Position numbers and translations under genes: made by a program
Notes under the pieces: model-generated
What the model was told of the DNA's origin: nothing
Seen by the model: the letters and a program-made list of their open reading frames with translations, nothing else
Databases searched by the model: none
Source of the DNA: Hypanus sabinus
Taxonomy: Eukaryota
Length of the DNA stretch: 64,000 bases
NCBI RefSeq assembly: GCF_030144855.1
Contig: NC_082712.1
Coordinates: forward strand, 13,392,001 to 13,456,000
Reading direction: 5' to 3'
Shown here: positions 1 through 64,000 of the stretch, piece after piece
Layout: the number at the start of each line of letters is the position of its first letter
Position numbering within the stretch: position 1 is the stretch's first letter

Positions 1-1145
1 CGAGATAATTGAAAAAAAGAGGATCTATAATTATTCGTAAGGACAGAAGCAACAGGTTTATAATATATTAATTTAATCCATGATATAAAATTAGAACTAA
101 AGTTAAAATGTTTCAAGGCATTAAATAAGTATATCCATTCAACTCTATCAAAAGCTTTTTCAGCATCTAATGAAATAACACATTCTGGGGTTGTGGGTGA
201 GGAAGTGTAAATTATATTGATCAATTTTCTAACATTAAAAAAGGAGTATCGGTTCCTAATGAAACCAGTTTGATCTCCTGAAATAATCTGTGATAGTACC
301 TTTTCTAACCTAACAGCTAAAATTTTTGTAAGAATCTTAGAGTCTACATTTAGTAACGATATAGGGCGATAAGATGCACATAAAGTAGGATCTTTATCTT
401 TTTTAAGAATTAAAGAAATAGTAGCTTCATAAAAAGACTGGGGTAGTCTCTTCTTAATAAATGCATCATTAAAGATTTCACATAACCAAGGGGAAAGCAA
501 AGAAGAAAAAGTTTTAAAAAATTCTATAATATAACCATCGGGGCCAGGAGCTTTCCCTGAATTCATCGATGAAATAGCTTCTCCTACCTCCGCCATAGAA
601 ATAGGAGCATCAAATAAACTTCGATCTTCATCTGTCAGTTTGGGAATATTCAAATTGTTAAAAAAATTATCCATCATAGACATATCACCATCAAATTCTG
701 ATTGATATAAAGATTTATAAAAATCTTGGAAAGTATTATTAATTTCTTTATGATCAGTAGTCAGATTACCGTCTTGTTTACAAATTTTAATAATTTGTCG
801 CTTAGTCGAAATAGCTTTTAATTGATTAGCTAACAATTTACCAGTTCGATCACTATGAATATAAAATTGAGCCCTGGTCTTAATTAATTGATTCTCAATT
901 GAAGAAGATAACAGTAAGCTATGTTCCATTTGCAGCTCAACTCTCTTCTTATAAAGTTCCTTGGTAGGAGTAACGGAATAAATCTTATCAATTTCTTTAA
1001 TTTTATCCACCAATAAAGCTATATCTAAATATCTTTGTTTTCTTTTCCCAGCAGAATATGAGATAATTTGTCCATGAATAAAAGCCTTAAAAGAGTCCCA
1101 AAGTATTCCTCTGTCAATCTCTTCGGTATAGTTTGTTGAAAAAGA
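1..1145 (-). mobile_element. L1-clade LINE ORF2 fragment (RT region), decayed
   Basis: Minus strand translates to GFIRNRYSFFNVRKLINII...SLDAEKAFDRVEWIYLF...WIKLIY, L1 RT motifs. Continues past the window start. Confidence 0.9.
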
Positions 1146-1670
1146 GAGATTACCTCAGGGCTCTTGAACTCAATCCCACAGCTGACGAATGCCAGTACAC
1201 CAGACACCTTCTTAACACCACTGTCAACCTGTGCAGCAGCTTTGAGTGTCCTATGGACAGAGTCCCCAAGATCCAGCTCATCCTCCACACTGCCACCAGT
1301 CTTACCATTCATATATTCTGTATTCAAATTTGACCTACCAGAATGAATCACTTCACACTTATCTGGGTTGAACTCCATCTGTTCTACACACCCTCCACTC
1401 TGTGTGTAATGAACCTGCCTCTGACCTCTGACATCCCCCCAATACTTTCCAGGAAAAGTCTCTGGCTGTCTGCTCGATTATGCCTCTTATCATCTTGTTC
1501 ACCTCTATCAAGTCACCTCTCATCTTTCTTCACTCCCAAGAGAAATTCTCCAGCTCGCTCAACCTTTCCTCATTAAACATCCTCTCTGGTCCAGGCAGCA
1601 TCCTGGTAGATCTCCTCTACATCCTCACGAAAGCTTCCTCATCCTTCCTGTAATGAGGTGAGTGGAACTG
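1146..1670 (-). mobile_element. CR1 LINE ORF2 3' fragments
   Basis: FNPDKCEVIH...AAQVDSGVKKVSGVLAFVSCGIEFKS is CR1 ORF2 C-terminal sequence; abuts the L1 fragment. Confidence 0.8.
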
Positions 1671-1829
1671 AACTTACTTGCTGCTGCAGGGATGATTTTC
1701 ATTGCATGTCTGCCTACGTGTCTGCACAGGTACAGTGAAAATCCAGTTGCCGTAGCAACACAGGCACAGAGCGTTGCATCAGAAAAGCAGCAATCAAGGT
1801 CAAGTTTATTGCCATCTGACTGTACACAG

Positions 1830-2550
1830 ATACAGAACGTCAAGGTGTCTTGTACATCAGTCAATGAAAGTAAGCATGCAGGTACAGCAGGCAGTGAAGA
1901 AAGCTAATGACATGCTGGCTTTTATAACAAGAGGAATTGAGTATAGGAGTAAAGAGGTCCTTCTGCAGTTGTACAGGGCCCTGGTGAGACCTCACCTGGA
2001 GTACTGTGTGCAGTTTTGGTCTCCAAATTTGAAGAAGGACATTCTTGCTATTGAGGGAGTGCAGCGTAGGTTCACAAGGTTAATTCCCGGAATGACGGGA
2101 CTGTTATATGTTGAAAGATTGGAGTGACTGGGCTTGTATATACTGGAATTTAGAAGGATGAGAGGGGATCTGATTGAGACATATAAGATTATTAAGGGAT
2201 TGGACATGCTGGAGGCAGGAAGCATGTTCTGGCTAATGGGTGAGTCCAGAACTAGAGGCCACAGTTTAAGAATAAGGGGTAGGCCATTTAGAACTGAGAT
2301 GCGGAAAAATTTTTTCACCCAGAGAGTGGTGGATATGTGGAATACTCTGCCCCAGAAGGCAGTGGAAGCCAAGTCTCTGGATGCACTCAAGAGAGAGTTA
2401 GATAGAGCTCTTATAGATAGCGGGGTCAAGGGATATGGGGGAGAGGGCAGGAATGGGGTACTGATTGTGTATGATCAGCCATGATCACAGTGAATGGCAG
2501 TGCTGGCTAGAAGGGCCGAATGGCCTACTCCTGCACCTATTGTCTATTGT
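1830..2550 (+). mobile_element. CR1 LINE 3' end
   Basis: LYRALVRPHLEYCVQFWSP...RTRGHSLRIRG...FFTQRVV; ends in the tail ggcctactcctgcacctattgtctattgt, also seen at about 31165-31190. Confidence 0.9.
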
Positions 2551-4822
2551 AAACTCGGGATTGCAGCCTGTGCCACGAGACAGAGAGGGTAGGAACAGGA
2601 AGTTATGGCAGATGAATGCGTGGCTGAGGAGTTGGTGCAGGGGGCAGGGGTTCAGGTTTCTGGATCATTGGGATCTCTTCTGGGGACGGTCTGACCTGTA
2701 CAAAAAGGACGGGCTGCACCTGAACTGGAAAGGGACCAATATCCTGGCGGGCAGGTTTGCTGGAGCTGTTGGGGAGGGTTTAAACTATTTTGGCGGGGGG
2801 GTGGGAATCAGAATGTGAGTGCAGAGATTAAGGTAGAAGGACAAGGGCATGATGCTATGTGTTCTGAGTTGGTGAGGAAGGACAGGCAGGGGACAAAACA
2901 TAAATGTAGCCAGTTAGAGGGGTTGAAATGTGTCTATTTCAATGCTAGGAGTATTAGGAATAAAGGGGATGAACTTCGAGCATGGATCAGTACATGGAAC
3001 TACGATGTTGTGGCCATTACTGAAACTTGGCTGGAGGAAGGACAGGATTGGCTGATGCAGGTACCAGGATTTAGCTGTTTTAAAAGGAACAGAATGGGAG
3101 GTAGAAAGGGGGAGATGAGTAGCATTACTGGTCAGGGATAGTATCACGGCTATAGAAAGGGAGGACGCTGCAGAGGGAATGTCCACTGAGTTGGTCTGGG
3201 TGGAAGTCAGAAATAGGAAGGGATCAATCGCTGTGCTGGGAGTAGTCTATAGGCCCCCAAATAGCCCTCAGGACACCGAGGAGCAGATAAGCAGGCAGAT
3301 TTTAGAATGGTGCAGGAAATACAGGGTTGTAGTTATGGGTGATTTCAACTTCCCACACATTGACTGGCATCTCCTGACTGCAAGGGGGATAAATGGGGCT
3401 GAATTTGTCAGGTGTGTTCAAGAAGGATTCCTGACACAATATGTATACTGGCCGACGAGAGGAGAGGCCATACTGGAGCTAGTTCTGGGTAATGAACCTG
3501 GTCAGGTGACAGACCTCTTGGTGGGGGAGCATTTGGTGAGAGTGACCACAACTCCCTTAGCTTCAGCATAGCTATGGAAAAGGATAAAAACAGACAAAAT
3601 GGGAAAGTGCTTAACTGGGGAAGGGCTAACAATGAAGGGATGAGGCAGGAACTAGTGAGAGTAAATTGGAAACAGATGTCCAAGGGTGAAAACACAGAAG
3701 TAATGTGGGAGAAGTTTAGGGACCACTTGTGCTGTGTTCAGGATAGGTTTGTCCCACTGAGACAAGTTTAAAATGATAGGAAAAGGGAACCATGTCTGAC
3801 AAAACACGTGAGGCAACTCATCCAGAGGAAGAAAGAAGCATATGTTAGATATAAGAAGCAGGAAACAGGGGGGGCTCATGAGAAATATAGGATAGCCAGG
3901 AAGGTGCTTAAGAAAGGACTGAGGAGAGCTCTAAGTCTTGGCATGTCGGATTAAGGAGAACCCCAAGGCGTTCTACACGTATGTGAAGAACAGAAGGATG
4001 AATAGAACAAAGGTGGGGCCACTAAAGGATAAGGAGGGCAATATGTGCTTGGAGGTGCAGGAGGTTGGGGAGGTCCTAAATGAATACTTTGCTTCAGTAT
4101 TGACAAGTGAAAAGGACCTTGATCAGGGTGAGATCGAAATAGAGCAGGTCTGTGCACTGGACAATGTGGAGATTAAGGAAGAAATATTGGATCTTCTTAA
4201 AAACATCAAAATTGATAAGTCCCCAGGACTGGATGTGATATACCCCAGGTTGCTGTGGGAGGTGAGAGAAGAAATCACTGGAACAGTAGCTATGATCTTT
4301 GAATCCTCTTTGGCTGCAGGGGAGGTGCCGGAGGATTGGAGAATGGCAAATGTAGCTCCCCTTGTTTAAAAATGTTAATAGGGAGAATCCTGTGAACTAG
4401 AGACTGGTGAGTCTTACGTCGGTGCTCTGAAAACTATTGGAAAGGATTCTTAAGGATAGGATCTATGAGCATTTGGAGAAGTCCAGTCTGCTCAAGGATA
4501 GTCAACATGGCTTTGTGAAGGGAAGGTTGTGCCTCACCAGCCTGACTGAGTTTTTTGAAGAGGTAACAAAAGAAATTGATGAGGGTAGGGCAGTAGATGT
4601 GGTCTACATGGATTTTAGCAAAGCATTTGTCAAGGTCCCCCATGAGAGACTCATCCAGAAAGTCATGAGGCGTGGAATCAATGGAACCTTAGCTGTTTGG
4701 ATAAAAAATTGGTTTACAGGAAGAAAGCAGAGGATCGTAGTGGAAGGAAAGTATTCTGCCTGGAGGTCGGTGACTAGTGGAGTGCCACAAGGATCTGTCC
4801 TGGGACCCCTACTCTTTAAGTA
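2551..4822 (+). mobile_element. CR1 LINE: ORF1 esterase end plus ORF2 endonuclease/RT, 3'-truncated and frameshifted
   Basis: FLDHWDLFWGRSDLYKKDGLHLN (SGNH esterase); YFNARSIRNK..VVAITETWL and MGDFNFPHIDW (APE); KSPGLDVIYPRLL, QHGFVKGRLCLT, YMDFSKAF, GVPQGSVLGPLLF (RT). Confidence 0.93.
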
Positions 4823-4895
4823 TAACTGAGAATGCATGTAGTTTGCAGCACAGGTAAACAGTAAACAGCTCAGTGCACCATCTTTGTAGAAAGCA

Positions 4896-5313
4896 GGGTT
4901 CACTGTAGAATTCCTTCTCAAACACACCAGCTCAGGCTGTAGAACACTTTCAGTACAGTAAGTATTACACTGGAGAGGGTTCACTGTAGAATTCCTTCTC
5001 AAACACACCAGCTCAGGCTGTAGAACACTTTCAGTACAGTAAGTATTACACTGGAGAGGGTTCACTGTAGAATTCCTTCTCAAACACACCAGCTCAGGCT
5101 GTAGAACACTTTCAGGACAGTAAGTATTACACTGGAGAGGGCTCAGTGTAGAATTCCTTCTCAAACACACCAGCTCAGGCTGTTGAACACTTTCAGTACA
5201 GTAAGTATTACACTGGAGTGGGTTCACTGTAGGATTCCCTTTCAAACACACCAGCTCAGGCTGTTGAACACTTTCAGTACGGTAAGTATCACACTGGAGT
5301 GGGTTCAGTGTAG
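4896..5313. repeat. 81-bp tandem repeat, 5 full units plus a partial unit
   Basis: Unit gggttcactgtagaattccttctcaaacacaccagctcaggctgtagaacactttcagtacagtaagtattacactggaga, starting at 4896, 4977, 5058, 5139 and 5220. Confidence 0.95.
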
Positions 5314-5499
5314 ATGAAGATACAGATGAAGATGAAGATGAAGTACAGATGAAGATCATGTTCATTGTCGTCTGAGTGTACATCTCCACAACAAAATGTA
5401 ACAGTGTTCCTCTGGATCACGGTGCACCCAGAAAACATCTACAGTATCACATCACACACAGCTCATAATGCAAAATATTCCCACAGCTAAGTTAATAAG

Positions 5500-6130
5500 T
5501 TAGTGACTAATGCCATTACACTGGACTGACTGGTGTTGTTATACAATACTGACTGGTGTTGTTTCATTGTGGTGATTGTGTTGTCACACTGTACTGATTA
5601 GTGATATCACACTGTACAGATCAGTGTTGTTACACTGTACTGAGTAGTGTTATAATTCTGTAGTGACTAGTGCCATGACACTGTTATGCCTCGTGTTATG
5701 CTGTTGTGACTAGATATGTTACTCTGTAGTGAGTAGTGTTATTACACTTTAGTGAATAGAGTGGTCACACTACAGTGACTAGTGTTACAATGTAGTGACT
5801 GATGTTCTTACACGGTACTGGTTAATGTTATACTTCAGTCATTAGCATTATTGCACAGTAGTGACTAGTGTTGTTACACTGTACTGATTAGTGTATTCAC
5901 ACTGTAGTGATTAGTATTGTTACACTGTACTGATTAGTGTTGTTACACTGTAATGATTAGTGTTGTTACGCTGAAGTGACATTGTACAGTGACTGTATCT
6001 ACTGGTGATTGGTGTTGTACTGTACTGATCAGTGTTGTTACACTGTACTGATTGGTCTTGTTACACTGTACTGATCGGTGTTGTTAGACTGTACTGATTG
6101 GTCTTGTTACACTCCACTGATTAGTGATGG
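5500..6130. repeat. Degenerate ~23-bp minisatellite
   Basis: Recurrent gtgttgttacactgtactgatta units. Confidence 0.85.
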
Positions 6131-6271
6131 TGTCAATTGGTTCAACAACTGAATGTCTGAAGGGAATTAGCTGTTCCTGAACGTGGTGGTGTGAGATTTA
6201 GGCTTCTCTGCCTCCAGTCCGATGGGGCTGTTTTATATTCGAAAGAGGTTCCCTAGTTTGAATGGTTTGCA

Positions 6272-6359
6272 ATGAGTGAGACACATGTGGGGGTCTTTTC
6301 ATTCTGGTGGTCACTGAGGGGAGTATTTATTGTTTTGTTGGCTGGAAATTTTGTCAGTG
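6272..6359 (+). CDS. Tentative signal-peptide exon for the V-domain receptor
   Basis: MSETHVGVFSFWWSLRGVFIVLLAGNFVS-G is hydrophobic and in phase with the V exon, but the donor is weak (G/GTTAAA) and the intron would be only 57 nt. Confidence 0.2.
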
Positions 6360-6389
6360 GTTAAACATGTTTGGTGGGTGTTAACTGAT

Positions 6390-8560
6390 ATATTCAGGCA
6401 CCTGTCCTTCCCTCAGCTCCCGGCGAGAGTGTTCCAGTGCTGAACGGGACTGAAGGAGCTTCGGCCACGTTACCCTGTGTGTTCACACGGCCTCAGCAGA
6501 GATTCACCGCACACACGGTGACGTGGATGAGGAAGGATCCCTATCGACACATCGTCACCTTCAGGCGTATTCGAAATGGACCGTGGGCAGCAGAAAACGG
6601 AGTGACTCGGTACGAGCTCGTCGGGGACCCAGAGCATGGAAACGCCTCGACCAGTATAAAGCAGCTGAGAGTGGAGGACAGTCACAGCTACCTGTGTCTG
6701 GCTGAGTTCAGGAAAAGCCAGCATTATTATTATTATTATTGGCCCACCAGAGACCACGTCAAACCCCCATATATCCATGTGTTCCAGAGTGAGATCCGGC
6801 TGCAGGTCAGATCAGGTAAGAAATCATTGACACATTCTGCAGGGCATGGGGAGGGTTTTAGGGGTGGGTGGGGGGAAGCCTGCTACCATTATCCTTTCTC
6901 TAATCAATCCCCACCCCCGTGTTTATCTGTCTGTCCCCGAGTGAGATCTGACTGTAGATCAGACCCGGAAAAGAACCCGTCACCACATTCAAGTTCAAGT
7001 TTAATTGTCAATCAGCCACACGTGCATACAGCAAAACAAAAGTGTTCCTCCAGGGACAAGGTGTAAAGCAGAGTAGCAACAGCACACAGTACACATTGTT
7101 ATGATGGCAGAAAAGCATACAGTCACAAAAAGACATAATATAGCCCAAGTTCCTGAGTGGTCTGGCTTGGAGCTGGATGGTAGATTGGATATTGTCCTGG
7201 TCCAGCTTGTCTCTCACTAAGTGAACACTGGGGGGCAGCACTGAGCAAAAGAGGAAGGCAGCACCAATGGGAGGGGCCTGTCCCCAACCCACGACGGACT
7301 CCAGCACGTCCACAGAGGCCTCTGCTCTCTCCCACACCATCTCGGCATCTTCTGCAGTGTTCAGGGATGGGTCGGAACCTCCAGCACCCATTGTATTCTG
7401 TGTCCAGACTCTGGGGATGAATGTTATATCGGCCACTCCCAGCCTCAGCTGGTGATGAGTTCCATTTCCCCACCACAACTCCATCTCAGACGGTCCCTCA
7501 CACAGGGTGGCCCCCAGACCTTCAACGGGCCCCCTGGTGGGGCCTTGCCTGAACTTGGGAGGAATGAGTGGAGTTCTAACGGAGGATCAGGAAGCTTCCC
7601 AGAGAAGATGCACACTCAGCGTTTCAGGAAGAGCTTCTTCCTTTCTGCCGTCGGATTTCTGAATGGACAATCAGAAAAGTGAGGACCAGCTCACTTTCTT
7701 CCCTATTTTTCCCTCTTTTTGTGCTACTTATTTAATTTAAAATTATACATGTAGGTATATATTTCTTATTGAAATTTACAGTTTTTTAATTAATATGTAT
7801 TGCAATGTATAACGGGGTGTCAGGGTGAAGATACGTCTTTACCAAAGGAGGTGTAAGACACTCCTTCCCTCCACTAGTCTTCACTTTACCCTTGGGCGAG
7901 GTGTAGCCCCTGCTTAGCCCCTGATCAGGGTCACGTGAATCCATGGGATCAGGTGGTGGATGGTTGTATGAGCAGCTGGTGCAGATCACAAATTCTGGTT
8001 ATGTGACCACTGACACCAGGCAGACAATCTCTGAAGAGTATTGATAATGGCTGGGCTCACCCATCCTGTACAGACACTGCTCAGAAGAAGGTGATGGAAA
8101 CCACTTTTGTAGAAAATTTGCCAAGAACAATCATGGTCATAAACAGGAAAATATCTGCCGTTGCTGGAAATCCAGAGCAACACACACAAGATACTGGAGG
8201 AGCTCAGCAGGTCAGGCAGCGTCTATGGGGAAAGGATCAAAGGTTCATTTTATTGTCAAAAGTTTGCATGTAGAATACAACTCTGATATTCATCTTCTCC
8301 AGATAACCATGATATCCAGATAAACCATGGGATTCATTACGTCAATACCCCCACATGAAAAGGAAAAAGAAAAATCTCGCAACCTCAACCCCCCACCTCC
8401 CTCCCTCGCACAAAAGCCAACAGATCACCCACATGGAAGATGATCGTCAGAAGATCGAAAGCCTCAAGCCCCCAACCCCCTCCCTCTCAAAAAATACAGT
8501 GCCGACAACACCAAACCCAACACCCTCTCCCCACACAGATCACCCACACAGAACAGTCAA
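6390..8560 (+). repeat. Segmental duplication block A, copy 1 (V exon plus downstream intron)
   Basis: Colinear with 49050-50705; the ORF track shows near-identical spurious translations (e.g. 7786..7989 vs 49929..50132). Confidence 0.9.
6417..6815 (+). CDS. Ig V-set domain exon of a Siglec-15/PILR-like single-V receptor (intact)
   Basis: Acceptor cctgtccttccctcAG, donor G/GTAAGA, 399 nt, phase 1-1, open. PGESVPVLNGTEGASATLPCVF...TVTWMRKDPY...RYELVGDPEHGNASTSIKQLRVEDSHSYLCLAEF...SEIRLQVRS has the B-strand Cys, C-strand Trp and DxxxYxC. Confidence 0.9.
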
Positions 8561-8814
8561 CAGGAACATCAGACACCAATTCCCAACCCCTCCCTCACAC
8601 AAAAACAATACATCGTCCCTCTAGAACCCCAACCCACCAATCAGCAACAGGAAAGAAAACAGAAACTGAAGGAGAGCAAAATAAACTACAGCCCAACAGC
8701 CACATCAATCTCAGAATTTCAAACATTCCTCCCACCAGAACTGAGTAAACAGTCGATGCTTTGTGCTGAGACTCTGCATCAGAACTCATGAAAGGGCCTG
8801 TTCTGCACGGTGTG

Positions 8815-8850
8815 AGTCCTGATGAAGGGGTCAGCCTGAAACATCAGCTG
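8815..8850 (+). ncRNA. Degenerate Penelope-type minimal hammerhead ribozyme motif
   Basis: agtc-CTGATGA-AGGggtcagCCT-GAAAC-ATC-agctg, beside the PLE terminal repeat ctgctgagttcctccagcattttgtgtgt. Confidence 0.55.
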
Positions 8851-9104
8851 TTTACTCTTCTCCAGAGATGCTGCCTGGCCTGCTGAGTTCCTCCAGCATT
8901 TTGTGTGTGTTCATCATGGTTACGAGACTGTGATTGCCCACATCACACAACACAGCACATACCAATGATGATGATTGCAATGTACTGCTGCACAAAGCAC
9001 AAGCCGGTGAAATTATCCTAATCCCGACTGCGGTTCTGCAGAATGTCAGGGGGAGGAGGCAGACAGGACACGATTACAGGGCTCAACCTGTCACATGGAT
9101 CAAT

Positions 9105-9560
9105 TAGAACATAAGAAGATAAGAAATAAGAGCAGGATTTGGCCACCCGGCCCATCGAGCCTGTCCCGCCATTCGATAAGATCATGGCTGATCTGTCCGT
9201 AAACTCAGCTCCATCTACCTACCTCTTCCCCAAAACCCTTAATTCCCTTACTATGTAAAAACCTATCTAACTGTTTCTTAAATATATTTAGTGAAGAAAC
9301 CTCAACTGCTTCCCTGGGCAGAGAATTCCACAGATTCACCACTCTCTGGGAAAAACAGTTTCTCCTCATCCCCATCCTAAATCTTCTCCCCGAATGTTGA
9401 GGCAATGCCCCCTAGTTCCAGTCTCACCTACCAAGGGAAACAACTTTCCTGCTTCTATCTTATCTTTCCCTTTCAAAATTTTGTATCTTTCTATAAGATC
9501 CCCCCTTATTCTTCTGAACTCTACAGAGTATAGTCCCAGGCGACTGAACCTCCCCTCACA
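9105..9560 (-). mobile_element. CR1 3' fragment
   Basis: Minus translation TRGHCLNI...FSQRVVNLWNSLPREAVE. Confidence 0.85.
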
Positions 9561-10194
9561 GGTTAACCCCTTCATCAAGACAGAAGCCAGCCCCCCACCA
9601 TGGATTCTGTCCACACTTCTCACCGTCTCTGTGAAACAGACTGCAAAATCAGAGACCCTCCCATCCACCCTGGACATTCTCTCTTCGGCCCTCTCCCACT
9701 GGGCAGAAGGTACAACAGCCTGGATGCACGGACCACCAGGCTGAAGAACAGCTTTTATCCTACAGTTATAACTACGGAGTGGTCCCCCAGTATGATAAGA
9801 TGGACTCTCCACCTCATTATTTATTTGTTTATTCATTTAGAGATACAGCACGGAACAGGCCCTTCCGACCCAACGAGCCACACCACCCAGAAACCCACCT
9901 ATTGAACCCACAACGATTTACAATGATCAATTAACCGACGAGCCGGTCCATCCTTAGACTGTGGGAGGAAACCGGAGCACCCGGAGGACACAGCCTCAGG
10001 ATAGAACAATGTCCCTTTAGAACAGAGTTGGGGGGAAGTTATTCAGCCAGACGGTGGTGAATCTGAGGAATTTGTTGCCACAGATGACAGTGAAGGTCAA
10101 ATCTTGGTCTTTAAGTGGAGGTTGAGAACTTCTTGATTAGAAAGGACATCAAATTTTATGGGAGATGGCAGTAGAATGGAGTTGAGCAGAAAAA

Positions 10195-10505
10195 CAGACA
10201 GACAGACGTACTTTATTGATCCCGAGGGCAATTTTGTTTTGTTATAGCCGCACCAACCAAGAGCAGTGTAGAAATATAGCAATATAAAACCATAAATAAT
10301 TAAATAATAAGTTAATCATGCCAAGTGGAAATATGTCCAGGACCAGCCTATTGGCTCAGGGTGTCTGACACTCCGAGGGAGGAGTTGTAAAGTTTGATGG
10401 CCACCGGTAGGAATGACTTCCTATGACGCTCAGTGTTACATCTCGGTGGAATGAGTCTCTGGCTGAATGTACTCCTGTGCCTAACCAGTACATTATGGAG
10501 TGGAT
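10195..10505 (-). mobile_element. Rex1/Babar-type LINE 3' end
   Basis: (gaca)n tail plus ctttattgatcccgagg...; same family as 63225-64000. Confidence 0.7.
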
Positions 10506-10650
10506 GGGAGTCACACACAAGTTATCATCTTCAGTAAAAATCTGCTGAATGATAAATTCATCTGCACAGCGACTGATTTTAATCAGTCCACATTATTGGT
10601 CTCTCCCCCATTGCCTGAGTCTGGATTGACCTCTCTCACTTTCTCTTCAG

Positions 10651-10769
10651 GGACAGGCGCTTCTGAAACCGTGCTGATGTTGTGTAGCCCACTCGGACTG
10701 AAAACTCTCACCCTTTTAGTGATGGGCGCCGTTCTCTACTGTGACAAACTCAGGTACTGTATGTACTAA
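10651..10769 (+). CDS. Transmembrane / short-tail exon with intramembrane Lys (probable partner of the V exon at 6417)
   Basis: Acceptor ctctctcactttctcttcAG, phase 1 matching the V exon: GTGASETVLMLCSPLGLKTLTLLVMGAVLYCDKLRYCMY*. LGLKTL recalls Siglec-15 (LGFKAL) and PILRB (VLKTVI). A further exon via internal GT sites near 10754-10759 is not excluded. Confidence 0.8.
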
Positions 10770-11087
10770 TGCTGAAGGCTCTTGCCGTGACGTGACTGAA
10801 ATCCGATTCTCTCAGACAGTCGGTGGACGTTGGGAACTGGCTCAAATACTTGCGGTGGCCCAGTCAGTACTTGTTGTTTGCTGTTTGTGGGAGCACCGTA
10901 GAAAATACTCGTTGCATCATAAGAGTGACTCCTGCAGAAGTGTTTGTAGACTGTTTAGCATTTTGAGATACATTTCGGATTAAACGTACCCGGAAACAAG
11001 AGAAAACGTGCAGATGGTGTAACTTAAAGCGACACACACAAAATGCTGGAGGAACTCAGCAGGCCAGACAGCATCTATGGAAAAAGT

Positions 11088-11125
11088 ACAGTCGACGTTT
11101 CGGGCAGAGACCCTTCGGCAGGTCT
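11088..11125 (-). ncRNA. Degenerate hammerhead motif in a PLE terminal-repeat insertion
   Basis: Minus: CTGCCGA-AGGGtctctgCCC-GAAAC-GTC-GACTG; core A6 is mutated. This insert (about 11030-11130) is absent from the paralogous block at about 26200. Confidence 0.5.
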
Positions 11126-13099
11126 AGAGGAAAGGGTTAGACATCTGGCGCCCTTTGTTAGAAAGAATGTGCGCTCTTCCCATGTGCACGTCGGTTTCCC
11201 CGGGTGCTCTGGCTTCCTCCCACGGTCCTGTGATGTTCCAGTTATCAGATTAGTTGTTCATTGAGAACCGTCCTGTGATTAGGCTGGGATTACATCCCTG
11301 AGTTTCTGGGTGTCGCAACCTGGTGGGCCGTTGTATCTGTAAATAACAAAATGATAAATAATAGATTGAGCTTAGAGAAGGCTGACAGGTTGGCATAACG
11401 TCGAGGGCTGAAGGGCCTGTACTGTGCTGGAATGTTCTACATTCTAATTACAAATCTAATGTTGATGTGCACAAAAGGACACTCTGGAACCCAGAAGAAA
11501 CAATACGGGAAAGTTTCGACTCTTAGCCATCCCACATGCACTGGGATCAGGTAGTGCAGTCAACCCAGGGTGAATCTGGTCTCTTGGTCTACACAAGACT
11601 AGTCCATGAGGCAAAATCCCTCAGAGATTTAGCTCTTGACTGAATCTCTGCAGCCATCTCCCTCAACAATAATCCAGTTTAAACTGTTAGTGTATCAACT
11701 TCAAACATATTGACACTGAAAAGTATTCAAATGATTTCCATGTCTCTAATATCATTGATAATCAGGTTCCTCCTTAAATTACAGCCTCGATCTGTTACTG
11801 TCCCCAACACGTTTCATTTACTTAGCTCCTATGATTTTTGTATCCACTTCCCTCTCTTCCAGATTCATCCTAAGAAATCTGATATTCAAATACCTGTATC
11901 CTAGAAATTGAATCACAGACAGGATTAAATTCACTCTGCCATTCACAGAGGATTTTCCTTCAGAATGGATATTCCGAGGGATTTCCTGAGCCAGAGGATG
12001 CTGAATCTGTGGAATTTACAGCCATAAATGCCTGTGGGAATACTTAAAACAGAGATTGATGGGTTCCTGAATAGTAAGGGTGTCAAAGATGACGGGATGA
12101 GGACAGGAGAATGGGGTTGTTAGGGATAATAAATCAACCACAATGGGATAGCAGAGCAGAATAGATGGGCTGAATGCCAAAACTCTGATGCTATTTCATA
12201 TGCTCTTACGGTCTGAATCTAAGCTCCATACAAGTTTATCAATATTATCCTATAGCCTAAGACCATCTTCCTGTCAACAACATGACCTATGTTGTTATGT
12301 CACCGTAAAGTTTCCAACTGAATCAATGTTTGGGCTCATCTCCAGTTTTGTTGTCAAACACTGATGCCAACGACAAAATTTATTCTGTGGGAATTCCCAG
12401 TCATCTCTCGATCCAAATCCCTTCAAAGGTTATAAATGAATTGGGGGGAGGGAGTCGGATGTGGTGTCATTGCATGATCTAGATTCGTGTTAACCGTTTC
12501 GTTCTGTCCACAGAAAGCGACAAGACTGATCCACCGCAGGAGACTGAGAAGACCGGTTTTCCAACCACAAGGTGCAGACGCAACAAGATCCAACGAGAAC
12601 ACCATGTTCCACATGAAGAAATGTTATCTGTTTTTAATTGACCTCTTCCTACATTGACTCTACAACCTGTTGCAGAATTCTGGGCTGAACATGCCAAATA
12701 TGTAGAACTGGAGAACGATCGTAGATAGAGGCCTAATTAAGGCGGTGGTAAACGCTGCACAGACAGCAATCACTATTGGGCTGAGGACAGTGAGTGGGGC
12801 GTGTGGCCAATTGGTGAAGGCTTTGGGCTAGCGATCTGAAGGTCATTAGTTCGAGCCCCAGCTGAGGCAGTGTGCAACGCACTTAACCCCACACTGCTCC
12901 TGCACGTTTATAGCCCAGTGGCAGCAGTTGGTGTAGTATGGACAGGAGAAGACAGTGAGTAGGTGTGATGTCGACCTGAACTGGTCATCTTTTCTGAGTC
13001 TCAGTCTGGAAATTATCTTTGAGGGATTCTTAAACAAGGTCTCCCAAGTCATTTTGCTCAGCTGCTTTTTTTGTATTTTCTCTGTATTTTCTCCCCATT

Positions 13100-15950
13100 T
13101 AAAAAAAATAGTTAACCTTTCATTTATTCTGCCAATGTGTATGACCATACACTTACCGACAATGCATTCCATCTCCACTTCTTTCCCCATTCTCCTAATC
13201 TGTCTAGGTCCTTCTGTAGTCATTCCACTTCCTCAAACCCACCTTGCCTTCCACATATCTTCGTATCATCTGCAAAGTCTGCATCAAAGCCAACAATTCT
13301 ATCATCCAAATCATTAACGTATAATGTACAATGAATTGGTCCCAACACAGGCCCCTGTGCAACATCACGAGTTACCGGCAGGCACCCAGAAAAGGCTCCC
13401 TTCATGCGAGGGGATCTCAGTGGGCTAGGCAGCATCTATGGAAAAGAGTAAGCAGTCGATGTTTCTGGCTGGGACCCTTCATACCCTGATCTCTTTTATC
13501 CATGTTAGGATATTCGATGTAATACCTTGGGCAATGAATTCCACAGATTCACTATACCCTGACTAGCGAAGTCCTCCTCATCTCTGTTTTAATAGGACAC
13601 CCCTCTATTCGGAGACTGTCCCTTCTGGTCCTAGACTCGCCACTATAGGAAGCATCCTCTCACCATCTCCTCGATCTCGGCTTTTCGACAGAATGCAATG
13701 AGCTCACCCCCTCCTACTCTGCTAAACACCATCGAGAACAGACCCAGAATCATCACACTTTCCTCTTATGTTAACCCTCTCACTCCCTGAATCATTCTCG
13801 TGAACCTCTTCTGGAACATCTGCAATGCCAGCCCATATTTTCTTAGAGAAGGGGCCCAAAACTGGTCACAATGCTCCATGGCCCCAAATATAGCAAGATG
13901 TAGTTTAAAGTTTGAAGTGTGTGTGTGTGGGGACGAATGTATTGTGGAGTGGGCAGAGGTGCAGCTTATAAGAGTTGGCAAGTTTGATTTCCACAGAATA
14001 TGGTGAGTGCATTAAGACACACTGTGCTGTTTTTTCTTTAAGTTCGAAGAAAAGTTTTGGGCCTATATCTCCAAAAAGATGTGCTTTCTTTGGAGAGAGT
14101 CCAGAGGAGGTTCACGAGGAGGATTCCAGGAATGAAGGGGTTAACATACGAGTTCTGTTTGGCAGTTTTCTGCCTGTATTCGCTGGAATTTAGAAGGATG
14201 TGAGCAGATCTCATTGAAACCTAACGAATGTTGAAAGGACTATATAGTGTGGATGTAGAGAGGATGTTTCCTCTGTAGCAGGTAACCAGAGCTAAGAGGC
14301 ACAGTCCCTAAACTGAAGGGTGACCTTGTAGAACAGAGGGAAGCAGGAATTTTTTAGCCAGAGTATAAACCTGTGGGATTCTCTGCCACAGACTGTGGTG
14401 GAGGCAGAGACTGTGGGCATATTTAAAGCAAAAGATGATCGTTTCCTGCTCGGTCAGGGCATCAAATGATTTGGTGAGAAGGCAAGTGTATCTGGATCAG
14501 CATTGATGGAATGATGGAGCAGACTCAATGGGCTAAATGGTCTAATTCTGCTCCTGTGTCTTAATGTTTTATTATCTAATGATGAAGTGAAGTTGATGAA
14601 GTCATTCCGTTTGGTTCATGAGCCTGATGCTTGAGGGGTAATAAGTATTCCTGACCCTCGTTCTGTCAGTCCTGAGACCCCTGTACCTTCTTCTCAATGG
14701 CAGCAGTGAGAGGGAGCATGTCCTGGGTGGTCGGGGTCCCTGATGACAGATGCTACTTTCCTGCATCAGCCTCCTGTGTACATGTGTTCAATAGTGGGGA
14801 AGGCTGTACCCGTGAAGGACTCTGTCGTATCCATTACATTTGTATGATTTTCCGTTCAAGGGCATTGGTGTTTCCCTGTCAGGCTGTGACGCACCCGGTC
14901 AATGTACTCGCCACCACACATCTGTAGAAGTTTGCCAACGTTTTAGATGTCGTGCCGATACTTCGCAAACTCATAAAGAACAATACAGCACAGTACAGGC
15001 CATTCGGCCCACAATGATGTGCCAACCCTTAAACCCTGCCTCCCATATAACCCTCCACCTTAAATTCCTCCATATACCTGTCTAGTAGTCTCTTAAATTT
15101 CACTAGTGTATATGCCTCCACCACTGACTCAGGCAGTGCATTCCATGCACCAACCACTCTGAGTGAAAAACCTTCCTCTAATATCCCCCTTGAACTTCCC
15201 TCCCCTTTACCTTAAAGCCATGTCCTCTTGTACTGAGCAGTGGTGCCCTGGGGAAAAGGCACTGGCTGTCCACTCTGTCTATTCCTCTAAATATCTTGTA
15301 TAGAAGTAGAGGTGCCTTGCAATTTCACATAGGTGGCGGGTCCAGGGCCGATTCTCGGAGATAAAAACACGGAGGAATTTAGAGTTGCTGACCTTCTCCA
15401 CCTCTGATCCTCCCATGAGTACTCGCTTATGGATCTCTTTGTTCCTCCTTCAGAAGTCAATACTCAGCTCCTTGGTCTTGGTGACATTGAGTAAGAGGTT
15501 TGTGTTACAGCAGCCTCCCTCGACATTCCACCCTCGCCATTTCAAACATACTTTGCTCCTGCCAGATTCACAAACTCACTTTCTGCTTCATGCTGTCAAA
15601 TACATTGCTGTGCTAAAGTCTTCGGCATCCCAGGTATAAGACTTTTGCATGCTACAGTATCTCAATGTTATAAGACTGTTGATAATTGTAAGTTTAGATG
15701 GTTTCTTGATCTCACAATTCATCCTGTCATGGCGTCGCACTTCCTGGTTTGCCTTATAATAGAAACATAGAAAACCTACAGCACAATACAGGCCCTTCGG
15801 CCCACAAAGTTGTGCCGAACATGTCCCTACCTTAGAAGTTACTAGATTACTAGGCTTACTCTGTTTTCCTAAGCTCCATGTACCTATCCAAAAGTCTCTT
15901 AAAAGACCCTATCGTATCCATCTCCACCACCGTTGCCGGCAGCCTGTTCT
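13100..15950. mobile_element. Cluster of short CR1 and other LINE fragments in both orientations
   Basis: Minus QGPVLGP..LYVNDLDD..FADDTKI (13220-13435); several CR1 3' tails at about 14040-14560 (+), 14975-15300 (-) and 15765-15950 (-). Confidence 0.75.
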
Positions 15951-16164
15951 GTTGGTTAGGAAGTCCATTTAATCTATTTGCACACTGCAATGAACTGAAC
16001 CTTTATTGTTAATCTGCTTGAAGCCTTTCCATCACAAGATGAAAAGAAAACCCCAGTTCAGTGAGCTGTACTTAGCAGGACATAGTGACACAGTAATTAG
16101 GGATCATTGCTTTATCAGAGGCGTCTTTTGTTGGAAAAACACTAACATTCATTTGAATATCCTA

Positions 16165-16920
16165 CCTCTAAACATACGTATCTTTACCTCCCCCCCCCCC
16201 CCCGCTTTCTATAGGGATCGCTCCCTTCCCACTAATCTCGCTCCTGGCGCTTATCCCTGTAAGCAGCCTAAGTGTTGTACCTGCCCATATACCACCTCCC
16301 TTCAGGGCCCAAGGCAGTGCTTCCAGGTGGGACAACACTTCACCTGAATATCTGCTGGGGTTGTCTATTGTGTCCAGTGTGGCCCCAATGTGGCCTCTTC
16401 AACTTTGGTGAGACTCGTCGTAAATTGGGGGACCGCTTCAAAGAGTACCTCCGCTCCATTCGCCAGAAGAGGAACTTTACGATGGCTGAACATTTTTATT
16501 GTATTCCCATTCCTGTTCTGATGTGTCGTTCCATGGTTTCCTCTTGTGCCGTGATGAGATCCCCCTCAGGGCAGAGCAGCGACACCTTATATTCCGCCTG
16601 GGTAAGCTCCAACCCGAATACATGAATATCGATTTCTCCTTCCGGTAAATCAATTCTACCCTAACCTCCATCTTCCTCTATTCCCCACTCTGACCATTTT
16701 ACCTCCTCTCAACTATTACTCCACCCGCCCCCCCACCGAGTCTCCTCCTTCCCTTTTTTCTATGGTCCACTCTCCTGTCCCATCAGATTCCTTTGTCGGC
16801 TCTTGACCTTCCCCAGCCATTTGGCTTCACCGCTCAGCTTCCTGCTGGCCCTCCCCTACCCCCACCTTTACACTCTGGCACCTTCCCCCCTTCCTTCCCA
16901 GTCCTGAAGAATGCTCATGA
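16165..16920 (+). mobile_element. Penelope-like element 3' fragment (GIY-YIG end plus pyrimidine-rich 3' region)
   Basis: GAYPCKQPKCCTCPYT...FQVGQHFT; GETRRKLGDRFKEYLRSIR; ends in a truncated cagtcctgaaga hammerhead start. Confidence 0.85.
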
Positions 16921-17367
16921 CATTTTGCCATACTAGTTGGTTTCCTTTCTGATTGGATTTGTACTTGTGGTTTCATTGGAATTGTTCTTCAGGGGTATAA
17001 ATTTGCCTCGAATCACTATTGCTTCATCTCTGATAATAAATTTTGTCCTGTAAAATGTTTTCCAGTATTTTCCCTTCCACTCTTGAACGATTCACAAACA
17101 CAGCGGCTGAGCTTAGAATGTGGATCAGTGCTGTGATGTTGCGCCCATTAAAGATACTTCGATGGCTCGGGGCAGGAATGGCTACTTCGAATGCCAGGCT
17201 TTAGATGTTTCCGAAAGGACAGGGGAGGAGGAAAGAGAGATGAAGGCGTGACACTGCTGATCGGAGATAGTGACACGGCTGCAGAGAAGGAGGAAGTCAT
17301 GGAGGGTGTCATAATGTGGGGGCAAGGGTGCTGGGGAAGGACCCAAATGCAGGACACAAACACATTT

Positions 17368-18260
17368 TGTCGGGTTAACTAAATAGAGTTTATTACTACT
17401 TACAAGGAGAGCCGGGACGAAAGGATAGAACAGAGAGAAATCAAGGAGAGCAAAGTGGAACCGGGAATAGGTGTAATGGACAAGGACTCAGGCCCTGGAC
17501 TAGGCTGGGACTCAGGGTCTGGGCTAGGACTTGGAACTCGGACATCGCAACCAGGACTCGGATCGTGGACCTTGGAGCCAGGACGCGATACTTAAACACA
17601 GGACATTGAGCAGTGAGCCAGGACTCCTTAGACGCAGTATATGGAGCCGGAACTCTTATTCCCCGGACAGACTCAGACACAGGATAAAAAGCATTGAGCC
17701 GGGAATCCTCCTTAGACACAGGACGGAGTCGGGACTCTTCTTGACACAGTGTCAGGACGCCTTTGAAACACAGGGCATGGATACGGAGACCACACAACGA
17801 TAGTCGGTACTATAACTGGGCACAAGTTTGCCCCAAGCAGCGGTGAGCTCTTGACTCACCCTGGCGGGTTAACCTTGCCGGACCTGCTCGGGCTTGCTGG
17901 TACTTCCTTCAGGAGGAGACGTGGCTTGCTCCGGCTGGATGACTTTGACTCACACCAACTTCGTTAACACTCACTCGCTGAACGGCTGAAGCCGGAAACT
18001 TATAAACTGCCGGTTCGGTCGCGAGTAAATTGCCTTTAATCACCAAGTCCAAGGGACACGGGAAAACCAGGAATTAAAGGGAAATAAGGATCCAACGGTC
18101 GGATCGTAACACAAACAAGGTAAATTTAAAGTGAACACAATCCGGACCCTGACAGTATCCACCCCCCAATGGGAGCCTCCAGGCGACCAACAGGTTTGCC
18201 CGGATTATCAATGACCCGGGTGGTGAAGGGGGTTTTGGTCGGCGGGCAAGACAGAACAAC
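17368..18260 (-). mobile_element. Ty3/Gypsy-type LTR (17368-18154) with adjacent PPT and internal remnant
   Basis: Minus strand: GGGGGGTGGATAC (PPT) then TGTCAGGGTCC...CCCGACA, with internal ggactc-type short repeats. Preceded at 17307-17365 by a stub matching one end of the 21926-22871 LTR family. Confidence 0.7.
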
Positions 18261-19019
18261 ACCTTGCCCTTATATAACTGACGTATTTACCCCGTGGCTA
18301 AAGTGATAACTGGGACTTTGAGTCACTGTCTTGAATTGCACTCTGTGCGGGATTCTGGCTGACGAGAGTTTGAAAAAACAGTGTTTGTGTCTGCTGGGTC
18401 CATGTTCGGCGAGAGCGCTCTGTCACAATGTAGGAGCAAGGCTGCTGGGGAAGGACCCTGATGCACCATCAATAACTCTCGGAGACTGGAAGTGAACGAT
18501 AGGCTTCTATTAGCAGCAAGAGGGAGCACGACATCTCGGAGACTGAGGGAGGAGCAGTGCCCCAATCGCCTCTATACAGGGGTCTGTGGGAGAAGCCACA
18601 GGAGCAGTCAGCAGAGGGGCGTGTCCAGACAGGTATACATAGTTTACCACAGACCCTGATGCAGGGCACAAACAAAGAATGTTTACGTTCTCGCGATGTA
18701 GATTACACGTTTTTATCGATGCACAATAGAAAGCATTGCTTATATAATGCTTTGCTGTGGGAATTATTCTGCATGAAACCATAGGAATCCGTAGACACAG
18801 CTCAGCACATCTCAGGAACCAGCTTCCCCTCTGCGGACTTCGGCTCGGTAAAGGGCCAGCAGAACCAGACAGCCCGAATACCCCGGAGGTCCTCTCATCT
18901 GTCCTCTCCAGATGCCAGAGCCTGAAATCACCGACCACCAGGCTCAAGGTCAGCTTCGATGGGACATCTCAATGGACCAATTGTGAAATAAGCCTCTTGC
19001 CCTGACAACAGTTGAACAG

Positions 19020-20060
19020 TACAACACATGAGCAGGCCAATCGGTCCATCTAGTCTATGCTGAACAATTGTGCTGCCTAGTCCCATGGAAATTCAGTGGT
19101 ACCACAGCCCTTCACACCCCTCACATCCGCATAAGGGGGTGAAATTGACCCCGCGTCCAGCCACGTTCTCATCACATACTGAGTAAAAAACACTCCCTCA
19201 TGTTCACTCTGAACATTTCACCCTTCACCCGGTATCCTGACGTCTAGTTCTGATCGCGCTCGTCCTCCGGGGGAAAGGCCTCCTTGCATTTACCCTGTTC
19301 ATAACACTTGGAATTTCACAGATCCTGCACATGGAAAGCAGCATGCACAAAATGCAGGAGGAACACAGCAGGACAGGCATCGTCCGTGACAATGAACAAA
19401 CCGTCGGCATTTCGGGACGAGAATGGAAGGCGGAAGGCTCCAGAATGAACATGTGGATTGAGGGGAAGAAGGATAGCTGGAAAGTAATCGGTGGTGGTTG
19501 GGAACGACAAAGGGCAGAAGGAGAAATCAACATTCATGCCTTTAGGTTGGAGGCTTCGCAGATGGAATATAATGTGTTGCTCCTCATCTTGAGGGTGGCT
19601 TCATTGTGACAGAAAAAGAGGCCATAGACTGAGATGTCAGAACGGGTTGGAAATCAGATTTCAAATGTTGTGTCACTTGGAGGTTCTGCTTTTGGCGGAT
19701 GGATGGACCTGTTCTATTCCTCTCATAGCTTTGTATCGCTCTATCAAATGTCCTCTTATTCTCCTGCGCTTCAGACAATAAGGTCCTAACGTATGTAACT
19801 TTTCCCTGTAGCTCAGGTCCCCAAGACCAACACATCTTGTCATATTTTTATGACCATATAACCATATAACAATCACAGCATGGAAACAGGCCATCTTGGC
19901 CCTCCTAGTCCGTGCCGAACCCTTAATCTCACCTAGTCCCACCTACCCGCACTCAACCCATAACCCTCCACTCCTTTCCTGTCCATATACCTATCCAATT
20001 TTACCTTAAATGACACAACTGAACTGGCCTCTACTACTTCTACAGGAAGCTCATTCCACT
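19020..20060 (-). mobile_element. CR1 3' fragments with an intervening Penelope 3' fragment (about 19300-19680)
   Basis: EWNELPVEVVEASSVVSFKVKLDRYMDRKG; PLE-type ctccaacctaaaggcatgaatgttgatttctc on minus. Confidence 0.7.
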
Positions 20061-20269
20061 CTTTCAAACTTATTGATATCTTGGCTACAGGAGGGTGACC
20101 AGAAATGCACAAATACTCACTTACATCTGATACAACTTGAACATAACATGCCAATTCTAGTACTCAATACTTTGATTTGTGAGGACCAACATGCCAAAAT
20201 CTCTTTGGTCTTCAGGGTATATCAATGTGATGTATTTTTGGATTTGTGAAATTCCTTCAGTATCTCTGA

Positions 20270-23200
20270 TCATTACAATTGTGACAAGTGCAGCCAGCTG
20301 CAGCTTCTAACAATCCGTGTTAAGGAGTTGGAGTGGAATTGGATGAACTCTGGTCATTCGAAAGGCTGAAGGGATGATAGATAGGACATGTAGTGAGGTA
20401 GTTACACACAAGGGCAAGGTCATAGGGAAGTGGGTGACAGTCAGGAAATAGAAAGGGGTAAAGGAGCCAGTGCAGAGTACCCCTGTGGCCACCCCCCTCA
20501 AAATCAGGTTTATTACTTTGGACACTATGGGGGCGGGGTGGGGGAGGAATATGACCTCGCAGTGGAAATTTGCAGCGGGCGTTTCTCTGTCACTGAGTCT
20601 GGCTCTGTGACCCAGAAGGGTTGTACGGAGAAAAGGCACCCTGTGTTGTTAGGGATTCGTTAGTTAGTGGAGCAGACAGGAGTCTCTGTGGGTGAAAAAG
20701 AGATTCCCGATGGTATGTGGCTTCCCGGCTGCCAGGTTCCGGGGCATCTCGGATCAAGTTCTCTGCAATCTGAATTGGGAGAGTGAACACCCAGAGGTTG
20801 TGATCCATGCAGGTACCAAGGACGAGTGACGAGTTCTGCACAGGGGGTTCAGAAAGTTAATTGCTAAGTTAAAGGGCAGGACCTCCAAGGTTGTGATCCT
20901 AGGATTGGTATTCGTGTCACGGGCTAGTGACACCAGAACTAGATAATTATACAGTTTAACACGTAGGTAAGGAGTTGATGTAGGAGTGAAGGATCACTGG
21001 GATCTCTTTGAAGGAAAGTGGACTGGTATAGAAGGGAGGGTTGGCACCTAAACTGGTGTGGAACTAACATCCCAGCGTGAAGGATTGTTAATGGTGCATG
21101 GTGGTATTTAAATTAGAATTGCAGTGGAATGGAAAATAGAGTGCCAGAACAATTAGTGGAGAGGTTGTGGAAACAGATGTTGAAAAACCTCAAAGTCGAG
21201 AATCAAAAAGTTCAGCATGGTGCGACTATGTCCTGAGCGGCGTATATTTCAATGCAAGAAGCATCATAATGTAGGTGGATGAGTTCAGGCTATGGATCAG
21301 ATCCTGGAATTATGACATTGTAGCCATGAGAGAAACTTGGTTGCAGGAGGGGCAGAACTGGCACCCTAACATTCAGGGGTTTTGTTGTTTTAGACATAAC
21401 AGAGTGGGAAGGGTTAAAGGAGGAAGCGTGGAGTTACTAGTCAGAGCAAATGTCAGGGCAGTGGGACATCAGGATAGACTGGTGAACTCGTCTGGAGAGG
21501 CGTTATGGGTGGAACTGAGAGATAAGAAGTTATGACCACGTTAATGGGGCGATATTACAGACCATCTGACAGTCTGCAGGATTTAGATGTAAAGAGATCG
21601 CAGACTGCTGCAATAAACATAAGGTTGGTATTGGAGGTGATTTTGCATTTCCACTTATTGACTGGGGATCCCATGGCATAAAAGGACTAGATAGGATAAA
21701 GTTTGTGTTCAAGAAAGTTATCTTCATCAGTACGTGGAAGTCCCAATGAGAGCGTGTGATAGGATCTGCTGTTAGGGAATAAGATAGGACAGGTGACAGA
21801 AGTTTCTGTAGGGGAACACTGCATTTAGCCACCTTAAAGCCATTAGCTTGTTTCAACATTTTGAAGGGATAATGAGGCCCGGGTTAAGAGAAAGAAAGAA
21901 GGTGCATAGCAGGAAAACGAAGGAATGTCACAGTCCAGTCCGCGGACTCTGGGCTCCGGGTCTTCCGGCTGTCCCTTGTTTTGGTTGGACTTAACCATGA
22001 GCAGCTGATGCTCATCTTGGGGATGGGTACTTAAGTGGCCCTGGGATTGAGTGTGTTTGGGTGGTTGTCTTGTCAAGATTCCCTGGGAGCAAATGGCTGG
22101 TGGAAGGCTAGAACAGCTACTTGCCAGCTTTAGGCCATGTTGGAGAACCATGGCTTCTTGGAGTCTTGCTGTCATTGCAGTATGGATTCAGCTGCTTCCT
22201 GGGCCAGCTGGGTGGCTGTCAGCCTCTCCGAGCTAGGTGGGGATCTGGTTGTTTCTGTAGCCAGTGGAGGTTGATGGCTGTAACTGGGACTTGGAGCAGC
22301 CCTGATGCAGAGATGGAACTGTCTGTTGTTCTTTGATGTTTGTCTCTTCCTGTCTTCACCCTGTGGGGTCAGTCAGGCTGTTCTGCCATTGCCCTGTGGG
22401 ATGATCTGTCTTGTTTTCTCCTCTGTGGGGTAATTCAGGCTGTTCTGCTGTTGCCCTGCAGATGGAATCTGTCTTGTTTTGTCTTTGCCTCCATTGGGTA
22501 AGTCTGGCTGTTCTGATGGGTGGACCTGTCCTGCCTTGGTGTGGAGTGAAAGTTGAGTCCTGGCTTGTTGAAGGATAGGTCCTGGCTCTGTGTCTATGTA
22601 CTGTCCAATCTCATGATTGTGTCTTGTTAAAGAGGAGTCCCAGCTTGTTGATGGATAAGCCCTGGCTTTATGTTGATGTACGGTTCCGAGTCTGCCTTCA
22701 AGAGCCCAGCCTCGAGCCACGAGCCTCAAGCTCCAAGAAACCAGGCCTGGTCCTGCTTCCCTAGCCTGGTCTGCAACCTGTCCTGTCCTTTAGTTTTGTC
22801 CCGTCCCGTTCCTAGTACTTCAGTGTCTGTGTCCTGCATTTGGGTCCATTCCCAAAGCCCCCCATATGACAAGGAAGGAACAAATGAGAAGTTTATGGAG
22901 TAGCAGTAATGCAAGAGACACATAAGCAAGTAATCAGGGAGGCTAAAAGAAGGCATGACGTTACTCTAGCAGGAACAGAGAAGCAAAATCCTAGGGGTTT
23001 TAGTGATATGTTAAAAGCAAAAGGATTGCAATGTACAAAATATCCTCTGGAGGGCCAGATTGCTAATTAATCTGTGGAGCAAAAACAAATGGTGGAGATT
23101 TTAATTACTTTTTGCACCTGCATTTACTTGAGATGTGGACACAGATTCTATAGAAGTGAAGCAAAACACATTAACTTCATGGGTCCTGTACAGATTGCAG

Positions 23201-24610
23201 AGTCGGTGTTTGCTATCCTGAGGCAAATCAGGGTGGATAAATCCCCAGGGCCTTACAAGGTATTCCCTCAGACCCTAAGCGATGCAAACGCAGAAATTGC
23301 CGGAGACCTAGCAGAGATATTTACATCATCATTAGTGTCGGGAAAAGTACCAGAGGATTGTAGGATACCTATGTTCCGCTGTTTTTAAAGGTTCCAAATA
23401 TTAACCATCAAATTATAGTCCAGTGATTCTGACATCAGTTGTGGGAAAGCTAAAGGAGGGTATTCTAAGGGGACTGGCCATGTAAGTATTTCGATAGAAA
23501 TGGACTGATTAAGGTTAGTCAGCACGGGTTCATGCATGGTAGGTTATGTCTAATCAATTTGGTCGAGTTTTTTGAGGACATTACCGAAAAATTTGAAGAA
23601 GGCAAGGCAGTGGATGTTGTCTACATTGACTTCAGTAAAACCTTTGACAAAGTCCCACATGGGAGACTGGTCAGAATGGTACAGATGATGTCCATCCAAG
23701 ATGATGTAATAAATCGGATTTGAGGCAGATGCCAGAGAGTTGTAGTAGATGGTTCGCTCTCTGACTGGAGGTCTGTAGCTAGTGGAGTGCTGCAGTGTTC
23801 AGTGCCGGGCCCTTTGTTGTGTCAGTGATCTGGATGGTACTGTGGTTAACTGGATCAGCAAATTTGCGGATGACACCAAGAATGGGGTTGTAGTGGACAG
23901 TGGGGAAAGTTATCAGGGCTTGCAAAAAAATCTTTGAAAAAAGATTCTGGGAATATTGGTCCATAATTCATTGAAAGTGTCACAAGTATAAAGGCTGTAA
24001 ATAAGACTTCTGCTACATTGGCCTTTGTACATAAATGTATTGAGTACAGGAGATGGAATGTTATGTCGAGGTTGTATAAGTATTTGGTAAAGCCTGCGTG
24101 CAGTTTCACTCAACTACTTACCAGAGAGAAGTAAATAAGGTCGAAAGAATACGGAGAAAATTTACAAAGATGTTGCCAGGTCTGAAGGACCTGGTTTGTA
24201 AGGAAACATTGAATGGGTTACTTTATTCATTAGAATGTAGAAGATTGAGAGGAGGCTTGATAGAGGTATACAACATTTTGAGGGTATAGACAGGGTTAAT
24301 GTAAGCAGGCTTTTCCCACTGAGGTTCGGTGGGGCTACAACCACAGATCATGTGTTAAGGGTGAAAGGTGAATAGTTTAAGGGGTACATGAGGGGAAACT
24401 TCTTCACTCAGAGGGCCGTGAGTGTGTGGAACGAGCTGCCAGTACAAGTGGTGCATGCAACCGCGATTTCAATGTTTCAGAGAGAAGTTTAGATGGGTAC
24501 ATGGATGCCGATGGCCCCGGTGCAACTCGAAAGGAATAAGCAGTTAAAATGGTTTCAGTATGGACTAGATGGGCCAAAGGGCCTGTTTCTGTGCTGTACT
24601 TCTCTATGAC
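20270..24610 (+). mobile_element. Near full-length decayed CR1 LINE (ORF1, ORF2, tail), split by a solo LTR
   Basis: ORF1 zinc-finger/esterase remnants; WNYDIVAMRETWL; DKSPGPYKVFPQ; VYIDFSKTFDKVPH; FADD; tail ctgtgctgtacttctctatg at about 24590-24608. Confidence 0.88.
21926..22871. mobile_element. Solo LTR with a perfect 5-bp TSD
   Basis: TGTCA...TGACA termini; AGGAA at 21921-21925 and 22872-22876; CR1 ORF2 resumes on both sides. Confidence 0.9.
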
Positions 24611-25689
24611 ACTAATGGAGTAAAGATCCCTTACTATAGTTATGTGAGGGACTGTCAAGTGTTCATCTGGGGTATAATGTTCCCCCTCGTGTGCATGTGT
24701 CCACGCACACACATCTTCTGCTACTGACACACAGAGGAATTTAAACTGCGCTCAGAAGGTTGTCACCCTCTCCCTTGCTGGCATGTTAAGTATATTCCAC
24801 GATCATACACGGTCACATTTCCTTTTCCAGTTTCTGAGGCGGACGGAGTTGACAACATGGGGTTTGCAATTATTTATCTCCAGATTTTAGAACGGGCTTA
24901 GTTATACTATTTTTTATTGACGAAATTATTCACAGCACACAGGTTGCCGTCACTGGCCAAAGAAAAAATTTCCACACACTGGTCATTACAAATGAAAGGG
25001 AACTTTACCCAGTGGGGTAATATGCAGAAGATCGGAAAGTCAGTCGGAATATGGTAGAGCGGAAGGACAATAATTTGTCATGGTTTTAAATAAGGGAGTG
25101 TTTGAAAACTGGAGTACAATATATTCTATCTATCTATCTCCAGGGGCGTTTCAGGAGAATGATTCCTGGAATGAAATGGTTAATGTATGAGGAACATCTG
25201 ACAGCTCTGGGCCTGCCGCTGGAGTTTAGAAAAATGTGGGGGTGTGGGGGGGTGGGGAGCGGGTGGTCCCATTGAAACTTATCGAATGTGGAAAGGCCTG
25301 CATAGAATGGATGTGGAGAGTGTTCATATAGCGGGGGAGTCAAGAACCAGAGGGAACAGCCTCAGAAACCGGGACGTCCCTTAGAACGGAGATGAGGAGG
25401 AATTTATTTAGCCAGATGGTGGTGGATATGTGGAATACATTGACGTAGATGACTGTGGAGGTTAACGGCGAGATGACGGGAGAATGTGGTTGAGAGGGAT
25501 AACTAACCAGCCATAATGGAATGGGGAGCAGACCTGTTGGGCCGAATGGACAGGTTTGCTCCTATATCTTATAATCTATGATCTGACTCCAGGCTAAACT
25601 TCCTGTTCTAATGTTTAATTCATGTCACTGTGATCTCCACATTCTTAGTAATATCCTTTTCTTCTTCTTTCACATACACATTATCTTCC

Positions 25690-27760
25690 GTAGCTCCGTC
25701 AGGGTAAATCTGCTACATTATATGTATGTCTCGACACCTACAGATTTCAGTCAGTCTCTCCCCCTTTCCCTGAGTCTGGATTGACTTGTCTCACTTTCTC
25801 TTCAGGGACAGACGCTTGTGCCGTGCTGACGTTGTGTATCCCACTCGGACTGAAAACTCTCGGCTTTTGATTGATGGGCGCCGTTCTCTACTGTGATCTA
25901 CTCGGATACTGTATGTAATAATGCTGAAGGCTCAGGCCGTGACGTGACTCTAATCTGATTCACTGGGACAGTCGGTGGGTGCTGGGACGTGATTCAAACA
26001 CTTGAGGCGTCCCAGTCTTTAGTTGTCAACAAAAACTCGCTGCCCGATCGCTGTTTGTTGGAGCTCGCAGAAATACTCATCAGAGTGACTACTACATCAT
26101 AAGAGTGACTGCTTCGGAAGTGTTTGTAAGCTGCTTAGCGTTTTGAGATACCTTTTGGATTGAATGTACCCGCTAAATACCTACTGAATGAGAGACAAAT
26201 GTGAGGATCTGCAGGAGGGATGGGTTAGGACGCCACAGTAGCGCAGGGGTTAGCACGATGCGATTACACATTGGGCGTTCATTTCTGGCGTCCTTTGTTA
26301 GGAACTGTGTACGTTCTGCCCGTGTGCGGGTGGGTTTCCTCCAGCTGCTACGGTTCCATCCCACAATCTAAAGACGTCAGCAGGTTAATTGTTAATTGTA
26401 AATCGTCCGGTGATTAGGCTGGGATTACATCGGTGAGGTGCTAGGTGTCACGGCTCGGTGGGCTGGTAGGGACTGCTCAGCCCTGTGTCTGTAAACCATC
26501 ACATAATAAATAAAAGCTTGAGCTCAGAGAAGGCTGACAGCTCGGCACAACATCGTGGGCCGAAGGGCCTGAACTCTGCTGTAATGTTCTATGTTCTAAC
26601 TACAAATCTAATCTCTGATGTGCACAAAATGTCACCCCGGACCTCCGCGGAAAAAGCAATACAGGGAAGTCTCGACTCCCGCCATCCCACGTGCACTGGG
26701 ACCAGGGCAATCAGTCAACCCGGGGTGATTCTGCTCTTCTCATTCTCCACAAAGCTCGCCCACGACGCAAATCTCTCAGAGATCTGGCTCCTGACTGAAT
26801 CTCTGCCATATCTCCCTTCACCGTAATCCAGTTTAAACTGTCGTCATAACCGCTTCAAACATATTAACAATCGAAAAGTGATTCAACTCACGTAACTTTT
26901 TCTTATATTACTGATAATCAGGTTCCTCCTTAATTTACAACCTTGATCCATTACAGAATACGTTGCATTTACGTTGCACCCAGGATTTTTGTACCCACTT
27001 CCCAGCCAGAATTACTTCACTCTGCCATTCATACAAAGACGTCCCCCTAGATCAGAGATTACGAGAAATTTCCTTACACCACAGGTGGCTGAGTCTGTGG
27101 AACTTACTGTAATGAAACCCAATTTCCCTCGGGATCAATAAAGTATGTCTGTCTGTCTGGATGTATGTAAGGCGGAGAACCATAGGGGATGAGGGCAGGA
27201 GAGTGTGGTTGATAGGTATAGTAAATTAACCACAGTCGAATGTCAGAGCAGAATAGAATGGCTGAATCTTCTATTTCTGCTCCTTTGTTTTATGGTCTTA
27301 ATCTAAGAACCATACTATTCGATCAATACTATCCTATAGCCTAAGGCCATTCGGCTTCCTATCAACACCACTACCTCTATTGCTGCGTTACTGTAAAGCT
27401 TCCAATTTGATGTGTACATGGGCTGAAAACCATATCTGTGTCGAACGCTGACACCGACGATAAAATCTACCCTTTGGGAATTCCGTTCATGTCTCAATCC
27501 TATTCCCTTCCAAAATTATAAGTGAAGAGGGATGCCGGATTTGGTCTCATTGTACAACTGCCGTGGATCACGTTAATTGATCTTGTTCTGTCCACAGAGA
27601 CGGACGAGACCGATCCCCCAAGGGAGGCTGAGAAGACCAGTTTTCCAAACCGGTTCAGCAGACCCGGCCTCCTCGCTCCATATGTTTACCACCAGCTGGG
27701 TGTAGACATTTCTGTTCCTACTTCCAAATAGCTTTCTGATTTCCCAGTGTCTGTGTTTTC
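25690..27760 (+). repeat. Segmental duplication block B, copy 2
   Basis: Homologous to 10520-12800. AATAAA near 26505 is a possible polyadenylation signal. Confidence 0.88.
25806..25918 (+). pseudogene. Paralogous TM exon with a premature stop
   Basis: Acceptor tcactttctcttcAG; GTDACAVLTLCIPLGLKTLGF*LMGAVLYCDLLGYCM*, with TGA at 25868-25870 in mid-membrane; the Lys is retained. Confidence 0.85.
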
Positions 27761-28699
27761 CGGTTCCATGCTCTCCGATATTTATCCTGTCCTGTTAGAA
27801 TCTTACAAGGTTCTATGAGTTCTTAGACATTCCTCTCAACTCCAGTGTCTATGGGGCCAACTAATTCACTCTCTCATCAGGCATTATTCTTGCTCCCTCT
27901 GGTTTCTTCATACACCTTCACTACATTCACTCTCTGATAAATCATCCCAACAAAGACAAACTCCAAACTGCACAAACTTCAGATAGGTTCTCTCTAAGGC
28001 CCTGTACAGCTGCAGCAACATTCTGTCTTCTGTTCTCAAATCACCTTGCAATGAAGTTCAATGTAACATTTGCTTCCAAACTGTCACTGCTGAACTCCTG
28101 CTTTTAGCGTACAGAGACGTCCTGGCCTTCCCTCCGTTTCACCCTTCTGAAACAATCTGCATTCCCATAAGAATGTAAACATAGGATCAGAATTACGCCA
28201 TTCCGCTCATCGAGTCGGCTCCGCCATTCCATCATGGCTAATCCCACTCTGCCCCATACACCTGCCTTTTCACCATATCCATTGATGCCCTGACCAATCA
28301 GGATACTATCAACTTCACCTTGTCTTGTCCAACCGCCACCACTGGTGGTCTGGAACATGCAGGAGCAGTGTGTGGTTAAGTCCCTTGCTCAAGGACACAC
28401 GCTTACATTCCTTCTTGATCTTTCCTGCCTATTGCCTCGGCTGAGGCTCGAATTAATGACCTTCAGATCGCTAGCCCAAAGCCTTAACCACTTCGCCACA
28501 CACCTACACAAATATACGCACGGACTTGGCCTCTACAGCAGTCAGTTACAGAGAATTCCACAAATCCACTGATCTCTGATTAAAAAAATTCCTCCTTACC
28601 TCAGTCCTAAAATGTCACTCCTCAGTTTTGAGACTGTGCCCTCAAGTTCTGCGAGAATGAGGAATTTTGCAGGAATGTGGCAAGTGTGCATTCAGTGGA

Positions 28700-30520
28700 T
28701 TGATGCAACACGTACCACACGCGGGAGGAACTCAGCAGGTTGGACAGAATCCGTGGAAACAAGCATCAACGTTTCGGGCCAAGACCCTTCATCAGGACTG
28801 AAGAGAGAGGGGGCAGGGGCCCTATAGAGAAGGTGAGGGGAGGGTGGGAAGGAGAAGGCTGTAGGTGCCGGTGAAAATCCAGTAAGAGGAAAGGACGAAG
28901 GGCGGGGGAGGGGAAGCAGAGGCAATAGGCAGGAAAGGTGAAGAAGGAACGTAACGGGAAAGCTCTATGGGTAGTAGAAGGAGGTGGAACCATGAGGGAG
29001 GTGATAGGCATCTGGAAGAGCAGTCAGAGTGAAAGTGGGATGGGGGAAGGGAGAGGGAGGGATTTACCGGAAGTTTGAGAATTCAATGTTCATGCCAAGG
29101 GGCTGGAAACTACCCAGACGGTATACGAGGTGTTGCTCCTCCAACCTGAGTTTGGCCTCACCATGGTAGTAGACGTGGCCATGTATGGACATATCCGAAT
29201 GGGAATGTGAAGCAGAGTTGAAGTGGGTGGCAACCGGGAGATCCTGTTTCTTGTGGCAGATGGAACGAGGGTGCGCAATGAAGCAGTCCCCCAATCTGCG
29301 TCGGGTCTGTCCGATGTAGAGGAGGCCGTACAGGGAGCACCAAATGCAATAGATGACCCCAACAGACACAGCAGTGAAGTGTTGCCGCACCTGGAAGGAC
29401 TGTTTGGGGCCCTGAATGGTGGTAAGAGAGGAGATGTAAGGACAGGTGTAGCACTTACGCTTGCAGGGATAAGTGCCAGGTGGGAGATCTGTGGAGAGGG
29501 ATGAGTGGACCAGGGAGTCGTGGAGGGAACGATCCCTGCAGGAAGCAGAGTGGGGTAGAGAGGGAAAGATGTGCTTAATGGTGGGGTCCTGTTGAAATTG
29601 GCAGAAGTGGCGGAGGATAATGTGCTGGATCTGTAGACTGGTGGGGTGGTAGGTGAGGACAAGGGGAACTCGGTCCCTGTTGTGGTGACAGGTGGATGGG
29701 GTAAGGGCTGAAGTGCGGGAAATGAAGGAGATGTGAGTGAGGGCACCATTGATGATGGCAGAAGGGAAACCACGATCCTTAAAGAAAGAGGACATCTGAG
29801 ATGTCCTGGAACAGAAAGCCTCAACCTGGGACCAGATGCGGAGGAGACGAAGGAACTGGAAATAAGGAATAGCATTTTTGCATTTGGCAGGATGGGAAGT
29901 CGAGGTAGTTATGAGAGTCCTTCAGTTTATAGAAGATGTCAGTGGACAGTCTGTCTCCAGAGATTGAGAAAGGGGAGAGAAGTGTCAGAGCTGGACCAAG
30001 TGAATTTGAGGGCTGGGTGGAAGTGAGAGGCAAAGTAGATGAAATTGATGAGCTCAGCATGGACGCAGGAAGCAACACCAATGTAGTTGTCAATGTATTG
30101 AAAGAAAAGTTGGGGAGCAGCACCCGTATAGATTTGGAGCATAGACTCTTCCACATAACCAACAAAGAGGCAGGCATAGCTGGGGCCCATGCGAGTGCCC
30201 ATAGCTACACCCTTGGTCTGAAGAAAGTGTGAAGAGCCAAAAGAGAAGTTATTAAGTGTGAGTACCAGTTCTGCCAACCGGAGGAGTGTGGTGGTGTTGG
30301 GGAACTGGTGAGGTCTGTTGTCCAGAAAGTAGTGGAGGGGGTTGAGGCCTTCTAGATGAGGAATTGAAGTGTATAAGGATTGGACATCCATTGTGAAAAT
30401 AAAGCGGTCGGGACCGGGGAACTGGAAGTTATTGAAGTGGTGGAGGGCATGGGATGTATTCTGGATGTAGGTGGGGAGGGACTGAACTATGAGTGACAAA
30501 ATGACAAAATGTGATGCTGA
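28700..30520 (-). mobile_element. Penelope-like retroelement, 5'-truncated (RT plus GIY-YIG)
   Basis: FTMDVQSLYTSIPH..LQTKGVAMGTRMGPSYACLFVG..QYIDNY (RT); VIYCIWCSLYGLLYIGQTRRRLGD (GIY-YIG); 3' terminal repeat with a hammerhead motif. Confidence 0.93.
28764..28800 (-). ncRNA. Best-preserved Penelope-type minimal hammerhead ribozyme motif
   Basis: Minus: CAGTC-CTGATGA-AGGGtcttggCCC-GAAAC-GTT-GATG, at the 3' end of the PLE ORF. Confidence 0.7.
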
Positions 30521-30555
30521 AGCTTTATAAGGCACTGGAAGGGTGGAGCAAAATG

Positions 30556-31625
30556 AAGATGGCGCCAAATGGTGATTCTTTTGCTTGCATCTTCCAAAAC
30601 AGCTCTATTTCTATCTTTGATATGTCTTTTTTCGCTTTTGAAGGATCTTTTTAAGACCCTGACCCAGAGTTACACTCTGACTTTGGTTCTTTGTGGGAAT
30701 GGGACCCGCTCTCAGGGCCTCATGACCGGCGCTTTTTGATTCCCCAAGGACGAGGCCTGCAAGCTCGCCTTCAGGGTGCCGGATTTTCGTGGTTCTGGAG
30801 ACGGGAAATTCAAGGCCGGTGCCCCTGACTGAGGCATTGCGGGAGAACATGGAACATCAGGAGCAGTGGGTTAGCTGCCTGTTGTGTTCCAGAACCAGAG
30901 GCCACAGTTTAAGAATAAGGGGTAGGCCATTTAGAACAGAGTTGAGGAAAAACCTTTTCACCCAGAGAGTTGTGGATCTATGGAATGCTCTGCCTCAGAA
31001 GGCAGTGGAGGCCAATTCTCTGGATGCTTTCAAGAAAGAGTTAGGTAAAGTTCTTAAAGATAACGGAGTCAAGGGATATGGAAAGAAGGCAGGAACGGGG
31101 TATTGATTCTGGATGATCAACCATGATCACATTGAATGGTGGTGCTGACTCGAAGGGCCAAATGGCCTACTCCTGCACCTATTGTCTATTGTGTGTCCAG
31201 GACTTGAGCCTCGGGGCCGATTCTCTGGGCGCAGAGCTCGGAAAATGCAATGCAGCAAACTTTTAAGATCATAAATCAGTTTTTCATTATGCATCCCCTC
31301 TCGCTGAGATATGGGAACATCTCTTTTTCCCTTATAAGTGGGAGAGGGAACCTGTGGTATGTCGAATTACCAGGGGAACGGATAGTCTTTGGGGTACTGC
31401 AAGTCTGTGTCTTTACTGATGCTTTGCTGGGGGGGGGGGGCTTTGTCTTGCTGCTGCTTGTGCGAGGGAGCGGGGTGCTGGGGAGGGCTTTGGGTTCTAA
31501 TGTTTAATTGTCATTCATGCTTTGGGGCACTCGTCTGTTTTCATGGATGTTAGTGAAGAAAAGGAATTTCAGGATGTATATTGTATGGATTTCTCTGGCA
31601 TTAAATGTACCTATTGAACCTATTG
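30556..31625 (+). mobile_element. Non-autonomous retroelement starting AAGATGGCG, carrying a nested CR1 3' fragment (about 30885-31190)
   Basis: 5' aagatggcgcc; tail cctattgaacctatt; nested SRTRGHSLRIRG...KKAGTGY with a CR1 tail. Confidence 0.55.
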
Positions 31626-32170
31626 GTGAGGCCTCATCATGAGTATTGTGACCAGTCTTGGACTCCTCATCTGAGAAAAGATGTGCTGGCATTGGGGAGG
31701 GTTCAGGGCAGGTTCACAAGGATAATTCTGGAAACAAAAGGGTAATCATATGATGAATGTTTGATGGCTCTGGGACTGTACTCACTGGAATTTAGATGGA
31801 TGGGGGGGGGGGTGACCTCATTGAAACCTTCCAAATGTTGAAAGGTCTGCACAGAGTAGATGCGGAAAGGAAGTTTTCCATGATAGGGGAGAGGGCACAA
31901 TCTTATGACAGAGATGTGGAGACATTTCTTTTGTCAGAGGGTGATGAATTTGTGGAATTTGTCACCACAGGCAGCTGTACTGACCAAGTCACTGGGGTTT
32001 TTAAGGCAGTGATTGATAACTTCTTGACTGGACAGGGCATCAAAGGTTACGAGGAATGGGCTGGGGAGCGGGGCTGAGGAGGGAGAGAAAGGATTGACCA
32101 GGATTGAGTGGCAGAGCAGACTTGATGGGCCAAATGGCCAAACTCTGTGCCTGTGACTTATAGTCTTGTA
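31626..32170 (+). mobile_element. CR1 3' fragment
   Basis: DLIETFQMLKGLHRVDAER; CR1-type 3' UTR. Confidence 0.75.
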
Positions 32171-33026
32171 CACATAATCTGTCTTGCATCCTGAGACAAC
32201 TCCTGATTTTCTTGGAGATGTTATTGAAATTCTGAGATTTATGGATTGGACTGTAGTTCATATTGGCCTCTTACAGTTCTATGTTTTTTTCTCGTGGTCT
32301 CGCCCATTATTTCTTGCTGCAGATTGGCGGGCTGGGGTTTGGGTGATCTGTAGTTTTTGTGTAAGGGAGGGTTTGGGGTGTTCGTGGTTTTTGGGTTTTT
32401 GTTTATTTCTTTTCATGCAGGAGGGCATTGATGTCTTCCAACAGATGATTTTCTGTGCTCTATGGCTACGTGGAGAAGACAAATTTCAGAGTTCTATTAT
32501 GCATATATACCTTGATGATAAAATGAACCTTTGAACATACTGCAGATGATGGAATCCCAGTGTAACACACAAAAACAAGCTGGAGGAATTCAGCAAATCA
32601 GTAAGTATCAATGGAAAGGAATAAACAGCTGGTATTTTGGAGTGAAACCCTTTGTCAGTCTAGTCCTGATGAAGGATCTTGGCCAGAAATGTCAACGGTT
32701 TATTTCTATTCATAGATGTTGCCTGACTTTCTGAGGTCCTGCATAGTCTCCTAATGGCAAAGAGATTAAAGATGAAGGATCCTGAGGTGAACGGTCCATC
32801 ATGATTGTGTTGTCTGGGGGAGCAGGGTCGGTCAGACAAATGGCCGACACCTGCTAATAGGTCTCACAGTGGTGGGTGGGTTTAAAGGGATGAATTGTCC
32901 CTGAGAGGGAAAAAGCGAGTAAAGTTAGAACTGACAAGTAACCATTGTGCAAAAGAAGACCAGCTGTCAAAAAATAACAAGTAATAGATAGATAGATAGA
33001 TAGATAACAATATGAAGAATGTAAGT

Positions 33027-36000
33027 CGACATTTAAGGATGATATAAGGGAGAAAAGTAAAATTTTAGAAATAATAACTGAGAATAGTATGTTTTTTTTA
33101 ATATATACTTTTTATGTTGCGGGGGGGTTGGGGAGCTTTGAATCGGTTACTACGGGATTCACGTGTGTAATCATGGCGATTGCCATGACCCGTACAATAG
33201 AGGGGGGTAATGTTGTGTTTTTTTTTCTTTCACAACATTAGTAGGGGGGTATTTTGTTTTTTTCTTTACTTTCTATTTTTCTTCTATTCTTTTGCCTGGA
33301 TGATTGGTGGGGACACACATAGCAACATGGAGACTTCTAAAAGGATTTCCCAGGATACAATGAAAGTTGAAAGATTAGATATTATTATAGATTGGAGTAA
33401 CATAATTAAAAATAATGACTAATCTATTGAATTTTTAAAGTTTTAATGTTAATGGGCTTAATGGACCAATAAAAAGAAAAAGAATTTTAACATATATTAA
33501 AAAAATGAAAATAGATATAGCTTTCTTACAAGAAACTCATTTAACGGATATAGAACATCAGAAATTAAAAAGAGACTGGGTTGGAAATGTTATTGCAGCT
33601 TCATTTAACTCAAAGGCGAGAGGAGTTGCAATTTTGGTTAATAAAAATTTACCAATTAAAATACAAAATGTATTAACTGATTCGGCAGGAAGATATTTAA
33701 TTATACATTGTCAAATTTTTTCAGAACTATGGACTCTTATGAATATTTATGCACCAAATGAAAATGATGTAAAATTTATACAGGAGGTTTTTTTGAATTT
33801 GGCTAACGCACATGATAAAATATTAATAGGTGGAGATTTTAATTTTTGTTTAGATCCAGTTTTAGATAGATCAACAAAGGCTATTACAAAATCAAAAGTA
33901 GCAAAATTAACTCTATCATTGATGAAAGATTTAAATTTGATTGATATATGGAGAAGAATCAATCCAAAAGAAAGGGATTATTCATTCTATTCAAATAGAC
34001 ATAAAACATACTCTAGGATAGATTTTTTCCTATTATCAACAAATACTCTCTATCTTGAAAAATGTGGAATATAAAGCAAGAATATTGTCTGATCACTCTC
34101 CTTTAATAATGACAATGACAATGATAGATAAAGAGGAATCAATTTATAGATGGAGATTTAATTCAATTCTATTAAAATGTCAAGATTTTTGTGATTTTAT
34201 GAAAAAGCAGATTCTGTTTTTTTTAGATACAAATTTACATTCAGTTGATGATAAATTTATATTATGGGAAGCAATGAAAGCATATTTGAGAGGCCAGATA
34301 ATAAGTTATACATCTAAAATTAGGAAGGAATATATGATAGAAATAGATCAATTGGAAAAAGAGATTACAAAATTAGAAAAAGAATCTCAAAGAAATATGA
34401 CAGAAGAAAAACGAAGACAACTTATTAATAAGAAGTTAAAATATAATACACTCCAGACATATCGAACAGAAAAAGTAATTATGAGAACTAAACAGAGATA
34501 TTATGAACTAGATGAAAGATCACATAAATTTCTTGCATGGCAGTTAAAAACAGATCAGATTTCCAAAGCAATAAATGCAATTCAAACAAAAGTGAATGAA
34601 ATTACTTATAAGCCTCTAGTAATTAATGAGGCTTTTAAGAATTTTTATTCTGAGTTGTATAAATCAGAATCAAAGAATGATGATGTTAAGATAGAAGAAT
34701 TTTTATCACAAATAACTCTTCCAAAATTAAATACAGAAGAACAAAAGGGATTAGATACGCCTTTTACATTGAAGGAAGTTGAGGAAGATTTGGGATCACT
34801 TCAAAGTAATAAATCTCCAGGAGAAGATGGTTTTCCACCTGAATTTTATAAAAAGTTTAAAGATTTATTAATTCCTCCTTTTATGGAGTTAATATATCAA
34901 GCGGAAAGAACGCATAAACTTCCAGAATCTTTTTCAACAGCTATTTTAATAGTATTGCCAAAAAAAGATAGAGACCTTTTAAAACCAGCATCATATAGAC
35001 CTATTTCTTTATTAAATACCGATTATAAAATAATAGCAAAAATCTTATCTAATAGATTATCTAAATGCTTACCAAAATTAGTGCATATGGATCAAACAGG
35101 ATTTATCAAAAATAGACAATCGGCAGATAATGTAACCCGGTTATTTAGTATAATCCATTTAGCGCAAATGAGTGTGGCAGTTGCTTTAGATGCAGAAAAA
35201 GCATTTGATAGATTGGAATGGGATTTTTTATTTAAGGTATTGGAAAAATATGGATTAGGAACATCATTTATAAAACGGATTAAAACCTTAAATACTAATC
35301 CCAAAGCTAAAGTAGTGACAAATGGTCAAATTTCAACATCATTTCAGTTAACAAAATCAACTAGGCAAGGTTGCCCATTATCACCTGCTTTGTTTGTGTT
35401 GGCAATAGAACCACCAGCTGAATTAATTAGAATGGATCCAGATATTAAGGGTTTCAGAGTTAATCAGGAAGAATACAAGATTAATTTATTTGCTGATGAT
35501 GTTCTACTTTATTTAACAGATCCACTACATTCACTACGCAAATTATCCTGTAGATTAGAAGAATATGGGAAAATATCGGGTTATAAAATAAATTGGGATA
35601 AAAGTGAAATTTTACCTCTTACTAAAGGAGATTATAATCAATGTCGATTAATAACTCAATTTAGATGGCCAGCAAATGGTATAAAATATTTAGGTATAAG
35701 AGTTGATAATGACATAAAAAACATAAAAATTAAATTATTTACCACTTTTGAAAAAAATTCAGGAAGATCTTGATAAATGGATGGCATTACCAATAACATT
35801 AGTAGGTAGAGTAAATACTATAAAAATGAATATATTCCCTAGACTACAATATTTATTTCAATCATTACCAATACAATTACCCCAGAAGTTTTTTCAAGAG
35901 TTAAACAAATATGTGAGGAAATTTCTCTGGAAAGGTAAGATGTCAAGAATATCGTTGGAAAAATTGACATGGAAATTTGATCTAGGAGGATTACAACTTC

Positions 36001-37407
36001 CAAATTTTAAGAATTATTATAAAGCAAATCAACTTAGATTTATTGCATCTTTTTTCGAGAAAGATAAACCGGCATGGGTTAGAATAGAACTAGATAAAAT
36101 GGGAGAAAACGTACCAGAAGATTTTATATACAAATGGGAATCTAAATGGATACGGGAAAAGAAAGAATCTCCTATATTAAAACATTTGATTGATTTATGG
36201 AATAAGATAAATGTTGATGATGAGACAAAAAAATCTTTATTAGCAAAGAGATCTTTAATTCAAAATAGACTTATTCCTTTCACAATGGACAATCAACTTT
36301 TATATAATTGGATTCAAAAAGGGATTAGATATATAGGGAATTGTTTTGAAGGAGGTATATTAATGTCATTTGATCAATTAAAGAATAAATATAAAGTATC
36401 AAATAATACTTTATTTTGTTACTTTCAATTAAGGGCTTATTTAAGAGAAAAATTAGGTCAAACAATGTTATTGCCGAAACCTAATGAAATAGAAATTTTA
36501 ATTCAAAAAGGAAATATTAAAAAAATTTGTATCTTGTATGTATAATTTGATTCAAAAACAGGCAATTAAACAAGGAGTTCATAAGTCAAGACAAAAATGG
36601 GAAAGTGATTTGAATATTAAAATTGAAGAAACAAATTGGTCAAGACTATGTCTTGATAGCATGACAAATACAATAAATGTTCGGTTAAGATTAGTGCAGT
36701 ATAATTTCCTAAATCAATTATATATTACACCACAAAAAATAAATAAATTAAATCCAAACTTATCGGATCAGTGTTTCCAATGTAACCAGGAAACTGGTAC
36801 TTTTTTACATTCTACTTGGTCTTGTTCTAAAATTCAACCTTTTTGGACAAATTTAAGACTTTTACTGGAACAAATTACAGGAATACAATTTCCTCATAAT
36901 CCAATATTACTCTTATTAGGTGATATTGAAGGGATAAAACCAAAACTCAAACTAAATAAATAGCAGAAAGAATTTATAAAAATTGCACTGGCAGTAGCCA
37001 AAAAAGCTATTGCAGTTACTTGGAAATCGGATACATATTTAAGTATAGATTCTTGGAAGAAAGAAATTTATGGTTGTATTCCATTAGAAAAAATTACGTA
37101 TAATTTAAGAGATAAATATGAAACATTTCTGAAAATTTGGAGCCCTTATTTACAAAAGACAGGATTAAATCTATAAATGTTCTGAAGATGAAACAATTGG
37201 TTATTTGGGGAAAGAAATAAATATACATATTAAAGTTATTACGAATTGCATGGAGCATGTGGAGATCTTCCAGCAACCAGGCAATCTTTCTTTCTTTTTT
37301 TCTCTATAGGGCAGTTAGGGGGGAGGGGATAAGGGGAGGGGGGAAGGGTATATATACATTGTTTTTCCATACTTCATTTTGTAACTACTTAAAAATGCAA
37401 TAAAAAA
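33027..37407 (+). mobile_element. 5'-truncated L1 with near-complete ORF2 and a 12-bp TSD
   Basis: TSD AAGAATGTAAGT at 33015-33026 and 37408-37419; AATAAA plus A-tail; ORF2 33415 to about 37176 (SFNVNGL, FLQETHL, GGDFN, YSRIDFF, RPISLLNTDYKI, RQGCPLSP, LFADD, C-terminal Cys/His motif) broken by about 3 frameshifts and 2 stops. Confidence 0.95.
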
Positions 37408-37989
37408 AAGAATGTAAGTTGCAGAATCCTTGAAACTGAGTTCACGAGCTGTGTTCAGTGATCAGTTTTGTGCTGAGGCAGGTGAAGTCATCCACACTAT
37501 TTCAGAAACCTGATGACTGAAGGGTAATAACTCTTCCTCAACCTAAGGGGCATTTATCTTCTTCCTGATAGCAGCAAGAGAGAAGGGAGAGTGGGCTGGA
37601 TGGTGGGTGCCCTAAATGATGGGTGCTGCTTTCTTGTGGCAGTGCTGCTTTTAAATGTGCTCAATGGTGGGGAGGACGTTGCGTGTGACGGACAGGACTG
37701 TATACAACACACTTTGTCGGTTTTACATTCATGGGCATTGGTATTTCCTCTCATCATTATTAGAGAAAACAGATCTTCTCTGACTGCCAATTATTGATGA
37801 AGTTTCGATCTGCTGTTTGTCGGAGTGTTTCCAATTTCCAACAGACGTTACACAGAAGATAATACAATATGAGCTAATAGAGTGAGAGTGAGAAAGGGTT
37901 TTTGCATGAACCAAAATTTACACATTGACTGTTTAATCTCTGGAATGTGTTTGATGCATTGACACAGGTACCTAGATAGGCAAGGCGTA

Positions 37990-39520
37990 GAAAGATATCA
38001 AGTCATGTCAAGTCATTTTTTATTGTCATTTCGACCATAACTGCTGGTACACTACATAGGAAAAATGAGACAATGTTTTTTTCAGGACCATGCTGTTACA
38101 TGATACAGTACAAAAACTAGACTGAACTACGTAAAATACAACACAGAAAAAAAACTACACTACACTACAGACCTACACAGGACTGCATAAAGTGCACAAA
38201 ACAGTGCCGGCATTACAATGAATAATAAACAAGACAATAGGACAATAAGGTGTCAGTCCAGGCTCTGGGTATTGAGGAGTCTGATAGCTTGGGGGAAGAA
38301 ACTGTTACATAGTCTGGTCATGAGAGCCCGAATGCTTTGGTGCCTTTTCCCAGACGGCAGGAGGGAGAAGAGTTTGTATGAGGGGTGTGTGAGATCCTTC
38401 ATAATGCTGTTACTTTGCGGATGCAGCGTGTACAGTAAATGCCCATAATGGCGGTGAGAGACCCCGATGATCTCAGCTGACCTCACTATCCGCTGCAGGG
38501 TCTTGTGTTCCAAGATGGTGCAATTTCCGAACCAGGCAGTGATGCAGCTGCTCAGGGCGCTCTCAATACAACCCCTGTAGAATGTGATGAGAATGGGGGC
38601 TGGGAGATGGACTTTCCTCAGCCTTCACAAAAAGTAGAGATGCTGCTGGGCTTTCTTTGCTATGGAGCTGGTGTTGAGGGACCAGGTGAGATTCTCTGTC
38701 AGGTGAACACCAAGAAATTTGGTGCTCTTTATGATCTCTACCGAGGAGCCGTTGATGTTCAGCAGGGATTGGTTGCTCTGTGCCCTCCTGAAGTCAACAA
38801 CTATCTCTTTTGTTTTGTTCACATTAAGAGACAGGTTGTTGACTGCACCAGCCCGTTAGCCACTGCACCTCCTCTCTGTAAGCTGACTCGTTGTTCTTGC
38901 TGATGAGACCCACAACGGTCGTGTCATCGGCGAACTTGATGATGTGGCTTGAGCTGTGTGTTGCAGCACAGTCGTGGGTCAGCAGAGTGAACAACAGTGG
39001 ACTGAGCACACAGCCCTGGGGGGTCCCTGTGCTCAATGTGATGGTGTTGGAGATACTGCTCCTGATCCGGACTGACTGAGGTCTCCCAGTCAGGAAGTCT
39101 GGGATCCAGTTGCAGAGGGAGGTGTTCAGGCCCAGTAGGCTCAGTTTTCCAATCAGTTTCTGAGGGATGATAGTGTTGAATGCTGAACTGAAGTCTATGA
39201 ACGGCATTTGAATGTGTGAGGAGGGTCTCAGCCCAAAATATTGACAGTCCTTCTCCTTAGAGATGCGGCCTGGCTTGCTGTGTTCCACCAGCATTTTGTG
39301 TGTGTTGTATGAACGTATGTGTCCTTTTTGTCCAGGTGGATTAGGGCCAGGTGGAGGGTGATGGCAATGATGTCGTCTGTCGAGCGGTTGGGAAGGTCCA
39401 CAAACTGCAGGGGGTTCAGTGAGGGGGGCAGCAGGATCTTGATATGCCTCATGACAAGCCTCTCAAAACACTTCATGATAATGGACATGAGTGCAACAGG
39501 ACAGTAGCCCTTTAGGCAGG
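37990..39520 (-). mobile_element. Rex1/Babar-type LINE 3' half
   Basis: [45 protein letters not shown]; [11 protein letters not shown]; a PLE-repeat stub is inserted at about 39210-39310. Confidence 0.88.
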
Positions 39521-39899
39521 ACACTGAACACTTCTTTGGCAAATATTCAGCAATATGCACCTATTGGGCTGGAATGGGCTGCATAGATAGGCAACAGGTT
39601 GTCATGCACGTTGTGGGCCCACAGGATAATTTCTTTACTGAACAGAATGCCTACAATTCTTAAGAGAAGTTTGGATACGTACATAGATGAAAGGGGTATG
39701 GAGGACAATGGACCATGTGTGGATCGATGGGCCAAGCCCAAATAGTTTGGTGTGTACTCGATGGATCAAAGGGTCAGTTTTTGTGCTGACACTTTCAGAC
39801 TCTACAACTGTAGTGATAAGTTAATCTATTTCCATTGTTTCGCTTGGAAGCACCTACTTAAACACTGGGAACATCTTACCAAAACCATCCATAACAGTT

Positions 39900-40490
39900 A
39901 CTATGTTTGTCTTTTTAATGTTTCTCTTATCAACCACCTTCGTTCCATCCAAAAATCCCCATTCCCATTCGGACACGTTGGTCCATGGTCCCACCTGCTG
40001 CCACAATGAGGCCACTCTCAATTTGAGGAGCAGCACACCATATTCAGTTTGGATGGCTTTCAAGCTGAAAGCAATAACATCGATATTTCCAACTTCTGCT
40101 AATCCCCCTCCCCATCCCTCTTCCTCAATTCCCCACACTGCCCCCTTAGCTCTTTTCATCCCATCCCCTGCCTATAAACTGCCCCGGAGCCGTCCTAATG
40201 TCCTTCCCCATTTCCCATCTTCCATTATAATTTCCTATAAGATCCTTTCTTCTCCAGCCCCTTGGTTTTTCTACTTATCATCTCCCTACTTCTTACATCA
40301 ACCCCCCTCCCCAACCCACTGGCTTCAATTATTTCCTTCTAATTTGTACTCATTTTACTCCCTGTATTGTTTATTCAGGCTTCTCTCCATCCTTTGCAGT
40401 CCTGATGAAGGGATTTGGCCTGAAATGTCAAATGTTTATTCCTGTAGATGATGGCTGACCTGCTGAGTTCCTCCAGAATTTTGTGTGTGT
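39900..40490 (+). mobile_element. Penelope-like 3' fragment with a hammerhead motif at about 40397-40435
   Basis: GIY-YIG tail sequence; cagtc-CTGATGA-AGGgatttggCCT-GAAAT-GTC. Confidence 0.78.
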
Positions 40491-41929
40491 TGTATTGAAT
40501 TGTTCAGCTCTATCTACAGACGGTACTTGAAATCAAGAACTGTTTGGTATTGCTTATTACTCCAAGGGAGACCATCCAGCCATTGGACTATGCTGGCTCC
40601 CAGCAGAGTGGTCCCAGTTGTTCCATTCCCTCTTTATTTTCTTGTACCCCAATTGTCTCTCATAAATGCCCATTAACTGCCTCCAAAACGCACTCAGGAT
40701 AATTTATTAACCAATCATCCCATGCATCCTTTGTGCATCGGAAAGGAAACAGAACACCCATGGGATACCCACAGCCACAGGGACAACATGCAAACAGCAG
40801 TGCCAGCGACTACCCACCACTGTCTGTAATAAGTCTGTATGCTCATCCCAAGACTGCATGGATTCCTTCTGGGTGGACCAGTTACCTCCCACATTCCAAA
40901 GATGTATGGGTTGAGAGGGCAATTAGTCACTTTTGTGTATGTAAGCGCCACAGGTTTGTTACTTTGCTGTATCTCTAAATAATAACATGAATAAAGTTTC
41001 CTCTATCAGTAAGACAGTTGTCTTCTATGTAAATTATAGAGCATGGTTTCTCAACCTGGGGTCCATGGACCCCTTGCTTAATGTTAACGGCCCATGGCAT
41101 AAATTCCAACCCAGCACTAGAGTCATTAGTTTCTTTCAGGCATGTTCATGAGCCTGGGATTAACCAAAGATAAGTGTAGGTGTTTGAAGCAGCAGAGTAC
41201 CTGTGATTGAAGGCCCTTCGTCTGATCTATGGGATTGAGAGACATGTGGCTGTAGTGTGAAATGTTAATGAGTTTGTTCAAATTCAATTGTCATTCACCG
41301 GTGCACTTGAAAACAATCAAATGAAACAGTGTTCCTCTGGGTCCAAGGTGCAAAGCGCACCTGTTGACAGTCTTGCCTGACAGTGTATTGTCTCCTTGCA
41401 ATGTCCCTACCAAGATGTAAAACCCCACATTTATCTGAGTTAAACTCCATCTGCGATTTCTTTGTCCAGACCTACTACTGATATATATCGTATTGTATTC
41501 TTTGCCAGTCTGCTACACAATCCACAATCCACTAATCTTAGTGTCATCTACAAACTTAATAACCCACCAATCTGCATTTGTATCCAGGTCATTTACGTAC
41601 ATCACAAACAGCAGAGGTCCCAGCACAAAACCCTATGAAACATCCCTAATTACAGACCTCCAGCTCAATTAATCCCCTTCAAACACTCATGTGGCAGCAG
41701 CCCAATGCAGAGATGTTTGAAAGGTTCAATTGTTGCTCAGAACAAATTCAGAATGGGGAAGACGTGATCTAAATGCCTTTGACTGTGAAATGTTTGATTA
41801 TCTGGCACTTTCATGTCTGTGGTACATCTTCCCCTATATGGAAGTGTGTATGATCGGGTATTGTCATGTTCTTGTCTGTGTGTTACATTACTTAATTTGC
41901 AGTGAGTTTGTAAAGGCTTTTGTAGTTAA

Positions 41930-42400
41930 GACCATAACACACAAGAGAATAATTCGGCCATTCGACCCATCGACTATCCCCTGCTATGCCATCATGATTA
42001 TTTTATTATCCCAATGTATCCCTCTCTTCTGCCTTCTTCCCCTAACCTTTGACGCCCTGATACCAATAACCTATCTTCCTCAACTTTAAATGTACTCAAT
42101 GATTTAGCATACACAGCCGTTAGTGCCAATGAATTCCACAATTCATTGCCACCTGCCAAACCATATTCCTCCTCAGCTCTGTTCTAAATGGAAATCACTC
42201 AATTCTGATTCATGCCCTCTGGTCCTAGACTCATCCACATTAAAAACATCCTCCCCACTTCAACTCTATCTCAGGCTTTCAATATTCAACAGGATTCAGT
42301 GAGATGTCCCCTCATTCTTCTAAGCTGCAGCGAGGACAGGCCCAGAGCTGTCAAACGATTCTCATGTGTTAACCATTTCACTCCTGGAATCTTTCTTCTC
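41930..42400 (-). mobile_element. CR1 3' fragment
   Basis: IPGVKWLTHENRLTALGLSSLQLRRMRGHL. Confidence 0.75.
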
Positions 42401-43589
42401 ACCCTCCTCTGCCCCCCCCCCACCCCCAATGCCAGCACATCTTTCATCAGAGAAGGAGAACAAACTGTTCCCAAACTGCTCCATTGCTACAAATAGCACA
42501 AGCACTACCTTAAGCTTTGTGTATGTGTGTTGGTTGGGGAGGGTGTGCACTTTAAAGGGCAGGGCAGGTTTGTTTTACACAGGATATGGTGAGTGCATTG
42601 AGGCACACTTTGTAGTTGTTCCCTTAAGTTCTTAGAATAATTTTCCCCTCTGTTCGACCTCTTCTTCTTTTGAGTGGTCAGCATTGTGGTTCTTGTGAGT
42701 CGTAAGAACAGTTTGACAGTTCCTCAATATCCTACAGCAACTGAAAAAAGGTCAGTAATTCAGGGTCAGGAAGTAAAGTGCAGTGAATGAGAAGTCCAAA
42801 GCACTGAGGAGTGGGTGAAGGACTCTAGGGTTGTCTTTGCAGTTTCCTGTAGTTAGGGTATGGTACCAATAGCAGATTCATCCTTCAATTTAGTTGTTCA
42901 TACTCAATGTGATGTCCAAGACCTCTGGCCACAGCCATGGGACACACATGGTACCACACCGAAGACACTTTAAATTTCCCTATCTCCAAGTGAAGTGAAC
43001 ATTACAGAATTGTCTCCAGCATCGAATGCAGAGGCGGCCGACTCCCAAAATATTTTCAAGTAGCAACAATTTTATGATGCCAAATCATAAATAAAGGGAG
43101 TCTGGAAATCTAGAGCAACACATACAAATTCTGGTGGATCCCAGCAAGTCTCGCAGCATCAATGGAAAGAAATAAGCAGTTGAGTCATGATGAAATATCT
43201 TGGCCCAAAACGTCGACTTCCTTTCATAGATGCTGCCTGACTTGCTGATTCAATGGTTTAATGGTTGAATTTAATATCAGAGAATGTATTCCACATATAA
43301 TAGAGGGCTATGGGTAACCCGAGTAATTTCTACATTAGCAACATGGTCAGGACAACTTTGTGGGCTGAAGAGCCTGTATTGTGCTGCAAGTTTTCTATGT
43401 TTCTATCCAACCTGAAATTCTTACTCTTTGCAGACGTCCATGACGCAGAAAGAAAGCCTCCAAAGAATGAAAATCCCAGAGTCCCAAAGACCCCCACTGC
43501 CCATTCACTCAGAGGCAACAACAAAAGCATCAACCAACCAGTGTGCTAAGCACACACCCCTGAGGTGCACCAGTAGTGAATGTGAGCGA

Positions 43590-45700
43590 GGAGGATATGT
43601 TGTCACCAACCCACGCTGATTGTGGTCTTCTGGTTAGAAAGTCGAGGATCTAATTGCAGAGGGAGGTACAGAGGCCCAGGTTCGGCAGCGTCTCAATCAG
43701 GAGTGTTGAAATGATGGTGTTAAATGCTGAGCTGTAGTCGATGAACAGCATCCTGACTTCGGTGTTTGTATTGTCCAAGTGGTCTAAGGCCGTATGAAGA
43801 GCCATTGAGATTGCATCTGCTGTTGACCTATTGTAGTGATAGGCAAATTGCAGTGGGTCCAGTTCCTTGCTGAGGCAGGAGTTCAGTCCAGACGTAACCA
43901 ACCTCTCAAAGCAGTTCAACCTCCGAGTCAGAGGTCACAGGGTCATCCGGTGCAGCAGGGATCATCACAGCTGTCGTTGTGTTCTCCCTTTCAAAGTGGG
44001 CCTAGAAGGTGTTGAGTTCATCTGGTACTGAGGCATCGTGGCCATTCATGCTATTTGGGTTTCGCTTTGTAGGAAGTAATGTCTTACATACCCTGCCAGA
44101 ATTGCTGTGCATCCAATGTCACCTCCAACTTCATTCAAAATTGTCTCTTTGCCCTTAAAATAGCCCTCCGCGAGTCAGAACTGGTTTTGTTGGTACAGAT
44201 CTCTGTCTCCAGTCCAGAATGTCACAGATCCAGCCTTCAGCAAATGATGTACCTCCTGGTTCATCCACAGCGTTTGGTTTGCGAATGTAAAGCGAGTCTT
44301 TGCAGNNNNNNNNNNNNNNNNNNNNNNNNNNNNNNNNNNNNNNNNNNNNNNNNNNNNNNNNNNNNNNNNNNNNNNNNNNNNNNNNNNNNNNNNNNNNNNN
44401 NNNNNNNNNNNNNNNNNNNNNNNNNNNNNNNNNNNNNNNNNNNNNNNNNNNNNNNNNNNNNNNNNNNNNNNNNNNNNNNNNNNNNNNNNNNNNNNNNNNN
44501 NNNNNNNNNNNNNNNNNNNNNNNNNNNNNNNNNNNNNNNNNNNNNNNNNNNNNNNNNNNNNNNNNNNNNNNNNNNNNNNNNNNNNNNNNNNNNNNNNNNN
44601 NNNNNNNNNNNNNNNNNNNNNNNNNNNNNNNNNNNNNNNNNNNNNNNNNNNNNNNNNNNNNNNNNNNNNNNNNNNNNNNNNNNNNNNNNNNNNNNNNNNN
44701 NNNNNNNNNNNNNNNNNNNNNNNNNNNNNNNNNNNNNNNNNNNNNNNNNNNNNNNNNNNNNNNNNNNNNNNNNNNNNNNNNNNNNNNNNNNNNNNNNNNN
44801 NNNNNNNNNNNNNNNNNNNNNNNNNNNNNNNNNNNNNNNNNNNNNNNNNNNNNNNNNNNNNNNNNNNNNNNNNNNNNNNNNNNNNNNNNNNNNNNNNNNN
44901 GGATACATACTCATCCAGATTCCAAGATGAATCCCTGAATGCAGTCCAGTCCACTGATTCAAAGCAGTGCTACAAAGGCTCCTGTGCTTCCCTTGACCGT
45001 ACCTTCTTGGTCCTCACTACTGGTGCAGCCGTCTTCAGCCTCTGCCTGTACTCAGGGAGTCGTAGTACAGCCAGGTGATCAGACTTCCTGAAGTGAGGGC
45101 ATGGAATAACACTGTAACCATTCTTGATGGTGGTGTAACAATGGTCCAGTGTGTTGTTTCCTCTGGTATTGCAAGTGATCTGTTGATGGTTATTGTTTAG
45201 TGTTTTTTTTAGACTGGCCTGGTTAAAATCCCCCAAAACGATGGTGAAGGCATTAGGGTGTGCTGTTTAATGCATGTTAATCCCATGCCCAGATCATCTA
45301 AAGCCTGATTGACACTGGCCTGAGGTGGAATGTATACTGCTAACTAAATGACCCAGGAGAACTCCTGTGGTAACTAAAATGGACGACACTTAACCACTAG
45401 ATATTCCAGGTCTGGTGAGCAGAATTGGGACAGCACTGATATATTTGTGCACCAAGAGGAGTTCATCATGAGGCATACTCCTCCACCTCTGCTTTTGAGA
45501 CACTCTACAGATCTATCCTGACAGTGTATAGTAAACCCATCAATCAGGATTGCTGCATCCAGTACGGAAAGGGTTAACCAGGATTCTGTGAAACAAAGGA
45601 CACACACGATCCTAATGTCCCTCTGATTCAGTACCCTAACTCTGAGATCATCGATTTTATTCACCAGAGACTGCACGTTCACCAGCAAGATGGTCTGTAT
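43590..45700 (-). mobile_element. Rex1/Babar-type LINE (endonuclease plus RT) spanning the assembly gap
   Basis: NVQSLVNKIDDL..LCFTESWL; GDFNQASLK..TLDHCY; [28 protein letters not shown]. Confidence 0.88.
44306..44900. other. Assembly gap (595 N)
   Basis: Run of N. Confidence 1.
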
Positions 45701-45739
45701 AGGGAGTTTCCTTTCTGCTGCCTTCCTCCTTTCTTAAAG

Positions 45740-47390
45740 AGTGTAGTGACATTTGCATTTTTCCAGTCCTCTGGCACCATGCCAGTCCAATCATTGATTT
45801 GAAAGATCCTTATAAATTCCTCCAGAATCTCGACTGTTACCACTTTCAGAACCCTAGGGTGCAGTTCATCTGGTCCAGGTGACTAATATACCCTTAGGTC
45901 TTTCAGCTTTTTGAGCAAGTTCTCCCTTGTAATAGTAACTGCACCCACTTCTTTTCCCTCACACCCTTCAACATCTGGAACACTGTGAGTGTCTTTCACA
46001 GTGAAGCCTGATGATTCATCAATCATCTCCTTAGCCCTCGTTATTATTTCTCCAGCCTCATTTTCTAGCGGTCCTAAATCTACTCTCATCTCTCTTTTAA
46101 TTTTTACATATTTGAAAAAGCTTTCACTATCCACCTTGATATTGTTTGCTTGCCTGCTTTCACATTTCATCTTTTCCCTCCTAACTATTCTTTCAGTTGA
46201 TCTTGGTAGGGTTTTAAAAGCTTCCCCATCTTCTGCCTTCCCACACATTTTTGCTTTGTTGTATGTCCTCTCTTTTGCTTTTATATTAGCTTTGACTTCC
46301 CTTGTCAGCCATGTTTGTACTATTTCTCCATTTGAGTATTTCTTCATTTTTGGAATACATCTATCCTGCTCCTTCCTCATTTTTCCAGGAACTCCCACCA
46401 TTGCGGCTCTGCTGTCATTCCTGCTAGCAAATTCTTTAACTTTACTTTGGCCCACTCCTCTCTCATACCACTGTAATTTACTTTACTCCACTGAAAGACT
46501 GCTACATCAGACTTTACTTTCTCCCTATCAAATGTCAAGTTCAACTTAATGATATTGTAATTACTGTCTCCGAGGAGTTCTTTTACCTTAAACGCCCTTA
46601 TCACCTCCAGTTCATTACAAAACATCAAGTTCAGTATAACTGATCCCCTATTAGGCTCAATGACAAACTGATCTAAAAAGCCATCTCTTAGGTGTTCAAC
46701 GAATTCACTTTCTTGAGATCCATGACCAACCTGATTTTCCCAATCGACCTGCAAGTTGAAATCTCCCATGATAAACATAACATTACTGTTTTGACATACT
46801 CTTTCTATTTCCCATTGTAATCTGTTGTCCACCTCCAAGCTCCTGTTGGGAAACTTGTATGTAAGTACCATCAGGGTCCTTTTACCCTTGCAGTTTCTTA
46901 ACTCAACCCACAAGGATTCAAATTCTTCTGATCCGATTTCACATCTTTCTACTGATTTGATGCCATTCTTTACCAGCAGAGCCACACCACCCCCTCTGCC
47001 TACCTTCCTATCTGTCTGATACAATGTGTAGTCTTGGTCCAGATTTAATCCAGAAATCCAGATTTCTAACCTAGCTCTCTAAATTTTCTTTTCAGGACCT
47101 CCTCTTCACATTTTGTTCCTATGCCATTGGTACCAATATGTACCAAGACATCTGGCTGCTCTCCCTCCCCCTCCAAAATGTTGCGGACGCAATCTAAGAT
47201 GTCCCTGACCCTGGCACCTGGGAGACAACGTACAATTCAGGCATCTCGTTCACATCCACAGAATGTTCTACCTGTTCACCTGACCAATGAGTCCCCTATC
47301 ACTACTGCTGTCCTCTTCTTCCTCTTTCCTGTGCAACCCGTCTCTTTTGAACAGGTCATACCTCCCCCAGAAGAGATCCCAATGATCCAA
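45740..47390 (-). mobile_element. CR1 ORF1 end plus ORF2 endonuclease/RT start, decayed
   Basis: RGGGVALLVK..MGDFNLQVDW; ORF1 esterase segment at 47100-47390. Confidence 0.85.
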
Positions 47391-47399
47391 GAACATGAA

Positions 47400-48190
47400 A
47401 CATCAAAGGGAGGCAATGGGCAGGCAAGGAGATGAGGTGAGGCAAGGAAAAGGGGATGGGTAATAGTGAAGGAGGGGGTAGGTGGGAGCCACTGCACAAT
47501 GTTCATGCTATCAGGTCGGGGACTATACAACCAGAATATAAGGTGTTGTTCCTCCAATCTAGGTGTGGTCTCATTGCAATAGTGGAGGAGGTCATGGATG
47601 GACACAGTGGAATTAAAGTAAGTGGTCACTGTGAGATCCTGCTTTTTCTGGTAGATGGAGCATAGGTGCTCGGCAAAGCGGACTCCCAGTCTACATCAGG
47701 TTATATAGGGGGCCACATCAGGAGCAGCAAACACCGTATATGACCCCAACAGACTCACAGTTGCCTCACCTGGAAGGGCTGTTTCGGGCCCTGAATGGTA
47801 GTGAGGGAGGAAGTGTAGGGACAGGTGTAACACTGCTTCTGCTTGTAAGGATAAGTGTCAGGAGGGAGATCGTGGGGATGGATGAATTGACAATGGAGTC
47901 ATGCAGGGATTGATCCCTTTGGATAGTGGGGGGGATGGGGAGAGGGAAAAGTATGTTTGGTTGTGGGATCCTGTTGGAGGTGGCAGAAGTTCCAGAGAAT
48001 TATATGCTGGATGCAGAGGCTGGTGGGGTGGTAGGTGAGGACAAGAGGAACCCTATCCCTGATGAGGTGGCTGCAGGATAGAGTAAGAGCCCAAAATGTC
48101 AACTGGACTTTTTTTCATTGAAGCTGCCTGTCCTGCTGAGTTCCTCCAGCATTTTGAGAGCATTTCTTGGATTTCTAGCATCTGCAGATT
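47400..48190 (-). mobile_element. Penelope-like fragment plus terminal repeat
   Basis: RDRVPLVLTYHPTSLCIQHII; ctgctgagttcctccagcattt repeat. Confidence 0.8.
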
Positions 48191-48199
48191 TTCTCTTGT

Positions 48200-48960
48200 T
48201 GGAGAGTTATAGGGAAGTAGCCACCCCTCGATTGCAGGAAGTGAGTAGTTGGGTGACTGTCAGGAGAAATGGAAATATGAATAGGCAGTTGGTGCAGAGC
48301 ACCCCTGTGGCCATTCCCCTCAATAGTAAGTACACTGTTTTGGATTCTGTCATGGCACAGGACTTCCCAGGGAATGCCACGGAGACCGGGTTACTGGCAC
48401 TGAGCATAGGTCTGTGGTGCAGAAGGGAAAGAGGGCAGCGGTAGTGATAGGGGACTCATTAGTCAGGAGAACAGGTAGAACATTCTGTGGATGTGAACGG
48501 GATGCCTGAATGGTACGTTGTCTCCCAGGTGCCAGGGTCAGGGACATCTTAGATTGCGTCCGCAACATTTTGGAGGGGGAGGGAGAGCAGCCAGATGTCT
48601 TGGTACATATTGGTACCAATGGCATAGGAACAAAATGCAAAGTTGTCCTGAAAAGGGAATTTAGAGAGCGAGGTAGAAGCTGAGAAGCAGGACATCCAGG
48701 GTAATAATTTCTGGATTGCTTCCTGTGCCATGCACCAGTGAGGGTAGAAACATGATGTTTTGGCAAATTAATGTGTGGCTGAGAAGCGGGTGCAGGGGGC
48801 AGGACGAGGTTCTGAGGTCATTGGGATCTCCTCTGGGGGAGGCAGGACCTCCATAAAATTGATGAGTTCACCTGAACTCGAACGGGACCAATATTCTCAT
48901 GGGCAGGTTCGTTAGAGCCGTTGGGGAGGGTTTAAACTAACTTGATAGGGGAGTGGGAAC
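48200..48960 (+). mobile_element. CR1 ORF1 (esterase) fragment
   Basis: AVVIGDSLVR..VHIGTN; replaces the upstream intron of the V pseudoexon. Confidence 0.82.
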
Positions 48961-49049
48961 TGGATTAAAGGGACCCAGGAAAGGATGGATGGTAAAAAAG
49001 GAAAGATGGGAGTGGGACAAACAGTCCATAAGGAATGTATATTTATAAC

Positions 49050-50705
49050 TCACAGAAGATCGCCTGTCCTTCCCTCAACTCCCAATGAGAGTGTCTCTGT
49101 GATGACTGGAACCGAGGGAGCTTCGGCCACGTTACCCTGTGTGTACACACGGCCTCGGCAGAGCCTCACCGCACACACGGTGATGTGGATGAGGAAGGAT
49201 CCCTACCAATACATCGTCACCTTCAGGCACTGAGGAAATGGATCGTGGGCAGCAGAAAACGACTGACTCAGTACAAGCTCGTCAGGGACCCAGAGGGAGG
49301 AAACATCTTGATCAGGATAAAGCAGCTGAGTGAGGGAGACAGTCACAGCCACCTGCGTCTGGCTGAATTCGGGAAAGGGAAGCATGATTACTTATCCTAC
49401 GTCAAACCCCCATTTAACCATGTGATCCAGAGTGAGATCCGACTGCAGGTAAGAGACCATAGACACGTTCTGGAGGGGATGGGGTGGGTTTTGGGGGCAG
49501 CAAGTGAACCCTGTTACCATTATCCTTTCTCTAATCAACCCTCACTCCTGGGTTTATCTGTCTGTCCCCGAGTGAGATCTGACTGTAGATCAGACCCAGA
49601 AAAGAACCCGTCGCCACATTCAAGTTCAAGTTTAATTGTCAATCAGTGACACGTGCAGCCAACAAAACACAACAGCGTTCCTCCAGGGCCTTGCCTGAGC
49701 CTGGGAGGAATGAGTGGAGTTCTAATGGAGGATCAGGAAGCTTCCCAGAGAAGTTGCACACTCAGCGTTTCAGGAAGAGCTTCTTCCTTTCTGCCGTCAG
49801 ATTTCTGAATGGACAATCAGAAAAGTGAGGACCAGCTCACTTTGTTTCCTTTCTTCCCTCTTCTTGTGATATTTATTTAATTTAAAATTATACATGGTGG
49901 CATATATTTCTTTTGAAATTTACAGTTTTTAATTAATATGTATTGCAATGTATAACGGGGTGTCAGGGTGAAGATACGTCTTTACCAAAGGAGGTGTAAG
50001 ACACTCCTTCCCTCCACTAGTCTTCACTTTACCCTTGGGCGAGGTGTAGCCCCTGCTTCGCCCCTGATCAGGGTCACGTGAACCCATGGGATCAGGTGGC
50101 GGATGGTTGTATGAGCAGCTGGTGCAGATCACAAATTCTGGTTATGCGACCACTGACACCAGGCAGACAATCTCTGAAGAGTATTGACAATGGCTGGGCT
50201 CACCCATCCTGTACAGACTCTGCTCAGAAGAAGGTGATGGAAACCACTTTTGTAGAAAAATTGCCAAGAACAATCATGGTCATAAACAGGAGAAATTCTG
50301 CCATTGCTGGAAATCCAGAGCAACACACACAAAATACTGGAGGAACTCAGCAGGTCGGGCAGCGTCTATGGGGAAAGGATCAAAGGTTCATTTTATTGTC
50401 CAAGTTTGCACGTGGAATACAACTCTGATATTCACTTTCTCCAGATAACCCTGATATCCAGAAATACCATGGGATTCATTACTAGAATAGATATCAATAC
50501 CCCCACATGAAAAGGAAATGGAAGAATCTCGCAAACCACAAACCCCACTCCCCGCCCCCCACCTCCCTCCCTCGCACAAAAGCCAACCGATCGCCCACCT
50601 GGAAGACGATTGTCAGAAGATCAAAAGCCCCAAGACCCCAACCCCCTCCCTCTCAAAAAATACAGTGCTGACAGCACCAAACCCAACACCCTCTCCCCAA
50701 ACAGA
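49050..50705 (+). repeat. Segmental duplication block A, copy 2
   Basis: Colinear with 6390-8560; lacks the roughly 7070-7540 segment of copy 1. Confidence 0.9.
49079..49448 (+). pseudogene. Paralogous Ig V pseudoexon
   Basis: GASATLPCVYTRPRQSLTAHTVMWMRKDPYQYIVTFRH*. Acceptor AG>AA, TGA at 49231, 1-nt frameshift near 49262, F-strand Cys TGT>CGT, 10-nt deletion at the donor. Confidence 0.92.
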
Positions 50706-50709
50706 TTTA

Positions 50710-51560
50710 ATGCAACCCGACCTTTTTGTACAGGTCACACCTGCCCCAAAAGAGGTCCCAATGATCCAGAAATCTGAATCCCTGCCCCCTGCTCCAATCC
50801 CTCAGCCACGCATTTATCCTCCACCTCATTCTATTCCTGTGCTCGGTGTCACATGGCACAGGCAGTAATCCCGAGATGTGGTCCTGCTTCTCAACTTCCT
50901 TCCTAGCTCTCTGTTGTCTGCTTTCAGGACCTCCTCCCTTTTCCTACCAGTGTCATTGGTACCAATGTGTACCACGACCTCTGGCTGTTCACCATCCCAC
51001 TTCAGGATAACGTGGACGCGATCAGAAACATCTTGGACCCTGGCACAATCGAGGCAAACTACCATCCGCGTTTCTTTCCTGCATCCACAGAATCGCCTAT
51101 CTGACCCCCTAACTATGGAGTCCCCTATCACTGCTGCCATCCTCTTCCTTTGCTTACCCTTCTGAGCCACAGGGCCAGACTCTGTGCCAGAGACGTGACC
51201 ACTGTTGCTTCCCCCTGTAGGCTGTTCCTCCCAACAGTCCTCAAACAGGAGTACTTACTGTTAAGGGGGACAGCCACAAGGGTACTGTCTGGCATCTGAC
51301 TCGTCCTTCCCTCTCCTGACTGTTACCCATTTACCTAACTCCCGAGGCCCCGGTGTAACTACCTGCCTGTAACTCCTCTCTATCAGCTCCTTGCTCTCCC
51401 TGACCACGCGAAGGTCATTGAGCTGCAGATCCAGTTCCCTAACACAGTCACCAAGAAGCTGCAGCTCGACACACCAGGTGCAGATGTGGCTGTCCAAGAG
51501 GCTGGGAGTCATCTGACACCGAGCACAGACATTCTTCCTGTCTGTATTCTACACAGATAA
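50710..51560 (-). mobile_element. CR1 ORF1 fragment
   Basis: AAVIGDSIVRGSDRRFCG..VVVHIGTND; CTWCVELQLL. Confidence 0.85.
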
Positions 51561-51749
51561 CCTACCTGGCCTCGACCCGTTACCGCCGAAGCCCTGTTGA
51601 GCCAAAGCCTTCCTTGTCTGTTTCCCTCTACTATAGTGCCTGCTCTGTAAAGCTGTCTCCTTTTAAACTCTTCCCATGGTTCTCACTGGCTGACGTCCAC
51701 TCGCTTGCGCAGTCGTGCCGCGATCAAACCGCTGAAGAAATTGATTTAA

Positions 51750-52045
51750 TGCTGGATTTGTTCTGATGGGAGATTGGAGGGACTGGGTGTGTTCTGAGTG
51801 TAGATCGCAGACACTATTTTTTCTGAGGAAAGATTGGTCGGACTGGGTCTGTTCTGATGGGAGATTAGAGAGTCTGGGTTTATTCTGAGGTGAGATCAGA
51901 GATAATTTCTGTTTTTTATGGTAGATTAGAGAGATTGGATTTGTTCTGAGTGGAGATTAGAGAGACAGGCTTTGTTCTGAGGGGAGATTCAAGAGACTGG
52001 CTTTGTTCTGTTGAGTCATTGGACAGACTGGGCTTGTCCTGAGGA
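51750..52045 (-). repeat. Degenerate ~31-bp minisatellite, inverted relative of 56532-57215
   Basis: Units such as ggagattggacagactgggtttgttctga are the reverse complement of tcagaccaaacccagtctgtccgatctcc. Confidence 0.8.
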
Positions 52046-52949
52046 AAGTGTGTTGGAAACATAGGAAGGTAGAAAATCCACAGTGCATTACAGGCCATTC
52101 AGCCCACAATGTTGTGCTGACCATGTAAACTACTTTAGGCACTGCCTAGAAATTCCCTTCCACATAGCGCTCTCTTTTTCTGAAGAAGAAGTGAAGTGAC
52201 ATTGGAGAATTAGGGTCTACTCTGCGGACTGTTACACAAAGCACCACTTGTAATGATGAGCAACTTCACAACTGAAAAGAATGTGGGTTCTCCAACGAAC
52301 TACGTATGTGCACCCTACTGGAATCCCTGACCCTCCATGAATAGTGAATGAAGAGGAAAGCGATTATCTGGGAAATGAGTCCACACTGGCTAGGTGTTCC
52401 TCATGGTCTCGATCTCCACATGTCCTCCTTATCCCTGATGGTTGTTCTCTGACTGCGGGAGAGTTATGGCTCCTACGTATTTGGAGCTCCTGAATCTTAT
52501 ACTGTTCCTCATCAATTGAACTGGTGGATCTCCATCCCTTTGACTCAAGGTCACCTGACCTACCTGGGTCACCTTCTCACTGCTCATTATACAGGGCAAC
52601 AACCCACATTGTTTCCTGGTCCTACCCACCCCAGACTTGTGTATTTGAGTCTTTCAACTCTGACTGGTCCAAACCCATTAAACTAGGTGACCCAGACAGA
52701 GTCTAACGAGATTACAGATTGATTCTTTGGTAGGTCTGGCATCTTACGTAATAAGTAGCTCCTCCTCCGAGAATGGGCTCATGTTTAGCAGGTCCTTCGG
52801 GTCCTGAAGTTTCTCATGTCCACTTTCAGTTGCTCTGATTAGATTATCCAAGAGCATGAATATAGTTCAGAATCCACAAAATGGGGGGTGAGGGAACAAA
52901 GACAACTGGTCTGTCTCCTTCCCCTGACCTTGATTCATCAAATCCACTA

Positions 52950-55135
52950 ATTGTAGACTGTAGATTCTTCTGGCCAACATCTTCCTCCTCTTCATCCAAA
53001 GATATTTATCCTGAGATCATTATCCTCCTCTCATTCAGATGACTGCCCATAGGACTGCCTTGTAGGTGTGTAACACTTACATTCTATAAATAATATTAAC
53101 ATTTACTAACTAACTTCACCCACTTTATACCTACAATCGTCTCTGCTTTTTCATGAAAACCTTATCCTCAATTTATTTTCCATTATTGCGTCTTCTCAGT
53201 TGATATACCTCAGGGGGCATAAAATTAGTATTGTAGCGGTATGTGATACTATTCTTACCCATGGATGTATTTGAACATTTGACCTCCAATTCCAAAACTT
53301 ACTCCAAAAGCCTGGTGACTCAATATTTCATTTGCTTCTCCAGCGTGTGTTTTAATTACTTTAGTGTGTTTAGTCCATCGATGGATTATCTCTGTTTCCT
53401 CTGCCATAACATGTGTCCAGTCTGCAGTCAAGTGAGGAACTGGTGGCAACTCAGTAACAACACAGTCCCACAGATATTGATCTGTATCTGTGCATCGAGT
53501 CTTGAAGTTCTCCCCCTGGCTGAGGCAAAGTTCATCCTCCAATGGCCAGGTCTAAAGTCACGTTCCCTCTCATGATATTGTGACTTTCCAAAAGGGCATT
53601 GTTTCCATCCCTTCGTATAACTTGTGGGCCCTGTTGCTATGTAATACGTCTGTCCCACCAATGCATATTGTAAGAAAGCCTAGTTATTCACAGGCAAAAT
53701 GGACAATGAATAATTTTCACAAGTACAGGTTTTAAGCTTCTGCTTTGTCATTCCTTCTGGACAAGATCAGTTGTCTCCCTCTTGATGGCATCTTGATAAA
53801 TCGCACTCTTTCCCAGTACCATTCATAACAGTAGCATATATCAGTGGGTTATTTAAGGATATCTATGTATTCTGATGATACTTTCCAACATTGTGAACAT
53901 CTTTTCAAAATGTAGGTTGAATTATTTCCATATGGGGAAATTATGGAATACCACTCTGACATAAAAAAAACCTTCCTTTACCATCATCACAGGTATCGAG
54001 TTCTCTGTTGGTTACCGTAAGGCTTCTGATATGATACAATGGCACCCTTTCTCCAACCCATTTTTTTAGATGCTCATCTGAGACCCAGTTTGCTCCTTGA
54101 TGTGCATCAAGTTGCAACAGATTAGTGCCAGTCATGGTGAGCAACCAACTAGCATACGTAGCACGGATCTCAGTTTTCTGCATTTCCTTAGATGTGAGGT
54201 CTATGTGGTCAGTAATCGGATTTGTTGTATCATGAAAGGGCTACAGAAATTTACCAGTAACAGGGTTACCCGGATGCACCTCAACCAATCTGTTTGTATT
54301 AGTTTGTACCCGATCTCTGTAATTCTCTCCAGTAATATCCTTTATTTTCTGCTGGAGGTACTGTGTCTGGTTTTCTAATTCTGCTATATCGAGGCTGTTG
54401 ACTGTTGCTGCCCCTGATGTATAATCTACTCCCACTAATTCCAGTAGTCCTCTTTTCCTACTGTTTTTGATGGGCCTAACCTCGCTCTGCTTAGTTGTCT
54501 CTCATAAGGGTGAGCAAATAATTGTTTTGTTGTAGGTGAGCACTATTCAGGCACCATTATTTCAGTTAGATTAAAAATTATCTGCGAGTGCTCGTACCCT
54601 GGTACCAAAGTGTCAAATTCCCCTGTATCTCCTAACACTAACCCTGTCCCATTTGTGTTACGCTGCGTCTCACTACATTTAGGCTCTGGTATAGTTTCCA
54701 TCACTTGTGGGTATGGAGTAGTGATTTTTCTAATAGTTTTGAAAACCTGGAAAGGGCCCGGCCACTGACAAAAACTGTAAATATTTAAGGATCATCTCCG
54801 CTCCTACTTCCAGTTTAAATCTTAAATTATTTTGTACATATTTTCTACTTGTTTTTCTAGACAAACCAGTCCAGACTCCCAGTTGTCTTTGGATTCAAGG
54901 CATCTATTTTTCCTCACCCAATTTTGTTTTGGGATAGGAGAGACAAACACTGGCATTTCTTCCTTTCCCTTTGATTTTTTGGCAGAACTCCCCTGTGTCT
55001 CAGGATGTGGAAAATAAAAATCACCTCCTTGAGTGGGCAGGTTCCCATCTTCTTGGAACATTTGTTCCATCCTCGAGTCCCCCAAATCAGAACCACCATG
55101 TACATCAATTGTTATGTGCTGATGGTGATAACATT
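52950..55135 (-). pseudogene. env: Decayed ERV env encoding a class I fusion protein, paramyxovirus-F-like
   Basis: Candidate signal segment MYMVVLIWG at about 55100; NSRKR/GLLELVGVDYTSGAATVNSLDIAELENQTQYLQQKIKDI (RKR at 54451-54459); NPLIYATVMNGTGKECDLSRCHQEGDN*SCP..TCTC; many stops. Confidence 0.65.
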
Positions 55136-55139
55136 CCTG

Positions 55140-55580
55140 TTTCTCCCCCACCAATTTCAGCTGGTTGATATGGTACCACCCACTTTTATCGTGAGAAGTC
55201 AGCACTGTGCACTGAAGGGTTTGCTTTGTCTATAATTTCATAGGGCCCTGCGAACCTTGGATTTAACAATGAGTGGGTTGGTGTTTCTAATCATCACTCT
55301 TTGTCCTGGGTTAAATTCCATGATACTGACTTTTGAGTTAGTCAGCTTTACTCTGTTGCTTCTTCTTTCCTGTTTGGTAGGCTGCCACATAACTGGCCTC
55401 TTTCACTGCCTCTACTAATTGCTGTACCACTTTTCTGAAACATACCCATTGATATCAAGTTCTGACAAATCTAATCCGAACAACTCCTTCTTTCATATCC
55501 CTTCCGGTCATGAATTTATACGGGATATAACCCGTTGAAGACACCACTGTATTCCTTATTGTCATCAAGGCACAAGGAAA
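55140..55580 (-). pseudogene. pol: ERV integrase C-terminal half with GPY/F module
   Basis: FPCALMTIRNTVVSSTGYIPYKFMTGRDM; FNPGQRVMIR..PRFAGPYEII..GWYHINQLK. Confidence 0.85.
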
Positions 55581-55639
55581 ATCTAATTCTAACTCCTCTA
55601 ATCCTCTAATGACCCTTCTGCTCAACCCTTGCGGAGTCC

Positions 55640-55795
55640 TCTGTTAAATCCATAACCTTAATCTGTTTTCCCTTCTGCCTTCCAGACTCCCAAGTTGTAG
55701 CTGCCATTTCTGCCCAATAAAAGCACCTTGCTTCGCCAATTCATCAGCCTTTCTATTTCCCTCAGGAGATGATTTAGAGTGAGACTTCACCTTTA
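55640..55795 (-). pseudogene. pol: ERV RNase H C-terminus
   Basis: IKVKSHSKSSPEGNRKADELAKQGA. Confidence 0.8.
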
Positions 55796-55919
55796 TGACT
55801 CCATATTATTTTCACTTTGCAACTTCAAATATATATTGTAATAAATCAGCAGATGGGAGGGGCCTGCATTAGCTGAAACAAACCCCCTGTTGTGTTCAAT
55901 TTCAGTTTCTCTTGTTTTC

Positions 55920-56270
55920 CATCTCAACCCCATTCTCCTCCCTTCTCCCCACAACCTTTAACTCCTTGACTAAACAGGAACCTATGAAGTTCTGCTTTAA
56001 ATATGGTCAATGACTTGGCCTCCACAGCTGCCTGTGGAAATGAATTCCACAGATTCACGACTCCCAGGCTAAAGAAATTCCTCCTCATCTCTGTTCTAAA
56101 TTGCTGTCCTTCTATACTGAGGCTGTGCCCTCAGTTCCAAGACTTCCCCAAAATTGGAAACATCCTCTCCAGGTCTCTCAGTATTGTATGGGTTTCAGTG
56201 AGATCCGCTGCACCCCCCAACATTCTTCTAAACTTCAGTGAGTAGAAGACCAGAGTTATCAAACGCCATA
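55920..56270 (-). mobile_element. CR1 3' fragment
   Basis: Reverse complement of FSLGVVNLWNSFPQAAVEAKSL. Confidence 0.75.
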
Positions 56271-56531
56271 GACAGCACCCTGTCTGGGTGCATTCAGCTT
56301 GATGTGGTCCATCTCTGTCTGTGACACAAGAAGCTATTTATTTTGATGAATGTGTGACAGATAAAGCCAACCTGTAACTTTATCTTGCACAAGTCACTGA
56401 TAATTCTGTGTTGTTTTTCCTACCGCAATGAAAGAGGAGATATTTCCAGCTACTTCCTCACTTACCACATCCCTAAAAGAAAAGTTCAGTCTTTTCAGCT
56501 GTGAAATTATTTGGCATTATTTTTATCAACA

Positions 56532-57215
56532 CTCAGACCAAACACAGTCTGTCCTATCTCCCCTCAGACCAAACCCAGTCTGTCCAATCTCCCTCAGACC
56601 AAACCCAGTCTGTCCGATCTCCCCTCAGACCAAACCCAGTCTGTCCGATCTCCCCTCAGACCAAACCCAGTCTGTCCGATCTCCCCTCAGACCAAACCCG
56701 GTCAGTCCGATCTCCCCTCAGACCAAACCCAGTCTGTCCGATCTCCCCTCAGACCAAACCCAGTCTGTCCGATCTCCCCTCAGACCAAACCCAGTCTGTC
56801 CGATCTCCCCTCAGACCAAACCCAGTCTGTCCGATCTCCCTCAGACCAAACCCAGTCTGTCCGATCTCCCCCAGACCAAACCCAGTCTGTCCGATCTCCC
56901 CTCAGACCAAACCCAGTCTGTCCGATCTCCCTCAGACCAAACCCAGTCTGTCCGATCTCCCTCAGACCAAACCCAGTCTGTCTGATCTCCCCTCAGATCA
57001 AACCCAGTCTGTCCGATCTCCCTCAGACCAAAACCAGTCTGTCCAATCTCCCCTCAGACCAAACCCAGTCTGTCCGATCTTCACTCAGAACAAACCCAGT
57101 CTCTGTGATCTCTCCACAGTCTCTCATCAGTACAAACTCACTCTCTAAAAACACCTCAATCACTCCAGAAAACAAAGCCAGTCTCTGTCTGATCTCACCT
57201 CAGAGCAAACCCAGT
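56532..57215 (+). repeat. 30/31-bp minisatellite, about 20 units
   Basis: Unit tcagaccaaacccagtctgtccgatctcccc; homogeneous core at about 56560-57060 with degenerate edges. Confidence 0.95.
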
Positions 57216-57224
57216 CCCAATGGG

Positions 57225-58825
57225 GGAGGGCGGGATGTGAATATGGAGGTAGTGATTGGCATGATTTAGCAGATGAAGCTACTAGATATGGTTATGATAA
57301 TTATAAAATACCATTTCCCGAGGAATTCCCACCGACTCCCTACCATAGGGGGTCAGTGCTACCGTCTGCACGATTGGCACCCCTCATTACTCTCAGAGAG
57401 GAGGGAGCATGACAGCAAATCAAACTCAGACTGTAACATACACCACACTGTTCGGTGTACAGCAACTTAAAGATATTGCTGAGGATATCAGGACACGTGT
57501 GCTCAGAGACGATACTCAAGAGCTTTTCCAAGCAACTAGCCATCAGAGAGAACTTCAAGGAAAGGAGATTGATTATAATGTGTCCCATCCAAATATGCAC
57601 TCGGCTTTGCCGGATCTACAGTGAGATGGTGGGGACTGAAGAACGCAATATTGACTGCTATGGGTGTTAACAGAAGGGACCCAGTCAACGCACTAAAAAC
57701 AATTTACCGGAGGAGAGGTGAACATCCCACTGCATTTGCATCCCATTTATAGACTGTGTTCCAAGGAGTGAAGGAACAGCAGTAGAGTGCGGCCATTTAG
57801 ACGGTTGTGGATACTGGCGTCTCACTATACCGTTGAATCTAAAAAGGCACTGGAAATGTTTGATCCTTCTGAACCGACACATACTGAGGCACGGTCACTG
57901 AGGAAAATGTGTAGAGTGAGGGAAAAGGAGATACAGAGACCATCTAAACTCCCTAATGGGAAGGTAATGCCTGTTAAAGTCAGGCACCTGAATGGAGAAT
58001 TAATGGTAGGGGACCCACCCCGAGGGCCTCACTGCCACACCATCAAGGGGCAAGGAAGGGCAGAGGAAATGGAACAGGGCCAGGAACAGGGAGAACTGAA
58101 GGTGGAGTAATTAAATGCTATAACTGTGGCCAAGAGGGACAGATGAAGAGAGAATGTCCAAACCTGAGACAGGAAAGAGCAGAACAATGCAGTTTGTCTT
58201 TGGAGGGGCCAGAAAGATGGAGCCCACAGAATAACATGGTGGAGACACCACCATCCAGGGAATTGTACCCTGAGTCTGAGTGATGGTGTCAGGCCTCACC
58301 AACATGGGTGTGACACAAGGTGGAATGAAACCGGAAGACCTTGAGTGGTTGCTAGGGTCGGAGGCTGCCCTGTTACCTTTTTATGGGACACTGGATGATC
58401 CCGAACCACCGTCAACACCACTAATGTAAATAACGTAAATTGGGAGATACAAGGTAGTGTTATCCTCATTGAATTGTCAGACATCCACAAGTGGGACGTG
58501 TGAGTGTGCCATTGGAATTAAGGATAGGAGACATAGCATCGAAACATTCAACAGTGCTGGTGGAATTACCCAGGGAGAGGGAACATATACTGGGGACTGA
58601 TTACCTGGCCAAAGTGGGACTTTGTTTTGATCCAGTTAATTGTATGATTCCCATAATTGTATTGCTCCATAATTCCCCATCTATATTTCACCAGCGCTTA
58701 GAGAAAGGTTTAAATGATTTTCAAATCCTGAGTGCTTGATACAGTACATAGAAGATCTATTCCTGCAGATTGGAATTAAGCAGGAATATTATCAGCTATT
58801 GACAGAACTGCTGCAATTATTAGCA
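57225..58825 (+). pseudogene. gag-pol: Inverted duplicate of ERV gag-pro-(deleted)-RT
   Basis: Capsid-like LKNAILTAMG..DPVNALKTIYRRRGEHPTAFASHL; knuckle CYNCGQEGQMKREC (58116-58157); VTFLWDTG (58387); ILGTDYL; HNSPSIFHQRL..IQYIEDL. Confidence 0.88.
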
Positions 58826-59278
58826 ACACAAACAAAATGCTGGAGGAACTCAGCAGGCCAGGCAGCATCTTATGGGAAAGAGTACAGTCAACATTTCAGT
58901 CCAAAACCCTTCAGTGCGACTGGAGGGAAAAAGCTGAGGAGTAGATTTAAAAGGTGGGGGGAGGGAGAGAGAAACACTGGGTGAAACCTGGAGGGGAAGG
59001 GATGAAGTAAAGAGCTGGGAAGTTGATTGGTGAAAGAGACAGTCTGCCATGGAAGAAAGAAAAAGGGGAAGAAGCACCAAGGGGAGGCAATGGGTGGGAA
59101 AGGAGATATCATGAGAGAGGGAAAAGGGTTGGGAAATGTTGAAGGGGCGGAGGTGTGGGGTATTACTGAAATTTTGAGAAATCGATGTTCATGCCATCAG
59201 GTTGGAGGTGTTAAGGTGTTACTCTTTTCCATAGATACTAACTGGCCTGCTGACTTCCTCCAGCATTTTGTGTTTGTT
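58826..59278. mobile_element. Penelope-like 3' fragment bracketed by inverted terminal repeats
   Basis: aaaatgctggaggaactcagcagg on + at 58836 and on - at about 59250-59270; PLE 3' sequence on minus in between. Confidence 0.75.
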
Positions 59279-59407
59279 CCTAATAATTGCAGCAGTTCTG
59301 TCAATAGCTGATAAAGTTCCTGCTTAGTTCACTCTGCAGGAGTAGATCACATATGTATTGAATCAAACACTTGGGTTTTGAAAACCATTTAAACCTTTCC
59401 CCTAAGC

Positions 59408-62094
59408 CAGGGGTCGGCAACCCGCGGCTCCAGACCCACATGTGGCTCTTTGATCTCTGTGCTGCGGCTCCTTGTGGCTTTGGAAAATAAATGATGAGTA
59501 TTTAATTAAAATGTATTTTATGTTAGTTTGTTAGTTTTTGAAATGTAATTCTAAATTTGGAGATTATGGTGATCTTGTACAATCTAAATAAAATGTGTTT
59601 TTTGTCGCTATTAATATACGTCACCACTACCAATGCCTGACACCTGCCAGTGCGCGATTTCTTTAATTTTTCGATCCAAGTTAGGCGAACTATGGAGAAT
59701 TCTAAAAAAAGAAAAGTGACTGAAGAAAACAGAACTTTTAATGATACGTGGGCAGATTCATTTGCTTTCAGTGCTGACGAGACTGGTTTACCGGTATGCT
59801 TAATATGCAATGAGAAACTAGCAACCAGCAAAAAGTCAAAAGTCGCAAGACATTTCCAGCAAACACACAGGCTTTGCTCAAAAATATCCAGATGGAGATG
59901 AGAGAAAAAAAACAGTTTCGGAACTGATGCGGAAGGTTGAGCTGAGCAAAAATCATTTCAAGAAGTGGATGAAGTCTGGAAAATCAACTACATATGCTAG
60001 TTTTGTTGCCGCTCGGTAAATAGTCAGGCACGGGAAGCAGTTTACAGATGGTGAATATATAAAATAATCTTTCATTAAGATTTCAGAATATCTATTCACG
60101 GACTTTAAAAATAAGAGTGAAATTGTGCAGAAAATCAGGAATATGCCCCTCTCTGCAAAGACTGTCAAAGACAGAACCATAAAAATGGCAGAAGACATCA
60201 CAAGACAGCAAATTAAAGACATCAATTCAGCTGTGGCCTACTCGATTGCCTGTGACGAGTCTAAAGACAAAGGTGATATTAAACAAATAGCGCTGTTCTG
60301 CCGGTATGTAAACTCTGCCTGGCCACAGGAAGAAATGATTGAGTTGATGCCTCTAAAAGGCCAAACACGGGGGGAGGACATCTATGAGGCTGTCTTGAAT
60401 TGTTTAAGAGCCAAAGTACTAACGACCACCCACTTGGTGTCAGTAGCTACTGATGGGGCACCAAGTATGACAGGAGCGTACAAGGGATTTGTGGCTTTAC
60501 TGCAGAAGTCGCTGGGCAGAAAGCTAAAGCTGCTGACTTTTCACTGCATCTTGCACCAAGAGGCTTTGTGCGCTCAAACATTTCCTCCGGAATGCACAGG
60601 TAATGGATGTTGTCATTCAGATTGTCAATAAAATACTGGCAAAAAGTTTAAATCACCGTCAATTCAGTTTGTTACTGGACGAGCTGGAAAGCGCATATTC
60701 TGATCTCCTGCTGCACAACAAAGTCCGGTGGCTGTCAAGAGGGGAGGTGCTGAAACACTTTGTCGCGTGTCTGGAAGAAGTGAAAACTTTCCTGGGCAGC
60801 AAAGGGCTCACCTTTCCTGAGCTGGAACAGCCAGAGTGGCTGGAAAAGCTACACTTCATGGTAGACATGACAGCGCACCTGAACACGCTGAACACAGCTC
60901 TTCAGGGGAAAGGACGCACAGCCCTGCACATGTTGGAGGATGTTTTGGCATTCGAGTGCAAGTTGACAGTGCTTGCCAGAGATTCACAGAAAGGCACATT
61001 GTCTCACTTCCCCAATTTGAGAGAGTTCAAACAAGCTCACGACATGATAAATTCAGAGTATTGACATTCTGCAATCATTGCAATGCAACATCATTTGGGA
61101 AACGCTTCTGTGAGTTCAGAGAAGAAAAAAACACATTATCCTTCCCGGTCACTCTCCTAAGCATCGATCCATCCCTACTGAATACGACTGCATTGGCAGG
61201 TGTGAGTCAACCTGATCTTGAGATGGAACTGGCCAACATACCCGACAAAGACATATGGGTGTCCAAGTTTAGACGCTTGACAGCAGACCTTGAAGATGTT
61301 GCCCGTCAGAAGGCCGCTCTTGCTCAGAATCACAAATGGAGTGATATTGAAAACTTCCCCAAACCGGACAAACTTGTGTTGGAAACATGGAATGCTATCC
61401 CTGACATTTATGTAAACATTAAAATGTATGCGCTTGCAGTCCTGTCGATCTTTGGATCCACATATGTATGTGAGCAGGTGTTCTCCTACATGAACTTCAT
61501 TAAAAACAAACATCGCGCACGCCTCACAGATGACAGCTTGCGATCCTGTGTAAAGATGAAGGTGACGTCATACAGCCCTGATGTGCAGATGCTGTGCGCT
61601 GAGGTCCAGGAGCAGAAATCCCATTAACCAAGAATGATAAGTATTTTAATTGCCTATTATTTTACGTATATTCAATTTTTTTCATTTTTCAGTGAAATAG
61701 TACTTTTATTTTCAGGTTGACAGCTGGCTGACATTATTTTTGGTTTGCTGCTGGCGGACAATTTAAGTTCGGCGTTTTTCATAAATACAAGAAGGACTCA
61801 AATAGATTGAGTATTTTACTTAAAAGTAACCTGCAACCCAACGTCTTTTTTTCGGAGTTCAAAATGTTTTTGTTGCATGCAGAAATGTAATTTTGTTTTC
61901 TCTGCAGGAGTTCATCGATGACATAAATGCAACACATTATAGTTTGTTTATACATAGCATAAAGGCAAAAAAACCGTTGTATGCAGTGTTATTTCATTTT
62001 AAATGTCAAACGGGTTTTGTGGCTCCCAGTGTTTTCTTTTCTGTGGGAAACAGGTCCAAATGGCTCTTTCAGTGGTAAAGGTTGCCGGCCCCTG
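59408..62094 (+). mobile_element. hAT DNA transposon (SPIN/GTF2IRD2-like) with intact ends
   Basis: TIRs CAGGGGTCGGCAACC / GGTTGCCGGCCCCTG; 8-bp TSD CCCTAAGC at 59400-59407 and 62095-62102. Confidence 0.96.
59692..61627 (+). pseudogene. hAT transposase, frameshifted
   Basis: BED-like CLIC..H; SIACDESKD; ATDGAPSM; FHCILHQEAL; VRWLSRG; FGSTYVCEQVFS dimerisation motif; split across at least 4 frames. Confidence 0.92.
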
Positions 62095-63224
62095 CCCTAA
62101 GCGCTGGTGAAATATAGATGGGGAATTATGGAACCCCTGTGGTAGGGTAGTCCACGTACACTGCTGTCTCTGAAGGGCAAGTGCAAACTTGACCATGACC
62201 AAAACCCATTATTTATGTTTAAAACTGAACCATTGTGCTCTTTCATTCTGTTTGAACACTATTTCCGGGTTAGTTGCTACAGTTGGGGCTGTTAACCGAG
62301 TCACTTTATTTACCTCTCGATAATCAACCTCCAACTACCATCTGGTTCCCTCACGGGCAATATGGGTGAGTTATTTGTGGAGGTTACTGGCCTCAGTACC
62401 CCTTGTTGCACCAAACTCTGTATTCCCTTGCCTACATCTTCCTTTGCTTTTTTGGAAACTCATATTGGTTCGGTGCTTTGGGGTCTGGACCTTGGATGCA
62501 CACTCTGCCGGCTATCTTTCCACAGTCATGCTTGTGTCTTGCAAATGCCCCCGAGTTCTGTGCAATAATTTACTGCACCATCTGATCATTGCTCATCTCC
62601 CCCGGTTTTATCCACATTTCGTCCATTGTGCAGATTCTATCCAATATTCTCCTGCCGGGATCTGTATGTGGTGTATGTTATTCATGACAGTTGGCATCTG
62701 CTAAATCATACAATTAACTGGATCAAAACAAAGCCCCACTTTGGCCAAGTAATCAGTCCCCAGTATGTGTTCCCGCTCCCTGGGTAATTCCACCAGCACT
62801 GTTGAATGTTTCGATGCTATGTCTCCTATCCTTAATTCCAAAGTCACACTCACACGTCCCACTTGTGGATGTCTGAGAATCCAATGAGGATAACTCTACC
62901 TTGTATCTCCCAATTTACGTTATTTACATTAGTGGTGTTGACGGTGGTTCGGGATCCTCCAGTGTCCCATAAAAAGGTAACAGGGTGGCCTCCGACCCTA
63001 CCAATCACTGGAGGTCTTCTGGCTTCATCCCACCTTGCGTCACACCCATGTTGGTGAGGCCTGACACCATCATTCTGGCTCAGGGTACAATTCCCTGGAC
63101 GGTGGTGTCTCTACCATGTTATTTTGTGGGCTCCATCTTTCTGGCCCCTCCAAGAGCAAACTGCATTGCTCTGCTCTTTCTCATCTCAGGTTTGGACACT
63201 CTCTCTTCCACAGTTTCAGAGAGA

Positions 63225-64000
63225 CAGACAGACAGACATACTTTATTGATCCCGAGGAAAATTGGGTTTCGTTACAGTCACACCAACCAAGAACAGTGAA
63301 GAAATATAGCAATATAAAACCATAAATAATGAAATAAAAATAAGTTAATTATGCCAAGTGGAAATAGTTCCAGGACCAGCCTGTTGGCTCAGGGTGTCTG
63401 ACACTCCGAGAGAGGAGGTGTAAAGTTTGATGGCCACAGGCAGGAATGACTTCCTATGACGCTCAGAGTTACATCTCAGTGGAATGAGTCTCTGGCTGAA
63501 TGTACTCCTTTGCCTAACCAGTACATTATGGAGTGGATGGGAGACATTGTCCAAGATGGCATGCAACATGGACAGCATCCTCTTTTCAGACACCACCATC
63601 AGAGAGTTCAGTTCCACACTCACAACATCACTGGTCTTACGAATGAGTTTGTTGATTCTGTTGGTGTCTTCTACCCTCAGCCTGCTCTCTCAGCATACAA
63701 CAGCAAACATGATAGCACTGGCCACCACAGACTTGTAGAACATCCTCAGCATCGTCCAGCAGATGTTAAAGGACCTCAGTCTCCTCAGGAAATAGAGACG
63801 GCTCTGACACTTCTTGTAGACAGTCTTAGTGTTCTTTGACCAGTCCTGTTTATTGTCCATTCGTATCCCCAGGTATTTGTAATCCTCCACTATGTCCACA
63901 CTGTCCCCTTGAATGGAAGCAGGAGTCATCAGTGCCTTAGCCCTCCTCAGGTCCACCACCAGCTCCCTAGTCTTTTTCACATTAAGCTACAGATGATTCT
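63225..64000 (-). mobile_element. Rex1/Babar-type LINE 3' end
   Basis: KTRELVVDLRR..YKYLG..SRLYFLRRLRSF; (gaca)n tail at about 63222-63240; truncates the ERV gag. Confidence 0.88.

Follow-up and report, generated by a model that had tools for sequence, protein, structure and literature searches.

A stretch of 64,000 nucleotides from the stingray Hypanus sabinus (NC_082712.1, positions 13,392,001 to 13,456,000; hereafter the window) carries a decayed gene that a preliminary description, made from the letters alone, had read as an env remnant resembling the fusion protein F of paramyxoviruses rather than an env of the gamma or beta type. The locus raises two questions: which kind of fusogen the gene once encoded, and which kind of element carried it. 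The features of the locus are collected in Table 1.

Table 1. Features of the element and its env remnant, in window coordinates
Feature	Positions	Strand	Basis
3' LTR, 750 nt, ends TGTT...AACA	52230..52979	-	ends read from copies
Polypurine tract adjoining the LTR	52980..52993	-	seen in sequence
Broken env, predicted F-type class I fusogen, 5' part missing	53131..54775	-	tblastn with P0001, profile, 3' end against L034
Putative heptad repeat 2 and start of membrane anchor, shifted frames	53220..53491	-	44-54% to P0001 residues 606-696
Cys-rich beta core of F1-like subunit	53590..53850	-	alignment of C-x(8)-C ... C-x(7)-C with HPIV3 F
CTC (the CxC)	53727-53719	-	read in sequence
C-x(8)-C, first Cys	53805	-	read in sequence
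P-x-x-YAT motif	53847-53830	-	read in sequence
Basic cleavage site, fusion peptide, start of heptad repeat 1	54334..54465	-	motif positions; model helices
Heptad run	54378-54334	-	read in sequence
GAATVNSLDIAEL	54414-54376	-	read in sequence
Hydrophobic peptide GLLELVGV, right after the basic site	54450-54427	-	read in sequence
Basic site NSRKR	54465-54451	-	read in sequence
F2-like part ahead of the cleavage site	54465..54677	-	41% to P0001 residues 208-278
Deletion junction, env start lost	54771..54801	.	570-600 extra nt each in L027, L035, L039
Integrase C-terminal part, GPY/F motif and tail	54969..55580	-	49% to L034; SH3_Tf2-1 E 0.038
C-terminal end of RNase H	55637..55888	-	55% to L051; Pfam RNase_H E 0.17
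Inverted duplicate of the element front: 31-nt array, gag with zinc knuckle, protease, RT piece	56242..58822	+
RT fragment, catalytic-motif region, beyond the transposon insertion	59281..59399	-	77% nt to L039; 55% aa to L051
hAT-like DNA transposon in RT, 8-nt target duplication	59408..62094	.	terminal inverted repeats, duplicated 8-mer
Gag end, protease, N-terminal RT of the same provirus	62103..63207	-	79% nt to L039; also L038

A tblastn comparison with P0001, an intact relative encoded on contig C28, recovers the remnant as five colinear pieces in three frames at 40–54% identity. The main frame is interrupted by six stops (54243, 53943, 53907, 53865, 53769 and 53682), and the gene as a whole has at least four changes of frame. 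Against a family profile built without the window this main frame scores 183.5 bits, the highest of the shuffled controls that received a score (121 of 200) being −0.4 bits; as far as sequence comparison goes, the similarity to the family exceeds chance. The window's own env translation matches no Pfam env family and no PDB sequence (0 at E 10). Judging from P0001, a deletion of about 570–600 nt probably took the signal peptide and the N-terminal domain, and this copy of env is a non-functional fossil.

All the env motifs named in the preliminary description were found in the window, on the minus strand. The interval that it had assigned to them, 52950..55135, does contain the gene but is longer than the remnant itself, since it includes the polypurine tract and some 30 nt of LTR on one side and the tail of integrase on the other. 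Its statement that no gamma-type CX6CC motif is present was borne out: the motif is absent from all four full-length relatives tested, and five gamma-type envs with CX6CC align with the family profile at probabilities of 0.1–11%. The CxC, which had been taken as a trait of paramyxoviral F, fared otherwise. It is missing at that place in the three closer copies aligned (L027, L034 and P0001), which carry there two Cys seven residues apart, so that the CxC of the window is, by this comparison, a product of decay and not the paramyxoviral CxC. The non-canonical furin site with Ser at P4 is correctly described for the window (S-R-K-R) and is not a trait of the family. A canonical R-x-K/R-R site was read in three of five dispersed copies and in four of five C28 copies, and because it is common in other copies, the odd P4 belongs to the duplicate set of which the window is one member.

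The surroundings of the gene are those of a provirus. The 3' LTR is 75–78% identical to the 5' LTRs of copies L040 and L045 and to the 3' LTRs of L035 and L045. No match to the integrase core lies within the window, which shows a gap of about 940 nt in this region relative to L035. The inverted duplicate of the element front matches zf-CCHC (E 5e-4) and Asp_protease_2 (E 0.009), and is 85–90% identical to L038 and 79% to L039; the segment of the provirus proper that ends the window matches RVT_1 (E 0.0018) and Asp_protease_2 (E 0.013), and its gag runs past the window end. A sister copy, L039/L040, preserves the complete order LTR-gag-PR-RT-tether-RH-IN-env. The RNase H is dual, with RT_RNaseH_2 at E 0.001 in L039 and RNase_H at E 6e-20 in L034. 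The 5' LTR of the window copy was not found in the window or the next 10 kb; one 5' LTR junction was seen in L040. Among the copies none was seen with both an intact RT and an intact env. The gene belongs to an LTR element and is a retroviral env; it does not represent a gene captured from the Mononegavirales.

Several further structures accompany the provirus. The transposon in RT, which we label hAT-like from its anatomy, has a broken transposase and a 93.6% identical copy in L025. Two arrays of a 31-nt unit lie in opposite orientation at 51752-52044 and 56532-57102; the latter, and a copy of it in L038, stand immediately ahead of gag, a position in which no such array was seen in the dispersed copies L040, L045, L035 and L047. 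The window also contains an internal duplication, 6401-8540 and 49063-50706, with a spacing of 42 kb and pieces that are 86–98% identical. Positions 48949-49233, in the second duplicate copy, presumably read as an Ig-V-like segment, a label that we give from motif spacing.

The env frame has at least 135 matches in the 4.04 Gb genome, with 124 of 674 candidates scored; the figure is a minimum and does not give the number of copies. At least 14 near-identical copies of the dead provirus, the window included, lie about 0.1 Mb or more apart at 11.58–13.45 Mb on contig C25. The 200 nt past the LTR are 95.5–100% identical in nine loci besides the window's own, and because the flank beyond the LTR is shared, the C25 copies are segmental duplicates of one insertion; by sequence identity the series is a large, young segmental or tandem duplication. 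The element itself is old. Within one dispersed copy the 5' and 3' LTRs are separated by a K2P distance of 0.187 over 645 sites. With the mammalian rate adopted in PMC7947760 this corresponds to about 42 My, and with the shark rate assumed in PMC4422223 to an age ten times greater. Because the two rates differ tenfold, nothing more precise than an age of at least tens of millions of years can safely be given.

The intact relative P0001 has a naturally open frame of 733 residues that starts with a signal peptide and an N-terminal domain of about 190 residues, continues with the cleavage site and fusion peptide, and ends about 25 residues after a transmembrane segment (TM) at approximately 690–708. 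A HMMER search gave 36 relatives; 18 of the 24 looked up come from sharks or rays and two from frogs. P0001 and 27 of the 36 were combined into the family profile (28 natural homologues), while the remaining nine, P0033 included, were omitted because they are short, fused or the most distant. Against the PDB, the best four of eight rows are 'Fusion glycoprotein F0', HPIV3 F being best at a modest E of 7.6e-4, and the C-x(8)-C and C-x(7)-C of the family align with those of HPIV3 F. A Pfam scan of 34 homologues yielded one match to Fusion_gly PF00523 (P0033, 25.6 bits against a cut-off of 29.8) and one to Baculo_F (E 0.001). The comparison with Pfam Fusion_gly that the preliminary description had proposed returned no match for the window or for P0001. 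The latter, taken alone, matches no Pfam family and no PDB sequence (0 at E 10), and a word-index search with it retrieved its own record alone among 7136 candidates. The nearest language-model neighbours of P0001 residues 205–715 are F clusters carrying PF00523 (0.95, 0.94 and 0.93), and the next are gypsy-env and Baculo_F clusters (0.92).

The AlphaFold model of P0001 is of middling quality (pLDDT 59.4, pTM 0.38), and the N-terminal domain is unreliable in it, residues 16–216 lying mostly below a pLDDT of 50. The model has long helices at 278–396 and shows heptad repeat 1 after the fusion peptide, a beta-rich Cys core, and heptad repeat 2 before one TM, features that belong to the P0001 model and not to the letters of the window. 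In a Foldseek search of the PDB all 42 rows listed are F proteins of paramyxoviruses or pneumoviruses, the best at E 1.5e-8, with low TM-scores of 0.14–0.25 by query length. VIA-align superimposes the model on hPIV3 F (1ZTM) with Z 9.0 (292 aligned, rmsd 6.7, model range 217–664) and on foamy Env 8RM0 with Z 6.9 (203 aligned, rmsd 5.5); in its whole-model count, one chain alone stands at Z 8. The dominance of paramyxovirus and pneumovirus F in the PDB ranking is presumably biased, as few other F-type structures are deposited there. Among predicted viral structures, lispivirus-type glycoproteins lead (from E 6.7e-12), followed by WEHV-1 Env (1.5e-9), granulovirus F (2e-9) and WDSV Env (4.4e-8); the first paramyxovirus F stands at rank 17 (7.6e-8), and feline foamy Env reaches 2.2e-4. 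Lispiviruses belong to the Mononegavirales.

Profile, language model and predicted structure concur in assigning the family to the F-type class I fusogens, and its proper label is the F-type superfamily as described in PMC12583693 and PMC11468914, not paramyxovirus F. The preliminary reading of the gene as F-like and neither gamma- nor beta-type holds at the level of the family on all three lines of evidence, while paramyxoviruses are not singled out by them. A better match to baculovirus F had been named there as an outcome that would speak against a paramyxovirus F; the place of granulovirus F above the first paramyxovirus F among the predicted viral structures goes part of the way towards it. 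The fold of paramyxovirus and pneumovirus F (PF00523) is colinear with the predicted one over P0001 217–664 and the Cys pattern aligns, whereas identity is 8–14% and the family has no equivalent of the downstream CxC, carries the extra N-terminal domain, and resides in a retroviral context. The F-type proteins of baculoviruses, errantiviruses and lispiviruses (PMC12583693, 10.1101/2023.10.26.564294) are of the same fold class and score at or above paramyxovirus F among predicted structures; here, by contrast, the carrier is a vertebrate retrovirus, and the preprint (10.1101/2023.10.26.564294), in its accessible part, sets vertebrate ERVs aside. Foamy viruses provide another retroviral Env with an F core, called 'class Ib' in the accessible text of PMC11468914. 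The foamy Env described there starts with a leader anchored in the membrane and carries its receptor-binding domain inserted between the subunits, whereas in the ray protein the extra domain lies before F2 and after the signal peptide, and the ray RT is not foamy in trees. Since F lacks such a domain and retroviruses possess no further glycoprotein, the task of the N-terminal domain was most likely attachment.

By this anatomy an intact virus would have had the organization LTR-gag-PR-RT-tether-RNase H-IN-env-PPT-LTR. Its Env would begin with the signal peptide and the domain of about 190 residues, probably an attachment head, followed by the F2-like part. By analogy to F, furin would cut the basic site and free the hydrophobic fusion peptide, and heptad repeats 1 and 2 would fold back around the beta-rich, disulfide-linked core, drawing the virus and cell membranes together. 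The analysis establishes the anatomy of the element, its family, the fold match of an intact relative and the placement of RT; cleavage, trimer formation, fusion and the part played by the N-terminal domain are inferred from that anatomy and by analogy with paramyxovirus F and foamy Env. In the window copy the start of env is gone, as is the integrase core; it was struck by the DNA transposon and an inversion and afterwards multiplied as a passenger of a segmental duplication.

The C28 locus was analyzed further. The intact env, annotated as LOC132401028 (733/745 aa, L021:5207-7408), lies beside a broken pol in a cluster at 117.66–118.40 Mb that holds at least seven copies with 95–98% nucleotide identity (also L024, L029-L033). 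In the six paralogues fetched, env is broken in every one, and pol is broken beside all. Hemitrygon akajei has a protein of the same length with 96% identity and no gaps. The pol remnants beside the intact relative differ by about 2% between the organisms, about as little as env, and because they differ equally little, the substitution rate alone is no sign of selection. An open frame in two genera, with pol next to it and the paralogues decayed, nevertheless suggests retention by the host. From the sequences at hand, the chance that this is a co-opted stingray env is about even. A literature search of incomplete coverage found no report of such a gene. The locus is a more useful lead than the window copy: should it prove to be a host gene, a retroviral fusogen with a fold different from that of the syncytins would have been co-opted.

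No RNA record is listed for the intact relative. Two runs from two further organisms, each of a different study, are RNA by our guess and contain contigs over the P0001 frame, which in each run have about 64 more letters past an acceptor-like site just before the start codon, a possible trace of splicing. Long, open members of the family also occur elsewhere: P0009 from the bamboo shark Chiloscyllium (GCC29952.1, 739 aa, named 'Ig-like domain-containing' by its source), P0007 from the houndshark Mustelus (673 aa) and P0013 from the frog Pelodytes (723 aa). Pieces of the ERV family lie inside host gene models in P0012 (Pristis TRP channel), P0028 (Heterodontus fbxo15) and P0039 (Mustelus transporter), and are either exonised fragments or annotation errors.

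To place the carrier, RT was compared with reference loci, among them snakehead retrovirus (SnRV; L061, the RT letters of which match the SnRV row in the supplement of PMC7947760; SnRV length 10,688 nt according to PMC12193657), three loci with the Loki RT motif and 16 foamy-type loci. The nearest named virus is SnRV, with 55.6% identity and 205 bits over the ray RT core, against 37–39% and 127–134 bits for the three Loki-type loci and at most 41% for 16 other viral loci; foamy RT scores 140 bits, MLV 108 and Ty3 83. A single-protein RT scan of viral contigs gave nothing, and neither did a search of viral contigs for the Loki motif; the env alignment, for its part, offers no stretch of sufficient conservation to scan with. 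The final RT trees comprise 26 of 33 rows and 264 columns; a broken gypsy row, a caulimovirus-like row, three foamy rows, one gamma row and P0062 were left out, and the trees are without ERV-L/ERV-S, fish foamy, alpha/beta/lenti and Odin rows. The labels eps62, eps63, gam and FV were assigned by similarity, eps62 grouping with gamma-type rows.

In these trees the three Loki loci are united at 100/100 as the sister group of all retroviruses. The ray RT and its relatives, those from frog included, fall on the retrovirus side (92/97 under LG+G4, 95/94 under C20). An AU test rejects the grouping of ray with Loki (p 0.008 and 0.011). Monophyly of ray, relatives and SnRV is recovered in neither tree and is not rejected (AU p 0.133); the C20 tree unites SnRV with the foamy and gamma/epsilon rows (95/90), so that the ray group becomes a basal grade. 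Downstream of RT the scores turn towards Loki. The tether scores 147–153 bits against Loki versus 103 against SnRV in one comparison and 100–106 versus 62 in another, the integrase 174–177 versus 100 bits in the first and 172–176 versus 102 in the second, and P0001 matches Loki env at E 3e-7 versus 0.003 for SnRV Env, while the family profile matches Loki env at 98%. The trees do not follow these scores throughout: the tether tree excludes Loki at 96/90, and the integrase tree is mostly unresolved, Loki joining a frog relative at 92/86 (one frog relative is named NYNRIN-like). We conclude that the carrier is very probably a true retrovirus of the class III or snakehead-retrovirus-like grade, not a lokiretrovirus, with an F-type class I Env. 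The SnRV clade, or clade Huo, is treated in PMC12193657 and PMC8922424, and SnRV-related ERVs are known from the elephant shark, a chimaera, as shark lineage I (PMC4422223).

A lokiretrovirus, which would be the first in a cartilaginous fish, was our first lead and was dropped after the RT comparison, the trees and the AU tests. The Loki Env, in the accessible text of PMC7947760, is F-like and has an RXKR basic site, a fusion peptide, a coiled coil and a TM, the element has a dual RNase H, and env, tether and integrase all score nearer to Loki than to SnRV, with the integrase and tether most alike. The dual RNase H, however, is common to all retroviruses and hence shared with Loki; lokiretroviruses are defined by RT monophyly, and the Loki clade excludes the ray RT, which has the retroviral LPQGF motif and not the CPFGY of Loki. 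The ray env is 22–25% identical to that of Loki and has the extra N-terminal domain. This makes a lokiretroviral origin improbable. In the accessible part of PMC7947760, the table shows no starred genome among six chondrichthyans, the meaning of the star being inferred by us. The shift of the best score along pol, from SnRV in RT to Loki from the tether on, could also reflect a recombinant of an SnRV-like RT with a Loki 3' half (RNase H, integrase and env), or a later swap of env. Domain shuffling is described as common in retroviruses in PMC7947760, and a class III pol with a gamma-type env is reported in 10.1101/2021.11.23.469661, in the text accessible of each. We nevertheless consider recombination unlikely, if less so than a lokiretrovirus, in view of the tether tree and of an env identity to Loki so low that any swap would be very old; shared ancestral states together with a fast-evolving SnRV account for the scores equally well.

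Two further origins concern env more directly. Recent capture of a paramyxovirus-like F gene of the Mononegavirales by a retroelement of this lineage would agree with the best PDB matches and with the lispivirus glycoproteins at the head of the predicted viral structures. It is nonetheless very improbable, given the presumed bias of the PDB ranking, the low identity to any F, and the provenance of the sequence relatives recovered, which are proteins from sharks, rays, frogs and Loki elements. A Ty3/gypsy element of the errantivirus kind, with an env of the baculovirus-F type, could likewise appeal to the granulovirus F match, to the Gypsy-env and Baculo_F clusters, and to the single homologue with a Baculo_F match. 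For pol this reading is refuted: RT is nearer to foamy virus and MLV than to Ty3, RNase H is dual, and the RT trees part the element from gypsy at 100/98. The likeness in env is that of a shared superfamily, and as an account of the whole element a gypsy origin deserves hardly any credence.

The Env of SnRV itself bears on how far the F type extends among retroviruses. Its alignment with the family is weak and begins at the cleavage site (L061:7700-9200), with probabilities of 91% and 68%; in controls for the 68% run, 40 shuffles stayed at or below 0.4% and the reversed sequence at 4%. With HMMER, SnRV Env scored 1.5 bits, not above the reversed control. We regard the link as suggestive. Together with the predicted structures of WEHV-1 and WDSV, it indicates that the Envs of SnRV and the epsilonretroviruses may be F-type too. 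SnRV and the ray element differ in that tether and integrase are far apart and the cytoplasmic tail of Env has 136 residues in SnRV versus about 25 in P0001, the long tail being a trait of SnRV itself and not necessarily of its clade.

F-type Envs on Loki elements, foamy viruses and errantiviruses were already known, and their occurrence on this lineage is apparently new: a literature search, incomplete in coverage, found no report joining an F-like Env with SnRV-like, class III or shark ERVs. A survey of anamniote Envs (10.1101/2021.11.23.469661) screened, in its accessible text, for Envs of the gamma and beta types. As set out in the accessible part of PMC7947760, four scenarios for the origin of retroviral Env were left open because an F-like Env was then known in lokiretroviruses alone; foamy Env was later shown to have an F core (PMC11468914). 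The lineage described here, which is widespread in sharks and rays and by its RT lies among the true retroviruses near their base, is the third with an F-type Env and favors an F-type ancestor. On a tentative reading, to which we give somewhat less than an even chance, the shark, ray and frog lineage is the earliest-branching grade of retroviruses outside Loki, retains an ancestral Loki-like tether and integrase together with the F-type Env, and preserves the original retroviral fusogen, the gamma and beta types having come later, with one member perhaps a host gene in stingrays. The reading draws on the weak SnRV Env match and on the structural matches to WEHV-1, WDSV and foamy Env. If it is true, the gamma- and beta-type Envs would be later replacements, as in scenario 3 of PMC7947760. 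The scenarios for the origin of Env become testable with natural intact proteins already present in databases, and a member of the family retained by live-bearing stingrays as a gene of their own would be the F-type counterpart of the syncytins.
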